Made by a program: the position numbers and the translations under genes
DNA from: Gemmatimonadaceae bacterium
Lineage (GTDB): Bacteria > Gemmatimonadota > Gemmatimonadetes > Gemmatimonadales > Gemmatimonadaceae
Length of the DNA stretch: 64,000 nt
Direction: 5' to 3'
Assembly (NCBI GenBank): GCA_013816855.1
Contig: JACDDT010000005.1
Coordinates: 2,345-66,344 of the forward strand
Part shown: one piece after another, positions 1-64,000 of the stretch
Position numbering within the stretch: the stretch's first letter is position 1
Layout of the letters: the number at the start of each line of letters is the position of its first letter
The notes under the pieces: model-generated
Seen by the model: the letters and a program-made list of their open reading frames with translations, nothing else
Database searches by the model: none
Told to the model about the DNA's origin: nothing

Positions 1-35
1 TTCGTTTCCCGCCGACGCCGAATGTTCCCGTAGGA

Positions 36-2876
36 GTGACCAAGCTGCTGCCCGCTGACTGGGACCAGCTTTCGGCGATAATTGACGCCGCGCTCGATGC
101 CGCGCCGGCCCAACGCTCATCCATTCTTCGGGACGCAAGCGGCGGCGACGAAGTTCGTCGCGCACAACTCGAGCAAATGCTTGCCGATTGTGAACGCGAC
201 ACGGCGTTCCTCGATCGTCCTGCAGCCGAACGTTTCTCAGAGCTGTTCGACGAAAACGATGAGATTCCGATTCCGGAATCGCTTGGCGGACGTTACCGCA
301 TCGAGCGCGAAATTGGGCGTGGCGGCATGGCGCGGGTATACCTCGCGCAGGACGAAAAGCATTCACGTCAGGTCGCAGTCAAGGTAATCCGGCCGGACCT
401 TGCTGCTTCGCTGGGACACGACCGTTTTCTCCGCGAAATCGGCATTGCCGCACGGCTGCGGCATCCGAACATCATGCCCCTCTTTGATTCCGGTGACGCC
501 GACGGAATCCTCTTCTTCGTCATGCCTTTCGAGGAGGGACAATCCCTGCGCTCACGTCTCGACGGCGAAAATCCGCTGAGTGCTGCCGAACGATTGGCCA
601 CGCTCCGGGATGTTGCACGAGCACTTGCGTACGCGCACGACCAGGGAATCGTTCACCGCGACATAAAGCCTGATAACGTACTCCTCTCCGGGGGCGCGGC
701 AGTCGTCACTGATTTCGGAATCTCGAAAGCGCTGACGGCGGCACAAGGCACGGCTTCCACTGGCACACTGACAAACGCCGGCGCCGGAATTGGAACTCCC
801 GCTTACATGGCACCCGAACAGGCGCTCGGCGATCCGTCTACTGACCGGCGGGCGGATATTTATTCCTTCGGGTGCCTGGCCTATGAAGTGTTCACGGGAC
901 ATCCGCCGTTTCACGGTATGTCGGCGCATGCAACGATCGCCGCGCATGTATCGACTACGCCAGTGCCAATCGCCGACGGTGCAGCCGATGTTCCCGCACG
1001 CGTTGCAATCGTGATAATGCAGTGTCTCGAAAAAATGCCTGAGGCACGGCCGCAAACTGCGCACGAAATCCTCGATCGTCTGGAATCGGCCACTGTCGAC
1101 GGCTACGCGCTACCAGTGCGTGCGGTATCGCCACGCAAACGCATGCTGATCGGTGCAGCCGTTGCAGCCGTTGCTGTAATTGGTGGCATCGTTGCAGCGA
1201 CTAAACTGCTAACCCCTGTGCGTGCACTTTCACTGGGGACATCCACACCCCTGACGGTGGAGGAAGGACTTCAGATCGAAGCCGACATCTCTCCGAATGG
1301 GCGGCTCGTTGCGTACGCGAAGGGGAACTCCAACAAGCTTCGCATCTTCGTACAGAAAATCGGTGGTGGAACTCCATGGCCGCTTTCGCCGGACTCGGAC
1401 GCTGTGGAGCAGATGCCTCGCTGGTCGCCGGACAATGACCAGCTCGTTTTTCTTGCCCGCAACAATGCTTATGTGTCGCCCTCGCTCGGTGGCGTGACAC
1501 GAATGATCGCGAGAGGAAGCGCGGGTGACGGGAGGATTAGATCTGCGTCGTGGTCACCGGCGGGAGATTCACTTGCGATCGTCCGGAATGATTCACTCTT
1601 GGTAAAGCCATCGGAAGGTTCGGGCGGCCGCTTCGTGGGGCGCGGCACTCAGTTGCACTCCTGTGTGTGGTCGCCTGCCGGAAAGTGGATCGCCTGCGTT
1701 TCCGGAAACGTGCTCGCACAGGATCCCGGACCTCTATTTCAAAACCAGGCGCCCACCGCGATACTGGTGTTCCCCGCATCTGGAGGAGCAGCCATCGATG
1801 TTACCGGCAATCGCTTCGAGAACACCGGCCCCGCGTGGTCAGCGGACGGAAAGCTTCTTTGGATTCTGTCCAATCGGGAAGGAACATCGGGGGAGGCCTA
1901 TGCCATCGCAATCGGACGCGATGGACACGCGTCTGGAGCCGCTGTGCGTGTTGGATTGAGCGCGGAATCCATAAGCATGTCGAACAATCGCATAGCTTAC
2001 TCCGTCCCCAGCAGATCAGCAAATATCTGGAGGATTCCAATACCGCGCGGACAGGCCGTATCAACGGCGGCTGCGCAACAGCTCACCTTCGGCAATCAGG
2101 TGATCGAAATCATCAGTGTATCGCGAGACAATCGCTGGCTGGTATTCGACAGCAATTTGCGCGGAAACGCGGACATCTACCGGATGAAGCCGACCGGAGG
2201 CGCAGCTGAGCGTTTAACCGAGGATCCGAACCCAGAGTACACTGGGGAGCTTTCACCGAATAATCGCGAACTTGCATGGCATCGCTGGTTGAACGGAGAG
2301 CGCCACCTCTTTGTGAAAAGCCTCGATAAAGAATCTGAGCAGCAGATATTGCCACATCCTGGGGAACAGACCAGCCCACGGTGGTCGCCCGATGGCACCG
2401 CGATCGCGATATGGAGCCATCAGGACAACGGGGCTGTATTGGTGGTGCGGCGCGGTGCGGACGGCAAGTGGGACAAGAAGGAACGCCAACTGGCAAACGG
2501 GCGGCTTCCGGTCTGGTCGCCAGACGGACGAACGATTGCTTTCGTCCGAATCGATGGAAGCGTTCACGCCATTCCTTCCGACTCCGGCACCGTTCGGACG
2601 CTTTATACGCCACGCCCGCGAAGCCGGGATCCGATCGCCACTTACCTCTTGTGGCGGAACCCGAATACAATATGGCTGATCGGTGACGACGCTTCGGGAC
2701 ACGGCGGAATCTGGGAGTTGGCGCTAGGAACGCAGGCGCTCCGTTTGCTGGTGCGATTCGATCTTCGGCCGGGACAAGCATACGGCCCTGCCTTCGCTAC
2801 GGACGATAACAATATCTTTTTCACGTTAACGGAAAAACTGTCGAACCTCCGGTGGGCCGAGCTCGTGAAGAACTAG
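36..2876 (+). CDS. Membrane Ser/Thr protein kinase (Hanks type) with C-terminal TolB/PD40-like beta-propeller
   Basis: IGRGGMARVYLA, VAVK, HRDIKPDN, DFG and GTPAYMAPEQ motifs; one TM helix (MLIGAAVAAVAVIGGIVAA); repeated xWSPDG/xSPNG motifs; N-terminal helical extension typical of ECF-linked kinases. Confidence 0.93.
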   Translation: MTKLLPADWDQLSAIIDAALDAAPAQRSSILRDASGGDEVRRAQLEQMLADCERDTAFLDRPAAERFSELFDENDEIPIPESLGGRYRIEREIGRGGMARVYLAQDEKHSRQVAVKVIRPDLAASLGHDRFLREIGIAARLRHPNIMPLFDSGDADGILFFVMPFEEGQSLRSRLDGENPLSAAERLATLRDVARALAYAHDQGIVHRDIKPDNVLLSGGAAVVTDFGISKALTAAQGTASTGTLTNAGAGIGTPAYMAPEQALGDPSTDRRADIYSFGCLAYEVFTGHPPFHGMSAHATIAAHVSTTPVPIADGAADVPARVAIVIMQCLEKMPEARPQTAHEILDRLESATVDGYALPVRAVSPRKRMLIGAAVAAVAVIGGIVAATKLLTPVRALSLGTSTPLTVEEGLQIEADISPNGRLVAYAKGNSNKLRIFVQKIGGGTPWPLSPDSDAVEQMPRWSPDNDQLVFLARNNAYVSPSLGGVTRMIARGSAGDGRIRSASWSPAGDSLAIVRNDSLLVKPSEGSGGRFVGRGTQLHSCVWSPAGKWIACVSGNVLAQDPGPLFQNQAPTAILVFPASGGAAIDVTGNRFENTGPAWSADGKLLWILSNREGTSGEAYAIAIGRDGHASGAAVRVGLSAESISMSNNRIAYSVPSRSANIWRIPIPRGQAVSTAAAQQLTFGNQVIEIISVSRDNRWLVFDSNLRGNADIYRMKPTGGAAERLTEDPNPEYTGELSPNNRELAWHRWLNGERHLFVKSLDKESEQQILPHPGEQTSPRWSPDGTAIAIWSHQDNGAVLVVRRGADGKWDKKERQLANGRLPVWSPDGRTIAFVRIDGSVHAIPSDSGTVRTLYTPRPRSRDPIATYLLWRNPNTIWLIGDDASGHGGIWELALGTQALRLLVRFDLRPGQAYGPAFATDDNNIFFTLTEKLSNLRWAELVKN

Positions 2877-2880
2877 CCGC

Positions 2881-3450
2881 ATGCAAGACGACTCAGCGAT
2901 CAGGCCAGACGACCGTTTAACGGGGGATGTCCCGATTCGGGATCACGCGATTCTGGATCAGCTGATTTCACTCGTGTACGACCAGCTACGCGCTATCGCC
3001 CACCGCCAGCTGGCGGGTGGCGAACAAGGCGCAACGCTTTCGACGACTGCGCTCGTGCACGAAGCCTACCTGAAGCTCGCCGATCAATCGCGGGTTGCAT
3101 GGCGGGACGATCCGCATTTCTTCGCGTTGGTGTCTTTAGCGATGCGCCATGTGCTGGTGGATCGTGCACGTGCACGTCTCGCACAAAAAAGGGGTGGCGT
3201 GGCCCGCGCGGTGACATTGGACGAAGGGCACATCGCAAGCGAAGACCAGCCGCAGGCCCTGCTTAACATCAATGATGCTCTTGAAAAACTTGCAGCCATC
3301 GAGCCACGGCTCGCCAAAGTAGTGGAGTGTCGTTTTTTTGGCGGACTGTCCGAAGACGAAACCGCGCAGGCACTCGGCGTGACTGCGCGGACCGTCCAGC
3401 GCGACTGGGCAAAGGCGAGAATGCTCCTCCGTCGCGCGCTCGTGGAATAG
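2881..3450 (+). CDS. ECF-type RNA polymerase sigma factor, kinase-associated (TIGR02999-like)
   Basis: VYDQLRAIAHRQL, STTALVHEAYLKL and region 4 VECRFFGGLSEDETAQALGVTARTVQRDWAKAR; starts 4 nt after the kinase stop. Confidence 0.92.
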   Translation: MQDDSAIRPDDRLTGDVPIRDHAILDQLISLVYDQLRAIAHRQLAGGEQGATLSTTALVHEAYLKLADQSRVAWRDDPHFFALVSLAMRHVLVDRARARLAQKRGGVARAVTLDEGHIASEDQPQALLNINDALEKLAAIEPRLAKVVECRFFGGLSEDETAQALGVTARTVQRDWAKARMLLRRALVE

Positions 3451-3455
3451 AAAAT

Positions 3456-4841
3456 CTATTTTAGCGTCAGTCGGTATTCTGCCGAGTCATAGTTCTCACT
3501 TGTCACGCGCACCGTGTAGAATCCCTCCACCGGCGCAACAAAGGAAATCGTACTGACGTAGAATCGGTTTGAAGCATCGGGATAAGCGGCAATTTCTCCG
3601 CGCGCGTTCAGTAGCACCAGATAATGATTGCTGTAGGAAAGATCAGCGACCTCTGCCGAAAGCTGGTCGCCAGCGCTGAGATGAACCTTGAACTGATCGG
3701 AGGAATTAACGTCATCCTCCCGGCAATCGGTCGACTCGGTTACCTGGTACGTACTCGTTTCACGGGCAGCGAAGGTCGTCTCGCAACCTGTGGTAACTGC
3801 GGATGCAGTTGTCACGGACAGCTGGTACGATCCTGTGACGCGTGGCAGCTTCGAGGACACGATTAGCGTGTATAGTCCCGGCGGAAGAATTGTTTTGATT
3901 TTCTGCTCCACCGTTCCCGCATCTCCAATGCTGCTGGCAACCAAGCCTGTCCCGCGAATTTCCATGTAGGTATCGAATTTCGGCGAGGCCACGCTGAAGA
4001 CGTGCGCGGGGGCACTCAGGAGGACCACAAATTTCTCGTAGTAGACTCCATCGGCCGTGACGCAGCTTCCGGATGACAGTGACTCGGCGTAACGAATTTC
4101 TGGAGAAATCGTTCGGGAATTGGAGCAGCCATAGGAATCAACTAGCGCTATCGCAGTGAATGTCTGTGGATCGAGCCCTTCCGGCGTAGCAATCATGGTT
4201 TGAGTGCGGCTCTCGCCGAGGACCCAGCTTCCGAGAGTGGCCACCCCGGAGGAATCAGAAACGACGGTCGCATTGCTCACAAACCCGCCACCACTGGCAA
4301 CAGCAAACACGACTTTTACGCCCGCCACTGCGTTGCCGTAGGAATCGCTGATTCTTACCTGTGGGCGCACGGAGATCTCGGTTCCTGCACTCGCGCTTTG
4401 ATTGTCGCCGGAATACTTACTGGAACGCGCCGGCGCATCTGCGATCCCCCAGGCTGAAAACAGAATCTTTTCCTGATCATTTAGCCGCGCGCTCAGGACG
4501 TTAGTCCCCGAGACGAGACCCACCCTCCAGCTGCCGACGCGCGCAACACCGTCTACATCGGTCGTGTCGTAAATGCCTGTGGCGGTCCCGCCTCCCTGCT
4601 CGATAGCGAAGACAACAGGAACACCCTTGACCGGCCTGCCGTCCGTGTCGCGGACAATTACAGACGGCAGCTCGCCAACGTCATGGTTCACGACCGCAGC
4701 GAGCGAGGTCGCCGAGGCTGCAGTTATGACGTTGTTTTTCTGTGTAATTGGATTCGGGGCGGACGTGTCAGTGCAAGCGGAAAAGAGCGCGTTACACGCC
4801 AGTAGCGCCAGAATCGTCGGTAGTGAATTTTGTGGAAGCAT
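3456..4841 (-). CDS. Lipoprotein with two Ig-like (Big_1/invasin-like) repeats and two PPC-like beta domains
   Basis: Lipobox FSAC; repeated VxVxDxxGxPVxGVxVVFA...GGG...TxxxGVAxxGSW motif; C-terminal D-x-F/Y-L-x-L...G-x-Y-x-L-x-V repeats; GGAG RBS. Confidence 0.7.
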   Translation of the reverse strand: MLPQNSLPTILALLACNALFSACTDTSAPNPITQKNNVITAASATSLAAVVNHDVGELPSVIVRDTDGRPVKGVPVVFAIEQGGGTATGIYDTTDVDGVARVGSWRVGLVSGTNVLSARLNDQEKILFSAWGIADAPARSSKYSGDNQSASAGTEISVRPQVRISDSYGNAVAGVKVVFAVASGGGFVSNATVVSDSSGVATLGSWVLGESRTQTMIATPEGLDPQTFTAIALVDSYGCSNSRTISPEIRYAESLSSGSCVTADGVYYEKFVVLLSAPAHVFSVASPKFDTYMEIRGTGLVASSIGDAGTVEQKIKTILPPGLYTLIVSSKLPRVTGSYQLSVTTASAVTTGCETTFAARETSTYQVTESTDCREDDVNSSDQFKVHLSAGDQLSAEVADLSYSNHYLVLLNARGEIAAYPDASNRFYVSTISFVAPVEGFYTVRVTSENYDSAEYRLTLK

Positions 4842-4950
4842 GGTAACTCCGGAAGGTGTTGTCCCTGCTTCACAACACGAAAAGACCCGGAGAAACCCGA
4901 CATCGCGGGGCTAGTGATCCCCGCAAGGCGGCCAGAATTAAACTACAACG
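4839..4950 (-). repeat. Copy 1 of duplicated ~105-nt leader (ECF-like promoter, hairpins, RBS, ATG)
   Basis: Core 4885-4916 is 30/32 identical to 6056-6087; similarity continues through GACAACAC and TCCGGAGT to an ATG. Confidence 0.85.
4876..4902 (-). promoter_or_regulatory. Putative ECF sigma promoter TGTCGG-N17-CGTG
   Basis: Same elements and identical 17-nt spacer in both leader copies; adjacent ECF gene. Confidence 0.5.
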
Positions 4951-4979
4951 CCGAACTTTTCCTCAATGAAAGTTCGGCG
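4949..4979 (-). terminator. Probable intrinsic terminator after 5008..5946
   Basis: Perfect 11-bp stem CGCCGAACTTT/AAAGTTCGGCG followed on the minus strand by TTGTAGTTT. Confidence 0.6.
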
Positions 4980-5007
4980 GGCTCCACCAACTTCGAAATC
5001 GGGTGGA

Positions 5008-5946
5008 CTATTGCCCGTGCGGAAACACCCGGCGAAGCGTGATGTTCACACGGTAGCCTTCGGGGCGATTGCGTGCCATGGTTTCCAAATCAACATTCGC
5101 GAATGCGCTCCAGAAGCCCGACGACAGTTGCACTCCCGGTCCAAACGCCACGACGCGTTCCTTGGAATTCGGGATCGAGTTAATACCGAGACGGTGTTCG
5201 GTGAGCTGCTGGAGCACATAGCCGTTCAGTCCGAGGCGAAGCGCCGGAGACATTTCATACGATATTGCATAGTTCGCGTGGACCGCCTGACCGGCTTGGG
5301 TGCTGCCAACCGCAAGCAGAGTAAATGGTGTCGAGTTTTTCGCGTTCCACCGGTAATCGATCCTCCAACTGGTCTCGATTTTCGAGGTCGGAAATATCGT
5401 AAACGCATAGTACGCGAAGGCGCCTCCCGCATTGCTGCCCACGTTGACCGCGCGGGCAGCGGAATAGCTGCCAGTCGGAAGCTCGAAAAGAATCGAAAAA
5501 CGCGAAAAGTATTTTTTGCCGCCCAGACTTTTGCCGGGCCACTCCAGTATCAGTGGACTGACCAGAATATCCCCCGGTCCCGAATTCTTTCCTTTCGGTC
5601 CAAAATCAGTGTTCAAGTCAAGCGATGCGAAGGGAATGAGAAACTCGGCTCCGTAAAATCCGCCGAGTATCTGGTGGGTGGTGATGTGAGCGACGTGAAA
5701 AAGGTTTGCCCACGAATCCACCGAGTTGGCTCCAGGAATAGCGTTGCCTTTGGAGTCGATGAACTTCGACGCGTGATAATGTTCGATTATCACCGGCTCT
5801 AACAAAGAGCCCGGCCCTGCGACACCATCCAGGAAGCTCGTGCCACCCATGTTCACCGGGGGCATCACGACCTGTGCGGCGGCGGTGTGAATTGTAAATG
5901 TGAAAGCAAACGCCAGCGTGCGGAAAAACCGTGGGCTGTTATTCAT
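5008..5946 (-). CDS. Outer-membrane beta-barrel, SphA/phenol-degradation MetA-like transporter family
   Basis: Signal peptide ending AAAQ; N-terminal VNMGGTSFLDG, GDILVSPLILEW, PTGSY...VNVGSN motifs; alternating beta-strand pattern. Confidence 0.75.
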   Translation of the reverse strand: MNNSPRFFRTLAFAFTFTIHTAAAQVVMPPVNMGGTSFLDGVAGPGSLLEPVIIEHYHASKFIDSKGNAIPGANSVDSWANLFHVAHITTHQILGGFYGAEFLIPFASLDLNTDFGPKGKNSGPGDILVSPLILEWPGKSLGGKKYFSRFSILFELPTGSYSAARAVNVGSNAGGAFAYYAFTIFPTSKIETSWRIDYRWNAKNSTPFTLLAVGSTQAGQAVHANYAISYEMSPALRLGLNGYVLQQLTEHRLGINSIPNSKERVVAFGPGVQLSSGFWSAFANVDLETMARNRPEGYRVNITLRRVFPHGQ

Positions 5947-6007
5947 TTTCGGTTCTCACAGTGAGGGGAGCTTCTTGCGCTCACAAGGTAGGGATTAGGT
6001 GACCAAT

Positions 6008-6111
6008 CATCCACTACTCCGGATAAGTGTTGTCTCTACGTGACAACGCGTAAAAACCCGGCGAAACCCGACATCGCGGGTCTAGTGCCCCGCTACAAGG
6101 TAGATACAACG
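6008..6111 (-). repeat. Copy 2 of duplicated ~105-nt leader
   Basis: See copy 1; ends in GGAG RBS plus ATG at 6010. Confidence 0.85.
6047..6073 (-). promoter_or_regulatory. Putative ECF sigma promoter TGTCGG-N17-CGCG
   Basis: Matches the copy 1 promoter with identical spacing. Confidence 0.5.
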
Positions 6112-6120
6112 TCGAAGTGC

Positions 6121-7773
6121 TCAAGCTATTCTCTCCTCAAACCCCCGCGCCGCGAACGTCATCGCCAGCACTAATAGTATGAGCAGCACGCTGTAAGCCG
6201 CAGCCGTCCCAAACGCCAGCGCTCGGAGCTGCGCGAGTATCTCCATCGAGATCGGCCGGTTCGCGTGTGTGAACAGCACCACGCTGGCGACGAACTCTCC
6301 CACTGCCGTCACCGCGGCCAGCAACGCGCCGGCCACTAGTCCCGGCTTCGCAGCGGGAATGATCACGCGCCACATCGTCAACAGCCACGATGCACCAAGC
6401 CCGCGTGCCGCATCTTCAAGCGACGGATCCATCTGCTTGAGCGAGCTCTCCACCGCCGAAGCAACGAGCGGAATGTCGCGGATGAAATACGCCAGCGGGA
6501 GAATCCAGAACGTGCCAACAAGCAGAACTCTGAGCGAGGCGATGTCGTTCCGGTTGAACGTCGCCGCCAAGCCAAGCGCGATCGCCGTAGCGGGAATCGC
6601 CCACGGCAGCGCCACGAGCAGCTCGAGCAGTTTTCGCCCGCTGAATCGTCTCAGCACGATGAGATAAGCTGCCAGAAAGCAGATCACCACATTTGCCGCA
6701 GTCGCGACGAGCGCCATCGAGACGCTGTTCACGATCGGTTTCCACAGTTCCGCCTCGGAGAAGAGCCGCCGATAATTGTCCAGCGTGTACTCGGGCGGTA
6801 GCACCTGCGTCGTCCACGCGCCGTCTCGTGCGAACGACACGAGCACGACCATTAGGTGCGGCAGCACGAGAAGAATCACGACGACGACCGCGCCAATCGC
6901 GGTCAGCGTTTGAAGCCCGCGCGATTTAATCTGCCTTCTCTGCCGGCTGCTCTTCGCCGACAGAGTGTATTTTCGTTTCCTGTCCAGCCACCGGAATAGC
7001 AGCAGTCCCGCGATCGCGCTGATCGCAAGCACCGTCGTCTCTACGTATGCGAGTCCCAGCGCGCCGTTGAGCTTCGACACAAGTATCTGCGTCGAGAGCA
7101 CTCTGATCCCGCCGCCGAAAACGTACGGCGCAGAAAATGACCCGAGCGCGTTCATAAATACGAGCAGCGCCGATCCCGCAATCGCCGGCATCAAGAGCGG
7201 CAGCGTCACACGCCTCAATCGCATCCATCCGCTCGCGCCGAGCCCGGAGGCGGCTTCGTCGAGCGTGGAGTCGAATCGCTCGAGCCCCGCCGAGACGAAG
7301 AGGAAGACGTACACGTACATCGTGTAGGCGTGGACGAAGATGATTGCCGGAACTCCACTGAGACGCCACGGCGCTTCCGGCATCGAGAATACGTGCTGCA
7401 CGGAGCGGGTGACTACTCCGCTTTCACCGTAGAGAAACAGAAACGCAATTACGCCGACCAGTGGCGGGAGCGCGGCGGGAAGCGCGGCTACGGCGCGAAG
7501 CACCTTTCGCCCGGGGAACTCAAATCTTCCCAGCAAAAACGCGAGCGGCACTCCGATCGCCAACGCGGCGACGACCGAGGCAAACGAGATGACGATGCTG
7601 GTCGTGAGTGCTTCCCGGTCCGACGGGCTCGACGCGAACTCCCGCCAGTGCTCGAGACCGTTCTCGAAGCTTCCCGCGATGACCGATACGTTGGGATATA
7701 CCACCGTCCACAACAGCAGCGCGATGACCGGCGTCGCGATCAGCCACGTCTGCTTCCGGTTCTCGTCGTTCAT
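6121..7773 (-). CDS. ABC transporter permease, FbpB/AfuB-like, two membrane modules
   Basis: Two EAA loops (LDEAASGLGAS, LEDAARGLGAS); about 12 TM segments. Confidence 0.9.
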   Translation of the reverse strand: MNDENRKQTWLIATPVIALLLWTVVYPNVSVIAGSFENGLEHWREFASSPSDREALTTSIVISFASVVAALAIGVPLAFLLGRFEFPGRKVLRAVAALPAALPPLVGVIAFLFLYGESGVVTRSVQHVFSMPEAPWRLSGVPAIIFVHAYTMYVYVFLFVSAGLERFDSTLDEAASGLGASGWMRLRRVTLPLLMPAIAGSALLVFMNALGSFSAPYVFGGGIRVLSTQILVSKLNGALGLAYVETTVLAISAIAGLLLFRWLDRKRKYTLSAKSSRQRRQIKSRGLQTLTAIGAVVVVILLVLPHLMVVLVSFARDGAWTTQVLPPEYTLDNYRRLFSEAELWKPIVNSVSMALVATAANVVICFLAAYLIVLRRFSGRKLLELLVALPWAIPATAIALGLAATFNRNDIASLRVLLVGTFWILPLAYFIRDIPLVASAVESSLKQMDPSLEDAARGLGASWLLTMWRVIIPAAKPGLVAGALLAAVTAVGEFVASVVLFTHANRPISMEILAQLRALAFGTAAAYSVLLILLVLAMTFAARGFEERIA

Positions 7774-8837
7774 CCGTCTATGACGGCGACCGCCTTCTCA
7801 CCCGGTACGAGCATCACAGAATCATTTTCGTGATAAGAATGATTCTTGGATTCGACTTCTACAACAGCTCCGTCGCCGAGCCGCACGCGATACATCACGA
7901 GAGAGCCGGTGAATCTCCGCTCCGAGATTTTTCCGCTCAGCCCCTTCGCGCCATTCTCGGCGATCCGCAGCGAATGCGGGCGGAGGACAATGGCCGATTG
8001 TCCCCTTGGCGGCTGCGCACCCGGAGCGTGCGTCGCCTGAAAGAGAATGCTCTGCTCGCCGACCCTCAGCACCGCTGCGGATTCTGTCACCTGCGCGGGC
8101 ACGATCACCGCACGCCCGATGAAGCTCGCCACATCCCGGCTCAGCGGACAGTTGTACAGCTCTTCAGGAGTCCCCGTTTGGAGAAGTTTTCCCTGTTTCA
8201 GTAGGGCGATGCGATCCGCGACCGCGAACGCATCTTCCTGATCGTGGGTCACGAAAAGCGCCGGCACTCCCGCGCTATGCAGCTGCGCGCGCAGATCCTC
8301 GCGCGTTGTCTGCCGCAAAGTCGGATCGAGATTCGACAGCGGCTCATCGAGGAGGAGCGCTTTCGGCTCGATGACGAGGGCGCGCGCCAGCGCGACCCGC
8401 TGCTGCTCGCCGCCGGAGAGATTCTGTACCGCGCGATCGGCTCGGCCCTCCAGCCCGACGCTCGCGAGAACCTCCCGCGCTTTTGCAAGTCGCTCCGTTT
8501 TTCCTACCCCGCGCGCTTCCAATCCGAAGGCAACGTTCTCCACCACCGGCATCTGCGGAAATAGCGCGTAGTGCTGGAACACCATTCCAAAGCCGCGCTT
8601 CTGTGGCGGGAGGCGTGTGATGTCTGCGTCGCCGAGCAGGATCGATCCACTGTCGGGCGACTCGTACCCCGCGACGATGCGGAGCGTCGTCGTTTTCCCC
8701 GATCCCGACGCCCCGATTAGCGCGACCAGCTCGCCGGGGGCAACGGTTAGAGACACGTCGTCGACGGCGACATAATCGCCGAAGCGCTTTCCGATATTCC
8801 TGAGGGTGAGTGCCGCTGCCTGCGGAGCCTTGATCAT
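7770..8837 (-). CDS. ABC transporter ATP-binding subunit with TOBE domain (FbpC/PotA/AfuC-like)
   Basis: Walker A GASGSGKTT, signature LSGGEQQR, Walker B LLLDEP, H-loop VTHDQ. Confidence 0.93.
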   Translation of the reverse strand: MIKAPQAAALTLRNIGKRFGDYVAVDDVSLTVAPGELVALIGASGSGKTTTLRIVAGYESPDSGSILLGDADITRLPPQKRGFGMVFQHYALFPQMPVVENVAFGLEARGVGKTERLAKAREVLASVGLEGRADRAVQNLSGGEQQRVALARALVIEPKALLLDEPLSNLDPTLRQTTREDLRAQLHSAGVPALFVTHDQEDAFAVADRIALLKQGKLLQTGTPEELYNCPLSRDVASFIGRAVIVPAQVTESAAVLRVGEQSILFQATHAPGAQPPRGQSAIVLRPHSLRIAENGAKGLSGKISERRFTGSLVMYRVRLGDGAVVEVESKNHSYHENDSVMLVPGEKAVAVIDG

Positions 8838-8876
8838 CTCGCTCGAAATTACCCGATTCGAGCGGATACGACAGTC

Positions 8877-9944
8877 CTATTTTCCGCCGCGGTTCCGGAT
8901 GTTGGCGTCCCAATACTTCATCCACTCGTCGAGGTGGGCAGCCATTATCTCGCGGTCCACCGGCATCGGCTTGATCTGCTTCAGCGCGTCCTGAATCCAC
9001 CCCGGAAGCTGCGCGGCAGGAATGTCCTTCCGTGCGGGAATGCGGAGAAACTGCTTCGCCGACTCGATCAGCACGTCCGGTCGAGTGACGTACTCGTAGT
9101 ACAGCTTCGACTCGGCGGGATGATGCGTGCCCTTCACAATGGCGATACCGTCCACCAGCAGAGGAGTCCCGCTTTCCGGGATCACGTACTTTACGGGAAT
9201 CTTCGTCCGCTGTTCGAGCGTGGCGATGTCGGGCATGTCCCACATCGTGACCGTGCCTTCCTGCCGGCCTATCTTCTGATAGAGAATCGTCGGATTCAAA
9301 ACGTACTCGCGCGTGTTCGCGTCGAGACGCCGCAGCCACGCATATCCCGAATCCGGTTTCCCCGTCTGCTGCATCGAGCGAACCATGATAGCGCCGAAGA
9401 TCGCGCGCATCGTGCCCGACGCGATCGGATCGCGGATGACGACTTTCCCTTTCCACTTCGGATCGAGCAGCTGATCCCAATCCTTCGGTGCATCTGCTTC
9501 CGTTACGGCCTGGGAGTTGTAGGCGATGACTTCGGGAGTCAGATACGTCCCGAACCAATTGTCCGACGCGTCCTTCCCTTCCCCATCGATCGCAGAGGCC
9601 CACGTCGGCTTGTAGGGCTCGAGAAGATTTTGCTTCGCGCCCTTGTCGAACGTTTCCGCCGGCGCACCGAACCACACGTCAGCCTGCGGGTTCGCCGCCT
9701 CTGCCCGAACACGATCGAGAATCTCCTGCGAACCCATATCCACCCACTGAACGTCTATGTTCGGATGTGCTTTCTCAAACCTCTTCTCGAGGAAATCGAG
9801 CAGCTCCTTCCCATGCGGCGAATAGACAGTGAGGACGATGCGCTTGTCGCTGCTGCACGCCACCGCGCCTGCGATCGCAAATGCACCGATGGCTGCGCGT
9901 AGAAGAGAGCGCATGCGCATTCTGTCCGGGAAGCGATGCATCAT
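8877..9944 (-). CDS. ABC solute-binding lipoprotein (AfuA/FbpA-like fold)
   Basis: Lipobox AVAC; NPQADVWFG, PKDWDQLLDPKWKGKV, DPIASGT, IPESGT motifs; ATGA overlap with upstream gene. Confidence 0.88.
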   Translation of the reverse strand: MMHRFPDRMRMRSLLRAAIGAFAIAGAVACSSDKRIVLTVYSPHGKELLDFLEKRFEKAHPNIDVQWVDMGSQEILDRVRAEAANPQADVWFGAPAETFDKGAKQNLLEPYKPTWASAIDGEGKDASDNWFGTYLTPEVIAYNSQAVTEADAPKDWDQLLDPKWKGKVVIRDPIASGTMRAIFGAIMVRSMQQTGKPDSGYAWLRRLDANTREYVLNPTILYQKIGRQEGTVTMWDMPDIATLEQRTKIPVKYVIPESGTPLLVDGIAIVKGTHHPAESKLYYEYVTRPDVLIESAKQFLRIPARKDIPAAQLPGWIQDALKQIKPMPVDREIMAAHLDEWMKYWDANIRNRGGK

Positions 9945-12313
9945 TTACCCCCCAGCAGATTGGCGAAGATGCGCGCGCCGCCGCTGACGCCGGCGGGAAG
10001 CTGGCGGAACAGTGCGAGCGGAACGTAGAAGTACGTTCCTTTCCCGAACGTCGTGTAGATGATCGCATTATTGTTGGCCGGTTCGCCCGGGTCGTTCATC
10101 GACATTATCGAGTGATAGTGCGCGTCCATCTTGATCGGCATGTAGAGCGCGCGCTCTTGCACCCATCCAGCGAAATCCTGTTGCGTGATCTTATTCGGTG
10201 TGTTGAGAACGGGAGATCCGGCGTCGACAATCGTGACCGCCGCATTCTCATCGGTGACGCGGTCGTGCGGATTTCGAATGGTGATCGGATACGGCATCAA
10301 GCCCGGCCGCATCAGCTCGTACTGCCCGTACTGGACGACGAGGCGGCCACCATTCTTCACGTACTCGAGGAGGTAGCTGTTGTTGTCGCGCAGCTCCTGA
10401 CTCGCCTGATACGCGCGCGGGCCCACAACTATGGTAGTGAACCTGCCGAGCTCGACCGTTGGAATGTCGCGCGGCTGAACGACCGTCATCGGCACGCCCA
10501 TCTCTTCGAGCATCGGCTCGACGTTGTCGCCGACGCCGGGTACGTACGCGACGTTGAGATTTTTCGGCAGCGCGACGTCGATCGTGTTCAGCGTCATCGT
10601 CGCTGGACGATATAGCGTGCGCGGAGTGATGTGCTCATACTCGATCGGAACGTATCCGCTTGAGTATGTCTTCCCCCCCGCCGATGCCGTTGCACCAAGC
10701 GTGTAACTGCCTTTCGGTAGCGTGCCGCGAAGGTGGAACGTAACTCGTCGCGTCGAGCCGAGCGCCATGGTACCGGTGCGCGCTGCGGAATCGGCGATGA
10801 GTCCGGCCGGGAGATTAAGTCTCACCGTGACCGGCGTGGTGTCGCTGAGCGCGGAGCGCAGCGTGACTCCGATGAAGCGGTCAAGCGGCACGCCAGCGCG
10901 CGCGATCTCGACGGTTCGGTCGAGCGTCAGAGAGATTCCAGGCGCCACCATCAGTGGCCGTTGGATGTCACCGTGGACAGGATCGGCGTAGTGGTAGACG
11001 ATCGGGCTGCGAACAAGACGAACGCCTGGCTGATTTGCATTGAACATCCCAGCCATCGTCGGATTACCGTCGCCGATCCAAACCGGTACGTTGATGCTCG
11101 GTGTCTCGAGAATCGCTCGTTGATCCTCGGATCGCGCACTACCGAGTGGACCGATCGACTGAGAGAATAGATCATCGCGACGCGGCGTTTGAAGCCACCA
11201 CGGCTGAGTGAGCACGCCCCTGGCGTAGGTGACGCTCCAACCGAACGAGGAATCAGGCGCAAGAGTACGGGGTACCTCTCTCCCGGAGGAATCCCGCCCG
11301 CCGATTACTAGCTCTGATTTGCCCCTGTTGAAAACGGTCACCCTGACTTTTGCGTTTTCGCCCTGCGCCACGGCCTGGCGATCCGCCACTGCTTCCACCG
11401 CCAAATTCGCGAGGAGGCGAACTGTGCTGACCGAATCCACCGGCACGATGAGAGGCGTTGTGTCGATCCCGTCAAACATCGACTTCTCCATCTTCGCACC
11501 CGCCGGTGCCGGAACTCTACTGTCCACGCGAATGAGATAACTCTTCACCACACCCTTTCTCTTCAGCGTTCCGAAGCCCTGTGACTTGTGCTGCGATCTG
11601 CTCTGCGCAGCGATCTCCGCGTACGATTCTCCCAGCACCGGATTGTATTCGCCGACATTTATCGTCAGCGTTGCGAGCTGCGGATCCTGCCGGCCAGTCC
11701 GGTAATACTTCGAAACGCGCCACGGCTTACCGTACTCCGCAATCGGAAACTGAATCGTGTCCACGGCGGCGGAATCATACGCCTGGCGGGCGAGAATGGC
11801 AGACACCTGATGCTGCCCGTGGCCATCGCGAGGAGTACCCGCAAAGAATGCAATGATCACCTGCGGTTTGAACGTACGCACGACCTTGACCACGTCACCC
11901 AGAAGCGAAAAGCGGGGCCAGTGCGAGAACGCTTCATCCGCAGTCTTCGAGAAACCGAAATCATAGGCGCGCGTGAAATACTGATGCGCACCGTCGATTC
12001 TCCTCGCCGCCAGCAGCTCTTCGGTGCGAATCACGCCGAGTGCTTCACCAAGCTCGTTCCCGATGAGGTTCTGTCCGCCATCGCCCCTCGTCAGCGAGAG
12101 ATACGCCGTGTTCACGTGCTGCCCACGGGCGAGCCACGTGATGAGGCCGGTGTCTTCGTCATCGGGATGCGCCGCCACTGTCAGCACGCGCATCGGATTA
12201 GAGAGGCTAGCAATACGATCGTTGATAGCCGTCGAGCCCGCTGATTGCGCGCGCATCTCGTGCGCGGAGGCGAAAAGGCAAATCGCGGCCGCGAATATTC
12301 TTGGTCGTTTCAT
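9941..12313 (-). CDS. Secreted PIG-L/LmbE-family deacetylase with NEW3-like and GATase-like C-terminal domains
   Basis: AAHPDDEDTG, LTRGDGGQN, GHGQHQ metal motifs; signal peptide from ATG 12313 (ORF track starts at 12445, overlapping sucA). Confidence 0.88.
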   Translation of the reverse strand: MKRPRIFAAAICLFASAHEMRAQSAGSTAINDRIASLSNPMRVLTVAAHPDDEDTGLITWLARGQHVNTAYLSLTRGDGGQNLIGNELGEALGVIRTEELLAARRIDGAHQYFTRAYDFGFSKTADEAFSHWPRFSLLGDVVKVVRTFKPQVIIAFFAGTPRDGHGQHQVSAILARQAYDSAAVDTIQFPIAEYGKPWRVSKYYRTGRQDPQLATLTINVGEYNPVLGESYAEIAAQSRSQHKSQGFGTLKRKGVVKSYLIRVDSRVPAPAGAKMEKSMFDGIDTTPLIVPVDSVSTVRLLANLAVEAVADRQAVAQGENAKVRVTVFNRGKSELVIGGRDSSGREVPRTLAPDSSFGWSVTYARGVLTQPWWLQTPRRDDLFSQSIGPLGSARSEDQRAILETPSINVPVWIGDGNPTMAGMFNANQPGVRLVRSPIVYHYADPVHGDIQRPLMVAPGISLTLDRTVEIARAGVPLDRFIGVTLRSALSDTTPVTVRLNLPAGLIADSAARTGTMALGSTRRVTFHLRGTLPKGSYTLGATASAGGKTYSSGYVPIEYEHITPRTLYRPATMTLNTIDVALPKNLNVAYVPGVGDNVEPMLEEMGVPMTVVQPRDIPTVELGRFTTIVVGPRAYQASQELRDNNSYLLEYVKNGGRLVVQYGQYELMRPGLMPYPITIRNPHDRVTDENAAVTIVDAGSPVLNTPNKITQQDFAGWVQERALYMPIKMDAHYHSIMSMNDPGEPANNNAIIYTTFGKGTYFYVPLALFRQLPAGVSGGARIFANLLGGK

Positions 12314-12338
12314 AATGTTGTCGGGTGCGGTGTGGCGC

Positions 12339-15119
12339 TCAGGTTTTAAGCGCCACTCCACGCTTTCTCGCGCTCGTGGACTGTTGCATCGGCGCACCGA
12401 CTTCGGCGATGATGCGATCCTGCTCCCTCTTGTGGGCCTCGGCATAGCCTTCCGCCGGGCTCGCGCGATCCGGTCTCCCGATGTAGCGCATCACCAGTGC
12501 GTTGCCGGTCGAGACGCGGAGACGCGGCGCCGCGTATGACCACGCGCCCATGTTCTTCGGCTCTTCCTGCGCCCAAACCACTTCCTCGAGATTCGGGTAG
12601 AGATCCACAATCTCTGCGACAGCAGTGCCGGGCCACGGATACAGCTCTTCGATTCTCACCAGCGCGATGTGTGGCGCACGGACGGGGAGAAGATCGTAAT
12701 ACATCTTTCCCGTGCAGAAGACGAGACGCTTCACCGTTTCGCGCTCCGCCACCGACGAATCGTTGATCACGTGCTGGAACGACCCGTTCGTCAGGTCGAT
12801 CAGCTTCGACGCCGCTTCAGGCAGACGCAGCAAACTCTTCGGCTGCATCAAAATGAGTGGGCGCCGCTGCGCGAGCCGCGCTTGCCTTCTCAAAATGTGG
12901 AAATACTGCGCGGGCGTGGATGGATACGCGACCCGCATGTTGTTCTCACCACAGAGCTGGAGGAATCTCTCGAGACGCGCGCTCGAGTGCTCCGGGCCAC
13001 CGCCTTCGTATCCATGGGGGAGCAGCATCACAATCCCGGAATCCTGCGCCCACTTCGCGCGGTCGGCAGAAATGAACTGATCGATGACCGGCTGCGCGAC
13101 GTTCACGAAATCGCCGTACTGCGCTTCCCACAGAGAGAGTGTCCGCTCGGACTGGGTGCTGTAACCGTACTCAAAGCCGAGCACCGCCGTCTCGGAAAGC
13201 GGGCTGTTGAACACTTCGAAGTTCCCGAGTGTGCCGCTCTGATTGAGATGCTTGAGCGGAATGTATAGCTCGCCACTCTCGGAGTCGTGCAGTACCGCCT
13301 GACGGTGCGAAAACGTTCCGCGCTCCACATCCTGGCCGGTGAGGCGCACAGATACTTTTTCCGTCAGCAGCGATCCAAACGCGAGCGCCTCGGCGTGTCC
13401 CCAATCGATGCCGCCCTGCTCGCCGAACGCATCACGTCTCCGCGCCAGAGTTTTCGCGAGGCGCGGGTTCACCTTGAGTGAAGACGGCCACGCGAGCAGC
13501 TGCTCGTTCAATGCGACGAGAAGCTCGGTGCGCACCGCGGTCTCGGCGGACGTATCGCCGTCCGCCGGCTGCGATGGATCCTTCGCAGCAGCTTTTTTCG
13601 CGGGAACGTTCTGCTGCGCCGCTTTCATCGCCAACTGGCACTGCTCGAAGTTCCCGAAGATTTCCGCGTCGAGATTCTTCACTTCGTCGTCCGTGACCAC
13701 GCCATCGGCCACGAGTTTTGTCGCCCACACTCTTACAGGCGTCGGGTGCGCGCGCACCTTCTCGTAGAGCTTCGGCTGCGTGAACGCCGGCTCGTCTGTT
13801 TCGTTGTGTCCGTGCCTGCGATATCCGACGAGATCGATGAGGAAATCGCGCGCGAACTTCGAGCGGTACTCGATTCCCAGCCGCATCGCCTGCAAACACG
13901 CCGCGGGATCATCAGCGTTCACGTGGACGATGGGTACCTCGAATCCCTTCGCAAGATCGCTCGCATAGTGCGTCGAGCGCGCGTCGAGCGGATCTGTCGT
14001 GAAGCCAACCTGGTTGTTGACGATGATGTGAATCGTCCCGCCCGTCCTGAATCCGTGCAGGCGCGAAAGATTCAGCGTTTCGGCAACGACTCCCTCGCCG
14101 GGGAACGCTGCGTCGCCGTGCACGACAATCGGAACCACACGTGATTCGTCGCGCGAACCGTCGACGTTCTGCTGATGCGCGCGCGCAACACCTTGAAGCA
14201 CGGGATTCACGAACTCCAGGTGGCTCGGGTTCGGGGTGAGCAGCACGAGCATTTTCTTCCCCGATACGGTCGTGCGCTCCGCTCTCTCGCCGAGGTGATA
14301 CTTCACATCGCCGGTCTCGCTCACCGCGCCGGTGTTCGGATGACCCTCGAACTCCTCGAAGATCGTCTCGTACGTCTTGCCGATAGTGTGCGCGAGAACA
14401 TTGATCCGGCCACGGTGTGCCATCGCCATCATCACTTCATCCGCGCCCGTCGCCGCAGCGTGCTCGATCGCTTCATCCAGCATCGGAACCAGTGCGTCGT
14501 TCCCCTCGATGGAGAAGCGCTTGTATCCCTGATACACTCTGCCGAGGAATCGCTCAAGCCCGTCAACTTCAGTGAGGCGACGGAGAACCGCTTTCTTCAG
14601 CTCTGGCGTGAGATCGGCGTGAACTTCGCCGGATTCGATTTTCCCTCTCAGCCACTCACGCTCCTCGGCGTGGCCAAGGTGCGCGAACTCGAAGCCGATG
14701 TTCGACGAATAGAGCGAGCGAAGACGATCCACGACATCCGCGGCCGTGGCGTCTTCAGGTGTGCCGCCTACTACGCTTCCCGGAATCCGTGCAAGCGCAC
14801 CCTCATCGAGGCCGTGAAATTCCGCGGACAGCTCTGGCGTTCCCAAAGGCTGGGTTCCGAGCGGGTCGATAGCAACCGCAAGGTGTCCGTATGTGCGTAT
14901 CGCATCGATGAGTTTTGCGGCGGACGCGACGGTGCGAAGAAGCGATGGGTCGCTCGTTTCGGCTGCCGCGCCCGGTGAAGTGGTCGCAACAAGAGTTCCC
15001 GCGAATCTGAAAAACTGCCGCCACGACTCATCTACCGATGCGGGGTCGTTCCTGAACGCATCGTATTGCTCGGCGATGTAGCCATCGTTGAAAACGCTCG
15101 TGATCGGGCCGTTTCCCAT
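12339..15119 (-). CDS. sucA: 2-oxoglutarate dehydrogenase E1 component
   Basis: KRFSIEG, MAHRGRIN, GDVKYHLG, NPSHLE, TPP motif HGDAAFPGEG...NN, WEAQYGDF, PHGYEGGGPEHSSARLERFLQL. Confidence 0.97.
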   Translation of the reverse strand: MGNGPITSVFNDGYIAEQYDAFRNDPASVDESWRQFFRFAGTLVATTSPGAAAETSDPSLLRTVASAAKLIDAIRTYGHLAVAIDPLGTQPLGTPELSAEFHGLDEGALARIPGSVVGGTPEDATAADVVDRLRSLYSSNIGFEFAHLGHAEEREWLRGKIESGEVHADLTPELKKAVLRRLTEVDGLERFLGRVYQGYKRFSIEGNDALVPMLDEAIEHAAATGADEVMMAMAHRGRINVLAHTIGKTYETIFEEFEGHPNTGAVSETGDVKYHLGERAERTTVSGKKMLVLLTPNPSHLEFVNPVLQGVARAHQQNVDGSRDESRVVPIVVHGDAAFPGEGVVAETLNLSRLHGFRTGGTIHIIVNNQVGFTTDPLDARSTHYASDLAKGFEVPIVHVNADDPAACLQAMRLGIEYRSKFARDFLIDLVGYRRHGHNETDEPAFTQPKLYEKVRAHPTPVRVWATKLVADGVVTDDEVKNLDAEIFGNFEQCQLAMKAAQQNVPAKKAAAKDPSQPADGDTSAETAVRTELLVALNEQLLAWPSSLKVNPRLAKTLARRRDAFGEQGGIDWGHAEALAFGSLLTEKVSVRLTGQDVERGTFSHRQAVLHDSESGELYIPLKHLNQSGTLGNFEVFNSPLSETAVLGFEYGYSTQSERTLSLWEAQYGDFVNVAQPVIDQFISADRAKWAQDSGIVMLLPHGYEGGGPEHSSARLERFLQLCGENNMRVAYPSTPAQYFHILRRQARLAQRRPLILMQPKSLLRLPEAASKLIDLTNGSFQHVINDSSVAERETVKRLVFCTGKMYYDLLPVRAPHIALVRIEELYPWPGTAVAEIVDLYPNLEEVVWAQEEPKNMGAWSYAAPRLRVSTGNALVMRYIGRPDRASPAEGYAEAHKREQDRIIAEVGAPMQQSTSARKRGVALKT

Positions 15120-15133
15120 AGCCCTAATCTAAC

Positions 15134-15165
15134 AAAAAACCCCACGCTCTCGCGTGGGGCCTTTT
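15134..15165. terminator. Intrinsic terminator after the glycine-zipper lipoprotein gene, possibly bidirectional
   Basis: Stem CCCCACGC/GCGTGGGG with an A6 tract on one side and TTTT on the other. Confidence 0.8.
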
Positions 15166-15185
15166 ATCGCTGAATTCCAGCTCCT

Positions 15186-15680
15186 TTAGTACTTCTTGGT
15201 CTTGTCTACGTTGTTACCGATCACGCCGCCGAGGATCGCTCCGGCCGCACCACCAATGACCGCGCCCTTGACCTTGTTTCTGCTGGTCGTCGCGCCGATA
15301 ACCGCGCCCGCGACCGCGCCGATCGTAGCGTCACGCTTCGTGTTCTTCACGACTGTCGGCTGAGGAGCCGGTGACGAGTAAACCGTGCTGCCCGATGAAC
15401 CGCTGGACGAGCTTCCGCTCGAGCGTACTGGACGGTCACGATAAACTACGCGCGTACGGGTCGGCGCTGGTGCCGTTCTAGTCACGGTCGTTGTCGGCGC
15501 GGTTCCGTTAAGCGCAGCGGCGCGCTCCGCGGCCGAAACGCTATCGAGCGGCGTGTAGGCACGGGCCGCGGCGGCGGTCGTCAGATCCGCGTTCAACGCC
15601 GAGTCGACGTTTTTGTTGTCTCCCTTGGCGCAGGCAAAGGCAACAAGCGCGACGGGCAGAACAATGAGTTTTTTCAACAT
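15186..15680 (-). CDS. Glycine-zipper (2TM/YMGG-like) lipoprotein
   Basis: Lipobox AFAC; C-terminal IGAVAGAVIG...GAVIGGAAGAILGGVIG; AGGAG RBS. Confidence 0.8.
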   Translation of the reverse strand: MLKKLIVLPVALVAFACAKGDNKNVDSALNADLTTAAAARAYTPLDSVSAAERAAALNGTAPTTTVTRTAPAPTRTRVVYRDRPVRSSGSSSSGSSGSTVYSSPAPQPTVVKNTKRDATIGAVAGAVIGATTSRNKVKGAVIGGAAGAILGGVIGNNVDKTKKY

Positions 15681-15742
15681 ATTGGGTCTCCTGCTTCAGT
15701 TTAGAATTGCCGCCTGAGTACGTCGGCGCGCTTAATAGTGGG

Positions 15743-15757
15743 GCAGGGACTATGCCA
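15743..15757 (-). promoter_or_regulatory. Putative sigma54 (-24/-12) promoter TGGCATAGTCCCTGC
   Basis: TGGCA-N6-CTGC with exact GG-N10-GC spacing, about 65 nt upstream of ATG 15680. Confidence 0.5.
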
Positions 15758-15782
15758 TACACTATAGTAGTGTATCCCCGAG

Positions 15783-17066
15783 TTAGGCGGCGCTAGCGGC
15801 TGTTAACGCCCGTTCCTCTTTAAGGGCGTCCTCAAGGGAGGGCGGCAGACTGAGACAGAATGTGCTTCCCTCGCCGAGGCCGGACTTAACGCTCAGGTCA
15901 CCATCGAGCATCTTCGCGAGCCTTTTCGAGATTGGCAGTCCGAGCCCCGTGCCCGGCTGCTTCGTTTCCGAAACCTGAACGAACTCCTCGAAGACTCTCA
16001 CCTGATCCTCTTCCGCGATTCCGACGCCGTGATCGAGTACTTCCACGACGACTCCCGCCTCTTCCGTACGTTTGCAGCGCACTTCGATCGGCTTTCCGTT
16101 TCCAAATTTGATCGCGTTCGAAAGAAGATTGAGAAGTATCTGACGAACGCGCCGGGGATCGCTTACGATGGTCACCGACTCCCCTTCCTGGCGGAGCGAA
16201 AGCTCGGAGCCGTACTCATCGGCGAGTGGTCGCACCGTCACGAAGAGATCCTCGACGATGGCGGGGAACGAAACAGGCTGCAGAGCTAGCTCGATCTTCC
16301 CCGCTTCAATCTTCGAGAGATCGAGGACGTCGTTCACGAGCTCGAGAAGATGCCGCGCCGCTTTAAGCGTCCGCTCCAAACCAAGCGACTGCTTCTCGTT
16401 GAGGGGACCGTAAATATTATCGAGCATGAGCGTGCTGTACCCGATCACCGCGTTTATCGGCGTGCGCAGCTCGTGGCTCATCGAAGCGTAAAATCTGTTG
16501 CGCGCTCCCATTGCCTGCTCCAGCGCCGTTTGCCGTCTCTTCAGTTCTTCATTGAGCTTGAAGACCATGCGCGCGGATTCCGCCTCGGCCTCCAGAAACC
16601 GGCTGCGGTGCTCGGCTTCCAGCGCGCGCTTCTCGCTGTCAAGGATTTGCCCCGCCTGTCGCTGAATCTCACGCTGCTTCAGGTACAGGTCGACGAACAC
16701 GTTCACCTTCGACTTCAGGACTTCCGGATTGAACGGCTTGAAAACGTAATCGACGGCACCGACGGAATATCCTTCGAATACGTACTCATCATCCTTGCTG
16801 ATCGCGCTGAGGAAAATGATCGGGATGTAACGCGACTTCTCGCGTGACTTCATGATCTTGGCGACCTCGAAGCCGTTCATGATCGGCATTTGCACGTCGA
16901 GCAGGATTACCGCGAAGTCGTCGGCGAGAAGCTTGCGGAGCGCTTCCTCACCCGATGCGGCGCGCACAAGATTTTGTCCGAGCGGCTCGAGAATCGCTTC
17001 GAGCGCGAGGAGATTCTCCGGGCGGTCGTCCACCATAAGAAGTTTTACGCGGTCGTCTGCCGTCAT
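15783..17066 (-). CDS. REC-HisKA-HATPase hybrid kinase with OsaB-like receiver
   Basis: LMVDDRPENLLALEAIL...LLDVQMP; [11 protein letters not shown]; NLLSNAIKF; GTGLGL. Confidence 0.92.
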   Translation of the reverse strand: MTADDRVKLLMVDDRPENLLALEAILEPLGQNLVRAASGEEALRKLLADDFAVILLDVQMPIMNGFEVAKIMKSREKSRYIPIIFLSAISKDDEYVFEGYSVGAVDYVFKPFNPEVLKSKVNVFVDLYLKQREIQRQAGQILDSEKRALEAEHRSRFLEAEAESARMVFKLNEELKRRQTALEQAMGARNRFYASMSHELRTPINAVIGYSTLMLDNIYGPLNEKQSLGLERTLKAARHLLELVNDVLDLSKIEAGKIELALQPVSFPAIVEDLFVTVRPLADEYGSELSLRQEGESVTIVSDPRRVRQILLNLLSNAIKFGNGKPIEVRCKRTEEAGVVVEVLDHGVGIAEEDQVRVFEEFVQVSETKQPGTGLGLPISKRLAKMLDGDLSVKSGLGEGSTFCLSLPPSLEDALKEERALTAASAA

Positions 17067-17656
17067 CCCGCCTTCCTCTTCATCTGCCCGGGCGCGTTCA
17101 CCATTCTCACTAATCTGGCCGGAATATCCTGCAATGGCAGTACCTCTGCGCTGGGTGAGGCACGTTTAGCCGCCTCGGGCATCACGGGCATCTCCGCCGT
17201 CTTCGGGTCCTCGACGATTCCCTGTCCGCCGAGGGCGATGATGCGTGCGAGTCCACGCGCGCCGTCGTCGTTCGCGCCGGTGAGAACCACCCCGATCGCT
17301 GCAGACCCGAATGAGCGGGCAACGGACTCGAACGCCACATCGATGGACGGGCGGCTATAGCGAAACGGCGCGTCGACCGTGAGCGAGACCTCCCCCGCAT
17401 CTACAAGCAGGTGATAATCCGCAGGTGCGACGTACACATGCGAAGGCAGCAGCGTGTCCTTATCCTCCGCCTCGTGAATCTTCAGATCGGAGATGTCCTG
17501 GAGCAGCTTAGCCAACAAGTTGTCGGAATCCTTGCTTCGATGCTGCACCACTATGATCGGTGAGCGAAAATCACCGGGAAGCGAGCTGAGGATACGCCCT
17601 AGCGCACTTAGCCCGCCCCACGACGTTCCGATCGCCACGACCCCTGGGGTAGTCAT
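17063..17656 (-). CDS. cheB: CheB-type methylesterase, catalytic domain only
   Basis: GTSWGG (Ser), VVQH (His), LTGANDDG (Asp); RPSIDV; no receiver domain. Confidence 0.9.
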   Translation of the reverse strand: MTTPGVVAIGTSWGGLSALGRILSSLPGDFRSPIIVVQHRSKDSDNLLAKLLQDISDLKIHEAEDKDTLLPSHVYVAPADYHLLVDAGEVSLTVDAPFRYSRPSIDVAFESVARSFGSAAIGVVLTGANDDGARGLARIIALGGQGIVEDPKTAEMPVMPEAAKRASPSAEVLPLQDIPARLVRMVNAPGQMKRKAG

Positions 17657-18522
17657 TTCACCTTCCGGTAAATCTTTTCACCGGAGACCTGCTCGTAACA
17701 CTGCTCATAGCGCATGAAGCGCATCGACTCTTTGCTGCCGAGACACAGCAAGCCGAACATGCTCAAGCTGCCGTAGAACAGCTCGTGCACCTTCGTCTGC
17801 AGCTCTTTGTCGAAATAGATGAGAACGTTGCGGCAGAGGATGACGTTGAACTCGCTGAACGACTTGTCGGTGACGAGGTTGTGCTGGGAAAAAACGACGT
17901 TCTTCGTCAGCGACGGACTGAACAGCGCGCCACCGTACTTGGCCGTATAGTACTCGGAGAACGAACTCTTGCCGCCTGCGCGGATGTAGTTGTCGGTGTA
18001 TTCCTGCATGCGGTCGATAGGAAAGATTCCGCCCTTTGCACGCTGCAGCACGACTTCATTGATATCCGTCGCGTAGATGCGTGACCGCTCGTAAAGCCCT
18101 TCCTCCTTGAGCAGGATGGCCATCGAAAAAACTTCTTCTCCGGTGGAACAACCCGCATGCCACAAGCGAATGAACGGGTACGTCCGCAGCATTGGAATTA
18201 CTTTCTCGCGAAACGCGACATAGAAGCCGGGGTCGCGGAACATCGCCGTGACGTTTATGGAGAGATCGAGCAGCAGCTTCTCCATCATTTCCGGCTCGTG
18301 AAGCACGCGCTCCTGCAACGCGCTCAGGCTCGTGAGCCCTTCGCTCTCAATGCGCTTCCAGAGCCGACGACGAATCGAGGCATACGCGTACGACCGGAAG
18401 TCGAAGCCATACTGCCGGTAAACGCCTTCCAGCAGCAGCTCGACCTCGATGCGCTCGAGATCCGGCTTCGCATCAGCCGCATCCCCTTGCTTGGGACGTA
18501 CTGTTTCTATCTGTACAGCCAC
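17653..18522 (-). CDS. cheR: CheR-type SAM-dependent protein-glutamate methyltransferase
   Basis: [43 protein letters not shown]; likely GTG start at 18522 overlapping the kinase end (ORF track start 18597). Confidence 0.92.
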
Positions 18523-21500
18523 ACGCGCAGCAGCGAGAGTAGCTGGTCTGGCTCGACCGGCTTGGTGATGTAATCCGATGCTCCTGCTTCGATGCACTTC
18601 TCCCGGTCACCCTTCATCGCCTTCGCGGTGAGTGCGATGATGGGCAGAGTGCGGAACTCATCCATCTGGCGTATTGCCCGCGTTGTCTCGTAGCCGTCCA
18701 TCTCCGGCATCATGACGTCCATGAGAATCGCATCGACGCTCGAATCCTTCTGCAGCTGTTCCAGCGCCTGTTTCCCGTTCTCCGCGAACCTAACCACCAT
18801 CCCGTGATCTTCGAGCATGCTTGTAAGCGAGAAGATGTTTCTCACGTCGTCATCGACGATGAGAATCTTCTTCCCCGCCACCACTGCGTCGGAATCGTGC
18901 AGGTGCTGCAGCATTTTCCGCTTCTGCTCGGGAAGCTTTGCTTCCACTCTGTGCAGGAAGAGCGCGGTCTCGTCTAGCAGACGCTCCGGCGACTTCGCGT
19001 CCTTCACGATGATCGTTTCCGCGTATTTCTTGATGCGCGTTTCCTCTTGCTGCGTCAAGTCCTTGCCCGTGTAGATGATGATGGGCAGACCGCGCATTGC
19101 CGGATCCGATTTCACTTTCTCGAGAAGATCGAAGCCGCTCATGTCGCGAAGGCCAAGATCGAGAACGACGCAGTCGAATTTTTTCTCCCCGAGCGTTTTC
19201 ATCGCTTCCTCTGCCGATCCCACCGCGGTGATATCGACGTCGTCGTGGGAGATGAGCTCCACGATGCTCTGCCTCTGATTCTCGTTGTCCTCAACGACAA
19301 GGAGATTTCTCGGACTTGTATCTATGAATTCCGAAATCCGGCCGAAGGCGTTGTCGAGCGCTTCCTTATCGGCCGGTTTTTCCAGAAACGCCATCGCGCC
19401 CGCCTTCAGACCATGCTGCTTGTCATCGACTCCGGATATGATGTGCACCGGAATGTGACGCGTGTCGGGATCGCGCTTGAGACGGTCGAGCACCTGGAAG
19501 CCGTCAAGACCGGGCATGTCGATGTCGAGTGTGATTGCGTCGGGGCGGATATCGCGAGCCGCATTGAGACCCGCTTCACCGTCCAGCTCGACAATGGCCT
19601 TGAACCCTTTCTCCTTCGCCATGTCGAGAAGAACCTTTGCGAATGTGACGTCGTTCTCGATGATCAGTACCGTGCGATCGCCCTCCTCGATGTTGTCCCT
19701 ATCATCGGGGATCTCGATCTGCGGCCGGCTTCTCCGCTCCGGGACATATGGCATCGGTACCTGGCCCGCGCGCCTTTGCGGCTTTTTCGAGCGGGCAACC
19801 TGGCCACTTTGTGTGCGTGCACCCGGCTGCTTTTGCGACTCAGGCCGCTCCGAGAGCTCGTTGCCGCGGTTCCCGTAGTCGTAATCGAAACGTGTTTCCG
19901 AATCGACCCCATCAGGATGATACACTGACTGCGTATAGCGAGCCGGCAGAAACAATGTGAAAGTGCTTCCCTTGCCGACTGTGCTCTCGACTCGTATCTC
20001 GCCGCCGAGCAGCCGAGCAATCTCGCGGCTAATGGTGAGACCGAGCCCGGTGCCGCCGTATTTCCGGGTCGTCGTTCCGTCTGCCTGCTGGAACGCCTCA
20101 AAAATAAGTCTCTGCTTGTCACGCGGAATTCCGATTCCCGAATCTTCCACCGAGAAAGCAATTACCTCGTCGCTGCCATCGAGCGAGGGGTTCATGAAGC
20201 GGCGCCCCTTCTCCGCCTTTCTCACCCTTAGCGCGACTTCGCCCTTCTCCGTGAACTTGAACGCGTTCGAGAGAAGATTCTTGATCACCTGTTGTAGTCG
20301 CCCGCCGTCGGTGAAGATTGCTCGGGGCACATCGGGGTTGACCTCCACTTGGAAGCCGATCCCTTTCTGCTCCGCGAGAGGTGAGAAGTTCCTCTCGACG
20401 AAGCTCCGCACTTCGGTGAGCTCCACCTCGGTGGGGTCGACATCCATCTTGCCAGCCTCGACTTTCGATACGTCGAGCACATCGTTGATGAGCGAGAGAA
20501 GGTCTGTTCCCGACGATAGGATCGTCTGTGCGAACTCCACCTGCTTCGCCGTAAGGTTGCCATCCTTGTTGTCGGAGAGCAGCCTTGCCAGAATGAGCAA
20601 GCTATTAAGCGGAGTGCGCAGCTCGTGCGACATGTTGGCGAGGAACTCCGACTTGTACTTCGAGCTGAGCGCGAGCTGCTCGGCCTTTTCCTCGAGAGCG
20701 AGACGCGCTGCCTCGACCTCTTCGTTCTTCTGCTCGACCTTCCTGTTCTGCTCGGCGAGGAGTGACGCTTTCTCTTCGAGCTCTTCGTTAACCTGCTGGA
20801 GCTCTTCCTGTTGATCCTTGAGGAGCTCTTCTGAAGTGCGGAGCGAAGTCGCCTGCGCTTCGAGCTCGGAGTTGGAGCGCTTCAGCTCATCCTGCTGCTT
20901 GCGCAGCTCTTCCGACTGGCTCTGCAGCTCCTGCGTCAGGCTCTGCGACTGCTCGAGCAGCTCGGCCGTCCGCATGTTGGCGCTGATCATGTTGATGACC
21001 ACGCCGACGCTTTCTCCCAGCTGATCGAGGAAGAGCTGGTGGATTTGGCTGAAAGGCAGGAACGATGCGAGCTCGATTACCGCTTTGACTTCGCCCTCGA
21101 ATAGCACCGGCAACACTAGAATGTTTCGTGGCGGAGCTTCACCGAGTCCAGAAGTTATCCTGATGTAATCATCGGGTACGTTGGTGAGGAGAATCGGCTT
21201 CTTCTCGAGCGCCGCTTGTCCGACAAGGCCTTCACCGAGCTGGAAGACGTTGCCAAGGTGCTTTCTCTCCTTGTACGCGTAGCTCGCGATGAGCTTGAAG
21301 ATGGGAGTGTTGCCCTCCTCTTCCATTATATAGAACGCTCCGTGATGCGCCGAGACGAGTGGCGTGAGCTCCGACATGATGAGCTTCGACACAGACTCGA
21401 GATCTTTCTGTCCCTGCATCATCCGCGAGAACTTCGCGAGGTTGGTCTTCAACCAGTCCTGCTCTGTGTTCTTTTCGGTTGTCGACTTCAGGTTCGCGAT

Positions 21501-24500
21501 CATCTGGTTGAGGTTGTTCTTCAGCTCATCCAGCTCTCCCTGCGCCTCGACGGCAATCTGCCGGCTCAGGTCGCCGCGGGTCACCGATGTCGCGACGTCG
21601 GCGATCGCTCGCACCTGGAGCGTCAAGCTGTTGGCCATCGCGTTCACGTTGTCGGTCAGAGCGCGCCACGTTCCGGCTGCTCCCGGTACTGCCGCCTGTC
21701 CGCCGAGCTTTCCTTCCGTACCTACTTCCTTCGCGACGCGTGTTACTTCGTCGGCGAACACTCGCAGCGAGTCCACCATGGCGTTGACGGTGTTCTTCAG
21801 CTCGAGAATCTCGCCGCGCACTTCAACGGTGATCTTCTGCGACAAGTCTCCTTTCGCCACCGCCGTCGTGACGAGCGCGATGTTACGAATCTGGCTCGTC
21901 AGATTTCCGGCGAGTGTGTTCACATTGTCGGTTAGATCCTTCCACGTTCCCGCGACTCCGGGCACGTTGGCCTGGCCGCCGAGCTTTCCTTCCGTTCCCA
22001 CGTCGCGAGCCACTCGCGTTACTTCAGAGGAGAATGCGCTGAGCTGATCCACCATGGTGTTGATGGTGTTTTTGAGCTCGAGGATTTCTCCCTTCACGTC
22101 CACCGTCATCTTGCGCGATAGATCTCCGCGCGCGACAGCGGTGGTTACGTCGGCGATGTTTCTCACCTGACCGGTGAGGTTCGACGCCATGAAGTTCACG
22201 TTGTCGGTCAGGTCCTTCCATGTTCCGCCTACTCCCGGCACGTTGGCCTGTCCGCCCAGTCTTCCTTCCGTTCCCACTTCGCGGGCGACACGCGTTACTT
22301 CGCCGGCAAAGACCGACAAGCTGTCCACCATCGTATTGATGGTGTTCTTCAGCTCGAGAATCTCGCCTTGCACGTCGACGGTGATCTTGCGCGAGAGGTC
22401 GCCTTTCGCGACCGCCGTCGTCACGTCGGCGATGTTTCGAATCTGTCCAGTGAGGTTGCCGGCCATCGCGTTCACGTTGTCGGTGAGATCCTTCCAGGTT
22501 CCGCCGACGCCCGGTACTTCGGCCTGGCCTCCCAACTTCCCTTCAGTTCCTACTTCCTTCGCCACACGTGAAACTTCAGACGCGAATGAGCTAAGCTGGT
22601 CAACCATCGTATTAATGGTGTCCTTGAGCTCGGCTGTCTCGCCCTTCGCTTCGACGGTGATTTTCTGCGACAGGTCTCCGCGCGCGACTGCCGTCGTCAC
22701 TGCGGCAATGTTACGCACTTGGCCGGTGAGGTTTCCGGCGAGCGTGTTAACGTTGTCGGTGAGATCCTTCCACGTTCCGCCAACACCGGGAACGTTCGCC
22801 TGCCCGCCGAGCCTGCCTTCCGTTCCTACTTCACGCGCCACGCGCGTCACTTCGTCGGCAAACGAGCTGAGCTGATCGACCATCGTGTTGATGGTGTTCT
22901 TGAGCTCGAGAATCTCTCCTTTCGCTTCTGCGGTGATCTTTCGATTCAGGTCTCCGCGCGCGACGGCTGTCGTCACGTCGGCGATGTTACGCACCTGGCC
23001 TGTGAGATTCGAGGCCATGAAGTTCACGTTGTCGGTGAGGTCTTTCCACGTCCCGCCGACTCCGGGAACTTCCGCTTGTCCGCCAAGTTTTCCTTCCGTT
23101 CCTACTTCTTTCGCCACACGCGTTACTTCGGATGCGAAAGCGCTGAGCTGGTCGACCATCGTGTTGATCGTTTGTTTCAGCTCGAGAATCTCACCCTTTA
23201 CGTCGACGGTGATCTTTCGCGAGAGATCGCCCTTGGCGACTGCCGTCGTGACGTCGGCAATGTTTCGAATCTGACCAGTCAGGTTCGACGCCATTGCGTT
23301 CACGTTGTCCGTGAGGTCCTTCCACGTTCCGGCAACGCCCGGCACCTCGGCTTGTCCGCCGAGTCTGCCCTCTGTTCCTACTTCGCGCGCGACGCGCGTA
23401 ACTTCGTCGGCGAATGAACTGAGCTGGTCCACCATGATGTTGATGGTGTTCTTCAGCTCGAGCGTCTCGCCCTTCGCTTCGACGGTAATCTTCTGCGACA
23501 GGTCACCCTTGGCGACGGCTGTCGTCACCGCCGCGATACTTCTCACCTGACCGGTGAGGTTGGACGCCATCGCGTTCACGTTGTCCGTCAGGTCCTTCCA
23601 GGTTCCGCCGACTCCCGGCACTTCGGCTTGTCCGCCCAGCTTGCCTTCGGTTCCTACTTCCTTGGCGACGCGGGTTACTTCGGAGGCGAATGCGCTGAGC
23701 TGGTCCACCATGATGTTGATGGTGTTCTTGAGCTCGAGAATTTCGCCCTTTGCGTCGGCGGTGATTTTTCGCGACAGGTCTCCACGCGCGACTGCGGTCG
23801 TAACGTCGGCGATGTTTCTCACCTGGCCGGTGAGGTTCGACGCCATGAAGTTCACGTTGTCGGTGAGATCCTTCCACGTTCCTGCGACCTGCGGCACCTG
23901 CGCTTGTCCGCCGAGTCTTCCTTCGGTTCCTACTTCGCGTGCCACGCGCGTCACTTCCTCGGCGAACACTCCGAGACTGTCCACCATCGTGTTGACCGTG
24001 TTCTTCAACTCGAGGATTTCGCCCTTTACATCGACCGTGATCTTGCGCGATAGATCTCCGCGCGCGACTGCGGTGGTGACATCGGCGATGTTTCTGATCT
24101 GGCCGGTGAGGTTCGACGCCATCGCGTTCACGTTGTCGGTGAGATCCTTCCACGTTCCCGCGACGCCGGAAACCTGTGCCTGTCCGCCAAGCTTTCCTTC
24201 CGTTCCCACTTCGCGAGCCACACGAGTTACTTCCGACGCGAACGCGCTGAGCTGATCGACCATGATGTTGATCGTGTTCTTGAGCTCGAGTGTTTCACCG
24301 CGCGCTTCGACAGTGATCTTCTGTGACAGGTCTCCCTTCGCGACTGCCGTCGTAACCGCAGCGATGCTTCGCACCTGCCCTGTCAGGTTGGAAGCCATTG
24401 CGTTCACGTTGTCCGTCAGGTCCTTCCAGGTTCCCGCGACACCGGGCACTTCCGCCTGTCCGCCAAGCTTTCCTTCCGTGCCCACTTCTCTCGCGACGCG

Positions 24501-25154
24501 CGTTACTTCATCGGCGAAAGCGCCGAGCTGGTCGACCATCGTGTTCACGGTCGTTCCGATTCTCAGGAATTCTCCCTGGACTGACTTGCCGTCTATCTCG
24601 AGAACCATCTTCTGGCTCAGGTCGCCGTCGGCCACCGCGGTAAGCACACGCGCTATTTCAGTCGTCGGTGAGACGAGATCGGTGATAAGCGAGTTGAGAG
24701 AATCGACGGTACGTCTCCAACCGCCTGCCATCGGACCGATTGAAGCGCGCTCGGTCATGTGCCCTTCACGCCCGACGGTCGTGCTCACTCGCACCATCTC
24801 ATCGGCAAGCCGGCTGTTTTGTTTCGCGACACCATTGAACGACTCGGCGATCTCCGCGAAAATCGGATCGTCGGTGATGGGAAGGCGAACATCAAAATCG
24901 CCATCAGCGAGATCTTTCATTGCAGAACTGAGGCGGCGCAGATATGCGTCCCGGCCTCGTTCGCCCCCGATCATCAGCTCGGCTTCGCCGTGATCACCGT
25001 TTCCATTCCGGCCTCCGCGGCCATTTCCATTTTTCTTGCCGTTGCGGCCTTTCGCGCTGTTTCTTCCACTGCGGCCGGAAGCAGACGCTTGCCGATTGCG
25101 GGCAGGACTGGTGTCCTGAGCCTGCTCGGCGTCCAGGGTATCTCCGATTTCCAC
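18507..25154 (-). CDS. Cytoplasmic poly-HAMP hybrid histidine kinase (HAMPn-GAF-coiled coil-HisKA-HATPase-3xREC), OsaA/group III-like
   Basis: Eleven 92-aa repeats, [33 protein letters not shown], three receiver domains; no TM helix; AGGAG RBS. Confidence 0.95.
21453..24488 (-). repeat. Eleven tandem 276-bp coding repeats (92-aa HAMP units)
   Basis: Unit [29 protein letters not shown]...EVTRVAR counted 11 times; synonymous divergence between units. Confidence 0.92.
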
Positions 25155-25306
25155 GCTTAGCTCCTAAGGATGATTGCGCAGGGATGCTCCAACGGGCGGA
25201 CTACTGTCCATCCCGAGAGGTTGTGCCTCGAAGAGCAGGGAACAACTATTCAATAATTGCGCCGTATTTCGTGGAATATACGACCGTGTAAAAAGGGGTG
25301 TATCGC

Positions 25307-25774
25307 CTATTCGATTACAATCGAACAGTAGGCTTTGACTTCCCCGGGAGTGAGAATACGAGCGTAAACACGGCTCCAGCCTGGATGAACTTTTTCGGAA
25401 ATTCTGACGAAATTTCCCTCTAAAAATGAAGCCTTGATCGTCTTACAAGGTGGCGTGAAAGAAGTGATCTCGAGGCGGACCTCGGCTCCGACCGTAAGGA
25501 TAGCCCCGGGCCGCATCAGCGCCCAGTCCAGACCTTCAACAGTGAGGTTCTCCCCTGCCGTTCCGACGTCGATTGGATGCCCTTCCGCACGGAGGGCTTT
25601 GATCAAATCGAGCGAATAGATGCAGATCGCGCGATCCGGGCCGCCGTGATCCTTGCTTACATGCCGGTCGGCCTCGAGACCGAGCGTGTTCACGTTCGAA
25701 AAGAGAACCGGACGCTTGGGAACTCCCCCGCCGGAGCTGTTGATCGAAGCAACTTTTCCCGTACGTCCGGTCAC
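25307..25774 (-). CDS. MOSC domain protein (YiiM-like)
   Basis: GGVPK, GLEAD...HGGPDRAICIY, GENLTVEG, PPCKTI, VYARILTPG. Confidence 0.88.
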   Translation of the reverse strand: MTGRTGKVASINSSGGGVPKRPVLFSNVNTLGLEADRHVSKDHGGPDRAICIYSLDLIKALRAEGHPIDVGTAGENLTVEGLDWALMRPGAILTVGAEVRLEITSFTPPCKTIKASFLEGNFVRISEKVHPGWSRVYARILTPGEVKAYCSIVIE

Positions 25775-26943
25775 TAGTTCTCCGCCGCTTGGTCGCTTGT
25801 GAAAAACGTAACCGGAATTCCCCCGTTCTGCGTGCGAAAATTCGGGACGAGATTCGCCGACTGCCGGGCGAGCTTGTCATCGGAAGTGAGCACGCCGAGC
25901 GACCAGTTGTTCTTTTGAGCCCGAGCGCCGAGCATACCATAGAGATTGCGGAGGTCGGCGTCGGGGGAAACCCGCATGCCGTACGGTGGATTGGTGACGA
26001 TGGCGCCGCTGCCGGCGTGTGTGCGCGCGAAGACGTCGAGCGATTGAGCGAGGGCGCGCTTGGAAAACTCGATGTCGGCAGCGACCCCTGCGCGCTCTGC
26101 ATTTCTTCGCGCGACCTCTACCGCGCCTGCGTCGCGGTCACCGCCGTACACCGGAGCGCCGGCTTCGGGGGTCTGCTCACTGCGCGCTTTGTCCTTGAGA
26201 GATTTCCAGAATGTTTCGTCGAATGAAGGCCATTTCTCGAAGGCGAAGCTTCTCTCGAGCCCGGGCGCTATGCCGCGGGCAATCATCGCGGCTTCAATCG
26301 GAATCGTGCCCGATCCGCAGAGAGGATCCAGTAGTGGCGTGTCACGTTTCCACCGGGAGGCAAGAAGCATCGCGGCGGCGAGATTCTCACGCAAAGATGC
26401 GCGCGTGGCTTCGAGCCGGTATCCGCGGCGATGCAGCAGCTCGCCTGACGTGTCCGCGCTGATGGTGACTTCATCGCGGACTAGCCGGACGATGAAGAGC
26501 TGCGCCGATGGGGCCGCTTCGGAATCAGCGGTGTCTTCTTTGTCGGCGATCACAAAATCGAGATCCGCGCAGTGCTTCGCTGCGGCGTTCATCAGTCTTT
26601 CTGCAACTGCGTCCGAGTGATACAGGCGTGATTTCTTGCACGTCACGCGAAACTTCACCTCGCCTACGGATGGCAGCCAACGCTCCCATTCGATCTTTTT
26701 CGCGCGCCGCTCGAGCTCCGCGAAGCTCGAGGCATGGAATCGAGCGATACGAACGACGATTCGCGTCGCCGTGCGGAGCTTCAGATTGGCGTTGTAGATA
26801 TCGCGGTGGGAGCCGCGGAAAAGGACACCGCCGTGTTCGACCGCGGCCGGCTCTATCGCGAGCGTACGGAGCTCCACCGCAGTGATTTCTTCGATGCCGG
26901 GGGCGGCTATAACAAACGCGTCAAGTAATTGCCGACCTGTCAT
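25774..26943 (-). CDS. THUMP-domain class I SAM RNA methyltransferase (RlmL/YpsC-like)
   Basis: ANLKLRTATRI, DTSGELLHRRGYR, LRENLAAAML, LDPLCGSGTIPIEA, TNPPYG. Confidence 0.9.
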   Translation of the reverse strand: MTGRQLLDAFVIAAPGIEEITAVELRTLAIEPAAVEHGGVLFRGSHRDIYNANLKLRTATRIVVRIARFHASSFAELERRAKKIEWERWLPSVGEVKFRVTCKKSRLYHSDAVAERLMNAAAKHCADLDFVIADKEDTADSEAAPSAQLFIVRLVRDEVTISADTSGELLHRRGYRLEATRASLRENLAAAMLLASRWKRDTPLLDPLCGSGTIPIEAAMIARGIAPGLERSFAFEKWPSFDETFWKSLKDKARSEQTPEAGAPVYGGDRDAGAVEVARRNAERAGVAADIEFSKRALAQSLDVFARTHAGSGAIVTNPPYGMRVSPDADLRNLYGMLGARAQKNNWSLGVLTSDDKLARQSANLVPNFRTQNGGIPVTFFTSDQAAEN

Positions 26944-27003
26944 TACGGAGGTTAAGAGGTCCCCAACGCATTAGCAAAGTGGGACATAAACAAAAGTATT
27001 GCG

Positions 27004-27384
27004 ATGCCCTGGTCCGCCTACTATGCTGCGCGCTCGAAACAAGAAATGACAAGCGAAAAACCACTTCCCAGCTCAAGCGAGTCCGGTTCGTTGGAAACGG
27101 AATCGTTTGAGTCTATCGCACGCAGAATGTTGGAATGCGCCCTCGCGCTGCTCGCCGAGGATCGCTCGCTTGCCGCACCCGATATTCAGGGGTGTGTGAA
27201 GGACGTAGCCGAATATGCGAAGACCCGCGGATATCACGTGGAGCAATTGATCATCGATCTCAAGCAGACATGGCACAGCATTGCGGATTCGGGAGCGCAT
27301 CCGAAGTCCGAGGTCACCTCTCCGCTGATAACGATGTGCATCGAGGAGTTTTACAGCGCCACTCCTGAGCCTTCCGGCGACTGA
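27004..27384 (+). CDS. Hypothetical helical protein
   Basis: ORF with helical pattern (VEQLIIDLKQTW...LITMCIEEFY); true start probably ATG 27047. Confidence 0.55.
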   Translation: MPWSAYYAARSKQEMTSEKPLPSSSESGSLETESFESIARRMLECALALLAEDRSLAAPDIQGCVKDVAEYAKTRGYHVEQLIIDLKQTWHSIADSGAHPKSEVTSPLITMCIEEFYSATPEPSGD

Positions 27385-27426
27385 TTTTTAGCGCTGCACG
27401 GAATAAATCGTGCTTCTTGTAGCGGC

Positions 27427-28893
27427 GTGGCAGGGAAACTCACAAAAGAATCGGCCAAGACACTCCTCAAGGAGCGCTTCGGGCATTCCGCATTCCGGCC
27501 GGGCCAATGGGAGCCGATGCGCGCGATTCTCGACGGGCGGGACGCGCTCGTCGTTATGCCCACGGGCAGCGGCAAGTCACTCATTTATCAGCTCCCCGCG
27601 GTGATGTTTCCGGGGCTCACTGTCATAGTGAGTCCCCTCATCGCTCTCATGAAGGATCAGCACGACAAGCTTTCCGCGCAGGGCGTGGACTCGGTTGCGA
27701 TGCACTCCCACCTCAGCGTCTCCGAATCGCGCGAAGCGCACCGGCAAATCGCGGAAGGTGAGGGTGAGATTCTTTTTCTCACGCCTGAGAGGTTCAAGGA
27801 CCGGGAATTCTTTTCGCATCTCATGACGCGGAGGATCTCGCTCTTCGTCGTCGACGAAGCTCATTGCGTAAGCCAGTGGGGTCACGACTTCCGCCCCGAT
27901 TACCTCTCACTTGGCGGAATAGCGAAACGGCTCGGGCGGCCTCCCGTGCTCGCTCTCACCGCGACCGCGACTGAACAGGTTCGCACAGACATCATCCGCC
28001 AGCTCGGGATGACAGATCCTCACATCACGATTACCGGATTTGCGCGGCCCAATCTGCGCTTTGAAGTGATGCGCACCGTCAACGACGGGATCAAGGACAG
28101 CTCTCTAAAGCAGACGCTTCGAGAGATGGAAGGGTCCGGAGTGATCTACGTGGCGACGATCAAGGAGGCGGAGCGCCTCTATGCGATGCTCGCTGAAGAT
28201 TTTTCCGTCGGACTTTATCACGGTAAGCGTCCGAGCGCTGAACGGAAGCAAGTGCAGGACAATTTCATGTCGGGCAATCTCAAAACTATCATCGCGACGA
28301 ATGCATTCGGGCTGGGCATCGACAAGCAGAACCTGCGCTTCGTGCTTCACTACCATTTCCCGGGATCGATCGAATCGTACTACCAGGAAGCCGGGCGCGC
28401 GGGGCGGGATGGACAGCCGGCACTCTGCCGGGTTCTCTACCGCGTGGAGGACAAGCGCATCCAGTCGTACTTCCTGGGCGGCAAATATCCCGAAGTTCAG
28501 GAAGCTGCGCACGTCGCGCTCGCCCTCGAGAAATATCCGCTGAAGGAGCCGGTGGACATTAACGACATTGTCGAGATCACGGGTGTAGCTACACGCAAAG
28601 CGAAGATTGTCTTCGCACTTCTCAAGCGGCATGGACTGGTGCGCGAGCACCGCGGCGGGAAGTGGGAACGGCTATCGGACAACCTCACCGGCATCGATCT
28701 CAGCGCTGACCTCACCGACTACGAAGAGCGCCGAGAGATGGACCAGATCAAGCTGCGCACCATGATCCAGTTTTGTCAGACCACGCAGTGCCGCACCCGT
28801 TTCATTCTCGAGCATTTCGGCGAGGAAGTATCGGCCGATTGGGCGTGCGGAAACTGCGACGCCTGCGACGCCGCCGAGCGAGCTACGGCGTAA
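27427..28893 (+). CDS. recQ: RecQ-family ATP-dependent DNA helicase, no HRDC domain
   Basis: [42 protein letters not shown], Zn motif [10 protein letters not shown]...CGNCDAC. Confidence 0.93.
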
Positions 28894-28899
28894 CTTTCC

Positions 28900-30003
28900 G
28901 TGATGCCGGAGCTGCGCTTCGTCCTCTCGGACCTCACATCGTGGTACGGAAACTCGCGCGCGGCGATGCTTGCCGCGCTGAGCATTTGGATCGTGGTCAT
29001 CGTAGCCATCGTCGTGGTGCAGCGCGTCCTCATCCGCTGGCTCGACCGCCGCGCGAAAGTCACGAGCACCGAGATCGACAATTTCTTCGTCGCCATGCTG
29101 CGGAAGACGCGGCTCGCTTTCATCGTCTTCGCGGCGATGACGGCGGCATCCGCCACGCTGAGCCTCCCGCCTCGGCTCCGCTTCGCGGTAGGGGTCGTGG
29201 GGAAAGTCGCGCTGTTGATTCAGCTCGCAATCTGGGGAGGCGAGCTCATTGTGGTTGTCTTCCGGCGGTATTTCGCCAGAGTGAAGGACGGAGGGAACTC
29301 GACGACCGTCGAAGCGCTCAGCTACGTCGCGCGCCTCGGGCTCTGGATCCTCATCATCCTCGTCGGCCTCGAGTCGTTCGGCATTCACGTCACCGCGATC
29401 GTCGCTGGACTGGGCATCGGCGGTATCGCGGTCGCGCTCGCGGTGCAGAACATACTCGGCGACGTCTTCGCCGCTCTTTCGATTTTGTTCGACAAGCCGT
29501 TCGTTGTCGGCGATCTGATAGAAGTGAACGCGTACTCGGGAATCGTGACGCACGTCGGTATAAAATCCACCCGTCTGAGAAGCGTCACCGGCGAGCAGAT
29601 CATCCTCTCCAACGGAGAAGTCCTCAAGAACGGAGTGAGGAACTTCGAGCGGCTTGGGCAGCGGCGCGCGGTGCTCATCACACGCATTGCGCCGGGCACG
29701 AATGAAGCGAAAGCGCGGCTTTTGCCGGAAATCATCAGGAAAGTCGTGGAATCCCAGCGTGGCGCAACTTTTTCGCGAGCGCACTTCAAGACCATCACGG
29801 ACAACTCGTTCGAATTCGAGACGGTTTATTTCCTCGCTACCACCGACTACGATGCCTTTCTCGATTGCCAGCAGGAGATCAACCTCGCGTTGATCCGCGA
29901 CCTTAAAGCCGCGGGAATCAATCTTCTTTCGCAGAAAAGCTCACCCCCCGCGCTGAGATCTCCGGAGAAGGAAGCGCAGACGCCGCCATCGACGAGCGTC
30001 TAG
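28900..30003 (+). CDS. MscS-family small mechanosensitive channel
   Basis: AGLGIGGIAVALAVQNILGD, DKPFVVGDLI, IKSTRLRSVTGEQIILSN; start may be ATG 28903. Confidence 0.92.
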   Translation: MMPELRFVLSDLTSWYGNSRAAMLAALSIWIVVIVAIVVVQRVLIRWLDRRAKVTSTEIDNFFVAMLRKTRLAFIVFAAMTAASATLSLPPRLRFAVGVVGKVALLIQLAIWGGELIVVVFRRYFARVKDGGNSTTVEALSYVARLGLWILIILVGLESFGIHVTAIVAGLGIGGIAVALAVQNILGDVFAALSILFDKPFVVGDLIEVNAYSGIVTHVGIKSTRLRSVTGEQIILSNGEVLKNGVRNFERLGQRRAVLITRIAPGTNEAKARLLPEIIRKVVESQRGATFSRAHFKTITDNSFEFETVYFLATTDYDAFLDCQQEINLALIRDLKAAGINLLSQKSSPPALRSPEKEAQTPPSTSV

Positions 30004-30055
30004 GCTCTCTTCGGAGTTGGCGCTACCTTCCGTTCATCCAGAACAGGAAACCTGA

Positions 30056-30492
30056 ATGTCTGCTCGCGCCCAAACTTTCGAAAGTCACAAGAGATGGCTG
30101 GCCCCGTGGCATTTCGTTGTCATGCAGTGCTTCTCATCAACATTTTCGTGGTCGCGAAGCGCGCGGTCGCGGGACCGACGTTTACAACTGCGTGGGATGT
30201 CGTTGTTGCGATCGCCCTTCTCCTCGGGATGCTCCTTGCTCGTTCCATGTCGCTCACCGCACAAAACCGTGTCATTCGCGTGGAAGAGAAGGCCAGACTA
30301 GCCCGCTTGCTCCCACCCGACATGAACGGCGGGGAAAATGGCCTCTTGCTCGGACAATACGTCGGGCTGCGCTTTGCCCCGGATGATGAGATTCCCGATC
30401 TCGTGCGGCGCATTCACGCAGGCGAGCTGAAAAGCTCCGGCGACATCAAGCGCGCCATCAAGAATTGGCGAGCGGACACGTTAAGAGTTTGA
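30056..30492 (+). pseudogene. DUF6526-like membrane protein split by a 1-nt deletion near 30125 (pseudogene or assembly error)
   Basis: Frame 1 MSARAQTFESHKRWLAPWHFVVM with AGGA RBS joins frame 2 VLLINIF...NWRADTLRV if ATG CA GTG is read as ATG CCA GTG. Confidence 0.65.
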
Positions 30493-30542
30493 CACCGACG
30501 GCGACACCCGCCGCCAACAGCATTCAACCCGAGCGACGCTCT

Positions 30543-30800
30543 ATGTCAGAAGTGATAATCGAAGTGAAAAAGACGGGGGCATACCGCGTCATCGGTGACT
30601 TCAAGCTCGTCGATCACGAAGGCAACGAGATCCCTCTTCCCGCGAAGAGGCCCGGAAAGGATTGGGTCTCGCTCTGCCGCTGCGGTGCCTCGGTTACGAA
30701 ACCGTTTTGCGACGGAACGCACAGCAAGATCGGCTTTATGGTCGCCGCTGAAGTCCAGCAGCAGATCGATTCGGCGGAGGGCGTGAAGCCTCCGCAGTAA
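30543..30800 (+). CDS. CDGSH iron-sulfur domain protein
   Basis: CRCGASVTKPFCDGTH matches CxCx2Sx3PxCDG[ST]H; start ATG 30543. Confidence 0.9.
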   Translation: MSEVIIEVKKTGAYRVIGDFKLVDHEGNEIPLPAKRPGKDWVSLCRCGASVTKPFCDGTHSKIGFMVAAEVQQQIDSAEGVKPPQ

Positions 30801-30803
30801 TCG

Positions 30804-31226
30804 CTACTCGCCCATCGCCTTGATGAGAACGCGCTTCGGGCGCTGCCCGTCCCACTCTCCATAGAAAACACGCTGCCACGGTCCGAAGTCGAGGCTCCCG
30901 TTCGTAACCGGAACGATGACTTCGTGTCCGAGCGTAAGTGAGCGCAGATGCGCCGCCGCATTGTCTTCACCGGTGCCGCTGTTGTGCCGGTAATCGTCCG
31001 GACTCCACGGAGCGATACGGCTCTCGAGCCAATCGAGAATGTCCTTCCAAAGACCCGGCTCGTGATCGTTGACGAAGACCGACGCCGAGATGTGCATCGC
31101 TGAAACGAGCACCATACCTTCCGCAATACCGGCAGCAGCACGGCACTTTTCAACTTCGTCGGTGATGTCGATAATCTCCTGACGCTTCTTCGTATTGAAG
31201 GTCAAGTACGAAGTGTGACTTTTCAC
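30804..31226 (-). CDS. yjbQ: YjbQ/UPF0047 secondary thiamine-phosphate synthase-like protein
   Basis: IIDITDEV, HISASVFVND, DNAAAHLRS, LDFGPWQRVFYGEWDG. Confidence 0.9.
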   Translation of the reverse strand: MKSHTSYLTFNTKKRQEIIDITDEVEKCRAAAGIAEGMVLVSAMHISASVFVNDHEPGLWKDILDWLESRIAPWSPDDYRHNSGTGEDNAAAHLRSLTLGHEVIVPVTNGSLDFGPWQRVFYGEWDGQRPKRVLIKAMGE

Positions 31227-31735
31227 GCGGGTTGCGGACGCCGATCCTTAATGAGGGCGCCATGCCATGAATGTCCGACGTCAGTCTGAAACTGCGCGCG
31301 CCATTCCGCGAGTGTCGCAACCGTCGGATCGAACACAGTCGTCGCGTCGGTGATATCTCCTTTCGCGGCACGCTTCACAAAGTCCTCGCGATTCACCGAT
31401 TGAATCGCACCCGCATTATCCCGGTAAAAAATCATCCCGCTCGCGACGAGACTCGCGCCCACGCGGCCCTCGATCGATTTCAAAATTCGGAAGAGCCCGT
31501 CGATGGAGCAGCCTGAAGCTCCGGCTGTCGATTGGTCGACGGCAACGGTTAGGAACCTGTCGTCACGCCAGTTTCGGCCGACGGTGAGCGGCGAACCGTG
31601 CGCCTTCCATTGAGAAAGAAATTCGTCAACTGCGTTAAGCAGCTGCGATGACTGTGACCGTGAAAGACTGTGATCCGCGGCGAAAACCCAAGTGCGCGAC
31701 GTGTCTGGAAGACCTTCAAATGGTACGAGCGGCAT
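31223..31735 (-). CDS. Conserved hypothetical protein
   Basis: WKAHG, ASGCSIDGLF motifs seen in a conserved Bacteroidota/Gemmatimonadota family (recollection); GGAG RBS. Confidence 0.65.
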   Translation of the reverse strand: MPLVPFEGLPDTSRTWVFAADHSLSRSQSSQLLNAVDEFLSQWKAHGSPLTVGRNWRDDRFLTVAVDQSTAGASGCSIDGLFRILKSIEGRVGASLVASGMIFYRDNAGAIQSVNREDFVKRAAKGDITDATTVFDPTVATLAEWRAQFQTDVGHSWHGALIKDRRPQPA

Positions 31736-31790
31736 CGTTGCTCCGGTTTGTGGCGCTTACTCCTAAACCTAATCCGTCAGGTAGAACGCG

Positions 31791-32831
31791 TCAGTTGCAG
31801 ACAGGGCCAATGAGGAACCAGCATCGCGCGTAAGTAGAGCTCCGGAAAAAATCGAAAAGGATGCCGCCGACTTTTTCCTCTCCCTGCCGCGACGACCGGA
31901 GGCCCGTCGAATCAAAATCAGCGCGTACCCAGGACAACCCGTCCGCTCTCGGCTTCGCGCCATTCGCCCACAAGTATGGGCCCCAGGAAATCCAGGGCGC
32001 GCCGTTACCCGATAGTGCGACCGATCCTATATCGATATTCGGCGGCCGTCCGCGCGACTGATTGATCTGTGCCTCGATGGCCCATCTAACGACGAAGGCT
32101 GATTCATAAGACTGCGGCTCACCACCAGGATAAAAACCGCGGTAGCGTTTGCTCGAGAGAAAGAGGAGCCTGAGATTCGGGTAGCGTTCTTTGAGCGCGC
32201 GAATCGTTGAGCCGATATGCTGGAGGCCGGACGCCGCCTCAACCTGAGTAGCGGTTACAGAGAATTCAGCGGAGCTGTCGGTGAACGCCATCCAGATCAC
32301 CTGAACCTGTTTTTCGCTCAAGCCCAACGGAGCAAGGCGCGTATCGCGAATGCGATTGTAGTTGGCCGATTTGGACGATGACCACATGGCCGGGCCGATG
32401 TCACGTATCGCCCCGTTCACGATTACGAGGCTGCTGTGATTCACAGAAAGATCGGAGGTCGCCCGGCCGGCGAAGCTCCAGCTGTTGCACGGCGGCGCCG
32501 ACGAGATAGAGCACCACGCGGCGCTCACATCGCCTCCGCCCACGGACATCAACACATATCGTCCTGAAACGCTCGGCGTGCCGTTGACATCCAGCGGCTG
32601 AATTGCATTGCGGTGCGTGCGCCCAGTAGCATCGTGATCCGCGGGCTCGGTGTTCGAGCCCGAAAACAGTCCGCCACCGAGTCCCTTGTACGTGCGGGCT
32701 CCCATCTCGGCGAGCGGAATCGGAATAGTGTCGGCGCCGACGATGCGCGCGGGCACTGGAGGTGACACTGCCTTCGGCGCGCACGCAGCGAGCGCGAAGC
32801 AAGCGATTGTGAATGCGGAGATCTTTTTCAT
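31791..32831 (-). CDS. Hypothetical lipoprotein, SGNH-like fold with degenerate catalytic motifs
   Basis: Lipobox LAAC from ATG 32831 (TGATG-coupled to alkA); YPNLRLLFLSS, EPQSYES, WGPYLWA, DGLSW. Confidence 0.6.
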   Translation of the reverse strand: MKKISAFTIACFALAACAPKAVSPPVPARIVGADTIPIPLAEMGARTYKGLGGGLFSGSNTEPADHDATGRTHRNAIQPLDVNGTPSVSGRYVLMSVGGGDVSAAWCSISSAPPCNSWSFAGRATSDLSVNHSSLVIVNGAIRDIGPAMWSSSKSANYNRIRDTRLAPLGLSEKQVQVIWMAFTDSSAEFSVTATQVEAASGLQHIGSTIRALKERYPNLRLLFLSSKRYRGFYPGGEPQSYESAFVVRWAIEAQINQSRGRPPNIDIGSVALSGNGAPWISWGPYLWANGAKPRADGLSWVRADFDSTGLRSSRQGEEKVGGILFDFFRSSTYARCWFLIGPVCN

Positions 32832-33490
32832 CAACCCGTGTTCGATCGCGGCACTTTCGCCTTCGCCGGCTTGTCCACGTCGAGAAGGCGCCACAAATAC
32901 CACGAGGCGATTGTGCGATAAGGTGCCCACTTCGCGCCGACCTTTAGAACGCGCTTGGGCAGAGGATGCTTTCTCAGTTTGTATGCGAGCTTGATTCCCT
33001 TCTGAATTCCGAGATCGAGATCTGGTAAAACGTCCGGCCTGCCGAGCCGGAACATGAGGAACATCTGGGCCGTCCAGCGTCCGACACCTTTGACGGACGT
33101 GAGCGCGGCGATGATCTCATCATCAGTCAGTGCATCGAGCGAATCGATCGGGCAGTCGCCGCACTCGACACGCGTCGCGAGATCTTTTAGGTATCTTGTT
33201 TTCTGGCCGGAGAGGCCAACCGCACGCAGCTTGGCATCAGGAGTGCGAAGCAGCTCTTTCGGCTTCGGATCGCGCCCGCCGTACAGATCCTGGAGCCTGC
33301 GGTGAATGGTGCCGGCGGCCTGTCCCGATAGCTGCTGAAAAATTATCGCGCGCATCACCGCGTCGAAGTGGGTTCCCTCGGCGCGCGGCTCCAGCGCGCA
33401 CTTTCCGACCCGGTCAATCACCTCGGCCATCACCGGATCGACGTTCTTTAAATGATTGATTGCTTTTCGGTGATTCGGGGCTCGGGGCAT
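32831..33490 (-). CDS. alkA: DNA-3-methyladenine glycosylase II (HhH-GPD)
   Basis: IIFQQLS, GLSGQK, HhH SVKGVGRWTAQMFL, DVLPDLDLG, WAPYRTIASWYLW. Confidence 0.9.
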   Translation of the reverse strand: MPRAPNHRKAINHLKNVDPVMAEVIDRVGKCALEPRAEGTHFDAVMRAIIFQQLSGQAAGTIHRRLQDLYGGRDPKPKELLRTPDAKLRAVGLSGQKTRYLKDLATRVECGDCPIDSLDALTDDEIIAALTSVKGVGRWTAQMFLMFRLGRPDVLPDLDLGIQKGIKLAYKLRKHPLPKRVLKVGAKWAPYRTIASWYLWRLLDVDKPAKAKVPRSNTG

Positions 33491-33517
33491 ATCAGGAATC
33501 TACGTTATCCGTGGTGC

Positions 33518-33749
33518 TGAACTACAACTGAACGGGTGAGAGTTGTCAGAGAGCATAGTTCCCAGGTACGGGGCACTACTCGGAGACCGGTCGAGGCATG
33601 CGAGAGGGGAAACTGAACGACAGGTCGAGTAAGTAGTTCCTACCACCGGGCAACTTTCGTTACCGAGCACCCGCACCCGTTCAGTTGTAGTTCAAGATCC
33701 CGCCCCGTTGATTCACCGCCGCAAACCTGCACCCGTTCGGTTGTAGTTC
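33518..33749 (+). repeat. Structured palindromic element: 21-bp perfect inverted repeats (33518-33538 / 33674-33694) plus a third copy (33729-33749)
   Basis: TGAACTACAACTGAACGGGTG and its exact reverse complement; third copy 20/21 identical to the second; internal helices with G-U pairs. Confidence 0.85.
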
Positions 33750-33768
33750 TAAATCCTATATTAGGTAC

Positions 33769-35202
33769 ATGCCGCCGCCCCCCGGCCTCTCCCCCGAAGA
33801 GTTCCGCGCCCACGCCCACGATGTCGTCGATTGGATCGCCGATTATCTCGCTCAGCCCGGCAAATGGCCCGTCCTTCCGGATGTCCGTCCCGGCGAGACC
33901 ACTGCGAGGCTTCCCGCTTCGCCGCCGGCCAACGGCGAGAAGATGGAAACGATTCTCGCGGATTTCCGCGACATAATCGTGCCTGCCACGACGCACTGGA
34001 ATCATCCGGACTTTCTCGCGTACTTCGCGAATACCGGAACCGGCGAGGGCGTTATCGGAGAAATGCTCGCTGCCGCGCTGAACGTGAACGCGATGTTGTG
34101 GAAGACGGGCCCGGCGCAAACGGAGCTTGAAGCGCACACGCTCGATTGGCTCCGGCAAATGATGGGACTCGCGGCCGATTTTACGGGAACGATCACCGAC
34201 ACTGCATCATCGAGCACGCTTTACGCTCTCGCGGCAGCACGCGAAATGCGGCCTGAGCTTAGGCTGCGTGAAATGGGAATGTCTGGACGCGATCTTCCCC
34301 GCCTTCTCGTATACGCGTCGGAGGAAGCGCACTCCAGCATCGACAAAGCCGTAATGACCCTTGGCTTCGGCCGAGAAAGTCTTCGCAAGGTTCCGACGGA
34401 CTCCGACCTCGCAATGGATGCGTCCGCGCTGGAACGGATGATTTTCGAGGACAAAAAAAGCGGAGCGGTCCCGCTCGCCATCGTCGCTTGCGTGGGCACC
34501 ACCTCCACGACCGCGATCGATCCGGTACGTGCGATAGCGGAGATCGCGTCGCGGGAAAATATCTGGCTGCATGTGGATGCCGCGTACGGAGGGAGCGCCG
34601 CAATCCTTCCTGAGATGCAGTACATCCTCGACGGCTCCGACCGTGCCGACTCACTAGTCGTGAACCCGCACAAGTGGCTGCTTACGCCGATGGACTGCTC
34701 GGTGCTGTTCACGCGGCGCCCTGACTTATTGAAGCGCGCGTTTCAGATTGTCCCCGATATCCTCACAGTTACCGAGCCCGACTCGGTCGTCAATCTCATG
34801 GACTATGGCATCGCGCTCGGCAGACGCTTCCGCGCGCTCAAGCTCTGGATGGTGATCCGCTCGTATGGAGTCGAAGGGCTGGCGTCCGTAGTCCGGGAGC
34901 ACATACGCCTCGCCGCCGAGCTCGCGGCGGCCGTCGAGACCGCACCGGAATTCGAGCTCCTTGCAAGACCGAAGTTCTCCACCGTCGTCTTCCGGTCCAA
35001 TCGCGGAGGCACGCCCGCGGAGGTCAATGAACACAACCGCCGCGTCGTTGAGGCCGTGAATGCCACACGAAAGACATTCATCTCCCATACGACCGTACGC
35101 GGTATGTACGCCATCCGTATCGCTATCGGCAATCTGAATACGGGCGCGGAGAATGTCGAGCGGGCGTGGGACATCATCCGGAAAACCGCGTCCAAAATTT
35201 GA
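33769..35202 (+). CDS. PLP-dependent group II (aromatic amino acid-like) decarboxylase
   Basis: THWNHPDFLAYF, AHSSIDKA, WLHVDAAYGG, DSLVVNPHKW (PLP lysine), LGRRFRALKLW. Confidence 0.92.
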   Translation: MPPPPGLSPEEFRAHAHDVVDWIADYLAQPGKWPVLPDVRPGETTARLPASPPANGEKMETILADFRDIIVPATTHWNHPDFLAYFANTGTGEGVIGEMLAAALNVNAMLWKTGPAQTELEAHTLDWLRQMMGLAADFTGTITDTASSSTLYALAAAREMRPELRLREMGMSGRDLPRLLVYASEEAHSSIDKAVMTLGFGRESLRKVPTDSDLAMDASALERMIFEDKKSGAVPLAIVACVGTTSTTAIDPVRAIAEIASRENIWLHVDAAYGGSAAILPEMQYILDGSDRADSLVVNPHKWLLTPMDCSVLFTRRPDLLKRAFQIVPDILTVTEPDSVVNLMDYGIALGRRFRALKLWMVIRSYGVEGLASVVREHIRLAAELAAAVETAPEFELLARPKFSTVVFRSNRGGTPAEVNEHNRRVVEAVNATRKTFISHTTVRGMYAIRIAIGNLNTGAENVERAWDIIRKTASKI

Positions 35203-35285
35203 GTCGGAGCCGGAACGACTGGCCTGAAATGGTATATTAGAAGGACGTTCATTATCCACCACATTTCAAAATTGGCAGGAGCGGT

Positions 35286-36782
35286 TTGATGAATTTTCTC
35301 TCAATGCGGCGCATCACCGTTCTCGCGTCCCTCGTTGTCGCCATGCCGGCAGTGGCGCAAATGCCCGCCGGCTGCGATCCGATAGGCAGCGTTAGCGGTG
35401 CCATCGGCAAGGCCCAGTTCTCGATGCAGCGTGCAGTCTCCGCCGTGCAGGGCAATGCGAACGCGACGAAGGATCTTCAGGAAGTCGTGAAGGGACTCGC
35501 AGATCAGCAGACCGACAATCCGCTCGCGCGGAATTACATCCTCGGCGAAGCGTACATCTTGCTGCTGACGCAGCCGGGCATTTCGATCGAATCGCCACGC
35601 AGCGCGCTCGGATTTACCACTAACCCGACGGCGACGATCAATGTTTTCGCTGCAGCGGACTCGGCATTCAATGTTGTCGAGAAGCTGGCTCCTGCTTGCG
35701 TCCCGCTCACCAACCAGTGGCGCCAAAACAAATCGTGGATGAACTCGCTGAACGCGGCGTTCAATGCACTCAATGCCGGCAATCTCGATTCGGCGACGCT
35801 CTACGCGAACCGCGCGCTCCTCATCGAGCACCGGACGCCGTACGCCTACTCGGTACTTGGCTCCGCCGCAGCGCAGCGCAAGGATCTCACAACCGCGAAT
35901 CAGTACTGGGAAAAGGTGCTTGCCGCTGCAGGCACTGACAGCACCTACGCGGATGTTAAGCTACGGACCATGTTCGAAATGGCAGACGTGCTTTCATCCG
36001 CCGCCAGCCGTGCAACGGGCGTGGACAAAGCCCGCTCCGCAAAGCAGGCGATCGCTGCCTGGCAGTCGTATATGGGCGCGACCAACGACGACTATCGCGT
36101 CGCCGAGACTCTCGATCGACTTGTCACTCTCTACAAGGTTGCGGGTGACAGCATTTCGATTCCCACTATCTACGCTGCGATTCTTGCCAATCCCGGAAAA
36201 TACGGTGAAAACACGCTCATCCATGCCGGTGTCGCCGCCACTCGCGCCGGGAAGCCGCGCGACGCGATGATGCTTCTCGAGGCGGCGCGTCTCGCCAATC
36301 CGTACTCCCGTGACGCGCTGTACAACCTGGCACTCACTTACTTTGGGACGGACCAGCCCGCCAAGATGTTCCCGCTCGTCAAGGCGATCACCACCATGGA
36401 TCCGAGTAATCCCGAGAATCAATTGCTCAACGCGTTCGCCTATCAGTCGCTGTACAAAACCACGAAAGATGCGAAGCTGAAGAAGATTTACACGGACTCT
36501 CTCATTTACTTCAACAATCTGGCCGAGAACGGCCCAGTGAAGGTGACTATCACCGATTTCCTCCGCGGCGACAAGGAAACAACACTAGGTGGGACGATCG
36601 AGAACCGTTCTGCTACGCCAAAGAGCTTTTCGCTGGCGGTTGAATTCGTGGACAAGACGGGAGCAGTGGTAGGCTCGCAGGAGATTCCGGTCGGACCCGT
36701 TGCAGCGAAGTCCGCGCAGAAGTTCAAACTTACGATTCCGAAAGGTGGGGTTTACGGCTTCAGGTACAAACCCCTGATGTAA
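35286..36782 (+). CDS. Secreted TPR protein with C-terminal FxLYD-like domain
   Basis: Signal peptide ending AVAQ; TPR helices (DALYNLALTY); GTIENRS...VEFVDKTG; AGGAG RBS. Confidence 0.75.
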   Translation: MMNFLSMRRITVLASLVVAMPAVAQMPAGCDPIGSVSGAIGKAQFSMQRAVSAVQGNANATKDLQEVVKGLADQQTDNPLARNYILGEAYILLLTQPGISIESPRSALGFTTNPTATINVFAAADSAFNVVEKLAPACVPLTNQWRQNKSWMNSLNAAFNALNAGNLDSATLYANRALLIEHRTPYAYSVLGSAAAQRKDLTTANQYWEKVLAAAGTDSTYADVKLRTMFEMADVLSSAASRATGVDKARSAKQAIAAWQSYMGATNDDYRVAETLDRLVTLYKVAGDSISIPTIYAAILANPGKYGENTLIHAGVAATRAGKPRDAMMLLEAARLANPYSRDALYNLALTYFGTDQPAKMFPLVKAITTMDPSNPENQLLNAFAYQSLYKTTKDAKLKKIYTDSLIYFNNLAENGPVKVTITDFLRGDKETTLGGTIENRSATPKSFSLAVEFVDKTGAVVGSQEIPVGPVAAKSAQKFKLTIPKGGVYGFRYKPLM

Positions 36783-36988
36783 CGATGACTGCAAAACTGG
36801 AAACGTTCCGCGCTCCCCGCGGAAAACGTTTCCGGGTTTCCCGTTTATACAAAGGCCGTTCTATTGCGCCGAGTGCGCGTGGAACGGTCTTTCGTTTTCC
36901 AAACCGGCAACGGGCAACGTTCGTTACCGGGAACGCGGAACGTGTTCAGTTCGCAGTTCGCAGTTCGCAGTTCGCAGTTCGCAGTTCC
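36781..36988. repeat. Heptamer-rich palindromic intergenic element including (CAGTTCG)x5.9 at 36947-36987
   Basis: Tandem 7-mers read directly; three hairpins at 36799-36833, 36851-36892 and 36904-36930. Confidence 0.88.
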
Positions 36989-37002
36989 GTTGGCTGTCGC
37001 GG

Positions 37003-37464
37003 CTACGAGCTCCTCGGCAACATCATCGGATCCGCACGGACGCACTTTCCAATGATCCAGAACATCTCACCGTCAAACCAGAATATCGCGACCTGCTCGA
37101 ACTCCGTCGCCAGCTTCACCGCCTCATCCCTCGGCATCTTAACCGCCACGCTGCATTCACAATGCTCTCCGTCAGGCGAGCACGCGTCCACGCGCGTGAA
37201 GCTGTGCCCCATTTCTTTGAGCTGCGCTTCGAGCCGTCTCATCCGCGCGTCATTCTCTTCGCTCGGCAAATTTTCCCCACGCGGGTCGAACGCCGTCATC
37301 ACGCCGAACGGCTTACCCAGGCCAATCGAACGGAGCGCGGAAAGCTCCTGCGCGCCCAGCATCGCTCGAAGATCGATCGTCACTTTCGGCTCTGTCCCGA
37401 AATGCAGCACCGTTTCCGGGTACTTCGGCCAATCAGGGTCGTGCTGGTCCGGGGTTGATCTCAT
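37003..37464 (-). CDS. DUF3293-like protein
   Basis: FGVMTAFDPRGENLPSEEN...L, EQVAIFW pattern. Confidence 0.65.
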   Translation of the reverse strand: MRSTPDQHDPDWPKYPETVLHFGTEPKVTIDLRAMLGAQELSALRSIGLGKPFGVMTAFDPRGENLPSEENDARMRRLEAQLKEMGHSFTRVDACSPDGEHCECSVAVKMPRDEAVKLATEFEQVAIFWFDGEMFWIIGKCVRADPMMLPRSS

Positions 37465-37518
37465 GAGACAAATGTCGCCGCCCGTGCAGGTGGTACGCTA
37501 CTTGACCTTGAGGCCCAC

Positions 37519-38289
37519 ATGAAGAACAGCCAGATTTGGCCGGATCTCCTCTACATCGTGCGCCACGGGGAATCAGCGGGAAATGTCGCGCGCGACGCGG
37601 CGGTCCGTGCGGGACGGCCGATGATCGATCTAGCCACACGCGATGTCGACGTGCCGCTGTCGGAGCTGGGCGAAGAACAATCGCGTGCTCTCGGCGCCTG
37701 GTTCGCTGCGCTCGCTGCGGATGAGAGGCCGAACGTAATTCTCACTTCGTCGTATGTGCGCGCGAAGAATACTGCGGATCTTATCGTCGAACGGGCGGGA
37801 TTGCCGAAGGACAGCTATTCCCTCGTGGTCGATGAGCGACTCCGCGAGAAGGAATTCGGAATTCTCGACCGCCTCACCGGCCTCGGCATTCGCGAGCGTC
37901 ACCCGGAGCAGGCCGAATTCCGGCGGCTGCTTGGGAAGTTTTATCATCGTCCGCCCGGCGGAGAGAGCTGGTGCGACGTGATCCTTCGCTTGCGCAGCGC
38001 CGTGGAGATGATCTCGCGCGAATACTGCGGCCAGCGCGTCCTCATCGTTGGCCATTCGGTCGTCGTGCTCTGTCTTCGTTACTTGCTCGAGCACATGACC
38101 GAGGACGAGATCCTCGCCATCGATCGCGCTGAAGAAGTCGCCAACTGCTCGGTGACATTGTACCGCCACGATGCGTCGCTCGGACCGCGGGGAAATCTTG
38201 CGCTCGAGCTCTTCAACTTCGTGGCACCGCTCGAACAGGCTGGAGCGCCAGTCACATCGAAGCCAGACGCGAATGTGGCTGCGCGATAA
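37519..38289 (+). CDS. Histidine phosphatase family protein
   Basis: IVRHGES, TSSYVRAKNTA, DERLREKEFG, PPGGESW, LIVGHS. Confidence 0.9.
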   Translation: MKNSQIWPDLLYIVRHGESAGNVARDAAVRAGRPMIDLATRDVDVPLSELGEEQSRALGAWFAALAADERPNVILTSSYVRAKNTADLIVERAGLPKDSYSLVVDERLREKEFGILDRLTGLGIRERHPEQAEFRRLLGKFYHRPPGGESWCDVILRLRSAVEMISREYCGQRVLIVGHSVVVLCLRYLLEHMTEDEILAIDRAEEVANCSVTLYRHDASLGPRGNLALELFNFVAPLEQAGAPVTSKPDANVAAR

Positions 38290-39169
38290 AGTGCGGAGCA
38301 AAGTGCGAGTGATAAACGCGGCCCTCCTGCGGGAATGGCCGCTTCCCGAACCAGATTCAGAATCCGACAAAGATGACCGGGGCACCGTGCTAGTCGCAGG
38401 TGGCTCGTCCGAGGTTCCGGGAGGTCTGATACTATCTGGTCTCGCAGCGCTACGCGCCGGCGCGGGAAAGCTTCAGCTGGCGGGCCCGAAAGCGATCGCC
38501 GTTGGCGTGGGCGCCGTGGTACTCGAGGCGCGTGTGTTTCCGCTCAGCGAAACGAGCGGCGGCTCACCTGGAAAGGATGCGGGCAAGGAGCTGCGTGACA
38601 TCGCGGCCGCTGCCAATGCGGTGCTTATCGGTCCCGGAATGATCGACGAGAAATTGGCGGCCGATTTTACGAAGGCGTTCCTTCGCCGCGGTCCGAGCTG
38701 CAGCGTCGTAATAGACGCGGCGTGCATCGGGGGTCTCTCCGCCTCGAAGCGCCTCAGCGTGAATGCAGTGCTCACGCCGCATGCTGGCGAGATGGCTGCG
38801 CTCCTGAACACAAGGAAGCAAAAGGTCGAAAAAGCCCCTGAAGAATGCGCCGTTGCCGCTGCACGCGGCCTCGGCGCCGTAGTCGTAATGAAGGGCGCCA
38901 CGACTTTCATCGCTGCCGGCGACGATCTCTTCTCTTACAGCGACGGGCACGTCGGACTCGCGACGTCGGGATCAGGCGATGTCCTGTCGGGAATTATTGC
39001 AGGCCTGCTCGCCCGCGGAGCCCCGCCCGATCAGGCGGCGGTTTGGGGTGTCGCCATACACGGCGCAGCGGGAAATGCGCTCGCGACGAAAGTAGGCAAG
39101 ATCGGCTTTCTCGCACGGGAGCTACTCGATCATATTCCGCGCGCTATGCAGCGCGGAGTACTGCGCTAA
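38273..39169 (+). CDS. nnrD: ADP/ATP-dependent NAD(P)H-hydrate dehydratase, stand-alone YjeF C-terminal domain
   Basis: KDDRGTVLVAGGS, AALRAGAG, VIDA, VLTPHAGEM, VVMKG, ATSGSGDVLSG; start probably ATG 38273 or GTG 38291. Confidence 0.9.
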   Translation: MWLRDKVRSKVRVINAALLREWPLPEPDSESDKDDRGTVLVAGGSSEVPGGLILSGLAALRAGAGKLQLAGPKAIAVGVGAVVLEARVFPLSETSGGSPGKDAGKELRDIAAAANAVLIGPGMIDEKLAADFTKAFLRRGPSCSVVIDAACIGGLSASKRLSVNAVLTPHAGEMAALLNTRKQKVEKAPEECAVAAARGLGAVVVMKGATTFIAAGDDLFSYSDGHVGLATSGSGDVLSGIIAGLLARGAPPDQAAVWGVAIHGAAGNALATKVGKIGFLARELLDHIPRAMQRGVLR

Positions 39170-40587
39170 TGCTTTTTCAGCGCGGCCGCTGAGTCTACTG
39201 CGTCAGCGCGCGGCAGCGGCGACGGCATGTCCGCGATGACGTAGGACATCACTGACATCAGCGCCACACACGCCGCCACTTCGTGCGGGTCGAGCTTGTC
39301 CATCGTGTCAGCTTCACTGTGATGGTACCAGAAGTACTTTCCCCCATCCACCTCGAGCGACATTGCGGGAACGCCGAGACTGGCGAGCTTCTCCACGTCC
39401 GCCTCGGGGCCGCCAGCAGTAACCTTCGTCGCATTGAGCGGACCGAGCAGCGTCGCGATGTCGCGCGCAACGGCGAGTGCTTTTCTTCCGCCGGCTATGC
39501 GGTAGCCGAGCGGCCGAAATACTCCGTTGTCGGACTCCATCGCCATCACGTGATTGTTCAGCTCATTTCGATGCGCATCGCGGTAGGCCTCCGCTCCACG
39601 GCCATCCGTCTCCTCGTTCGTCCACAAGACGACTCGCACGGTCCGCCGTGGGCGGAGCCCCAGGCGCTTCATCAATCGAAGCGCTTCCCATGCGGCAACC
39701 GCTCCGCCACCGTCATCCATCGCGCCCTGTCCGACGTCCCAGGAATCGATGTGTCCGCCCATCACTACCACTTCATCCGGCAGCTCCGATCCCCGCAATT
39801 CCGCGATCACATTACGAGAGGAAGCGTCAGGTAGCCGCTGCTCGTTCATGCTGAGTGAGACAACCACCTCCTGCCCGCGCGCGCTCATCCTCGAGAGCAT
39901 CGCCGCGTCCTCCACGCTCAACGCCGCCGCAGGAATTTTTTTCACCGCGCTGTCGTATCCCATCCAACCCGTGTGCGGGTTCTGCATCGACCCTGAGGAA
40001 ACGGATCTTATCAACACCGCGACAGCTCCGAGTTTCGCAGCCTGAACCGCTCCCCCGCCCCGGTATTGAACCGTCTCTCCGTAGTTGGTGAACGGAACGT
40101 CGTAGAGGACGATCTTGCCCTTTACTTGAGGCGCGTGGGCGGTAAGCTCGTTCCAAGAGTGCACAACAATTACCGGCGCGGTTATTCCGCCTGCTGATGT
40201 GCCCACAGTCATGCCGAGTCCGATCATATGAAGCTTGAGAGTGCGCGGCTTCAGCAGGGTCGCCGATTCCGCTCCGCGAACCCAGTGCGGCACCATCGCC
40301 GGCTCCGTGTGAACGTTCTCCAGGCCGTCCGCTTTCATTCGTGCTACGATCCAATCGATGGCGGAATCAAGCGCGGCGGAGCCGCTCTGACGATGACCGA
40401 ATGTGTCCGTGAGATCTGCAAGCTTGTTCCACGCAGAGCTATCTGACATCGCAGCGGCGATCATCTTCCTTGCTGTCGTACGGTACTTATTTGCGATCGG
40501 CGTCCGGCTCGTCTGTGCAGCGCTGTTCGCTATCGGAACTGACGCGAACACGAAGGCGGTGAAAACAGTGCGAATAACGTTTTTCAT
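39166..40587 (-). CDS. Secreted M28-family metallopeptidase (carboxypeptidase Q-like) with PA domain
   Basis: Signal peptide; GGHIDSWD, AMDDGGG, NEE, ESDNG, YHHSEADT. Confidence 0.9.
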   Translation of the reverse strand: MKNVIRTVFTAFVFASVPIANSAAQTSRTPIANKYRTTARKMIAAAMSDSSAWNKLADLTDTFGHRQSGSAALDSAIDWIVARMKADGLENVHTEPAMVPHWVRGAESATLLKPRTLKLHMIGLGMTVGTSAGGITAPVIVVHSWNELTAHAPQVKGKIVLYDVPFTNYGETVQYRGGGAVQAAKLGAVAVLIRSVSSGSMQNPHTGWMGYDSAVKKIPAAALSVEDAAMLSRMSARGQEVVVSLSMNEQRLPDASSRNVIAELRGSELPDEVVVMGGHIDSWDVGQGAMDDGGGAVAAWEALRLMKRLGLRPRRTVRVVLWTNEETDGRGAEAYRDAHRNELNNHVMAMESDNGVFRPLGYRIAGGRKALAVARDIATLLGPLNATKVTAGGPEADVEKLASLGVPAMSLEVDGGKYFWYHHSEADTMDKLDPHEVAACVALMSVMSYVIADMPSPLPRADAVDSAAALKKH

Positions 40588-42284
40588 TTGATTGGAATCG
40601 GCCCGGGTGTGTGTCGCTTTAGTCCAGACTGTATTGGGGAAACCAAGGGCAGCGTCAGCGTAAACGTACTTCCCTTCTGGACTGCCGTTTTCACGGTCAC
40701 GTCTCCGCCGAGCAAACGTGCGAGCTTCCTCGTCACGCTGAGACCGAGTCCGGTGCCGCCTGCCCGCCGGGTCGCGCCCTGCTCCACTTGCCAGAAAGGC
40801 TCGAATACCGCCTCGAGATGATCTGCATCAATGCCTATTCCCGTGTCGCTCACACAGAGCTCGGCCAGATCACCTCTAATCGCTGCGGTGAGACGCACCT
40901 CGCCCTGATCCGTGAACTTGATTGCGTTCGAGAGGAGATTGACGAGCATCTGCTTGAACTTGGTGCGATCGGTGGTGATGCTCTGATCCTCAAACAAATT
41001 CACCACCACAAACCGCAACGACTTGGCAGTTGCCATTGGCTCTACAAGAGCAGCGGCCTCGGCGATCGCTGTATTCATCGAGACCTTGTCGAGTCTGATC
41101 TTTTCGCGACCGACATCGACTCTCGCAAAGGTGAGAATCTCGTCAATGAGACCAAGCAGATGATGCGCGCTCGCGTTGATGCGTCCAAGCTGCTGGCGCT
41201 GCTGGTCGGTAACCGGCCCGGTGATCCCGTCTGAGAGAAGCTCCTCATAGCCCATGATGGCGGTAAGCGGAGTGCGCAGCTCATGCGACATAACGGCCAG
41301 AAAATCCGTCTTGATCGTGTTTGCGCGTTCCGCTTCCGTGCGCGCCGTTTCGGCTTCTATACGCGCCCGCTCGGCCGCGCTGCGTGCGTCCTGCTCGCGA
41401 AGAATCAGCGCCGACCGGTCATTGTCCATCTCGCGGAGAACCCGGGCCGCCCAAAGGACTACGGCGAGAAAGGTCACGATGCTCACGCCGGCGAAGAGCG
41501 TAATGCCAAACTCGGATTCGTACATGCCGGCGCGCTGCCCGGCGACCCGCAGAAGCGCGAGCAAAACTGGAAGAACCATCGCCGCCGGCAGGAGGCGCCG
41601 GGTCATTACTCCCGCGGCGCCGTGATCCACGAGCAGGCTGGAAAAACCGCGCTCCCGATGCGCGAAAAGAATTCCTATCCCCAACACGAGAAAGCAGATG
41701 ACAGCCGGGAGAGCCATACCCGACCCAACATTGAACGAATAGAGCTCGCGAACACCGAAGACGTATCCGAGCAGCGCGAGGATGGCGACCACCAGTCCGC
41801 CTGCCGCAAAGAGCTGGCTTCGCAGATCGCGCTTCTTGATGTCGTGCGTGAGAAACAACAAGCCAAGCGACATGAGGAGTAGCGCCGCCGAGGTGTTTAC
41901 CGCGATGCGGCCGGCAGGGCGCCACGGTGCGGCGAGGACGCTGTCGCGGAAAAGAATCAGATCGATTCCGAAGCTCGGCTCGTATTGGTACTCGAGAAAC
42001 TCGATGATTGCGATCGCAGCCACGACCAGCGCGAGAAGCTTCTGCACCCATCGCGTGATGTCGCTTTCTGCGGCACGATTCGAGAGCGCGAGGGAAGTTG
42101 CCGCGAGCAGAAAGCACACGGCGGTAGCGGGAATCATCGCTACTCCGTTCGGTGTGAATCGCAGCAGCTCGTGAAAATCCGTTGCCCAGCCGGCGAGCAC
42201 GAGCGCGGCGACAACGCCGACAAAAATCGCGCATCCAAGCGGGATCCTACGCGCCAGCTTGTCTAGCGCACTTCTCCGGTCCAT
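40584..42284 (-). CDS. Orphan multi-TM sensor histidine kinase
   Basis: About 7 TM helices; [13 protein letters not shown]; NLLSNAIKF; GGTGLGL; no receiver domain or adjacent response regulator. Confidence 0.9.
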   Translation of the reverse strand: MDRRSALDKLARRIPLGCAIFVGVVAALVLAGWATDFHELLRFTPNGVAMIPATAVCFLLAATSLALSNRAAESDITRWVQKLLALVVAAIAIIEFLEYQYEPSFGIDLILFRDSVLAAPWRPAGRIAVNTSAALLLMSLGLLFLTHDIKKRDLRSQLFAAGGLVVAILALLGYVFGVRELYSFNVGSGMALPAVICFLVLGIGILFAHRERGFSSLLVDHGAAGVMTRRLLPAAMVLPVLLALLRVAGQRAGMYESEFGITLFAGVSIVTFLAVVLWAARVLREMDNDRSALILREQDARSAAERARIEAETARTEAERANTIKTDFLAVMSHELRTPLTAIMGYEELLSDGITGPVTDQQRQQLGRINASAHHLLGLIDEILTFARVDVGREKIRLDKVSMNTAIAEAAALVEPMATAKSLRFVVVNLFEDQSITTDRTKFKQMLVNLLSNAIKFTDQGEVRLTAAIRGDLAELCVSDTGIGIDADHLEAVFEPFWQVEQGATRRAGGTGLGLSVTRKLARLLGGDVTVKTAVQKGSTFTLTLPLVSPIQSGLKRHTPGPIPIK

Positions 42285-42414
42285 CTACAACGCTTTCCTG
42301 ATCAATGCTCTTTCGGTGGAAGTGGGATAAGAATGAATCTAGACCTCTCGAACTGGGACGGTAAAACGTAGGCGCGCAGGGTGTCCTGGCAAGGTGCGTG
42401 TACGCCCGCTATGA

Positions 42415-43779
42415 TTGCAGCAGACCGGTCGCGTCCCGCAAAAAAACTCCTTTTCCATAAACGCATCAGTGGCGGCGAAAACATCCCATCCCGCTCCGGT
42501 CAAGGAGCACATCGCCAGCCTTCTCGACGAAGCACGGGTCAGGACGCTGCTTCTCGTATCCGGCCTCACCGACGAAGACCTTCATCGGCAGCATGACCCG
42601 CTGATGAGCCCGATCATCTGGGACTTGGGCCACATCGCACATTTCGAGGAGCTGTGGCTCACAAAGAATCTCGATGGGAAAATCGAATTCTCCGAGATGC
42701 CCGGACTTTACAATCCGCTCGAGCACCCTCGCGCCACCCGCGCGTCTCTCCCGCTCCCTTCCCTCTCGGAGATGAAAACGCGGATGGCGGAGATCCGCGA
42801 GCGCGTCCTTGAGCGGCTCCAGCACCAACAATTCGACGAACGCAACCCGCTGTTAAGGAACGCACTCGTCTATCACATGGTGCTCCAGCACGAGTACCAG
42901 CACAACGAAACGATGCTGCAGACGCTGCAGCTCAAGCTCGGCGATCAATACCACCCCCCGCGACGTCTTCCAGCTCCGCCGGGAACGATGGTGACCGTGC
43001 GGATGGTTTCTTTCCCCGGTGGGACCGTGACCGTCGGCACTGATGACGCATCGTGGTCATACGACAATGAACGTCCGCGCCATGAACTCGAGCTCCCGCC
43101 TTTTGCGATCGACGCGTTTCCCGTTACCAACGGACAGTACGCGGCTTTCATCGATGACGGCGGTTATGACGACGAGAGACACTGGTCAAAAGCAGGCTGG
43201 GATTGGCTCGCGCAATCCGGAGTCCGGGCGCCCAAGTATTGGGAGGGCGAACGAGGCTCTCGCATCGAGCGGAACATGGATCGGGTTGCTCCGCTCGACC
43301 CCAACCGGCCCGTTTGTCACGTCTGCTACTATGAAGCCGACGCGTTCGCGAGGTGGTCGGGCAAACGTCTTCCCACAGAGCTAGAGTGGGAGACAGCAGC
43401 ATCGTGGAGTCCGGCTTCCCCTCCGAGAGATTACCCGTGGGGCGAAGAAACTCCGGACCCGGATCGCGCCAATGTCGATCAGCTAACCTTCCAGACCGCG
43501 CCCCTCGGCGCTTACCGGGCGAACGTGTCTCCCCTCGGATGTTACGGAATGATCGGAGACGTGTGGGAATGGACGTCCAGTGAATTCCTCGGTTATCCCG
43601 GCTTCCGCGCATTTCCGTACAAGGAATATTCGGAAGATTTCTTTGGCCCGGACTATCGAGTGCTTCGCGGCGGGTCCTGGGCGACGAGGTCGCACGCAAT
43701 TCGCAATACGTTTCGAAACTGGGATTATCCAATCCGACGTCAAATCTTCAGCGGCTTCCGCTGCGCCTCCGATTCATGA
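42415..43779 (+). CDS. egtB: Ergothioneine sulfoxide synthase, type I (DinB plus FGE domains)
   Basis: WDLGHIAH, QHEYQHNETMLQ iron motif, PRATR, YKEYS, RNWDYPIRRQIFSGFR; start may be GTG 42469. Confidence 0.92.
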   Translation: MQQTGRVPQKNSFSINASVAAKTSHPAPVKEHIASLLDEARVRTLLLVSGLTDEDLHRQHDPLMSPIIWDLGHIAHFEELWLTKNLDGKIEFSEMPGLYNPLEHPRATRASLPLPSLSEMKTRMAEIRERVLERLQHQQFDERNPLLRNALVYHMVLQHEYQHNETMLQTLQLKLGDQYHPPRRLPAPPGTMVTVRMVSFPGGTVTVGTDDASWSYDNERPRHELELPPFAIDAFPVTNGQYAAFIDDGGYDDERHWSKAGWDWLAQSGVRAPKYWEGERGSRIERNMDRVAPLDPNRPVCHVCYYEADAFARWSGKRLPTELEWETAASWSPASPPRDYPWGEETPDPDRANVDQLTFQTAPLGAYRANVSPLGCYGMIGDVWEWTSSEFLGYPGFRAFPYKEYSEDFFGPDYRVLRGGSWATRSHAIRNTFRNWDYPIRRQIFSGFRCASDS

Positions 43780-43798
43780 GACTGCCTTGAACGATTAC

Positions 43799-44761
43799 AT
43801 GAGCTCTACTGCGCCCTATACGGTCCGCCGCTCACGCCAGCAGATGGTTCGCGACGTGAGGAAGGGGCTCACCGACTCTCCGAAACGGCTGTCGTCTAAG
43901 TACTTCTACGACGAGCGCGGCTCCCAGCTCTTCGAGCAAATAACGGATCTACCCGAGTATTATCTCACGCGCGCCGAGCGCGCGCTGCTCCAGCGCGTCG
44001 TGACCGGGCTCATCGATGAGCTGGCGCCGTGCACTCTCGTCGAGCTCGGCGCAGGCAGCGCGACGAAGACGCGCATCATTCTCGATGCAATGATCGCCAA
44101 GGGCGCGGGTGTCTCTTACGCGCCCATCGATGTGAGTAGGGATTTTCTGGAGTCGGCCGCGGCGATTTTACAGCTGCAGTACCCCAACGTCGAGATTACA
44201 CCCGTCGTATCGGACATCACCGAAGCGTTTACGCTTGCTGCGACGACACCGCCAGTTCTCTTCGCTTTTCTCGGAAGCACCATCGGGAATTTTCCCCGCG
44301 AGCCCGCGGTCGTCCTGCTTTCACATGTGGCGAAGCTAATGGAACCCGGGGACGCATTTCTTCTCGGTGCGGATCTCCGGAAGGACGCGAATGTGCTGCA
44401 CGCGGCCTACAATGATTCGCAAGGAGTTACGGCCGCATTCAATCTCAACCTTCTCGATCGGTTGAACCGGGAGCTCGGCGCGAATTTCCCGCTCGATCAG
44501 TTTGAGCACCGCGCCTTCTATAGCATGGAACACCACCGCATCGAGATGCACCTCGTAGCGCGCGAGCCGATGGTGGTGACGATCCCCGAGATCGGGCAGG
44601 TCAACTTCTATTCCGGCGAAACGATACGGACCGAGCTCAGCTACAAGTACGATCGCGCCACTCTCGAGGGGATCCTTGCCGACTCGGGAATGAAGCTGGA
44701 GAAATGGATTCCCGACGAAGGGAACGTTTTTGCGCTCGCCGTCGCCCGCGTAGCTCGCTAG
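43799..44761 (+). CDS. egtD: L-histidine N-alpha-trimethyltransferase
   Basis: KYFYDERGSQLFEQITDLPEYYLTRAE, ELGAGS, FLGSTIGN, AYNDSQGVTAAFN, RIEMHL, TELSYKY; start ATG 43799. Confidence 0.93.
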   Translation: MSSTAPYTVRRSRQQMVRDVRKGLTDSPKRLSSKYFYDERGSQLFEQITDLPEYYLTRAERALLQRVVTGLIDELAPCTLVELGAGSATKTRIILDAMIAKGAGVSYAPIDVSRDFLESAAAILQLQYPNVEITPVVSDITEAFTLAATTPPVLFAFLGSTIGNFPREPAVVLLSHVAKLMEPGDAFLLGADLRKDANVLHAAYNDSQGVTAAFNLNLLDRLNRELGANFPLDQFEHRAFYSMEHHRIEMHLVAREPMVVTIPEIGQVNFYSGETIRTELSYKYDRATLEGILADSGMKLEKWIPDEGNVFALAVARVAR

Positions 44762-44765
44762 AGGA

Positions 44766-45959
44766 ATGAGCCTCGACGAGGCCGCGCTTCTCGATGATGT
44801 GAGGTCGCGCCTGTTCGCGCCGTCATCGCCCGCACGAACGATCGGCGCCGAGCTCGAGCTGATTCCGATTCATACCGAGACGCACGCGGCCGTCCGCATA
44901 GACGATCCGCACTTGCCGTCTTCGTCACGCATTGTTCGCCGGGTCGCTGAGCGGCAAGGCTGGAGGGAAGCGAGCGCGGATGGTTCGGCGCCGAGCTGGG
45001 ATCTTCCTGACGGAGCCCGCATCTCATTCGAGCCCGGCGGGCAGATCGAGATCAGCAGCGCACCGCAGTCTTCGTGTTCCGGGTTGATTGCATCGCTTCA
45101 GAATATCGTGTCGATGCTCAGCGATGCCGCGGCTGAAGAAGACATAGAGCTGCTTTCGGCCGGGGCCGATCCGTACAACGGAATCGATAGCGTTCCTCTT
45201 CAGCTTGCCGCCGAGCGCTACCTACGAATGACTCGCTACCTCGCAGGGCGCGGCGAATTTGGAATCCGCATGATGCGTCAAACTGCGGCGCTTCAAATCA
45301 GTGTAGAGCATGGCCCTCGTCCACTCGATCGGTGGAGGCTATTGAATGCGCTCGCTCCGTACATCATCGCGATTTTTGCAAACTCGCCGCGATATGGGGG
45401 CCGCGACACCGGACACGCGAGTTATCGCACCCACTTTTGGCGCAATCTTGATGAGAGTCGTACGGGGATTCCGTTTCGGGAAAGCGATCCAGCCGCTGCA
45501 TACACACGGTTTGCCTTGGGTGCCGGCACTTTGCGGGCTGAGAATGGCGCGGGCGAGTTCCATCCATTTGCCTCGCTTCTTCACGCCCCTGAGACCGCGA
45601 TGAGCGATTGGCATTTCCATCTCTCAACGCTTTTTCCCGAAATCCGCCCGAAGGAATATTTTGAGGTTAGATCCGCCGACGCGATCGCTGCCTCCGACCT
45701 CGCCGCACCACTCGTCTTTGTAACGGGGCTCGTCTACGACGATGACGCCACCATGCGTGCACTCGATGTGCTCGGCGCGCCCGATGAGAAAATGCTCGTC
45801 ATCGCTGGACGGGATGGGCTTCGAGATAATGATCTTAGCGCGCGTGCGCGCGAAGTAATCGACGTCGCGATAGAAGGTGCGTCGCGCCTCCCCGACGAAT
45901 ATCTCAGCGACGCGCACAAGGAGCACGCGGCCCGGTGGCTGAGAGATCGTGTGAGGTGA
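44766..45959 (+). CDS. egtA: Glutamate-cysteine ligase, GCS2 family
   Basis: IGAELELI, SFEPGGQIEISS, MMRQTAALQIS, FANSP, HLSTLFPEIRPKEYFEVRSADA. Confidence 0.88.
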   Translation: MSLDEAALLDDVRSRLFAPSSPARTIGAELELIPIHTETHAAVRIDDPHLPSSSRIVRRVAERQGWREASADGSAPSWDLPDGARISFEPGGQIEISSAPQSSCSGLIASLQNIVSMLSDAAAEEDIELLSAGADPYNGIDSVPLQLAAERYLRMTRYLAGRGEFGIRMMRQTAALQISVEHGPRPLDRWRLLNALAPYIIAIFANSPRYGGRDTGHASYRTHFWRNLDESRTGIPFRESDPAAAYTRFALGAGTLRAENGAGEFHPFASLLHAPETAMSDWHFHLSTLFPEIRPKEYFEVRSADAIAASDLAAPLVFVTGLVYDDDATMRALDVLGAPDEKMLVIAGRDGLRDNDLSARAREVIDVAIEGASRLPDEYLSDAHKEHAARWLRDRVR

Positions 45960-45967
45960 CGCAGCGG

Positions 45968-46120
45968 TTAGCGCTCACTGAAGCGGGCAACAAGCGGCGA
46001 GCTTCCATCACCATCGTCGGGAAAGCCGAGGCTTGAAGGCAACCAGTCGCGCCGTACTGGGTGTGTTAGATAGTATTCTAACAGCTTCCGCCTCTCGATT
46101 GCGATTCGAGATCCAGGCAC
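45968..46120 (-). CDS. Putative 50-aa small ORF, weakly DUF6883-like (below the ORF-track cutoff)
   Basis: GTG 46120 preceded by TAGTCT-N5; MPGSRIAIERRKLLEYYLTHPVRRDWLPSSLGF...; stop TAA at 45968. Confidence 0.3.
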   Translation of the reverse strand: MPGSRIAIERRKLLEYYLTHPVRRDWLPSSLGFPDDGDGSSPLVARFSER

Positions 46121-46241
46121 TGAGTAGACTACGCCCACCGCCAGACCGATGGGAAGCTCCTCGCCAATCGGGCTTTATCGCCTACCGCGGGAGGACTGTC
46201 CGGGATCGATTGACGAGCGTTGTTAGGTAATTATCTAATGA

Positions 46242-46832
46242 TCAGATAGACCCTGCGTTTACCCATTTCACCACGTTGGGTGCCTCGTAGGCGGCGAATT
46301 TATCCAACAAAGCGCCTGCGTCGCTCTCCACGATGACCATGCTGCGATGCACCTCGCGCACGAACTTCTCTTCCACCGTCCGGTCGAGGAAAGTGAGGAG
46401 CGAATCGTAGTAGCCGGCAGCATTGAACAGGCCGCAGGGCTTTTGATGCATCCCGAGCTGCGCCCAGGTCCACGTCTCAAAGAACTCCTCGAGCGTTCCG
46501 ATTCCGCCGGGTAGTGCGATGAACCCGTCGGCCAGCTCCGCCATCAACGCCTTTCTCTCGTGCATGGATCCGACGACGCGGAGATCTGCCAGAGAAGTGT
46601 TCGCCACCTCGCGATCGACGAGCGTTTTCGGAATGATCCCAACTACGTCGCCAAGCTCATCCTGAACTTCGTCGGCGATCGCCGCCATCAACCCTACGTT
46701 CGACCCGCCGTACACCAGTCCGATTCCACGCGCTGCCATTGCCTTGCCCAAAGACTTCGCGGCCGCGATGTATTCGGGTCTCGCTCCCACATTGCTTCCA
46801 CAAAAAACTGCGATACGGCGGATATCTGTCAC
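46242..46832 (-). CDS. LOG family nucleotide phosphoribohydrolase (TIGR00730)
   Basis: VFCGS, LVYGGSNVGLM, MHERK, LPGGIGTLEE. Confidence 0.93.
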   Translation of the reverse strand: MTDIRRIAVFCGSNVGARPEYIAAAKSLGKAMAARGIGLVYGGSNVGLMAAIADEVQDELGDVVGIIPKTLVDREVANTSLADLRVVGSMHERKALMAELADGFIALPGGIGTLEEFFETWTWAQLGMHQKPCGLFNAAGYYDSLLTFLDRTVEEKFVREVHRSMVIVESDAGALLDKFAAYEAPNVVKWVNAGSI

Positions 46833-47650
46833 GCTTTCGGTGTTTCCCTTTTTGGCGCGCTTGAGAGACGGCCACCAAGTCCCGTTAGAGATTGCCCGCC
46901 GTCGCAGAGGATGACCGCGCCGGTGATGAATTTGGCAGCAACGCTGGCGAGGAAGAGGGCGAGATCCGCAACCTCGTCCTTCTGGGCGAACCTCCTGAGA
47001 GGAATCATATTCGTGTAATGCTCCCTGATCTCCGGCGTAGGCGCCAAGCGAGCCATCCCTTCCGTATCATCGACTGCGCCGGGCGCGATGGAGTTCACGC
47101 GAACACCTTCGCTCCCCCACTCGAGAGCGAGACACTTGGTGAGCATGTCCACGCCCGCTTTCGCCGCACACACGTGAGCTTGCATCGCCATCGGACTCAC
47201 CGCCTGCATCGCCGAGACATTGATGATGCTCGCTCCTGGCCGCCTCAAATGCTCGAAGCCGGCACGGCAGGTATTGAACGTTCCGAGCAGATCGATGTCC
47301 ACCACCGCCTTGAACCCGTTTGCCGACATTCCAAGCACCGGCGCCGGAAAGTTTCCCGCGGCTCCGCATACGATAATGTCGATGAGGCCGTGGTCGCTGC
47401 GCGCGGAAGCGATGGCCGCGGAGAGCGCATCGTAATCACGGACGTCGGCGGCATATCCGCCGGCTTTCGCTCCAAGCGCGCGAAGCTCCGCGGCGGCGGC
47501 ATCCAGCTTTTCCTTGGTGCGGCCGACCAGAGAAACGTTCGCACCATGTGACGCGAAGCGCTTCGCGATGGCGAGGTTGATGCCGCTGCCTCCGCCCGTG
47601 ATAAGTGCCGACTTTCCCGCGAGCTGCTTCTCTGCGAACGCTTCCGGCAT
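46829..47650 (-). CDS. SDR oxidoreductase, peroxisomal 2,4-dienoyl-CoA reductase-like
   Basis: TGGGSGI, GAAGNF, FKAVVDIDLLGTFN, AHVCAAKAG (no catalytic Tyr), IAPG. Confidence 0.85.
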   Translation of the reverse strand: MPEAFAEKQLAGKSALITGGGSGINLAIAKRFASHGANVSLVGRTKEKLDAAAAELRALGAKAGGYAADVRDYDALSAAIASARSDHGLIDIIVCGAAGNFPAPVLGMSANGFKAVVDIDLLGTFNTCRAGFEHLRRPGASIINVSAMQAVSPMAMQAHVCAAKAGVDMLTKCLALEWGSEGVRVNSIAPGAVDDTEGMARLAPTPEIREHYTNMIPLRRFAQKDEVADLALFLASVAAKFITGAVILCDGGQSLTGLGGRLSSAPKRETPKA

Positions 47651-47771
47651 ATGCTCCTAAGTGAGCCGCGTAACCGTGTCGCTGGCGCGGGCGGGAGACA
47701 CAACATATCGTCGTCTGTGATGGCAACGCCACCGCCCGCGCTCGAAACTTTCTTTTGATATTCTTGCGCGA

Positions 47772-48842
47772 TTAGCGGGATTTTTTTCGCGTCTTGGAGA
47801 GCTTGAGCTTTCCTTCCGTCGAAAAAAGCGCGGCAACAGCTGCCTCCGACAACTTCTCGAGCTTGGAGCGGTCGAGCGAGAGGCGTCCGCCACCAGCGCC
47901 TTCCAATATCAGACCCGCGTCGCGCAGCGAGTGTACGTGGTGTGTAATTGTCGGCTTGGAAACTTTGAGCTGTCGCGAAAGCTCGGTCGGTGTTGCAGGA
48001 GAGCGGGCGAGGATAGTAGCGATGGCGTAACGCGTGGTATCGCCTAGAGCGCGAAAGACGACTTCTGGCTGAACGTCCAGGCTCGCAGCGGCCCCGCGAT
48101 TCCCAACCTTGTTCGCCGCGATGGCATCATTCGGCGTAATCGTGCCGTCGCTGACTGGGAAAAATAGGTCGACGCGCTCGACATCGCGCTTCGTCCACCA
48201 ACGGTTGAGGTTGAACGCGGACGGAAGAACTACTACCCGTCCGACGTGCGAAAGGTCGACTGCATAACCGCCGCGCCCGGCCGCAAGTGTGCGTGCCTCT
48301 TCGTCAACTCTAATCGGGAGTCCCAAACGGGATCCTGCGTTAGCCGTCGTTGCGCTCGCGCTCGTCGCGCGAAGTTGCCGGGCCATCCGGTTGAGCTCCG
48401 GCTCGACGGCGGCAAAGTCGTCCGCGAACACGCGTGACCAGAACGCGCGCAGGACGGCGGCTACCTTCGAGCGGTATTCGTCGGGGTCGCGAAGGAGCTT
48501 TGAAAACGTCCCGGGGAGATCCGCGCCCGGCACGTCCGGCACTCCGGCAAGCACGGTTTCGCGAAAAAGATTCGCGTTCTGATTTTCTATCGCGCTTACG
48601 ATGTCATCGACGGTTGCTATGCGCTTCGCATGTAGAGTCGAGTCAGCCAGCACCGCCCACATTAGAGGATGCGGAGCGACTTCATCGGCGTCGCTCACGA
48701 TGCGGGCGCCGAGTCTAGCGCGCGCCGATTTTCTCCAGCGGTCACTGAACGCGGTCGCCGGCGCGAATAGCTTGTGAAGTGCGTAGAAGATCTCGAAGCG
48801 CGGGCCTACTTCGACTTCGATCGCGAGTTTTTCGGACCGCAT
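47772..48842 (-). CDS. ArsR-type winged-helix regulator with long N-terminal (DUF5937-like) domain
   Basis: C-terminal VFRALGDTTRYAI...TELSRQLKVSKPTITHHVHSLRDAGLI; VVVLPSAF motif. Confidence 0.8.
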   Translation of the reverse strand: MRSEKLAIEVEVGPRFEIFYALHKLFAPATAFSDRWRKSARARLGARIVSDADEVAPHPLMWAVLADSTLHAKRIATVDDIVSAIENQNANLFRETVLAGVPDVPGADLPGTFSKLLRDPDEYRSKVAAVLRAFWSRVFADDFAAVEPELNRMARQLRATSASATTANAGSRLGLPIRVDEEARTLAAGRGGYAVDLSHVGRVVVLPSAFNLNRWWTKRDVERVDLFFPVSDGTITPNDAIAANKVGNRGAAASLDVQPEVVFRALGDTTRYAIATILARSPATPTELSRQLKVSKPTITHHVHSLRDAGLILEGAGGGRLSLDRSKLEKLSEAAVAALFSTEGKLKLSKTRKKSR

Positions 48843-50179
48843 CAGTGGATAAGCTCGCTCACCGCGTTACCGTTCGCTTGGTCTACGGAGAAGATGCCGT
48901 TCGTCGCATCAATTCTCACTGTTCCCGCGCGCGCGACGTCGGCGCCGAGCACCCCGTCGAGGGAGACGAGGGTGCGGTAAACGGGCGCGTAGATGAGGAG
49001 CTCGCGAAGGTAAAGCGGGTGATTGCGGACATCGACGCGAAGCTCATGCACGATTGGCGCCTGGAGAGATGCGATCCCGGCCAGCCCACCGATCTTTCTT
49101 GACTCATGCGTATTCGGCCTGAGCTCGAGCTTCTCGAAAAGTGTTTGGGTGCCAAAAGTTTCCTGCGCTCCGGTGTCGAGCCCGAAGTAGAGCGGCGTAC
49201 CGTCAGTGTAGAGGACACGTACCACAGGAACGCCCAGCCAAAACAGATTCCGCGAGGAGGGATCGCGATTACGCCGGCTCGCCGGCTCGCGAAGCCGCAC
49301 TTTCGATTCGTCGTAATCGATCTCCACGTCGATGCGATTGATAAGGTCGTAGCCGATGATGCCGTCGATCTTGGCAGGCGCCGCACGCGGAGCGCCGCCT
49401 GTCCGGTTGGTTTCGCGCATCTCCATGCTTCGCTCGTCGACGATCATCGCGGTCACGTTCCGCACGTTTATGGGGCCGAGCTCGATCTTGTCGATGATGG
49501 TCGGGCGCGCACGCACGCGACCCGTGTTCGTCACCATCTCCAACGTGTCGGAAATGAGAGGATTCATTCCAAGCGAGGCAGCGACGTCGGACGCGACGAT
49601 TGTGAGGCTCGAGCCGGTGTCGAGCCAGAAGTGGTACTCGTGCCCTTTGATGCGCACCGGAATCGTTGGCGTCTGCGCGATTGAAAGCGACATCGGTAGA
49701 ACCACAGGATGGCCGGGGAACTGGATAGTTTTCGGCGCGACGTTCTGGAAAGCTTTCGCCCATCGCTCGATTCCGGCGCGGTCTGCATCCCGGTTCGGTA
49801 CGATGAGCGGAGGCACCTGCGATAGCAGCGCCCACTTCTCCTCGTACTGAAGAACCGCCGAGTAGGCGACGCGCGCGCCGCCTCGCAATAAAGAGTCATC
49901 CGCCATTGTTTGCAGTGACGCGAAGCCGGCTTCCGCCAACTCGAGATTGCCTTCCATCATGTAGCGGAGGGAAAGCGCGAACAGCTGCTGCGAGAATGTG
50001 CGCGAGTACTTGAGTGCGTTTTCCGGCCGCAGCTCCGCCAGCGCGCCCCAATAATCCGCGTGCGCCGCCTCCCGCATCCCGATGCGATTCCCGGCGCAAT
50101 CGGTGCATAGAGCGAGTGTCATTGCTGCCGTCAGCCACGCTTTGAGCGGCAGCCGGACCACGCGGGAGAAAAGACGCAT
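48842..50179 (-). CDS. Secreted two-domain retropepsin-like aspartyl protease
   Basis: FWLDTGSS and FGLDTGAQ motifs; DGIIGYD and DGVLGAD; signal/lipoprotein-like N-terminus from ATG 50179. Confidence 0.82.
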   Translation of the reverse strand: MRLFSRVVRLPLKAWLTAAMTLALCTDCAGNRIGMREAAHADYWGALAELRPENALKYSRTFSQQLFALSLRYMMEGNLELAEAGFASLQTMADDSLLRGGARVAYSAVLQYEEKWALLSQVPPLIVPNRDADRAGIERWAKAFQNVAPKTIQFPGHPVVLPMSLSIAQTPTIPVRIKGHEYHFWLDTGSSLTIVASDVAASLGMNPLISDTLEMVTNTGRVRARPTIIDKIELGPINVRNVTAMIVDERSMEMRETNRTGGAPRAAPAKIDGIIGYDLINRIDVEIDYDESKVRLREPASRRNRDPSSRNLFWLGVPVVRVLYTDGTPLYFGLDTGAQETFGTQTLFEKLELRPNTHESRKIGGLAGIASLQAPIVHELRVDVRNHPLYLRELLIYAPVYRTLVSLDGVLGADVARAGTVRIDATNGIFSVDQANGNAVSELIH

Positions 50180-50200
50180 GAAACAAGGTAGGATTTGGAA

Positions 50201-50980
50201 TTGAACGCGCAACCACCGGCAGCGTCCGATGGTGCACGGGCACGCATCGGTTGTGCGGGATGGGCGCTAAGGCCCGAGCACGCCGGACATTTCCCGGCGG
50301 CCGGAACTCACCTTCAACGCTACGCGACGATTTTCAATGCGGTCGAGATCAACTCGTCGTTCCACCGTACCCACCGGCGCGCCACCTATGAAAAGTGGGC
50401 ATCGTCAGTTCCGGACGATTTTCGCTTTGCGGTCAAGCTTCCCAAGGAGATTACACACGTTAGTCGTTTAGTCGATGCGGGTGACCTTCTCGAGCGTTTC
50501 GCTGACGAGATCTCGGGGCTCGGCAAAAAACTTGGGCCGATTCTCGTGCAGCTCCCGCCAAAGTTCGAGTACAACGCCGGGCTGTCCCGGGATTTTATAG
50601 CCGGGTTTCGCGAACGCTTCTCCGGCGACATCGTGTGGGAGCCGCGGCACGCCACTTGGTTCACGCGCGGAGTGGAAACTCTGTTCAGCGAGCATCGCAT
50701 CGCGCGGGTAGCGGCCGATCCGGCGCGCGTACCGGAAGCTGCTGTTCCCGCCGGTTCCGCCGCGACAGTCTACTATCGCCTGCACGGCTCTCCACGGATC
50801 TACTACTCGAAATACACGAGCGAGTTCGTCGGCGGCCTCGCGGAACGCATTCGCGCCGCAACGGAAACCGGCAGCGAAGCCTGGTGTATATTCGACAACA
50901 GTGCCCTCGGCGCAGCGACGGAAGATGCGCTCGCGTTAAACCTCCTCCTCCAACAACCAGGCAGAGAACATGTCCGATGA
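50201..50980 (+). CDS. DUF72 (YecE/UPF0759) protein
   Basis: [46 protein letters not shown]; TTG 50201 favoured over 50195. Confidence 0.9.
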
Positions 50981-51365
50981 TAGGAAAGGCGCCGAAGACG
51001 AATGGCGCCGGAAGCTTACCCCCGAGCAGTTCCGCATCGCGCGCGAAAAAGGAACGGAGCGTGCGTTTACCGGGAAATACCATGACAGCACCGAGCCGGG
51101 CATCTACAAATGCGTCTGCTGCGGCACGCCGCTCTTCGATTCGGACGCGAAGTTTGATTCAGGGACCGGGTGGCCGAGCTTCACCGCGCCCGTCGACAGC
51201 GCAAACGTGAAGCTTGAAACCGATGCCTCGCACGGAATGAGGCGCACCGAGGTCATGTGCAACTCCTGCCACGCGCATCTAGGACACGTTTTCCCGGACG
51301 GGCCCGGACCGACCGGTCAAAGATTTTGCATCAACTCCGCTTCGCTGGACAAAGAATCGAAATGA
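50970..51365 (+). CDS. msrB: Peptide-methionine (R)-S-oxide reductase
   Basis: [42 protein letters not shown]. Confidence 0.96.
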
Positions 51366-51763
51366 AAGTTGGCCACGCAGCTGCTCTTGTCTCCGTTTTA
51401 GTTTTTTTCGCTGGCTGCACGAAGCCGCCCTCCGAGAAGGACGTCGTCGATTCAATGGTTTCGTGGATCGGAACGGGCGATATGGCGACGCAAGCGTGGC
51501 TCAATCACACTACGTTCGATAAGTACACACGCGAGATACTCGAGCTTTCATCCAAAAGGCTCGGCGATCAATCGGACCAACTGAAAGAAGTTGCCCCCGC
51601 GCATTCCGCTTCCCTCGATTCTGCCGCGACGAGCGCCAAGCGTGCCATGACGAGCATCGCCAGACTAGTCGCAGCGAACGATGCGCCGGATGTCCGGGCT
51701 CAGCTCGACTCCCTGCGCTCCGCCAAGAAGATCGTTCTCGCCGCAAGCGACAGCCTCGAATAG
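51362..51763 (+). CDS. Hypothetical helical lipoprotein
   Basis: Lipobox FAGC from ATG 51362 (ATGA overlap with msrB). Confidence 0.65.
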
Positions 51764-51768
51764 CAGCA

Positions 51769-52983
51769 ATGAAGAAAATCCTTCAGTTGGCGCTTGGCCT
51801 CCTCACAGGCATCGGCGGGTTTCTCGAGATCGGATCGATTACCACTGCGGCACAGGCCGGTGCTTCCTTCGGCTTCCAGCTCATTTGGGCGATCGCGCTG
51901 GGAACCATCTGCCTCGGGTTCCTCGTCGAAATGTCCGGGCGCCTCTCGGCAGTGAGCAAACAAACCGTTGTGGACGCGTTGCGCTCACGTTTTGGGTTTC
52001 GCTTTTACATCGTCGTGCTCGCGATTGTTGCTGCTGTCTCGTTCCTCGTGCTCATCGCCGAGCTTGGAGGCATCGCGCTCTCGCTGCAAATGCTCACCGG
52101 CGTCGGATTTCCCTGGTGGGTCGTTCCGGTTGCCTTCTTCATATGGGTGATGCTGTGGAAGCTGAAGCTCGACCTCGTCGAGAATGGTGCGTCGGCGCTT
52201 GGGCTCGTTACGATCTGCTTCGTGGTTGCGGCGTTCCGGCTTCACCCCCACTGGGGATCGGTCGCGCACTCGTTTGTGCCTTCGCTGCCGACCGATAACA
52301 GGGCGAAGTATGGATTCCTCGCGGTCAGCATCCTCGGTGCATCGATCACTCCTTATCTGATGTTCTTCTATTCGTCCGGAGCCGTCGAAGACGAGTGGGA
52401 CGAGAGCTACATACCCATCAACCGCTTTATTGCCGGCTCAGGCATGAGTGTGGGCGGCCTCTTCTCGATTGCGGTGCTCATTGCCGCGGCACTTACGCTA
52501 CGGCCGGCCGGAATAAACATCGAGAAGTTCGAGCAGAGCGCATTGCTTCTCACCGGCGCACTGCCGCGCTGGGGATTCGTTCTCTTCGCGCTTTCCCTGG
52601 CGTTCGGCTGTCTTGGCGCGGCGCTCGAGATCTCCCTCGCACTTTCTTATATGTTCGCTCAGGGACTGGGATGGAATTGGAGCGAGAACGAGCCCGCGCA
52701 GCGCGATGCCAGGTTCAGCCTACTCTATACCATAATGATCGCCCTCGCCGCGATTCCGCTTCTTTTCGGCGTCGATCCTATCCAGGTGACGATGATCTCG
52801 ATGGCCCTCACAGCCGCGTCACTTCCATTTTCGATCGTCCCGTTTCTCTTTCTCATGAATGATAAAGAGTTTTGCGGAGAGCACCGGAACGGGTGGGTCA
52901 GCAATTCGGTTGTCGTCATTGTCATCGTCATCGCGTTCGTGCTCTCCGTCATTGCCATCCCCCTCCAAGTGATGGGAGGCTAA
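51769..52983 (+). CDS. Nramp-related divalent cation transporter with divergent metal site
   Basis: About 11 TM; GGFLEIGS in place of DPGN; AQAGASFG; GASITPY in place of GATxMPH. Confidence 0.85.
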   Translation: MKKILQLALGLLTGIGGFLEIGSITTAAQAGASFGFQLIWAIALGTICLGFLVEMSGRLSAVSKQTVVDALRSRFGFRFYIVVLAIVAAVSFLVLIAELGGIALSLQMLTGVGFPWWVVPVAFFIWVMLWKLKLDLVENGASALGLVTICFVVAAFRLHPHWGSVAHSFVPSLPTDNRAKYGFLAVSILGASITPYLMFFYSSGAVEDEWDESYIPINRFIAGSGMSVGGLFSIAVLIAAALTLRPAGINIEKFEQSALLLTGALPRWGFVLFALSLAFGCLGAALEISLALSYMFAQGLGWNWSENEPAQRDARFSLLYTIMIALAAIPLLFGVDPIQVTMISMALTAASLPFSIVPFLFLMNDKEFCGEHRNGWVSNSVVVIVIVIAFVLSVIAIPLQVMGG

Positions 52984-53349
52984 GTGGATCTCGTCCGCGA
53001 CGTCCTCGACAAGCGCTTACTTGACCGCGACGACACAATCATTGGGCGCGTCGACGGACTCATCATCGAAGTTCACGGGGATTCGCAGCCGCGCGTGACC
53101 CACCTCTCCGTGGGCGGCCCCGCGGTTTTCGCGCGCATCGGCAACTGGGCTGCCTCACTCGCAAAGCTCCTCGGCGCGCATTGGGGTCCTAAGCGCGGAG
53201 CGCCGGTGCGCATAGCGTGGTCCGACATCGATCACTTTGGCCGCAATGTGAAGCTCACTATCTCCTGCGAAGACACTGAAGCCATGGCGTGGGAAGATTG
53301 GATTGGGGAGCACATCATCTCGAGGATTCCCGGGGGAGGCTCAAAATGA
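52984..53349 (+). CDS. PRC-barrel-like protein
   Basis: DVLDKRLLDRDDTIIGRVDGL...IAWSDIDHFG. Confidence 0.7.
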   Translation: MDLVRDVLDKRLLDRDDTIIGRVDGLIIEVHGDSQPRVTHLSVGGPAVFARIGNWAASLAKLLGAHWGPKRGAPVRIAWSDIDHFGRNVKLTISCEDTEAMAWEDWIGEHIISRIPGGGSK

Positions 53350-53657
53350 GCGAGATTCGCCTCGAGGTCCTCATCGGCCGAAAGGTGCACGACGCCAACG
53401 GGGAGAAAGTCGGCCGCATCGAGGAGGTGCGCGGTGAGAAGCGCGACAAAGACTTTCTCATCGAGTCTTATCTCGTCGGGGCGTCTGCGCTCATCGAACG
53501 ACTCGCCGCTTGGAAGCTCGCGCGACCCATACGAGGCGTGCTTCCCGGCTCGGTCTATTCGATTTACCGGATCCCTTGGGACGAGATGGACCTGAGCGAT
53601 CCACATCGGCCCCGGCTGCGTAAGGAAAAAGCGGAGCTTCGCCGCATTTCGAGATGA
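53346..53657 (+). CDS. PRC-barrel domain protein
   Basis: LIGRKVHDANGEKVGRIEEV...IPWDEMD; ATG 53346 with ATGA overlap. Confidence 0.75.
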   Translation: MSEIRLEVLIGRKVHDANGEKVGRIEEVRGEKRDKDFLIESYLVGASALIERLAAWKLARPIRGVLPGSVYSIYRIPWDEMDLSDPHRPRLRKEKAELRRISR

Positions 53658-55060
53658 TTCAAACTGTCAATCCGGCAAACGGTCAGGTCGTTCGCACATT
53701 CGATCCGCACACCGGCGCCGTGGTTGAGGAAAAGCTCGGGCTCGCGGCTAAGGCCTTTTGGCGGCTGCGCAAAATGTCGTTCGCCGATCGCGCTGAGCGT
53801 ATGCGATCCGCGGCTGCCATTCTCATCAGGGAGAAGCAAAGTCTTGGCGAGCTGATGACCCTCGAGATGGGAAAGCCGATCAAGGCAGCGATCGCGGAGG
53901 CGGAGAAATGCGCCAGCGCCTGCTCCTACTACGCAGACAATGCAGAGCGATTTCTAGCGGACAGAAAAATCGAAATCGAGAAAGTGAACGCGTGGGTCGC
54001 GTACCAGCCGCTCGGCGTGGTCCTCGCGGTGATGCCGTGGAATTTCCCGCTGTGGCAGGTTTTCCGGTTCGCCGCACCGGCTTTGATGGCGGGCAACGTT
54101 GGCGTGTTGAAGCACGCGTCAAATGTGCCGCAGTGCGCACTCGCTATTGAGGACATCTTCCGGCGCGCCGGTTTCGACGAAGGCTGCTTCCAGGCACTCT
54201 TGGTCGGATCCGAAGCTGTCGCGAAGATCATCGCTGATAAACGCATCGTCGCAGTCACTCTCACCGGAAGTGAGGGAGCGGGACGCTCCGTGGCGGAGCA
54301 GGCGGGGAAACATCTCAAGAAAACGGTGCTCGAGCTTGGGGGCAGCGATCCGTTCATCGTTATGCCGAGCTGCGATTTGGAATCCGCCGTTGCAACGGCG
54401 GTGACCGCGCGCATGATCAACAACGGACAATCGTGCATCGCCGCGAAGCGCTTCATTGTCCACGCGGATGTCTACGACCCGTTCGTTTCACGGTTTGCCG
54501 AAGCAGTACGAGCGATTCGTGTGGGCGATCCGATGGATGAGGCCAACGCAGTCGGGCCGCTCGCCACGTCCGCGATTCGCGATGAGCTGCACGAGCAGGT
54601 TAGGCGAACTGTTTCCGCGGGTGCGAAGATTTTGACGGGAGGCCGCTCGCTTCCCGGGGCCGGTTGGTACTACGAACCGACTGTGCTCACCGATATACCG
54701 GACGGATCGCCCGCCGCGAGCGAAGAGCTGTTCGGGCCGGTGGCTTCAGTGTTCCGCGCAAAGGACGTTCGTCACGCAATCGAGATCGCGAATTCAACGC
54801 GGTTCGGGCTGGGCGCTTCTGCCTGGACGAACGATGCAGCAGAGCGCGCGCTGTTCGTTCGCGAGATCGAAGCGGGCGTTGTCTTTATCAACGACATGGT
54901 TGCATCAGACACGCGACTGCCGTTCGGCGGCGTGAAGAGCTCGGGTTACGGGCGGGAGCTCTCGGATATCGGCATTCGGGAGTTCGTCAACGTAAAGACA
55001 GTACGAATCGTTGAGCCGCGAAACCAAGCCGCGAAGCGAGGCAGGGGACAAACCGAATAG
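53654..55060 (+). CDS. NAD(P)-dependent succinate-semialdehyde dehydrogenase-like (Sad/GabD1 type)
   Basis: [50 protein letters not shown]. Confidence 0.92.
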
Positions 55061-55064
55061 CGCG

Positions 55065-55973
55065 CTACTGTTTCGGGTGATCCTTGAAGACGCTCCACAT
55101 CTCGTTCGTGGCGATCAGGTCACCGTGGTCGATGACCTTTCCAAATCCGTGGCGATCGCCTGACCATTTGTGAGTGAGATTGTTGACCGTCACGAAGACA
55201 ACCGCCGAGCTGTTGTCGCATCCGGAATAGATCTTCTCGACAACGTTTCCGTTGGCCCGCGATTTCTCGAGCGCGCCATCGCAGCCGTTTCTCCGGGCGA
55301 ACTCTTCCACTGACGCTGGCGCAGATAGGAAGCCCTCGTGATATGGAATGTCGCCGTCGCTCCCGTCGTAGGGGACGATATTATCTGCCTTGCCGTGAAT
55401 GGCGACGAGTGTCACCGGCGTCGGCCGGTTGCCTCCTGCGAAGTTCTTGCCGAGCAGTGCCGCGGACACGCCGATTCCCGCGAGCTTCTCCGGCATCGCC
55501 ACACCCAGGTGATACGCCATCATCCCGCCGTTCGAGTGACCTACGACGTAAATCCGGTTGGGAGCAACCGCGTAAAGTTTTTTCAGCGTATCGATGAGCT
55601 GACCGATGAACGCGACGTCACTGTTGTTGCCCGCTGCGTCGTCGAAAACTTGCCATCCCCGCGGGTCACCGCGCCCGTCCGGGAATGCGGCGATGAATGT
55701 CTCTTTGTCCGCCTTGTCGCTCATGCCGGTCGAGCGCTCGATCTTCACGCCAGAGGATCCGTGGCCGTGCAGCAGTATGACGAGCGGCATTGCACCGTGA
55801 CGATACCGGTACGATTTAGGAAGATGAAGACTGTAGTGGCGGACCTCGCCGTTCACGACGATGGTCTGCTCTGCGGTTCCGGGATTGGAGCCGGCAGCCG
55901 CGCAGCCTGCAATGAATATGCATCCGGCAGCCGCCATCATCATTCGTCGCGGCCGCGCTATAAACTCCCGCAC
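55065..55973 (-). CDS. Exported alpha/beta hydrolase, PHB-depolymerase/LpqC-like esterase
   Basis: LVILLHG, GHSNGG nucleophile, IHGKAD, HKWSG; lipobox AGC. Confidence 0.85.
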   Translation of the reverse strand: MREFIARPRRMMMAAAGCIFIAGCAAAGSNPGTAEQTIVVNGEVRHYSLHLPKSYRYRHGAMPLVILLHGHGSSGVKIERSTGMSDKADKETFIAAFPDGRGDPRGWQVFDDAAGNNSDVAFIGQLIDTLKKLYAVAPNRIYVVGHSNGGMMAYHLGVAMPEKLAGIGVSAALLGKNFAGGNRPTPVTLVAIHGKADNIVPYDGSDGDIPYHEGFLSAPASVEEFARRNGCDGALEKSRANGNVVEKIYSGCDNSSAVVFVTVNNLTHKWSGDRHGFGKVIDHGDLIATNEMWSVFKDHPKQ

Positions 55974-55983
55974 GTTCTACCGC

Positions 55984-56799
55984 TTAACCGCTGCAGCCGT
56001 CTACGCGGTGTGTATCGAGATGAAGAGTGCAAACGATCCCGCCGGATTCAATTCTCGCTTCAGCCGTTCCGTTGTATGTAGTCACCACTCTGCGATCGAC
56101 CGAGCGACGCTCTGTGCTCCGGCCCGTCGACGTCACGTTGTAGCTGACGACACGGACTGTCGCGCCGCGAAGAGGATAGCTGCCCGGCAACCGTGGCTGC
56201 GGGTAAACAACGGCCTTGAGCGAGTCGATCGATTTACCGGCGTAGCGTCGGGTGGACGAGAGATCGCGATGGGTGTTGGTGTCGGCACTTGTCCCAACTC
56301 CACTCCAACGCCGAGTCGTCTCGTCGCCGAGCAAGCCTCTCACTGTAATGTTTTGAGCGCGATGCACGACACCGCTGAACGTCGAATCCCGTGACACAAT
56401 CCCATTGATCTCGACCTTGAAATTCGCTGACGCAGTTTTCAGAGCGTCGAACATTTGCATCGGCTGGTTCGAGCTGTCACGGTAGGAATAGGATCGCACT
56501 ACCGTAAGCCCGCGCTCGAGAACCGGAGCGCAGGTCCAATCCGCCGACGCAAAACTGCACGTCGAGCCCTGCGGCTTATCCGGAGACAGCGATCTTGTAA
56601 TTCCAGTGATGCTGGCCGACCGCTCGAGTGCAGTGAGCTCGGCGGCGGTGGCTTCGCCCTCGCTGGTCGCGACGTCTCGGCTCACCTGCAGGTCGGTGAG
56701 CATCGTGTCCGGTGGGGCGTAGGCACGGTCGCTATTGCACGCGAGCGTCGCGGATGTGAGAAATGCGGCCAAGGCTACAGCGACTCGACGTGAAACCAT
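55984..56799 (-). CDS. Hypothetical lipoprotein
   Basis: Lipobox TLAC from ATG 56799 with GGAG RBS; beta-rich C-terminus. Confidence 0.65.
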   Translation of the reverse strand: MVSRRVAVALAAFLTSATLACNSDRAYAPPDTMLTDLQVSRDVATSEGEATAAELTALERSASITGITRSLSPDKPQGSTCSFASADWTCAPVLERGLTVVRSYSYRDSSNQPMQMFDALKTASANFKVEINGIVSRDSTFSGVVHRAQNITVRGLLGDETTRRWSGVGTSADTNTHRDLSSTRRYAGKSIDSLKAVVYPQPRLPGSYPLRGATVRVVSYNVTSTGRSTERRSVDRRVVTTYNGTAEARIESGGIVCTLHLDTHRVDGCSG

Positions 56800-56886
56800 C
56801 TCAGCTACACTCCGCGGTTGGGGCTTTTTGCCAAGGAAAAACTCCAATACTCAAGCTATCATCCTGACCGTATTTACGCCAGATGT

Positions 56887-58488
56887 TTATTGACGGAGAC
56901 GCGGATCTTCACGGTGGCGGCTGGCCTCGAGCCACGGCGAAAGAGACAGCGCAAAAACCACCTTTCTCTCCGTAACCCGGGAATGCAAGAAAGGGTACAT
57001 CGCGTCCAGTCTGATCGTTCCGCTTCCCGGGAGCCTTGGGATGACTAGTAAACCGACCCCCACTACGCCGACGGTGACGTGGTCAGTCTGTGAGAACGGA
57101 GATTTTCGCCGTAGGGACCCGGCGAAAAAACCGGCTACGTCCAAGGAGAAGGACTTGGTCAGATCGGTCACGTGACCGGTTTGCTGGACCGATGCCGCGT
57201 AGGCCTCTTCCGCAAAACGATACGGGCGCTTCACGGCAAACGCGGACACATCCAAGTTCGAAAGCGCCCGCACGTCTGGATCCGGATTGACCAACTTCTC
57301 GGCGAGAATGTGCGCCGACCAGACGCCATACCCCGCACGCTTGTATTTCGAATACGCGGCTCGCACATTCGCGGCGTCCCAATTATGGCGCCCGGCAATG
57401 AGATATCCACTTCCCCAGAGATCCAGCTGCGAAAGCTTCTCCGGATTGTGCATCCACATTTTGCCTGCCCAGCCGGTTAAAAATGTCGCGGGCTTGCTCG
57501 TGACCCCTTCGCGACCGGCACCGGCAAGCATTTCCCACTCGAACCCGATCGGAATGTCCACGAGAATCTGTTTTTCGATGAGCCACGATACTGTATCGAA
57601 CGCAGCCGCATGCCGGGACACCCCGGCCTTCAGCCCTTTATAGTCCCGTTTCACTAAATGCGGGCCGACGACCGGCGCTCTATCCGGCGCGTTCAACTCA
57701 GCACGCTCCGCATCGGCGCCAAAGAGGACACGATCTACGTGAACCGGCGAATTACCGTAACGGCGACCGCTAGAGGCCAACGCAGTTCGTCGATGAAATG
57801 ATTGAAAGGCCTTGTCAGGGTTGTCCTTAGAATCGCGAACATATCCGGAAACGATGAGCTCACCGCGCCAAGTGTCGAACACGCTGTGCTCCTGATTCCT
57901 GAATCGCGCGCGGAGATCGTTTCCGTCCGGGTAAATCGCCGCACGAAACTTTCCGGCGAGTGAGTTTCCCGGGAACCGGAAACTTTCGTATCCCACCGCA
58001 CCACCCAGCTTTCCCTCACGCAGCGCGAAGGAGAGACTGCCCGAATTTCCGCTGCCGAAAAGATCGTCTTCCTGAATTCCTACGAAAGAGGAAGTCGATT
58101 GCACACTAAGCTTCGGTTTCGTCGTCCACCGGTCCCGTGTGCGAACGACGAGATCCACGGCGCTGTTATTCGCGCAGGAAAATCCCTCGACCCCTGCTTC
58201 CGCGAGATACTGACGGTGCCGCAGCCGCCGGAGGGATTCAGCGACGCGCGAAGTGTCGATCGTTTGACCCGGCGCAAAAAGCAAATCGCGGCGAATTACC
58301 GACTCACGCGTAACGACGTGCACGCCGGAGAGCTTTCCCATTACACCGGGGAGGCGCGTGGGAGGCGCCGTCACTACGGTAATCGAATTGATCTCGCGTC
58401 CCGCCAGCTGAGCGAGACCGGTACGCGAGATGAGGGTATCACACGCCTGCGCGCCGCCCTCTTCAGACATCGCTGCAAACGCTAGCAA
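56887..58488 (-). CDS. Omp85/BamA-TamA-like protein (single POTRA plus barrel); signal peptide out of frame
   Basis: POTRA TRESVIRRDLLFAPG...ESLRRLR; LVVRTRDRWT; GIQEDDLFGSG; probable true start GTG 58559 across a frameshift at A7 58487-58493. Confidence 0.72.
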   Translation of the reverse strand: MLAFAAMSEEGGAQACDTLISRTGLAQLAGREINSITVVTAPPTRLPGVMGKLSGVHVVTRESVIRRDLLFAPGQTIDTSRVAESLRRLRHRQYLAEAGVEGFSCANNSAVDLVVRTRDRWTTKPKLSVQSTSSFVGIQEDDLFGSGNSGSLSFALREGKLGGAVGYESFRFPGNSLAGKFRAAIYPDGNDLRARFRNQEHSVFDTWRGELIVSGYVRDSKDNPDKAFQSFHRRTALASSGRRYGNSPVHVDRVLFGADAERAELNAPDRAPVVGPHLVKRDYKGLKAGVSRHAAAFDTVSWLIEKQILVDIPIGFEWEMLAGAGREGVTSKPATFLTGWAGKMWMHNPEKLSQLDLWGSGYLIAGRHNWDAANVRAAYSKYKRAGYGVWSAHILAEKLVNPDPDVRALSNLDVSAFAVKRPYRFAEEAYAASVQQTGHVTDLTKSFSLDVAGFFAGSLRRKSPFSQTDHVTVGVVGVGLLVIPRLPGSGTIRLDAMYPFLHSRVTERKVVFALSLSPWLEASRHREDPRLRQ

Positions 58489-58598
58489 AAAAACAGAAAC
58501 AAACCTGCGGCGCAGAAGCTGGCTCCAGGGAGGCGGACACGTAACCTGTTCGCCTGCACACCCTGACGCAACCGCCTGTTCAGCGTACAGTTTTTGAT

Positions 58599-60341
58599 AT
58601 GCCTATGAGCATGTTTTTAGCCGCGTCCCTTGGCACCGAGCCGCATCACCATTTCGTGCTCGTACTCAGCGCGAGCACCGCGCTGCTGTACCTCGGTGCC
58701 GCGCTATTCCACCATACCGCGCCGATCCAACGCCTCATTGCGCTCGGCGGGGATTGGGCGGCTGCGATTGTTCCGCGAATTCTATCCATCCTCACGTTTG
58801 TCGCCGGTGCCATGCTCATCTTTTCCGGCGCAACTCCCGCGGTCGCCGGAAGACTGCACTTTCTCGGCAAGCTCGTACCCGTCCCGATCACCGAGTTCTC
58901 CCACTTCGCCGACAATCTCGCCGGAGCGGGTTTATTGATCCTCGCCCGCGGCGTGGAACGGCGCCTCGACGCGGCATACCACCTCACGCTCACTGTCATC
59001 GTCGCGGGCATCGTTCTCTCCGTACTGCGCGCTTTCGACTATGAAGAAGCGTCGTTCTTGATTCTTCTTGCGCTGCTCTTCATTCCGAGTCGCAAATATT
59101 TCTACCGCAAGACTTCACTCATCGAAGAACGGTTCACCCCCCAGTGGACCGCTGCGACCGTTCTTGTAGTCCTCGCGTCGGTTGTACTCGGAATCGTGTC
59201 ATACCGCGTGCGTCATGTGGAGCCCGGCTTTTTCAACTTGAACTACGAGCAGGGTCGGTACCTTCGCGCCACCGCGGGGATGATGGGTGTCCTCATCATC
59301 TTCGGCGCCATGCGACTGTTGCGCCCTGCCCACATTCTCCCAGCGCTCCCCTCGAGCACCGATTGCGAAGACGCGGCGAAAATCGCGGCGGATTCCACGG
59401 AAGCCGCCGCGCATCTTGCCGCGCTCGGCGACAAGCGCTTCCTCTTCAACGAAGACCGCACAGCGTTCATCATGTACGGGATTTCGGGGCGAAGCTGGGT
59501 CTCACTCGGCGATCCGGTGGCGCCGTCGAGAGATGTGCCCCGGCTCATCGAGAAATTCATCCAGCTCGCGGATGCGCACGGAGGCCTCGCCGTGTTTTAC
59601 AAGGCTGGACCGGTGCTCCTCCACTTCTATCTCGACTATGGACTATCGGTCGTGAAGCTCGGCGAGGAAGCACGCGTGTGTCTCGAGGATTTCAGTCTTG
59701 AAGGTCCGCAGCGCCGGAACCTGCGCCGGGTATGGCGGAAAGCAGTGGACGCCGGATGCTCGGTTGATGTCGTGCTGCCTCCACATGTGACGCCGTACCT
59801 GCCGGAGCTGCGGAAAGTCTCCGACGCGTGGCTCGAGAGCAAGCACTCACGGGAGAAGGGATTTTCCCTCGGATTCTTCCACGATGATTACGTCGCGCGT
59901 TTTCCCGTCGCCATAGTTCGCAGGGAAAGCCGCATCATCGCTTTCGCCTCCATATGGAACTCCGGACAGAATGAAGAGCTCGAGGTTGACTTGATGCGCT
60001 ACTATCCGGACGCACCGCCCGGGATCATGCGCTACCTCCTCGCCGAGGTGATGCTGTGGGGACGAAGTACCGGTTACCGCTGGATGAATCTCGGAATGGC
60101 CCCGCTGTCCGGACTCCGCTCAGCGAGCGGCGCGCCAATCTGGCATCAGATCGGAACAGCGGTTCGTGGTTACGGAGAGCGATACTACAATTTCCAGGGA
60201 TTGCGCGATTTCAAGGAATGGTTTTATCCGGAATGGGAGCCGCGCTTTCTCGTCTCGCCGGGCGGCCGCTCACGCCCCGTCGTTCTCGCGAACATCGCCG
60301 GCCTCGTCGGTGGCGGGCTCGGGGGCGTACTGCGTAAATAA
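58599..60341 (+). CDS. mprF: MprF/LpiA-like aminoacyl-phosphatidylglycerol synthase (DUF2156) lacking the N-terminal flippase
   Basis: SGATP, EFSHF, RGVERRL, LGDKRFLF, SLGDPV, KLGEEA, EKGFSLG, VDLMRY, NLGMAPLSGL, YNFQGLRDFKEWF. Confidence 0.85.
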   Translation: MPMSMFLAASLGTEPHHHFVLVLSASTALLYLGAALFHHTAPIQRLIALGGDWAAAIVPRILSILTFVAGAMLIFSGATPAVAGRLHFLGKLVPVPITEFSHFADNLAGAGLLILARGVERRLDAAYHLTLTVIVAGIVLSVLRAFDYEEASFLILLALLFIPSRKYFYRKTSLIEERFTPQWTAATVLVVLASVVLGIVSYRVRHVEPGFFNLNYEQGRYLRATAGMMGVLIIFGAMRLLRPAHILPALPSSTDCEDAAKIAADSTEAAAHLAALGDKRFLFNEDRTAFIMYGISGRSWVSLGDPVAPSRDVPRLIEKFIQLADAHGGLAVFYKAGPVLLHFYLDYGLSVVKLGEEARVCLEDFSLEGPQRRNLRRVWRKAVDAGCSVDVVLPPHVTPYLPELRKVSDAWLESKHSREKGFSLGFFHDDYVARFPVAIVRRESRIIAFASIWNSGQNEELEVDLMRYYPDAPPGIMRYLLAEVMLWGRSTGYRWMNLGMAPLSGLRSASGAPIWHQIGTAVRGYGERYYNFQGLRDFKEWFYPEWEPRFLVSPGGRSRPVVLANIAGLVGGGLGGVLRK

Positions 60342-61298
60342 TTATTTCGTGAGTGGCGAGTCTCCGATTCGGTAGCGCAGGAAGAAGGAGGCGATCGTAT
60401 CGGTAGCCGCCATGTCGGAGGGCGGCTTCGGGCTGAAGATCCATCCCCTCCCTCCGCCCGGCCAGCCGTGGTGCCCGTTGTATATAGTGTAGAAAAGAAT
60501 CTTCGCGCGGCCGGCGGCGCAGTCGTACGTCACACGCTCGACGTTTCCGTGCTTTTCCAAGAGCGGCCCCGTCGAACAGGAATTACGTTGCCGCCAGAAG
60601 CTCGCAACGTCCGGCGCCGAATACTCGTGATGATTTCCCCGCACATAGCCCGGGCCGCCTTTCTTCCCTTCGTAGGGAATGTTGTGATCGCCGGTGCCAT
60701 GGATGATCATCACCGGTAACGGACGCGACAGCGTGCACTTCGGGAGCGGATCGAAAAGTGTGCCGGAAACACTCGCCACGGCGGTGATCCGTGACGGGAC
60801 TTTGCATCCAAGGAGCATCGAGAGCGTTCCACCGTCGGAATACCCCGTCGCATATACCCGGGTCGTGTCGATGCGCAGCCCACGAGAGAGAACGCTCAGC
60901 ATCGTCAGTGTAAATGCGGTTTCATCTTTGTGCTTCACGAAGGAGTACCGGCAACAATCGCCGATATTCCACCCTCGATGAAATCCTTCCGGATAAACGA
61001 CAAAAAATCCCGCGCTGTCTGCGACCTCATTGAAGGAAGTCTCGCGCTCGAGCACGGACGCACTTGCGCTAGTTCCGTGAAACGCGAGAATGATCGGGAG
61101 CGCCGTTGACCCGTCGTAGTTCTTCGGAACGTGAATGCGAAACGTTCGCGCGTCGCCGAGGACATTCACCTTCCGCACGTAATTTCCCGGTGCCGAGGGA
61201 ATCGCGTACGAGTCGGTGCCAGCCGCCCGCGTCAACAAAGGCAGCACTAGCGTGGCGGCCTTTATCAGAGTCGCCGCGCCGCGAGTGAGTATGCTCAT
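60342..61298 (-). CDS. Second exported PHB-depolymerase/LpqC-like esterase
   Basis: ILAFHG, WNIGDCC, TGYSDGG, IHGTGD, GHHGWPG. Confidence 0.85.
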   Translation of the reverse strand: MSILTRGAATLIKAATLVLPLLTRAAGTDSYAIPSAPGNYVRKVNVLGDARTFRIHVPKNYDGSTALPIILAFHGTSASASVLERETSFNEVADSAGFFVVYPEGFHRGWNIGDCCRYSFVKHKDETAFTLTMLSVLSRGLRIDTTRVYATGYSDGGTLSMLLGCKVPSRITAVASVSGTLFDPLPKCTLSRPLPVMIIHGTGDHNIPYEGKKGGPGYVRGNHHEYSAPDVASFWRQRNSCSTGPLLEKHGNVERVTYDCAAGRAKILFYTIYNGHHGWPGGGRGWIFSPKPPSDMAATDTIASFFLRYRIGDSPLTK

Positions 61299-61376
61299 TT
61301 AAAGCGGAGCCATCGTTCGTGAAAGGTATATTCGGGAGGCGCTAACGGGCGCCGTCGTAAAACTCGGCGCGGGGGC

Positions 61377-62093
61377 ATGAGGAGTGGCCCTTGCCTTGCC
61401 TTGAGCGCAAAGGTGAAGATCGTCCATCGGCCCCGAAAAAAACCCCGCAATCTTGAATCCCACACCGTACTCCTAATCGGACTCTCGTCTGCCGCGATTG
61501 CCGCGTGCGCGAAAGTCGGGGAGGATGTGTTCAACAACGAGTCGGGCCCGTTCGATGAAGCCGTGCGCAATTTTGTTCTCATTCATCAGAATACGGCGGT
61601 GCGGGACAGTTTTCTCATCATCACCCGAGTCGCCTCTCCGTCTGTGATAATCCCCATTACCGCTGCGGTTGGTGCGTGGCTCTGGCGTCAGCGCGGGCTT
61701 CCCATCGCCGGCGCGGTGGTGATGTCGCCCGCAATCTCGCTGGCGATCTTTCTCGCCGTCAAACGTCTCTACAAACGGAAGCGCCCCGAGGGCGGCGCGC
61801 GGCTTCACGAGTTGACATATGCGTTTCCAAGCGGGCATGCCGCGGCTTCCGCCGCGATCTTTGGCACGACCGCCTACGTTCTCTGGCGCGAGGAGATGCT
61901 TCCACGCTCAGGCGCCGCCGCGCTCGCGATATTGGCTCCGCTCTTTGTCGGTGCCAGCCGGGTGTATCTGGACGTGCACTGGTCGACGGATGTACTCGGC
62001 GGATGGAGTGTCGGCGCGCTCGTGGCTGCGTTGAGCGGGCACGTCTACGAAAAAACCCGAACCGAAACGCGCCGGAGCCATCGCTACCGGTAG
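61377..62093 (+). CDS. PAP2-family membrane phosphatase
   Basis: KRLYKRKRP, FPSGHA, SRVYLDVHWSTDVLGG; start uncertain. Confidence 0.88.
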   Translation: MRSGPCLALSAKVKIVHRPRKKPRNLESHTVLLIGLSSAAIAACAKVGEDVFNNESGPFDEAVRNFVLIHQNTAVRDSFLIITRVASPSVIIPITAAVGAWLWRQRGLPIAGAVVMSPAISLAIFLAVKRLYKRKRPEGGARLHELTYAFPSGHAAASAAIFGTTAYVLWREEMLPRSGAAALAILAPLFVGASRVYLDVHWSTDVLGGWSVGALVAALSGHVYEKTRTETRRSHRYR

Positions 62094-62116
62094 GCACGTT
62101 CAGCGGCGTCCAAGAC

Positions 62117-62149
62117 AAAAGGCCTCATCCGGATGCGGATGAAGCCTTT
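62117..62149 (-). terminator. Terminator downstream of tRNA-Cys, convergent with the PAP2 gene
   Basis: Stem AAAGGC-TCATCCG/CGGATGA-GCCTTT followed by TTTTG on the minus strand. Confidence 0.75.
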
Positions 62150-62164
62150 GATAACCCTCGCTAG

Positions 62165-62236
62165 AGGCGCCGGTCGGAATCGAACCGACGAATAGCAGAT
62201 TTGCAGTCTGCCGCCTTACCACTTGGCCACGGCGCC
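62165..62236 (-). tRNA. tRNA-Cys (GCA)
   Basis: GGCGCCG acceptor stem, D-loop AAGTGGTAA, anticodon arm GCAGA-CTGCAAA-TCTGC, T-loop GTTCGAT, discriminator U. Confidence 0.96.
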
Positions 62237-62347
62237 GTGCCCGAAAACTAACCCGCCCCTTTCACCCATAGGTAGTGTTGAGTGGCTGAAGTTCTCGTTC
62301 TATTATAAGTCCACCCCGTGCTGACGCGCCCTTTGGAGACTTTGTCA

Positions 62348-63580
62348 ATGAAGATTGCTGCACTCCGCCTCCGCCGCTGGGCGTCCGCCGCCTTCATTGC
62401 CGCTTTCGTCTCCTGCACCACGGTAACACAGGCGCCGCGGCCGGTCTCGCAGCCGCAATCTCTTCTCATCATCTCGCTCGACGGCTTTCGCCGCGACCTG
62501 CTCGACAAGGACGCCCCGCCGAGCTTGAATGCGCTCAGCGCAGATGGCGTCGTCGCCGAAGCGATGAGGCCGTCATTTCCGTCGCTCACTTTCCCGAACC
62601 ACTACTCGATTGCCACGGGTCTCTATCCCGAGCACCACGGCATCGTCTCCAACACGATGTGGGATCCGCAGTTCAATGCCGGGTTCAAGATCTCCGGACC
62701 CGAAGTCACCGAAAGCAGGTGGTGGGGCGGAGAGCCGATCTGGGTTACGGCGGAAAAACAGGGAGTGAGATCGGCATCATACTTTTGGGTCGGTAGCGAA
62801 GCGGAAATCGAAGGCATCCGGCCCTCCGTCGCCAAGAAATACGACGCCAAGACGACTTACTCCGAGCGCGTCGATTCAGTCGTCAGCTGGCTGTCTCTTC
62901 CACAGCCGCAACGCCCGCGCCTCGTCATGCTCTACTTCAACGAGCCGGATCATACCGAGCACGAAGACGGGCCGGACTCTCCGCAGGCACGCGCGGCGGT
63001 ACTTCAAGTAGACAGCGCCATTGGCCGTCTCGTCGGCGAGCTCCGCCAGCACAACCTCTATGACGCCATCAACATCATCATCGTCTCCGACCACGGAATG
63101 GCGAACATCTCGCCCGACCGGGTCGTCTATCTCTCCGACGTCACCGACACGCTCAACACTCGCACCGTCGATCGCGGACCGATCTGGATGGGCTCCGCGC
63201 GCGACGGCAACAACCTCAAGCTCGTCGCAGACCTGCGGCGGCTGCCGCACGTGCAGGCCTGGCTCAAGGACAGTGTGCCCGCGCGATTCCATTTCAATCA
63301 CAACCGGCGCATTACTTCCGTCGTCGCGCTCGCCGAAACGGGGTGGATGATCAACGTCGGCCGGCCTTTCAAGAACAGAAACAAGGGGACACACGGTTTC
63401 GACAACGCCGACCCGCTGATGCGCGCGATCTTCATCGCCCGCGGACCTGTCTTCAAGAAGGGCGCGCGCATTCCCGAGTTTCCGAACGTGGACGTCTATT
63501 CGCTGATGACGAAAATTCTCGGGCTCAAGCCGGCACCGAACGACGGCTCGATGTCGATTCTCAGCCAGGCACTCCGATAA
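62348..63580 (+). CDS. Ectonucleotide pyrophosphatase/phosphodiesterase (alkaline phosphatase superfamily)
   Basis: ISLDGFR, SLTFPNHYSIATG, GGEPIW, EPDHTEH, VSDHGM, GTHGFDN; ATG 62348 with GGAG RBS. Confidence 0.92.
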   Translation: MKIAALRLRRWASAAFIAAFVSCTTVTQAPRPVSQPQSLLIISLDGFRRDLLDKDAPPSLNALSADGVVAEAMRPSFPSLTFPNHYSIATGLYPEHHGIVSNTMWDPQFNAGFKISGPEVTESRWWGGEPIWVTAEKQGVRSASYFWVGSEAEIEGIRPSVAKKYDAKTTYSERVDSVVSWLSLPQPQRPRLVMLYFNEPDHTEHEDGPDSPQARAAVLQVDSAIGRLVGELRQHNLYDAINIIIVSDHGMANISPDRVVYLSDVTDTLNTRTVDRGPIWMGSARDGNNLKLVADLRRLPHVQAWLKDSVPARFHFNHNRRITSVVALAETGWMINVGRPFKNRNKGTHGFDNADPLMRAIFIARGPVFKKGARIPEFPNVDVYSLMTKILGLKPAPNDGSMSILSQALR

Positions 63581-63585
63581 CGCGC

Positions 63586-64000
63586 GTGCGCATCGAAGGC
63601 ACCGCCGGCGACGTGCGCATCTCGCGCGCGTCGCCGCGCGACGTACCACTCATCGTTCAGCTCATCCGCGAGCTCGCCGAGTACGAGCGCGCTCCGAACG
63701 AAGCGGTGGCGACGGTCGAAGGTTTGACGACGGCGCTATTCGGCGATCAGCCGCAGGCGGAAGTTTTGCTCGCTCACGTTGGTGACCAGCCCGCCGGCTT
63801 CGCGCTTTTTTTCTACAACTTTTCGACGTGGACGGGAAAGCGGGGGATTTATCTCGAAGACCTCTTCGTGCGGCCGTCGCTCCGCCGCGGTGGAATTGGC
63901 CTCGCTCTGTTTCGTGAGCTCGCCGCCATTGCCGTCGAACGGGGATGCCCCCGCGTCGAATGGTCGGTGCTCAACTGGAACGAGCTGGCGATCAATTTCT
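63586..64000 (+). CDS. GNAT N-acetyltransferase (diamine acetyltransferase-like), truncated by the window end
   Basis: Hand translation from GTG 63586: LIRELAEYE...NFSTWTGKRGIYLEDLFVRP...RGGIG...EWSVLNWN; absent from the ORF track because there is no stop. Confidence 0.88.
   Translation, partial: MRIEGTAGDVRISRASPRDVPLIVQLIRELAEYERAPNEAVATVEGLTTALFGDQPQAEVLLAHVGDQPAGFALFFYNFSTWTGKRGIYLEDLFVRPSLRRGGIGLALFRELAAIAVERGCPRVEWSVLNWNELAINF

What the first reader, a model, noticed from the sequence alone, without database searches (positions are those of the whole stretch)
4839..6111. Duplicated ~105-nt leader that may reveal the ECF target promoter
Seen: two copies (4839-4950, 6008-6111) flank the SphA-like gene, each upstream of a minus-strand gene. 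Both keep a GCGGG-CACTAG-CCCGC hairpin, TGTCGG-N17-CG(T/C)GTTGT, a GTTGT/ACAAC hairpin with a variable loop, and TCCGGAGT-N-ATG. Inference: these are cognate -35/-10 elements of the neighbouring phospho-ECF, defining a local regulon of exported proteins. A structured cis-regulatory RNA is the alternative. It matches no riboswitch I recall.
Basis: partly seen in the sequence, partly recalled or inferred. Interest (0 to 1): 0.75.

Follow-up and report, generated by a model that had tools for sequence, protein, structure and literature searches.

The report
Duplicated leader with candidate ECF promoter
A roughly 60-base control sequence sits in front of a surface-lipoprotein gene next to a kinase-controlled sigma factor in a few soil Gemmatimonadaceae, was recently copied in front of the neighbouring outer-membrane channel gene, and most likely holds the promoter that this sigma factor reads, though this is untested.

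Summary
The two copies are real: 4950-4839 and 6111-6008 on the minus strand, 85% identical over 61 nt, and the only two in the 2.47-Mb genome. There is no Rfam match.

Orthologous loci show a shorter functional unit, a ~58-nt core: ATGTCGGG-N16-CGYGTTGT-loop-ACAACAC-CCGGAGT. It precedes the Big_1 lipoprotein gene in every locus that keeps the kinase/ECF43-like sigma pair. It stays about 93% identical where four-fold sites differ by 35-64% and the flanking intergenic DNA cannot be aligned.

Copy B is a lineage-specific duplication. It was placed directly upstream of the MetA/SphA-like gene's own conserved sigma70-type promoter (TGGAYG-N17-TACCTT). Its "ATG" lies inside that promoter's -35 hexamer and is not a start codon.

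My best reading, at about 0.5, is an ECF-type promoter, TGTCGGG-N16-CGTG, close in form to the ECF41 signature. It has a fixed spacer in all copies, a diverged counterpart in a paralogous module (contig C88), and a third exact site before another Big_1 lipoprotein gene (contig C164).

The nested inverted repeats that hide the Shine-Dalgarno sequence may silence read-through transcripts, or the whole element may be a structured 5'UTR (about 0.25). Covariation is too thin to decide, and no RNA data could be reached.

The parts
4839..4950 (-).
4846..4903 (-). Conserved core of copy A (ATGTCGGG...CCGGAGTT), the part shared with all orthologous loci
   Evidence: about 93% identical to L114/L118 where four-fold sites differ by 35-64%
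4896..4902 (-). Candidate -35 element TGTCGGG (copy A)
   Evidence: Invariant in 6 of 7 copies; changed to TCTCGGG only in L137, where the downstream gene is a pseudogene
4874..4879 (-). Candidate -10 element CGTGTT (copy A), 17 nt after TGTCGG; also the 5' arm of hairpin P3
   Evidence: compare the ECF41 signature TGTCACA-N16-CGTC/TGTT (PMC3426412)
4856..4878 (-). Inverted repeat P3, GTGTTGT-(8-9 nt variable loop)-ACAACAC
   Evidence: MFE and RNAalifold; one G-C to A-U double change in L137 and one U-G in L113 copy B
4886..4892 (-). CTCCGGG, complementary to the Shine-Dalgarno region (5' arm of P2); lies inside the candidate promoter spacer
4847..4853 (-). TCCGGAG, containing the Shine-Dalgarno GGAG (4850-4847); 3' arm of P2
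   Evidence: GGAG paired with probability above 0.97 in long transcripts
4905..4924 (-). Upstream hairpin GCGGGG-loop-CCCCGC (copy A); clade-specific and not part of the conserved core
4950..4978 (-). Terminator-like hairpin after the MetA-like gene (GCCGAACTTT-loop-AAAGTTCGGC); its 3' arm marks the 5' edge of the duplicated segment
6008..6111 (-).
   Evidence: absent in L114 and L137
6016..6074 (-). Core of copy B (TGTCGG 6073-6068, CGCGTT 6050-6045, hairpin 6049-6027, CCGGAG 6022-6017)
5985..6013 (-). Sigma70-type promoter of the MetA/SphA-like gene: TGGATG (6013-6008), 17-nt spacer, TACCTT (5990-5985)
   Evidence: T(G/T)GA(C/T)(G/C)-N17-TACCTT found in 6 orthologous loci down to 67% protein identity, with a TAGCTT variant in a seventh
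3456..4841 (-). Big_1-domain lipoprotein gene, the ancestral gene served by the element
5008..5946 (-). PF13557 (MetA-pathway/SphA-like) outer-membrane channel gene, served by copy B in this lineage
2881..3450 (+). ECF43-like sigma factor (PF07638; STTA motif in region 2.2)
   Evidence: PMC8999054
36..2876 (+). Ser/Thr protein kinase with a PD40/beta-propeller sensor domain, presumed activator of the sigma factor

Best explanation
The conserved ~58-nt core is the cis-regulatory unit of the Big_1 lipoprotein gene. That gene belongs to a four-gene module: Ser/Thr kinase, ECF43-like sigma, Big_1 lipoprotein and PF13557 outer-membrane channel.

Most likely the core holds the promoter read by the neighbouring phosphorylation-activated sigma factor: -35 TGTCGGG, 16 nt, -10 CGTG(TT). 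Transcription would then start in the variable stretch about 6-9 nt downstream and give a 5'UTR of roughly 28-30 nt with GGAG as ribosome-binding site.

The two nested inverted repeats are CTCCGGG/TCCGGAG and GTGTTGT/ACAACAC. Their 5' halves lie in the spacer and the -10 region, so they would be present only in transcripts that enter from upstream. There they pair with and hide the Shine-Dalgarno sequence. Only sigma-initiated transcripts would be translated well, as in the fold-back inhibition described for IS10.

In the common ancestor of this genome and L113, a ~105-nt piece carrying the element was duplicated. It landed directly upstream of the channel gene's own sigma70-type promoter and added the same input to that gene.

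Shown: the conservation, the synteny, the fixed spacing, the duplication history and the potential pairing.
Inferred: the promoter function, the sigma dependence, the start site and the role of the pairing.
For: 1. Synteny. MetA-like -> Big_1 <- ECF <- kinase is kept in L113, L114-117 and L118, with the core directly before Big_1 in each.

2. Selection. The core is about 93% identical between clades whose four-fold sites differ by 0.35-0.64. The adjoining intergenic DNA cannot be aligned, and conservation begins 1-3 nt upstream of TGTCGG.

3. Form. TGTCGGG-N16-CGTG(TT) parallels the experimentally defined ECF41 signature TGTCACA-N16(+/-1)-CGTC/TGTT, which has a 22-23-nt UTR (PMC3426412). The spacer length is invariant in 7 copies.

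4. Paralogue. The genome's only other ECF43-like module (contig C88) has a collinear, diverged leader before its Big_1-type lipoprotein gene. An ungapped alignment gives TGGCTG-N17-CGGTGT, as expected if promoter and sigma co-diverged.

5. Third site. GATGTCGG-N17-CGTGTT occurs at C164:4694-4722. It is intergenic, 59 nt before a Big_1+RCC1 lipoprotein gene, with an unrelated spacer and no hairpin. The chance expectation is 0.2 per genome for the 8+6-nt pattern.

6. No room for another promoter. In L114 the whole intergenic region is 119 nt and no other conserved promoter-like element exists. In copy A the core runs up to the start codon, so no promoter fits downstream of it.

7. Copy B. It abuts a complete, conserved sigma70-type promoter. 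That placement suits an added upstream promoter and does not suit a 5'UTR of that promoter's transcript.

8. L137. Where Big_1 is a pseudogene and the kinase/sigma genes are not found downstream on the short contig, both hexamers carry substitutions (TCTCGG, CATG).

9. Pairing. In long transcripts GGAG is paired with probability above 0.97. Transcripts starting in the loop have only weak structure, -4 to -8 kcal/mol.
Against:
- No ECF43 promoter consensus was found in the literature searched, so the hexamers cannot be matched to a known specificity.
- The 17-nt spacer and the 25 nt downstream of the '-10' are as invariant as the hexamers. That needs the extra fold-back assumption or another function.
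- The one compensatory change and the variable loop sizes suggest the 5' arm of P3 is used as RNA, which fits a start site upstream of it.
- The C164 site is a post hoc find. The bare 6+6-nt pattern is expected 1.6 times per genome by chance.
- No motif lies upstream of the kinase-sigma operon.
- All orthologous copies come from one narrow clade, so the sequence diversity is small.
- The closest sigma orthologues in species representatives have other neighbours.
Confidence: 0.5

Rival explanations
1. The whole element is a structured 5'UTR or intercistronic leader, transcribed from a promoter further upstream or by read-through from the MetA-like gene. Helix P2, closed by hairpin P3, masks the Shine-Dalgarno sequence. 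An unknown signal (temperature, a protein, a small RNA or a ligand) opens it. TGTCGG...CGTG would then only be part of the RNA.
For: - RNAalifold, given no structure, returns H0+P2+P3, and 94% of cells pair versus 34-56% when the partners are slid.
- All A-type copies fold this way as the minimum-energy structure, and GGAG is paired with probability above 0.97.
- Stems are invariant while loops vary in sequence and length (7-9 nt).
- There is one G-C to A-U double change (L137), one U-A to U-G change, and several C-G to U-G changes in H0.
- The spacer and the downstream segment are as conserved as the hexamers.
- Sigma70-like hexamers can be read upstream of both window copies (TTGAGG-N18-TTTAAT; TTGAGC-N16-TACCTT; read). 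L114 has no terminator between the MetA-like gene and Big_1.
Against: - Covariation is not significant: 129 of 500 shuffles do as well.
- Folding z-scores are only -0.6 to -2.6.
- Copy B has a G-A mismatch in P2 and does not fold that way. It also lies upstream of the start site of the gene's own promoter, so it would not be in that mRNA.
- In the C88 paralogue the homologous fold is 10 kcal/mol above the minimum-energy structure, with pair probabilities of 0.02 or less.
- There is no Rfam match.
- The upstream promoter candidates are not conserved in L114 or L118.
- A ligand riboswitch tied to one gene in a few genomes would be unusual.
Confidence: 0.25
2. The element is a transcription terminator or attenuator. 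Alternative short GC helices (GCGGGG:CCCCGC, CCCG:CGGG, CGGG:CCGG) end in a U-run (GGGUUUUUUCG). In copy B it would end the upstream ABC-transporter operon.
For: - The terminator scan flags TCGGGTTTCTCCGG+GTCTTTTCGT at 4900-4887.
- The U5-6 tract is kept in all 7 copies.
- In copy B the T-to-G change that breaks P2 extends an 8-bp helix followed by UUUUUA, seen in the minimum-energy fold.
- No other terminator separates the ABC permease gene from the MetA-like promoter.
Against: - The A-type stem has 5 pairs including 2 G-U, far too weak for intrinsic termination.
- Terminator-like hits in the region are no more frequent than in shuffles: 4 versus 3.4.
- It does not explain conservation of the 35 nt downstream of the U-run.
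- The C88 paralogue has no U-run.
Confidence: 0.07
3. The inverted repeats are operator half-sites for a dimeric DNA-binding regulator that acts on a promoter in or next to the element.
For: There are two perfect palindromic pairs (CTCCGG/CCGGAG and GTGTTGT/ACAACAC), and copy B sits just upstream of a -35 hexamer, where activators bind.
Against: Half-site spacing varies (7, 8 or 9 nt, plus 17 nt in the paralogue), which dimeric DNA binders do not tolerate. The outer pair is 40 bp apart. No regulator gene other than the kinase/sigma pair is conserved in the module.
Confidence: 0.05
4. The similarity is only the trace of a recent local duplication and has no function.
For: Copy B exists only in the window and L113. 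These two genomes are a recombination mosaic with blocks of 93-100% identity, so the conservation of copy B alone proves little.
Against: Copy A's core is kept in L114 and L118 at about 93% identity against 35-64% four-fold divergence, with unalignable flanks. A collinear diverged version exists in the C88 paralogue.
Confidence: 0.03

Closest known systems
ECF41-dependent promoters (TGTCACA-N16-CGTC/TGTT; Wecke et al. 2012, PMC3426412)
   Same: Both have a bipartite motif that begins with TGTC in the -35, a 16-nt gap to a CGT-type -10, a short UTR with a ribosome-binding site, and a single neighbouring target gene.
   Different: The sigma here is ECF43-like (PF07638, STTA motif, kinase partner), not ECF41 with its fused C-terminal domain. 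The -35 reads TGTCGGG. The target gene is convergent with the sigma operon, not in an operon with it. Spacer and UTR are sequence-conserved and self-complementary. Function is untested.
ECF43 phospho-sigma systems (EcfP/PknT of Vibrio parahaemolyticus; EcfK/PknS of Xanthomonas citri; PMC8999054, PMC13147305)
   Same: The sigma lacks the acidic DAED motif and carries STTA, the same letters as EcfP. A Hanks-type kinase gene is adjacent, and there is no anti-sigma gene.
   Different: This is a different phylum (Gemmatimonadota). The kinase has a PD40/beta-propeller sensor. The putative targets are a Big_1 lipoprotein and a PF13557 channel, not polymyxin-resistance or type VI secretion genes. I found no published ECF43 promoter consensus to compare with.
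Fold-back inhibition of IS10 transposase translation (Davis, Simons and Kleckner 1985; cited from my own knowledge, not checked here)
   Same: A sequence upstream of the element's own start site is complementary to the ribosome-binding site. Transcripts entering from outside are therefore translationally silent, while transcripts from the internal promoter are not.
   Different: This is a chromosomal regulon gene, not a transposon. The complementary strands would lie inside the promoter spacer and the -10 element. Neither the internal start site nor the silencing is shown.
Shine-Dalgarno-sequestering 5'UTRs (RNA thermometers, translational riboswitches)
   Same: An anti-SD strand pairs with GGAG, and the pairing is stabilised by an enclosed hairpin directly before the start codon.
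   Different: There is no Rfam match, no ligand-pocket-like conserved junction, a very narrow distribution, no significant covariation, and the duplicated copy is not in front of a start codon.

Membership tests
ECF sigma-dependent promoter | Bipartite -35/-10 motif with a fixed 16-17-nt spacer, conserved across orthologous target genes | tested here: met
   TGTCGG-N17-CG(Y)GTT is present in 6 of 7 distinct copies, and the spacer length is invariant in all 7. The exception is the L137 remnant before a pseudogene, which reads TCTCGG/CATGTT.
ECF sigma-dependent promoter | The motif recurs at other regulon members with unrelated surrounding sequence | tested here: inconclusive
   There is one further exact site (C164:4694-4722, before a Big_1+RCC1 lipoprotein gene) and one 1-mismatch site (C125:16008-16036, before a small exported protein). 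The chance expectation is 0.2-1.6 per genome.
ECF sigma-dependent promoter | Transcription start about 6-10 nt downstream of the -10 element | not testable with these tools
ECF sigma-dependent promoter | Activity depends on the cognate sigma factor | not testable with these tools
   This needs a reporter assay or in vitro transcription.
ECF sigma-dependent promoter | Autoregulation: the same motif upstream of the sigma operon (common in ECF groups but not universal) | tested here: not met
   No site with at most one mismatch per hexamer lies upstream of the kinase-sigma operon in the window genome or in L114.
ECF43 (phosphorylation-activated ECF sigma) | Sigma2/sigma4 ECF architecture | tested here: met
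   PF07638 at 1.3e-44, plus Sigma70_r4_2.
ECF43 (phosphorylation-activated ECF sigma) | DAED of region 2.2 replaced by uncharged residues with a conserved Thr (STTA/QTTA) | tested here: met
   The protein reads ...GATLSTTALVHEAYLKL.... The motif is as described in PMC8999054 and PMC13147305.
ECF43 (phosphorylation-activated ECF sigma) | Adjacent Hanks-type Ser/Thr kinase and no anti-sigma gene | tested here: met
   Pkinase at 1.4e-47 directly upstream; the pair is kept in the orthologous loci.
Known cis-regulatory RNA / riboswitch (Rfam) | Match to a curated covariance model | tested here: not met
   A cmscan of 3000-9000 at E up to 10 gave only a chance atpB hit elsewhere, at 3633-3732.
Known cis-regulatory RNA / riboswitch (Rfam) | Secondary structure supported by covariation | tested here: inconclusive
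   94% of cells pair, but there is only 1 compensatory pair and 129 of 500 shuffles do as well. The homologous fold is disfavoured in the C88 paralogue.
Known cis-regulatory RNA / riboswitch (Rfam) | Occurrence across many genomes and genes | tested here: not met
   Absent from 60 relatives and 401 family genomes by BLAST, from 60 relatives by model R1, and from the pattern scans of genome and metagenome collections.
Intrinsic terminator / attenuator | Stable GC-rich stem followed directly by a U-run | tested here: inconclusive
   The U-run is conserved, but the A-type stem has only 5 pairs with 2 G-U. Copy B can form an 8-bp stem.
Miniature mobile element (MITE/REP) | Many dispersed copies, terminal inverted repeats, target-site duplication | tested here: not met
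   Only two copies exist, 1.17 kb apart. The 9-nt CTACCTTGT repeat flanking copy B is explained by the TACCTT -10 box.
Fold-back masking of read-through transcripts (IS10-type) | A segment upstream of the internal start site is complementary to the ribosome-binding site | tested here: met
   CTCCGGG (4892-4886) pairs with TCCGGAG (4853-4847) in all A-type copies.
Fold-back masking of read-through transcripts (IS10-type) | An internal promoter starts transcription between the two complementary segments | not testable with these tools
   This depends on start-site mapping.

The most novel reading that the evidence does not exclude
The promoter of a phosphorylation-activated ECF43-type sigma is built into a translational insulator. 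Its spacer and -10 element double as the anti-Shine-Dalgarno and hairpin strands. Read-through transcripts from the constitutively expressed upstream gene are therefore folded shut, and only sigma-initiated transcripts, which lack those strands, are translated. The whole cassette is portable and was recently copied to recruit a second gene to the kinase's output.
Probability: 0.2. Interest if true: 0.6.

Novelty: new member of a known kind. Interest (0 to 1): 0.4.

Why it matters
Kinase-activated (ECF43-type) sigma factors are widespread. Their target promoters and regulons are known for only a couple of proteobacteria, and none are known in Gemmatimonadota.

If the core is the cognate promoter, it gives three things:
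- A concrete, testable -35/-10 pair for one such sigma.
- A minimal regulon of surface Ig-like lipoproteins plus a hydrophobic-compound channel.
- A caught-in-the-act case of regulon growth by duplication of a promoter cassette.

The overlap of promoter elements with an SD-masking fold would be an unusual but not unprecedented design. Set against this, the element is confined to a handful of uncultured genomes, and nothing here is experimentally anchored.

Tried and rejected
1. Rfam scan of 3000-9000 at E up to 10: nothing relevant.

2. BLAST of copy A in 60 relatives. All hits had E above 0.02; I read four of them and they were terminators or coding DNA. BLAST of the L114 core in 401 family genomes found only the own genome.

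3. Pattern scans:
- GATGTCGGGTTTCNCCGGG in genome contigs gave 40 hits, none sharing the downstream hairpin.
- TGTCGGGTTTCNCCGGGTNTTT in genome contigs gave 11 unrelated hits, mostly Pseudomonas.
- The same pattern in metagenome contigs gave 3 hits that do not show the rest of the element.

4. Covariance model R1 on 60 relatives: only weak hits (best E 0.003), and the four I read looked like coding DNA. It did not recover the C88 paralogue either.

5. Synteny around the closest sigma orthologues in species representatives (G002, G019, G029, G016): the neighbours differ and there is no Big_1 or MetA-like gene.

6. More distant Big_1 homologues (P0039, P0042, and ten paralogues of various lengths in relatives): other contexts and no leader.

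7. More distant MetA-like orthologues (L138, L139, L142, L178, L179): no leader, although two again sit next to Ser/Thr kinase genes.

8. The C88 intergenic region in relatives is not conserved. The C164 lipoprotein has no orthologue in relatives, and its nearest metagenomic homologue (49% identity) has a sigma70-type promoter instead.

9. Literature searches for an ECF43, EcfP or EcfK promoter consensus found none in the library.

11. The idea that the flanking CTACCTTGT repeat marks a mobile-element target-site duplication was rejected: the downstream copy is the -10 box of a conserved promoter.

12. Using the window-versus-L113 comparison as evidence of selection on copy B was rejected, because those two genomes are a recombination mosaic.

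Full report
**Observation**

On the minus strand, copy A (4950-4839) ends at the start codon of a 461-aa Big_1-domain lipoprotein gene (3456-4841). Copy B (6111-6008) lies between the stop of an ABC permease gene (6121) and a PF13557 MetA/SphA-like outer-membrane channel gene (5008-5946).

The repeat finder gives 85% identity over 61 nt. BLAST against the 2.47-Mb genome finds these two copies only (E 1.5e-16), and degenerate pattern scans find no other extended copy. No Rfam family matches.

**Context**

The genes convergent with the lipoprotein gene are a 946-aa Hanks-type kinase with PD40 repeats (36-2876) and a 189-aa PF07638 sigma factor (2881-3450). The sigma reads LSTTALVHEAYLKL where ordinary ECFs have DAED. 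This is the same STTA motif as EcfP, the model ECF43 sigma activated by threonine phosphorylation (PMC8999054). The organism is an uncultured Gemmatimonadaceae (source names).

**Relatives**

The element is absent from 60 relatives and 401 genomes of the family by BLAST. It is absent from 60 relatives by a covariance model, and from the public genome and metagenome collections scanned by exact pattern.

Orthologous loci came only through the proteins:
- L113: Big_1 81% identical.
- L114-117: one sequence, Big_1 58%, sigma 87%, kinase 78%, channel 84%.
- L118: Big_1 56%.
- L137: channel 84%.

L114-117 keep MetA-like -> Big_1 <- sigma <- kinase. L113 and L118 are short contigs that show the parts of this arrangement they cover.

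**What is conserved**

A ~58-nt core is nearly invariant directly before Big_1 in L113, L114 and L118: (C)ATGTCGGGTTTCTCCGGGTTTTTTCGTGTTGTGAAGYAGGACAACACTTTTCCGGAGTT. It corresponds to window 4903-4846.

Four-fold degenerate sites between these genomes differ by 0.35-0.38 in the sigma and channel genes and by 0.61-0.64 in Big_1. The intergenic DNA just upstream of the core cannot be aligned. The core is therefore under purifying selection, and the conserved block begins 1-3 nt before TGTCGG.

**History of copy B**

L114 and L137 have no leader copy upstream of the channel gene; only the window and L113 do.

Downstream of copy B, all channel-gene orthologues down to 67% identity share T(G/T)GA(C/T)(G/C)-N17-TACCTT, 27-45 nt before the start codon. 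This is a sigma70-type promoter, at window 6013-5985. The 9-codon frame it opens is not conserved as a peptide (MIGHLIPTL versus MIGRRNRTL).

Copy B is thus a recent ~105-nt duplicate, set down immediately upstream of an existing promoter. Its 5' edge lies in the 3' arm of the terminator-like hairpin that follows the channel gene. The window and L113 are a recombination mosaic with blocks of 93-100% identity, so the conservation of copy B between them says little.

**Promoter reading**

TGTCGGG-N16-CGTG(TT) has the form of an ECF promoter. It is closest to the mapped ECF41 signature TGTCACA-N16(+/-1)-CGTC/TGTT, which has a 22-23-nt UTR (PMC3426412). A start in the variable stretch after the -10 would leave a UTR of about 28-30 nt with GGAG. 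The evidence:
- The spacing is invariant in all seven distinct copies.
- In L137, Big_1 is reduced to a pseudogene (stop at codon 6) and the kinase/sigma genes are not found downstream on the short contig. There both hexamers carry substitutions.
- The genome has only one other ECF43-like sigma, on contig C88. It too has a kinase and a convergent Big_1-type lipoprotein gene. That gene is preceded by a collinear, diverged leader: GTGTTG-GAAGTAG (p about 0.005 against shuffles), GGGACGAACACC and CCGGGAGTT. An ungapped alignment puts TGGCTG-N17-CGGTGT opposite the two hexamers.
- A third exact site, GATGTCGG-N17-CGTGTT, lies at C164:4694-4722. It is intergenic and 59 nt before a 700-aa Big_1+RCC1 lipoprotein gene, with an unrelated spacer and no hairpin.
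- Markov-3 simulation expects 1.6 chance sites per genome for the 6+6-nt pattern and 0.2 for the 8+6-nt pattern. This is suggestive but post hoc.
- A 1-mismatch site precedes a small exported protein on C125.
- No site lies upstream of the kinase-sigma operon.

**Structure reading**

Minimum-energy folds of all A-type copies, and RNAalifold given no structure, return three helices:
- a short 5' helix, H0;
- P2, CUCCGGG/UCCGGAG, which buries the Shine-Dalgarno sequence;
- the enclosed hairpin P3, GUGUUGU/ACAACAC.

94% of cells pair, against 34-56% when the 3' partners are slid. But only one pair shows a double change (G-C to A-U in L137), and 129 of 500 column shuffles reach the same score. Folding z-scores are -0.6 to -2.6. 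Copy B has a G-A mismatch in P2 and folds differently. In the C88 paralogue the homologous fold lies 10 kcal/mol above the minimum. The structure is plausible but unproven.

What a plain promoter does not explain is that the spacer and the 25 nt after the '-10' are as invariant as the hexamers.

**Synthesis**

The two readings can be joined. If transcription starts in the P3 loop, the 5' arms of P2 and P3 are not in the sigma-initiated mRNA, whose remaining structure is weak (-4 to -8 kcal/mol). Any transcript arriving from the upstream channel gene carries those arms, and its GGAG is paired with probability above 0.97. This is the logic of fold-back inhibition in IS10 (cited from my own knowledge). 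It would keep a kinase-gated gene silent despite read-through, and it accounts for the whole conserved block.

My estimates:
- About 0.5 that an ECF-type promoter lies in the core, of which about 0.2 is the combined design.
- 0.25 for a pure 5'UTR riboregulator.
- 0.07 for a terminator or attenuator. The U-run is conserved but the stem is very weak.
- 0.05 for an operator, since the variable half-site spacing argues against it.
- 0.03 for no function.

**Limits**

All copies come from one narrow clade. No ECF43 promoter consensus was found in the papers held.

**Verdict**

The element is a new member of a known kind (a candidate ECF promoter cassette), with an unusual possible twist. Interest is moderate.

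Noticed in passing
window 5985-6013 (minus strand): A sigma70-type promoter, TGGATG-N17-TACCTT, precedes the MetA/SphA-like channel gene. It is conserved as T(G/T)GA(C/T)(G/C)-N17-TACCTT in six orthologous loci down to 67% protein identity, with a TAGCTT variant in a seventh. The 40 nt of UTR after it (TGTGAG...CTGTGAGRACC) are also conserved.
   Followed up: partly
own genome contig C88:18556-27894 (outside the window; L174): A second ECF43-like sigma -> kinase module lies here. It is convergent with two Big_1/PD40 lipoprotein genes and a TonB-dependent-receptor-like gene. The first lipoprotein gene (start 24509, minus strand) has a diverged but collinear version of the leader, with a 17-nt hairpin insert.
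   Followed up: partly
own genome contig C164:4694-4722 (minus strand; L196): An exact GATGTCGG-N17-CGTGTT site lies in an AT-rich intergenic region, 59 nt before a 700-aa Big_1+RCC1 lipoprotein gene. It is a possible third target of the same sigma. A 1-mismatch site at C125:16008-16036 precedes a small exported protein.
   Followed up: partly
L137:1990-2250: In this relative the Big_1 gene is a short pseudogene (stop at codon 6, then truncated), and no kinase or sigma gene is seen in the ~380 nt that remain downstream. The leader remnant persists with changes in both hexamers, plus one double change that keeps the hairpin.
   Followed up: partly
window 3350-6560 versus L113: Identity to L113 alternates between blocks of 100% (6520-6361, 4840-4681, 3440-3361) and blocks of 70-85% (most of the channel gene; 4960-4881). 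This indicates recombination between related strains inside this locus.
   Followed up: no
L037 (G019:C142) 1536-5937; L179; L139: PF13557 channel genes lie next to other Ser/Thr kinase genes in several relatives, and in L037 next to an ECF43-like sigma gene as well. L037 has channel -> sigma -> kinase in one direction. In L179 a kinase-like ORF appears to start about 49 nt after the channel gene. This hints at a recurrent functional link between this channel family and such kinases.
   Followed up: no
window 36-3450 versus L109, L111, L112: Gene order is kinase -> sigma in the window and its close orthologues, but sigma -> kinase in the nearest orthologous pairs of species-representative genomes.
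   Followed up: no
window 5981-6010 (minus strand): A 9-codon upstream frame is opened by the ATG inside the -35 hexamer and closed by the TGA just after the -10 box. It has the same length in L113 but a different peptide. It is absent in L137, and L114 has an ATG in a different position and frame. It is probably incidental.
   Followed up: partly

Follow-up and report, generated by a model that had tools for sequence, protein, structure and literature searches.

A CheR/CheB-linked two-kinase cassette in Gemmatimonadaceae and many other bacteria: a candidate methyl-accepting histidine kinase

One operon in the 64,000-nucleotide stretch of Gemmatimonadaceae DNA analyzed here (the window) encodes, in order, a GAF hybrid histidine kinase (kinase 1), a CheR methyltransferase, a CheB methylesterase/deamidase and a second receiver-kinase (REC-HK). 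On the basis of sequence comparisons we consider it probable, at roughly 0.68, that this is a two-kinase cassette whose sensor kinase is itself the methyl-accepting protein, with glutamates of its S-helix coiled coil reversibly methylated. In chemotaxis, the textbook mechanism of sensory adaptation is reversible methylation of glutamates; in classical histidine kinases, to our knowledge, glutamate methylation has been shown only once, and in one direction only (RsbK/RsbM). If the prediction is right, ordinary two-component systems would gain reversible, chemotaxis-like gain control. Related to known Bacillus and Pseudomonas systems, the operon is of a kind that is widespread and has been little studied. 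The preliminary description, which called it poorly described, was half right: direct methylation in RsbK/RsbM is already published (PMC4574943).

The ORF positions bear out four overlapping genes on the minus strand (Table 1). By ORF coordinates, CheR and CheB overlap by 4 nt, as do CheB and REC-HK, and the kinase 1/CheR overlap is at least 16 nt; an AGGAG lies 6 nt upstream of the GTG start of kinase 1. A promoter and terminator scan gave no sigma-70-like promoter and nothing exceeding chance, and NCBIfam offered no specific model, every match lying under its cut-off. No GGDEF output regulator (CfcR-like) is encoded beside the operon.

Table 1. Features of the operon (positions are those of the window)
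Feature	Position	Strand	Remarks
Kinase 1	18507..25154	-	ORF, 2215 aa; soluble hybrid histidine kinase
Poly-HAMP array	21471..24971	-	Residues ~62-1228; Pfam
GAF domain	20994..21407	-	Residues 1250-1387; Pfam GAF_2 1.8e-19
S-helix coiled coil	20628..20993	-	~120 aa, GAF to phospho-acceptor His1510; candidate methyl-accepting helix
EEL...NEEL motif	20766..20813	-	Kinase 1 residues 1448-1463
HisKA (DHp, His1510) + HATPase_c core	19941..20654	-	Pfam
Three tandem receivers	18528..19679	-	Pfam, 3 Response_reg stretches
CheR	17653..18597	-	ORF; alternative later start, GTG at 18522
Receiver-less CheB methylesterase/deamidase	17063..17656	-	ORF, 197 aa
REC-HK	15783..17066	-	ORF, 427 aa

Kinase 1 begins with a disordered Gly/Arg/Asn-rich N-terminus, followed by some 25 HAMPs, the GAF domain, the S-helix coiled coil, DHp/CA and three receivers; the Pfam matches are 13 HAMP and 12 HAMP_2 stretches, GAF, HisKA, HATPase_c and 3 Response_reg. 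No hydrophobic segment of membrane-helix type and no CHASE3 domain is found in its sequence. By eye, the acidic pocket, phospho-Asp, Thr/Ser and Lys are present in all three receivers, and most CheR/CheB-linked orthologues of kinase 1 also have three receivers. The second gene matches Pfam CheR_N and CheR, and its alignment to the solved structures 5FTW and 1AF7 spans the entire SAM-binding domain. The third matches CheB_methylest alone (1.9e-53); Pfam finds no N-terminal receiver in its 197 residues, and the classical phospho-feedback loop is therefore absent. Ser12, His39 and Asp131 of this CheB do not vary among the 67 CheB domains aligned, which include canonical ones. Both enzymes thus have the intact catalytic motifs that had been attributed to them.

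Loci with the cassette number 80 and span more than eight phyla (Gemmatimonadota, Cyanobacteriota, Actinomycetota, Myxococcota, Pseudomonadota, Bacteroidota, Chloroflexota, Acidobacteriota, Armatimonadota and others), most with the order sensor-GAF-HK-REC(2-3), CheR, REC-less CheB, REC-HK, and none of the 80 has an MCP, CheW or CheA beside the cassette. The sensor parts of the kinases vary (poly-HAMP, CHASE3-HAMP or 4HB) whereas CheR is highly conserved, from which one would expect its target in the core that the kinases share. In this core, the S-helix is very highly conserved across phyla. Among orthologues the distance from GAF to His is most commonly 119 residues and next 112, and 105 and 91 are likewise whole heptads off; a few have other lengths (86, 106-107, 113-115).

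Judged from sequence, the most likely methylation sites are two glutamate pairs of the EEL...NEEL motif, E1450/E1451 and E1457/E1458, spaced by 7 residues and apparently occupying heptad positions f/g. The motif differs from the MCP methylation consensus. The methylation sites of RsbK are reportedly Glu439 and Glu446, which form no part of the evidence here. Within 70 aa before the phospho-His, EEL...NEEL occurs in 34 of 43 CheR/CheB-linked kinases and in none of 14 unlinked (OsaA/Ask-like) ones, "unlinked" meaning only that CheR/CheB do not adjoin the gene, since the enzymes may sit elsewhere, for example in Nostoc NIES-4103. The association has a Fisher p of 1e-7, a value that ignores phylogeny and is drawn from a small unlinked set (n = 14); along the kinase tree the linked/unlinked label switches about seven times. 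All 14 unlinked kinases have lost one or more of the four motif glutamates, and three keep NEEL but with the neighboring pair changed. The exact motif is absent from the scored 70-aa stretch in 9 of the 43 linked kinases, some of which have it further upstream. A comparison at a fixed offset (E or Q at position His-53 in 95% of linked vs 36% of unlinked kinases) goes out of register in one clade, where the linker is shorter by a heptad, and the motif search was used instead. Presence of the motif is partly confounded with the three-receiver architecture. That the motif tracks CheR/CheB linkage is new evidence, and suggests that the S-helix is the target of CheR, methylation itself being predicted.

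The precedent is Bacillus cereus RsbK/RsbM, in which a GAF hybrid kinase is methylated directly by a CheR homologue (PMC4574943). Methylation of the RsbK S-helix by RsbM has been demonstrated in vitro, and its effect is to repress output (PMC4574943, PMC9912610). By published architecture this pair shares with the window HAMP, GAF, S-helix, HisKA/HATPase and a C-terminal receiver, as well as a CheR-type gene in the operon. Unlike kinase 1, RsbK sits in the membrane, senses through CHASE3 and has a single HAMP and a single receiver, and its system has neither a cognate CheB nor a REC-HK, its output being the PP2C regulator RsbY. Is methylation in the cassette also a one-way affair? It could be a constitutive maturation or repression as proposed for RsbK/RsbM, with CheB mainly a deamidase or a housekeeping enzyme. 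RsbM functions without a cognate esterase (PMC4574943), some loci have CheR only (L158), and the receiver through which chemotaxis feedback acts is missing from the CheB here, all of which fits such a scheme. We nevertheless think it unlikely, as a CheB with an intact triad is kept beside CheR in nearly all of the 80 loci, and this retention across phyla argues for selection on demethylation.

A further alternative is that the pair modifies REC-HK, a receiver or another kinase with a NEEL coil, and that the motif in kinase 1 is structural or serves receiver docking. REC-HK, in which Pfam finds an N-terminal Response_reg followed by HisKA and HATPase_c, follows CheB at most of the 80 loci and, by analogy with CfcD and AskC, is the partner kinase of the cassette. 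In Gemmatimonadota an LNEEL is conserved about 26 aa before its His, and a second, truncated kinase in the same genome (C85:1-846) has EELEVINEELTATNEEL before its DHp. The EEL...NEEL motif co-varies with receiver number, and the S-helix of RsbK also contacts the receiver (PMC4574943). Outside Gemmatimonadota, however, the REC-HK linker motif is missing despite conserved CheR/CheB, and we therefore rejected this linker as a universal second methylation substrate. Moreover, one kinase with three receivers and no CheR/CheB has lost the motif (L176, which reads NIEL), and in the RsbK precedent methylation is on the S-helix. Modification at another site is accordingly quite doubtful.

Do CheR and CheB belong to the kinases or to chemoreceptors? 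No MCP, CheW, CheA or additional CheR/CheB is encoded on the contig of the window, and the label "chemoreceptor-free" given earlier is correct at that scale. It fails for the genome, which has four MCPs and two complete Che clusters on other contigs (C134, C156), each of which has a CheR and a REC-CheB to itself. In phylogenetic trees the kinase-linked CheRs form a clade with a long stem (SH-aLRT 100), in which the window CheR is 83% identical to that of another locus (L022). The kinase-linked CheB clade has support of 100/96 and is separated at 100/99 from the canonical REC-CheBs, a group that contains both other CheBs of the same genome. These trees include CHASE3-type members (Rhizobium L092, cyanobacteria), the Pseudomonas proteins themselves being absent. 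The MCPsignal domain is absent from 8 of 13 cassette-bearing genomes, one of them a complete 3.1-Mb chromosome. The separate clades, the cross-phylum synteny and these MCP-less carriers make it very probable that this CheR and CheB are dedicated to the kinase cassette rather than to MCPs. That it serves canonical chemoreceptors elsewhere in the genome, its place between kinase genes reflecting co-regulation only, is very improbable: the MCPs and Che clusters are there and the canonical catalytic residues are all kept, but both clusters already own their enzymes, the window enzymes fall in clades apart from these, most carriers examined have no MCP, and Pseudomonas putida CheR3/CheB3 (cfcB/cfcC) are reported to play no part in chemotaxis (PMC4951495, citing Garcia-Fontana 2013). 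The earlier proposal that methylation tunes a kinase directly is strengthened to the extent that the pair appears dedicated to the cassette; the "adaptation or memory" that it added is something we can only infer.

In the mechanism that we propose, the dedicated CheR would methylate heptad-spaced glutamate pairs of the S-helix (E1450/1451, E1457/1458 and possibly E1442/1443 and E1460/1461) and the receiver-less CheB would take the methyl groups off. Methylation would shift helix packing and bias the kinase vs phosphatase output of kinase 1, so that the methylation state would set the pathway's gain or baseline. Phosphoryl groups would go to the three kinase 1 receivers and to the receiver of REC-HK, which would act as a second-tier kinase toward an output regulator. 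In this scheme we infer where kinase 1 is methylated, which way methylation acts, what the stimulus is and by which route the phosphoryl groups travel. Like the canonical MCP-CheA-CheW pathway, the window system draws on the CheR and CheB superfamilies and on presumed glutamyl methyl esters with heptad spacing on a coiled coil; unlike it, the window system has no MCP, CheA or CheW, its CheB has no receiver, its enzymes form separate clades and its site motif is another one.

The preliminary description had also compared the locus to the Cfc type, and the shared four-gene order confirms this. The Pseudomonas cfcABCD(E)/bmsA clusters run GAF hybrid kinase, CheR, CheB, second hybrid kinase (PMC4951495, PMC8175716), as seen with P. 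putida CfcA (likened to kinase 1 by its description), P. alkylphenolica BmsA and P. brassicacearum 3082-3079; CHASE3-type orthologues (Rhizobium L092) share the CheR and CheB clades of the window. CfcA and BmsA differ in that their sensor is a periplasmic CHASE3 domain (salt response) and their output goes to the c-di-GMP regulator CfcR, whereas kinase 1 is soluble, has about 25 HAMPs in place of CHASE3 and has no linked GGDEF output.

CheB-CheR fusion kinases ("CheBR" with PAS/GAF) provide a further comparison. Domains of these kinases are the nearest outgroups to both the kinase-linked CheR and CheB clades, and in a fusion kinase the same heptad NEEL coil immediately follows the CheR domain. 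The fusions thus share the heptad xEELxxxNEEL coil with the window but differ in having the enzymes in cis, the coil after CheR and not before DHp, and PAS/GAF sensors. New here are the separate CheR/CheB clades, the MCP-less carriers, the linkage-tracking motif and its occurrence in a fusion kinase. Taking these kinases with the cassettes, we lean toward a more general reading, in which a large class of HisKA-type sensor kinases, spread across phyla, would be methyl-accepting and dedicated CheR and receiver-less CheB would recognize the heptad xEEL coil (EEL...NEEL) as a second substrate code, distinct from that of chemoreceptors, acting in trans (poly-HAMP, CHASE3 and 4HB kinases) or in cis (the fusions). 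In the substrate-code reading, the lineages that lost the enzymes (OsaA-like, Ask-like) would have lost the glutamates as well. The family is spread over many soil and aquatic phyla, and in it a kinase is accompanied by both a methyltransferase and a methylesterase, in many genomes with no chemoreceptor available. If the glutamate pairs are the substrate, many two-component systems would have a built-in adaptation or set-point mechanism, EEL...NEEL would identify such kinases from sequence alone, and the poly-HAMP kinases of Myxococcus, Streptomyces and fungi would make a natural comparison with and without methylation.

These last belong to a kinase class, comprising Myxococcus xanthus AskA/AskB, Streptomyces OsaA/OsaB and fungal group III kinases, that is defined in PMC13446029. 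Like kinase 1, AskA, OsaA and the fungal enzymes alternate canonical and non-canonical HAMPs and have GAF, DHp/CA and one or more receivers (PMC13446029). In M. xanthus AskB is followed by a hybrid kinase, AskC, whose receiver binds Rec3 of AskA (PMC7643160), an arrangement that resembles the window REC-HK. The sampled OsaA-like and Ask-like genes differ from the window in having no adjoining CheR/CheB, and EEL...NEEL is lost in all of them; OsaA-like kinases mostly have one receiver, and their clade reads NAEL. By analogy with this class kinase 1 may be an osmosensor, or respond to a stimulus of the glycerol/fungicide kind (PMC13446029, PMC7643160). The osmosensing put forward previously goes no further than this analogy. 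The neighbors of the operon (SucA, a Gly-zipper protein, MOSC and an RlmL-like protein) have no osmoadaptation link and give no hint of function. The assignment to the OsaA type did hold. The array is built of di-HAMP units with a 92-aa period, 13 canonical HAMPs (GD[LF]S motif) taking turns with 12 non-canonical ones, and matches PDB 9TRK/9TRJ (E = 2e-89; entry title "histidine kinase,Gcn4p"), which we take to be the AskA poly-HAMP fragments with GCN4 adaptor of PMC13446029. Its sequence marks it as a kinase-type (AskA/OsaA) poly-HAMP. At the DNA level the array forms a 276-nt repeat of 10.6 copies with 76% identity; as the copies are no more alike than this, recent amplification or mis-assembly of the array was rejected.

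The ORFs, Pfam domains and overlaps of this locus bear out the preliminary description of a four-gene operon. The genes are arranged in tandem on the minus strand and encode kinase 1 (a soluble hybrid histidine kinase), CheR, a receiver-less CheB and REC-HK (a partner kinase). The CheR and CheB frames overlap by 4 nt, as do those of CheB and REC-HK; the 3' end of the kinase 1 gene shares 16 or 91 nt with the CheR frame, depending on whether CheR starts at the GTG at 18522 or at that at 18597, and kinase 1 itself starts with a GTG that has AGGAG six bases upstream. Both enzymes are, as had been claimed, catalytically intact, and they are co-translated with the two kinases: CheB residues Ser12, His39 and Asp131 do not vary across the 67 CheB domains aligned, among them canonical ones, and the window's CheR can be aligned with known CheR structures along the SAM-binding domain (5FTW, 5e-29).

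Features of the operon (window positions, or residues of kinase 1 where so stated)
Feature	Position	Strand	Description	Basis
Kinase 1	18507-25154	minus	2215 aa	ORF, Pfam
GAF domain of kinase 1	residues 1250-1387	minus		Pfam
Candidate methylation sites E1450/E1451 and E1457/E1458	20766-20813	minus		sequence motif
HisKA of kinase 1	residues 1501-1568	minus		Pfam
CheR	17653-18597	minus	CheR_N and CheR	Pfam
CheB	17063-17656	minus	197 aa; CheB methylesterase domain alone	Pfam
REC-HK	15783-17066	minus	427 aa; receiver, then HisKA/HATPase_c	Pfam

In kinase 1, Pfam finds 13 HAMP and 12 HAMP_2 stretches, GAF, HisKA, HATPase_c and three receivers. The canonical-HAMP motif GD[LF]S occurs 13 times with a 92-aa period, which gives about 25 HAMPs. 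Some 60 Gly/Arg/Asn-rich residues form the N-terminus, and no membrane-type hydrophobic segment was found in the whole protein. An assembly artefact is unlikely, since the copies of the 276-nt DNA repeat are only 76% identical to one another, pointing to an old array. The array matches PDB entries 9TRK (2e-89) and 9TRJ (2e-41), whose name says no more than 'histidine kinase, Gcn4p'; we take them to be Myxococcus xanthus AskA constructs because PMC13446029 describes AskA fragments with a GCN4 adaptor. That paper, which reports AskA crystal structures, treats kinase-type poly-HAMP arrays preceding GAF-DHp-CA-REC as a defined class and does not mention CheR.

What do CheR and CheB act on? The window lies in contig C52 of a 2.47-Mb assembly (170 contigs, ~95% complete) whose closest relatives are Gemmatimonadota MAGs. 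The label 'chemoreceptor-free' fails for this genome, in which we found four MCP genes, seven CheW-domain matches (two CheA-like genes among them), three CheR genes and three CheB genes. Contigs C134 and C156 each carry a Che cluster with its own CheR and receiver-bearing CheB, so the window's pair is a third, separate one. The C134 cluster (10882-19940) contains CheW, a 511-aa CheR (possibly with TPR), CheW, MCP, a 721-aa CheA, REC-CheB and a 597-aa gene; it looks Wsp-type by ORF order and size, domain matches covering MCP, CheW, CheR and CheB only.

Phylogeny places both enzymes in kinase-specific clades. When 67 CheB catalytic domains were placed in a maximum-likelihood tree, the canonical REC-CheBs, including the C134 and C156 copies, split off with support of 100/99. 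Receiver-less CheBs linked to kinases group in a single clade (100/96), with the CheB domains of CheB-CheR fusion kinases as neighbours. The CheR tree agrees: its kinase-linked clade (SH-aLRT 100) sits on a very long stem, at 3.2 changes per site, its internal branches are short, and the window CheR is 83% identical to that of related locus L022. What speaks most strongly against an MCP target is that many carriers have no MCP: the signalling domain is absent from 8 of the 13 cassette-bearing genomes searched, including a complete 3.1-Mb Gaiellaceae chromosome and two genomes of ~6 Mb, and the enzymes there cannot act on chemoreceptors. A third non-canonical CheB group (100/99), distinct from the kinase-linked and fusion clades, comprises loci L205 and L214 (genome G004, about 956-958 kb) and L209 and L216 (genome G008). 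Its two G004 genes lie side by side, and the adjoining CheRs of L205 and L209 pair at 98.

Using the CheB protein as query and one genome per species, we retrieved 80 loci from Gemmatimonadota, Cyanobacteriota, Actinomycetota (many Gaiellaceae), Myxococcota and other 'delta' lineages, Pseudomonadota, Bacteroidota, Chloroflexota, Acidobacteriota, Armatimonadota, Bdellovibrionota and Spirochaetota. Their ORFs were annotated with domain probes drawn from the window's genome. Nearly all encode a kinase of the form [N-terminal sensor]-GAF-HK-REC(2-3), CheR, receiver-less CheB and REC-HK (or REC plus other domains); these probes found an MCP, CheW or CheA domain adjoining the cassette in none of the 80. 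Loci without a HAMP-probe match have CHASE3-HAMP-GAF or 4HB_MCP-GAF by Pfam, which is the CfcA/BmsA/RsbK architecture. The window's kinase represents a single conserved core in its soluble poly-HAMP form, and the locus is a poly-HAMP variant of a widespread cassette. Linkage is not obligatory, as the split cassette of Nostoc sp. NIES-4103 (L037, L129, L130) shows: the CheR-CheB-REC-HK-REC part is found at 3.2 Mb, a CHASE3-GAF-HK-RECx3 kinase, in which NEEL occurs twice, at 8.15 Mb, and a poly-HAMP paralogue with NAEL, a different motif state, at 2.34 Mb.

Because CheR is conserved and the sensor part variable, one would expect the target in the core common to these kinases. The ~120-aa linker from GAF to the phospho-His (His1510 in kinase 1) is extraordinarily conserved across phyla, with the core ...QQEELQQ[TV]NEELEEKA.... 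The distance from GAF end to phospho-His (loci L019-L098; window 20628-20993) is mostly 119, then 112 residues; 105 and 91 are also whole heptads apart, so the helical register from sensor to kinase is mostly kept, and a few kinases have other lengths (86, 106-107, 113-115). Such heptad spacing is consistent with a continuous coiled coil, the S-helix. With L1452, V1455 and L1459 as core, the Glu pairs of kinase 1 would apparently occupy f/g positions.

As controls, homologous kinases without adjacent CheR/CheB were sought in 201 Actinomycetota and 201 Myxococcota genomes, and 40 neighbourhoods were taken. The Actinomycetota controls are OsaA-like (HAMP x3-6, GAF, HK, one receiver, then an OsaB-like regulator), and several from Myxococcota are Ask-like, with REC-HK directly after the kinase. 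Removal of near-duplicates left 43 linked and 14 unlinked kinases, 'unlinked' being judged on 4 kb of flank. Counting back from the phospho-His, linked and unlinked kinases diverge most at His-53, where NEEL has its first Glu (E/Q in 95% vs 36%; Fisher p=1e-5), followed by His-50 (93% vs 57%) and His-60 (95% vs 71%). Of the linked kinases, 34/43 have the exact EEL...NEEL motif, scored within 70 aa, against 0/14 of the unlinked ones (p=1e-7); this motif statistic treats sequences as independent, and the unlinked sample is small. Several of the nine linked exceptions have the motif further upstream or belong to a clade whose linker is one heptad shorter.

On the kinase-core tree the linked/unlinked label switches about seven times; we read the unlinked kinases as about eight lineages, each with at least one of the four Glu changed (NAEL, NIEL, NQQL, N[ST]EL, NVDL or QQQEL/QQEQL/QTQEL). 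Receiver number is a partial confounder of motif state; locus L176, which has three receivers, no CheR/CheB and NIEL, speaks against such confounding. Among loci L052-L173 (Actinomycetota and Myxococcota) linked kinases nearly always have three, sometimes two, receivers, and OsaA-like unlinked ones have one and precede an OsaB-like regulator of some 275 aa. A 1681-aa Polyangiaceae CheB-CheR-PAS-GAF kinase has a heptad NEEL coil right behind its CheR domain, the same heptad code in an unrelated architecture sharing only CheR/CheB. The Glu-pair motif on the signalling helix tracks the presence of the enzymes.

The cassette is already known, genetically in Pseudomonas (cfc/bms) and, for its methyltransferase half, biochemically in Bacillus cereus, and the claim of novelty was accordingly overstated. 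P. putida cfcA, encoding a CHASE3/GAF hybrid kinase, is the first gene of cfcABCDE; the order kinase-CheR-CheB-hybrid kinase also occurs in P. brassicacearum (3082-3079) and P. alkylphenolica bmsA (PMC8175716). B. cereus RsbK consists of CHASE3, HAMP, GAF, S-helix, HK and REC, and no esterase takes part in the RsbK/RsbM system (PMC4574943). RsbM, a CheR-type enzyme from the same operon, methylates the RsbK S-helix, repressing signalling (PMC4574943; PMC9912610; PMC12848376). Shared architecture and the CHASE3-type members of the same clades suggest orthology of the window's proteins to RsbK, RsbM and CfcA. The REC-HK partner also has a precedent: the hybrid kinase AskC, encoded after AskB, has a receiver that binds AskA receiver 3 (PMC7643160).

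The core of the preliminary interpretation, a kinase-directed methylation system, stands. We propose that CheR would methylate the S-helix Glu pairs and CheB demethylate them. Neutralizing the Glu charge would shift coiled-coil packing and with it the balance of kinase and phosphatase activity, just as it does in MCPs and as has been suggested for RsbK. Phosphoryl groups would pass to the receivers and REC-HK, and from REC-HK to a putative downstream regulator. Since CheB has no receiver, any feedback would require that access to the substrate depends on conformation, or that one of the four receivers acts in trans. Osmotic or ionic stress as the stimulus is a reasonable guess, though less likely than not, by analogy with CfcA, OsaA, Ask and fungal group III kinases, and the osmosensing claim is speculative: neither sequence nor gene neighbourhood gave any direct sign of such a stimulus, and the flanking genes (2-oxoglutarate dehydrogenase E1, a glycine-zipper protein, a MOSC protein and an RlmL-like methyltransferase) held no functional hint.

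Similar motifs occur outside kinase 1. Gemmatimonadota REC-HKs mostly keep [LM]NEEL[KQH]RRQ ~26 aa before the phospho-His (residues about 170-180 of the window's REC-HK); in those of other phyla the motif is missing and a PAS-like insert is present. Elsewhere in the window's genome, a receiver-less histidine kinase cut by the contig start (C85:1-846) has AQEELEVINEELTATNEELQRK directly before its DHp; as the genome's only other protein with an EEL...NEEL coil, it is a possible second substrate for the CheR/CheB pair of the operon.

What the first reader, a model, noticed from the sequence alone, without database searches (positions are those of the whole stretch)
33518..33749. 177-nt rod-like structured element between divergent alkA and decarboxylase promoters
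Seen: a perfect 21-bp terminal inverted repeat, then nested helices 33539-47/33649-57 (two G-U pairs), 33565-82/33626-44 and 33586-93/33618-25, with asymmetric loops, and a third repeat copy at 33729-49. The G-U pairs favour a plus-strand RNA. The motif CACCCGTTCRGTTGTAGTTC also lies just upstream of both divergent -10 boxes in the same relative orientation. No target duplication is visible. Inference: an unannotated ncRNA, a MITE/REP-like element, or shared operator sites.
Basis: partly seen in the sequence, partly recalled or inferred. Interest (0 to 1): 0.65.

Follow-up and report, generated by a model that had tools for sequence, protein, structure and literature searches.

The report
Gene-less copy of a hairpin repeat element
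The 177-base palindrome between the two divergent genes is one gene-less copy of a repeat family that has spread through the gaps between genes in one genus of soil Gemmatimonadaceae; its full-length relatives carry a small four-helix-bundle gene of the kind known from ribosomal-RNA intervening sequences, so it is most likely a selfish insert and not a dedicated regulator of its neighbours.

Summary
There is a perfect 21-bp inverted repeat (33518-38 / 33674-94), a rod-like fold (z about -6 on both strands) and a third end copy at 33730-49.

It is not single copy. The same genome holds at least 9 diverged full-length copies. Congeners hold 0 to 113 copies of the end motif AACTGCAACTGAAC (controls 0-3). 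Outside the genus the count is at chance level.

The closest relative has an empty site here (about 95-nt spacer). Three further orthologous sites differ between the two species: one filled/empty, one empty/filled, one re-used by another subfamily.

The arms are homologous to the arms that bracket PF05635/TIGR02436 four-helix-bundle genes ("23S rRNA IVS protein"). 20 of 21 such genes in six genomes of the genus lie inside 510-730-nt hairpins.

Base pairing is kept by compensatory changes, with no bias for either RNA strand. I found no Rfam match, no target duplication, no transposase partner and no RAYT.

Verdict: a MITE-like, gene-less member of an IVS-like hairpin-cassette family. Its way of moving is unknown. 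The ncRNA and operator readings are not supported. The scan has reported this cassette class on other genomes. This genus adds shared arms and filled/empty sites.

The parts
33518..33694 (.). 177-nt gene-less hairpin element (imperfect palindrome). It is a member of the genus-wide family with ends AACTGCAACTGAACGGGTG...
   Evidence: The family profile matches it end to end (E 2.5e-14). It aligns with 31 copies from five other genomes.
33518..33538 (+). Left terminal inverted repeat, TGAACTACAACTGAACGGGTG.
33674..33694 (+). Right terminal inverted repeat, CACCCGTTCAGTTGTAGTTCA. It is a perfect complement of the left one.
33725..33756 (+). Extra direct copy of the right end (core 33730-33749), 56 nt after the first. 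Extra end copies recur in the family, with a period of 51-52 nt in G021 and 23-29 nt in G017.
   Evidence: (D1, 88%).
32831..33490 (-).
   Evidence: PF00730, 1.1e-12. Orthologues are listed.
33769..35202 (+). Flanking gene: pyridoxal-dependent decarboxylase, 477 aa.
   Evidence: PF00282, 3.2e-97.
33757..33762 (+). TATATT -10-like box 6 nt before the decarboxylase ATG. CTATATT is conserved at this position in relatives that lack the element.
33497..33502 (-). TAGATT -10-like box 6 nt before the glycosylase ATG. AATCTAC is shared with the two closest relatives.
   Evidence: read directly from the sequence.
36781..36988 (.). Second gene-less family member in the window, of another subfamily. Its right end is GTTCAGTT(CGCAGTT)x5. 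Its arms are 70-88% identical to the arms of the PF05635-bearing element at G000:C113:26557-27135.

Best explanation
The 177-nt rod is a gene-less (miniature) copy of a lineage-specific family of foldback elements. Full-length members are 510-730 nt and carry a single gene at the hairpin tip. That gene encodes a PF05635/TIGR02436 four-helix-bundle protein, the family first found in the intervening sequences (IVS) of 23S rRNA and related to the Avd protein of diversity-generating retroelements (the relation to Avd is from established knowledge and PMC10053308).

Shown: the copy in the window arrived after the split from the closest sampled relatives. It pushed the two divergent promoters about 180-230 bp apart, and it carries an extra duplicated right end.

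Shown: the family is multi-copy, confined to this genus among the genomes sampled, always intergenic, variably present at orthologous sites, and keeps its stem through compensatory changes.

Inferred: the conserved AACTGCAACTGAAC ends are the cis-acting sites. A folded hairpin, as single-stranded DNA or as RNA, is needed in the element's life cycle. Gene-less copies depend on a factor supplied in trans, and the encoded four-helix-bundle protein is the obvious candidate, since no recombinase is linked.

Inferred: when read through, the stem would be an RNase III substrate, as in rRNA IVSs. That would uncouple the insert from its host transcript.

Any effect on the glycosylase and decarboxylase genes is probably incidental.
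For: Multi-copy and dispersed.
- One search finds matches to the terminal 45 nt in 10 of 24 congeners, often as inverted pairs about 150 nt apart.
- One search counts 19-97 end cores per genome (controls 0-1).
- One search finds 9 full-length copies in the own genome at E<1e-5, plus 2 weaker ones.
- One search counts 0-113 end motifs in each of 109 congeners.
- One search finds chance-level counts in 245 genomes of other genera. The one exception has 8 copies of a variant motif.

Insertion polymorphism.
- the closest relatives L027 and L028 have an about 95-nt spacer without the element.
- G000:C95:19197-19398 is filled in this genome, against a 24-nt spacer in G055.
- a neighbouring site is empty in this genome and filled in G055.
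- one site is filled in both species, but by different subfamilies.

Link to PF05635.
- one G021 copy has a 129-aa ORF at its apex.
- that ORF matches TIGR02436 at 1.3e-28 and PDB entries 2GSC and 2RLD.
- the profile built from gene-less copies hits both flanks of PF05635 genes in G009, G012 and G021, and in the own genome on contigs C11 and C117.
- 20 of 21 PF05635 genes in six genomes lie between inverted repeats of 16-191 nt (most 40-90) at 83-100% identity.
- the arms of the ORF-bearing copy are 72-91% identical to those of gene-less copies in the same genome.
- the window's two elements match the arms of own-genome PF05635 elements at 63-88%.
- across other genera, 18 of 26 PF05635 loci have flanking inverted repeats, against 0 of 60 random sites.
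- cyanobacterial plasmids show the same layout.

Structure constraint.
- 9 of 31 pairs show compensatory change.
- 94.5% of cells are paired against 87.2% in shuffles, with 74 double-change cells against 33 (0 of 500 shuffles reach this). Slid controls give 32-39% paired.

Context.
- all 12 own-genome copies are intergenic, 0-48 nt from a neighbouring gene, in every orientation class.
Against: - No movement was observed directly, and there are no near-identical copies. Within-genome identity has a median of about 74% and a maximum of 94%. The family may be old or inactive in this genome.
- No target-site duplication was found, and no enzyme is known that could move it. A four-helix bundle has no known recombinase or nuclease activity.
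- The match between the window copy and an own-genome PF05635 element is only 63-78% and includes a 7-nt indel in the end. The link is strongest in other genomes.
- All genomes are MAGs, many of them fragmented, so a transposase-bearing parent could be unassembled.
- Relatedness among copies inflates covariation statistics.
Confidence: 0.76

Rival explanations
1. It is an ordinary MITE. On this reading it is a deletion derivative of a DDE-type (or other recombinase) insertion sequence with the same terminal repeats, mobilised in trans by that transposase, and the PF05635 gene in the longer copies is only a passenger.
For: - The element has terminal inverted repeats, is small, multi-copy and insertion-polymorphic.
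- The window copy ends in 5'-TG...CA-3'.
- Extra sub-terminal end copies recall the multiple transposase-binding sites of Tn7, Mu and IS21 (from established knowledge).
- MAG assemblies break at insertion sequences, so a parent could be missing.
Against: - No target-site duplication is seen at any copy, nor at four filled/empty comparisons.
- In the listed end positions of G009, G017 and G021 (complete or nearly so) and the 100 of 128 listed for G082 (98% complete, 20 contigs), no plus/minus end pair lies 0.7-4 kb apart. The only long pair, 700 nt in G021, is the PF05635 carrier.
- The TG...CA ends are not conserved in the family.
- 20 of 21 PF05635 genes are hairpin-enclosed whatever the arm sequence, and the same holds in other phyla. 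A passenger would not be the only and constant cargo.
Confidence: 0.1
2. It is a structured non-coding RNA gene family. The rod would be the functional product, either an sRNA or a cis-acting RNA such as a processing site, insulator or terminator, kept at many loci because the host uses it.
For: - The fold is strong (z about -6).
- The stem is kept by compensatory changes.
- Many copies sit tightly inside probable operons, 0-21 nt from the stop and start codons, where they must be transcribed.
- rRNA IVS stems are cut by RNase III (PMC4990558).
Against: - There is no Rfam match at E<=10. In relatives the only hits are to a plant miRNA hairpin model, on both strands and far below threshold.
- Both strands fold equally well.
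- There is no G-U strand bias in 19 ORF-bearing elements, 64 sense against 87 antisense, p = 0.07.
- Presence at orthologous sites varies between sister species.
- Copy number runs from 0 to 113 within one genus, which is not expected of a host function.
Confidence: 0.08
3. The three 20-mers are shared operator sites of a transcription factor that co-regulates the divergent glycosylase and decarboxylase genes.
For: The motif lies just upstream of both -10-like boxes, reading outward on both sides.
Against: - The outward symmetry follows from the motif being a terminal inverted repeat.
- The spacings to the -10 boxes differ: 16 nt on one side and 7 nt on the other.
- Relatives keep the gene pair and the CTATATT box without the motif.
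- The same motif occurs at tens of unrelated intergenic sites, including sites between convergent genes.
Confidence: 0.02
4. The elements are not mobile. On this reading the hairpins arise locally by slippage and inverted duplication, and they look alike through convergence or gene conversion among copies.
For: - The ends are built from hexamer and heptamer units that expand by slippage. Examples are (CGCAGTT)x5 at 36941-36985 and (AACTGC)x~11 in G082.
- In other genera the arms are pure heptamer arrays that differ from copy to copy.
Against: - About 190 nt of complex, non-repetitive sequence, including a conserved central hairpin, is shared by 31 copies from five genomes at unrelated loci.
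- Orthologous sites are cleanly filled or empty.
Confidence: 0.04

Closest known systems
ORF-bearing intervening sequences (IVS) of 23S rRNA, with an S23p/PF05635 ORF (Leptospira; Coxiella burnetii, PMC4990558)
   Same: Full-length relatives have the same design: a PF05635 gene in the loop of a long stem formed by terminal inverted repeats. They have no recombinase and no target duplication. IVSs have been suspected since 1993 to be selfish or mobile (as cited in PMC4990558).
   Different: This copy has no ORF. The family sits between protein-coding genes and not in 23S rRNA. The own genome's partial 23S, covering model positions 15-2044, has no insert. The arms are about 80 nt of complex sequence. 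Gene-less copies outnumber ORF-bearing ones roughly ten to one.
Bacterial MITEs and imperfect-palindrome repeats (Correia elements of Neisseria, ERIC/IRU of enterobacteria, RUP of Streptococcus; reviewed in PMC10969869)
   Same: They are 100-200 nt long, have terminal inverted repeats, fold into a rod, lie between genes, are multi-copy, and are variably present between related genomes.
   Different: No TA or other target duplication was found, and no transposase-encoding parent. The only longer relatives carry a four-helix-bundle gene. The ends are often reiterated 2-3 times.
REPIN-RAYT systems
   Same: Both are inverted-repeat doublets that form hairpins, spread between genes, and depend on a factor supplied in trans.
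   Different: No Y1/RAYT gene was found in this 95%-complete genome. The repeat unit is not itself a short palindrome. The candidate trans factor is encoded inside the element.
Heptamer tandem repeats of bacteria: cyanobacterial STRR, TAACTGA repeats (PMC4679880) and GGGNATC repeats (PMC4692102)
   Same: The ends are built from AACTGC, AACTGA or TAACTGC units. One copy in the window carries (CGCAGTT)x5. PF05635 genes in other Gemmatimonadota and in cyanobacterial plasmids are flanked by inverted heptamer arrays.
   Different: In this subfamily only the outermost 12-14 nt are unit-phased, and the rest of the arm is unique sequence. The papers named do not link the repeats to PF05635.
Avd, the accessory protein of diversity-generating retroelements (PF05635 relative; PMC10053308)
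   Same: It has the same protein fold family as the cargo of the full-length elements, and it binds nucleic acid together with a partner enzyme.
   Different: No reverse transcriptase or template/variable repeat pair is linked here. The relation bears on the cargo protein only.

Membership tests
Bacterial MITE (non-autonomous DNA transposon) | Terminal inverted repeats | tested here: met
   21/21 perfect at 33518-38 / 33674-94. The repeats are conserved across 32 aligned copies.
Bacterial MITE (non-autonomous DNA transposon) | Small, non-coding, multi-copy and dispersed | tested here: met
   The element is 177 nt. There are 9 or more copies in the own genome and up to 113 end motifs per congener.
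Bacterial MITE (non-autonomous DNA transposon) | Filled and empty orthologous sites | tested here: met
   One search covers this locus. Searches cover three further sites compared between G000 and G055.
Bacterial MITE (non-autonomous DNA transposon) | Target-site duplication | tested here: not met
   No duplication is seen at 13 printed copies nor at the filled/empty comparisons. Spacer divergence limits the precision of this test.
Bacterial MITE (non-autonomous DNA transposon) | Autonomous partner with the same ends that encodes a transposase | tested here: not met
   The only longer elements with these ends carry PF05635. No end pairs lie 0.7-4 kb apart in four genomes. The genomes are MAGs, so absence is not proven.
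23S rRNA intervening sequence (S23p type) | Inserted in helix 25 or helix 45 of 23S rRNA | tested here: not met
   The element lies between protein-coding genes. In the own genome's 23S rRNA, model positions 15-2044 span 2051 nt, so there is no insert.
23S rRNA intervening sequence (S23p type) | Long stem formed by terminal inverted repeats | tested here: met
23S rRNA intervening sequence (S23p type) | PF05635 ORF in the loop | tested here: not met
   This copy has no such ORF. Full-length relatives do have one.
23S rRNA intervening sequence (S23p type) | Excision from the transcript by RNase III | not testable with these tools
This needs RNA data or an in vitro assay.
PF05635 hairpin cassette and its gene-less miniatures (a class reported by this scan on other genomes) | Arms homologous to arms that flank a PF05635 gene | tested here: met
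   nhmmer, both flanks, E down to 1e-19; 72-91% identity within G021; 63-88% within the own genome.
PF05635 hairpin cassette and its gene-less miniatures (a class reported by this scan on other genomes) | Arms made of inverted tandem heptamer arrays | tested here: inconclusive
   Only the outer AACTGC/AACTGA units are phased. The sister element at 36781-36988 has (CGCAGTT)x5. Other genera have pure heptamer arms.
REP/REPIN with RAYT | A Y1 (RAYT) transposase gene in the genome | tested here: not met
   PF01797 has no match in the 95%-complete genome.
Rfam RNA families, including 6S RNA | Match to a curated covariance model | tested here: not met
   There are no matches at E<=10 over 33300-33950. 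In relatives the only hit is a both-strand hit to MIR8622 at 54 bits, against a gathering score of 197.
CRISPR array (considered because of the 51-56-nt periodic end copies) | Identical repeats separated by unique spacers | tested here: not met
   There are only 2-3 units, and the 'spacers' are conserved between loci of one genome.

The most novel reading that the evidence does not exclude
The PF05635 four-helix-bundle protein would itself be the trans-acting factor, alone or with a host nuclease or polymerase, that propagates hairpin elements bounded by AACTGC-type unit repeats. That would be a mobility system without any known recombinase class. The gene-less 177-nt copies would be its non-autonomous riders, and 23S rRNA intervening sequences and the unexplained heptamer repeats of many bacteria would be products of the same machinery.
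Probability: 0.25. Interest if true: 0.9.

Novelty: new variant of a known kind. Interest (0 to 1): 0.6.

Why it matters
The origin of 23S rRNA intervening sequences and the role of their S23p/PF05635 protein have been open since the early 1990s. The idea that the ORF serves mobility (Ralph and McClelland 1993, as cited in PMC4990558) has lacked genomic evidence.

This genus supplies the kind of evidence that classically identifies a mobile family:
- one set of complex arms shared by ORF-bearing and many gene-less copies in the same genome;
- copy numbers from 0 to more than 100 among congeners;
- reciprocal filled and empty orthologous sites between sister species;
- one site re-used by a different subfamily.

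This gives a concrete cis sequence (AACTGCAACTGAAC plus a stem) and a concrete candidate protein to test together.

In practical terms, such elements break MAG assemblies. They can also be mistaken for ncRNAs, operators, terminators or small CRISPR arrays.

Tried and rejected
- **Exact 20-mer search in the own genome**. It found only the three local copies plus three weak ones, which would have suggested a single-copy feature. A profile search overturned this.
- **Rfam.** The locus gave nothing. Seven relatives' loci gave only sub-threshold, both-strand hits to a plant miRNA hairpin model.
- **G-U strand-bias test** on 19 ORF-bearing elements, to detect an RNA-level strand. It gave 64 against 87, not significant, so there is no support for a plus-strand RNA.
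- **Promoter donation by the element end.** There is no conserved spacing between the end and the -10 boxes or start codons at five gene-start-adjacent copies.
- **Target-site duplication.** None was seen.
- **Search for a transposase-size parent.** No plus/minus end pairs lie 0.7-4 kb apart in G009, G017, G021 or G082. The contig-end copies C110/C72 turned out to be another gene-less copy next to a SpoU-like gene, not an insertion sequence.
- **RAYT/IS200 link.** PF01797 is not found.
- **CRISPR-like reading of the periodic end copies.** Rejected, because the inter-repeat segments are conserved between loci.
- **IVS in the own 23S rRNA.** None in the assembled part.
- **Literature.** No paper in the held library links PF05635 to heptamer or inverted arms, or to gene-less miniatures.
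I therefore ran neither the RNA test nor the population-read test, and did not use read laying.

Full report
**1. Observation**

The sequence is as described. TGAACTACAACTGAACGGGTG at 33518-33538 is the perfect reverse complement of 33674-33694. The complementarity continues imperfectly to 63 nt per arm at 73%.

A third copy of the 20-mer lies at 33730-33749 with one change. It belongs to a 32-nt direct repeat at 88% identity with a 56-nt period. The 20-mer with up to 3 mismatches is expected 0.01 times in the window and occurs three times, all here.

The 177-mer folds into a single rod. The plus strand gives -76.7 kcal/mol (z = -6.15) and the minus strand gives -80.2 kcal/mol (z = -6.74).

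The flanking genes are an HhH-GPD glycosylase (32831-33490, minus strand) and a pyridoxal-dependent decarboxylase (33769-35202, plus strand). Rfam gives nothing at E<=10.

**2. It is a repeat family, not a single-copy feature**

The organism is a Gemmatimonadaceae MAG of 2.47 Mb in 170 contigs, 95% complete. The exact 20-mer occurs only at this locus.

A BLAST of the spacer against 24 congeners matched the terminal 45 nt many times in 10 of them, often as inverted pairs about 150 nt apart. Thirty-one distinct copies from five genomes align over their full 180-197 nt. Their consensus ends are AACTGCAACTGAACGGGTGCGAG..GTCAG on the left and the complement on the right. They also share conserved inner boxes and a short central hairpin.

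A profile built from these copies finds further members in the window's own genome:
- 9 full-length copies at E<1e-5;
- 2 weaker copies;
- matches to two longer elements.

Counts of the terminal 14-mer AACTGCAACTGAAC (up to 1 mismatch) run from 0 to 113 per genome in 109 congeners. The reversed-pattern controls give 0-3. In 245 genomes of 105 other genera of the phylum the count is at control level, except for one genome with 8 copies of a variant.

Copies within a genome are diverged, with a median identity of about 74% and a maximum of 94%.

**3. Extra end copies**

Many copies carry one to three additional direct copies of an end. The period is 51-52 nt in G021, 23-29 nt in G017, and 56 nt here.

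**4. Insertion polymorphism**

Orthologous glycosylase-decarboxylase pairs exist in many congeners. The two closest, at 81-83% protein identity, have a spacer of about 95 nt. They share the AATCTAC and CCTATATTAGG boxes with the window, but they have no element.

I compared three more sites with the closest relative, G055:
- G000:C95:19197-19398 is filled here, against a 24-nt spacer in G055.
- A neighbouring convergent-gene spacer is empty here, holding only a small terminator-like hairpin. In G055 it holds a 229-nt element.
- G000:C66:3759-3947 is filled in both species, but by elements of different subfamilies. This means the site was re-used or the resident element was replaced.

G055 has 53 end motifs elsewhere in its genome. 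No target-site duplication is visible at any of these sites or at the printed copies.

**5. The longer relatives carry one gene**

One G021 copy has about 450 nt inserted at the hairpin tip. The insert encodes a 129-aa protein. It matches TIGR02436 "four helix bundle protein" at 1.3e-28 and the solved structures 2GSC and 2RLD. This is Pfam PF05635, the 23S rRNA intervening-sequence protein.

The profile made only from gene-less copies hits both flanks of PF05635 genes in G009, G012 and G021. It also hits both flanks in the window's own genome, on contigs C11 and C117.

Twenty of 21 PF05635 genes in six genomes of the genus lie between inverted repeats that span 510-730 nt. Most of these repeats are 40-90 nt long and 83-97% identical. 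Many of these elements end in AACTGCAAC-type units even when the rest of the arm differs.

Three comparisons tie the two forms together:
- In G021 the arms of the ORF-bearing copy are 72-91% identical to those of the gene-less copies.
- The window's element matches the arms of the C117 element at 63-78%.
- The second element in the window (36781-36988) matches the C113 element at 70-88%.

The own genome has 8 PF05635 genes.

**6. Generality**

PF05635 occurs in 83 of 121 sampled Gemmatimonadota, with up to 13 copies per genome. In other genera, 18 of 26 testable loci have flanking inverted repeats at E<1e-4, against 0 of 60 random sites. There the arms are inverted arrays of tandem heptamers, with a different heptamer for each copy.

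Six cyanobacterial plasmid loci show heptamer arrays around the gene. In four of them the arrays are clearly inverted. In three of the six the gene is wedged inside a cas operon. That fits the earlier report of this family in cas loci (PMC3936711).

**7. Structure constraint**

RNAalifold keeps 31 pairs, and 9 of them show compensatory double changes. On that structure 94.5% of cells pair, against 87.2% in column shuffles. There are 74 double-change cells against 33, and 0 of 500 shuffles reach this. Slid controls pair at 32-39%.

Relatedness among copies inflates such figures. Even so, very different subfamilies in the own genome each fold into their own rod, at -63 to -129 kcal/mol.

Mismatches in the stems of 19 ORF-bearing elements show no excess of G-U on the sense strand, with 64 against 87 and p = 0.07. 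The need for a hairpin is therefore supported. Whether the hairpin forms in RNA or in single-stranded DNA is open.

**8. Context**

All 12 copies in the own genome are intergenic and lie 0-48 nt from a neighbouring gene. They sit between divergent, convergent and same-strand genes. Their ends have no fixed spacing to -10-like boxes or start codons. This argues against operator or promoter roles.

**9. What it is not**

- No Y1/RAYT transposase gene was found.
- No end pairs lie 0.7-4 kb apart that could bound an insertion sequence, in four genomes including a 20-contig one.
- The assembled part of the own 23S rRNA has no insert.
- It is not a CRISPR array, because the inter-repeat segments are conserved between loci.

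**10. Mechanism**

Shown: this is a dispersed, genus-restricted, insertion-polymorphic foldback family. Its gene-less form is propagated as such, because the same central sequence is found in copies from several species. Its longer form carries only a PF05635 gene.

Inferred: the unit-phased ends are the cis sites, a hairpin intermediate is required, and a trans factor is needed. The encoded pentameric, nucleic-acid-binding four-helix bundle is the candidate for that factor. Its properties are known from the Xanthomonas structure and from the Avd protein of diversity-generating retroelements (PMC4990558, PMC10053308). By analogy with rRNA intervening sequences (PMC4990558), read-through transcripts would be cut at the stem by RNase III.

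The local consequence in the window is that two overlapping divergent promoters were moved about 180-230 bp apart.

**11. Known relatives and novelty**

The closest described things are:
- S23p-bearing 23S rRNA intervening sequences, described as selfish and proposed to be mobile (PMC4990558);
- bacterial MITEs (PMC10969869);
- unexplained heptamer repeats (PMC4679880, PMC4692102).

I found no paper in the held library that joins these.

The scan's own notes show that the PF05635 hairpin cassette, and gene-less miniatures of it, were reported many times on other genomes. I reached the link, before reading those notes. A later check on one of those notes listed three weak points: copies in one genome did not share arms, filled/empty sites were known from one genus only, and no movement had been seen. 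This genus bears on the first two directly.

**12. Limits**

All genomes are MAGs. No enzyme or mechanism of movement is shown.

Noticed in passing
window 36781-36988: A second gene-less hairpin element lies between convergent genes. Its right end is GTTCAGTT(CGCAGTT)x5. Its arms are 70-88% identical to the arms of the PF05635-bearing element at G000:C113:26557-27135, and it is the same subfamily as the copy at the C110/C72 contig junction.
   Followed up: partly
window 33750-33771, and orthologous loci L027-L135: A CTATATT box 6-8 nt before the decarboxylase ATG is conserved across the genus, and a TAGATT or TATATT box lies similarly close to the glycosylase ATG. PF05635 genes also start 3-7 nt after -10-like hexamers. 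Leaderless mRNAs seem common in this lineage.
   Followed up: no
G000:C66:3759-3947 versus G055:C294:7632-7828 (L214, L228): The same orthologous gene junction is occupied in the two species by elements of different subfamilies. The G055 copy is 70% like the G000 copy on contig C95. This suggests repeated insertion at one site, or replacement of a resident copy, and it may explain the reiterated ends.
   Followed up: partly
G082:C1:13686-13747, C1:151472-151540, C5:550377-550500: Some minimal elements of 44-55 nt consist of two ends back to back. An (AACTGC)x~11 hexamer array also abuts one end. The end units evidently expand by slippage.
   Followed up: no
G055:C158 (L222 about 2770-2998): The element end reads TAACTGC-TAACTGC-AACCGAG directly after a TAA stop codon. 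The unit resembles the TAACTGA heptamer repeats described in Beggiatoaceae, Cyanobacteria and Bacteroidetes (PMC4679880).
   Followed up: no
L208, L210, L211 (cyanobacterial plasmids NZ_CP112875, NZ_CP016476, NC_019429): Four-helix-bundle genes with heptamer arms are wedged between cas6 and cas4, or between cas10 and cmr3. Published 'CRISPR association' of 23S_rRNA_IVP (PMC3936711, PMC10910872) may reflect selfish insertion into operons, or periodic arms being read as arrays.
   Followed up: partly
G000:C110:32127-32253 and C72:1-127 (L006, L005): The two contigs overlap by 127 nt, and the overlap includes the left end of an element copy. The repeat family contributes to assembly breaks in these MAGs, and many copies in congeners lie at contig ends.
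   Followed up: partly
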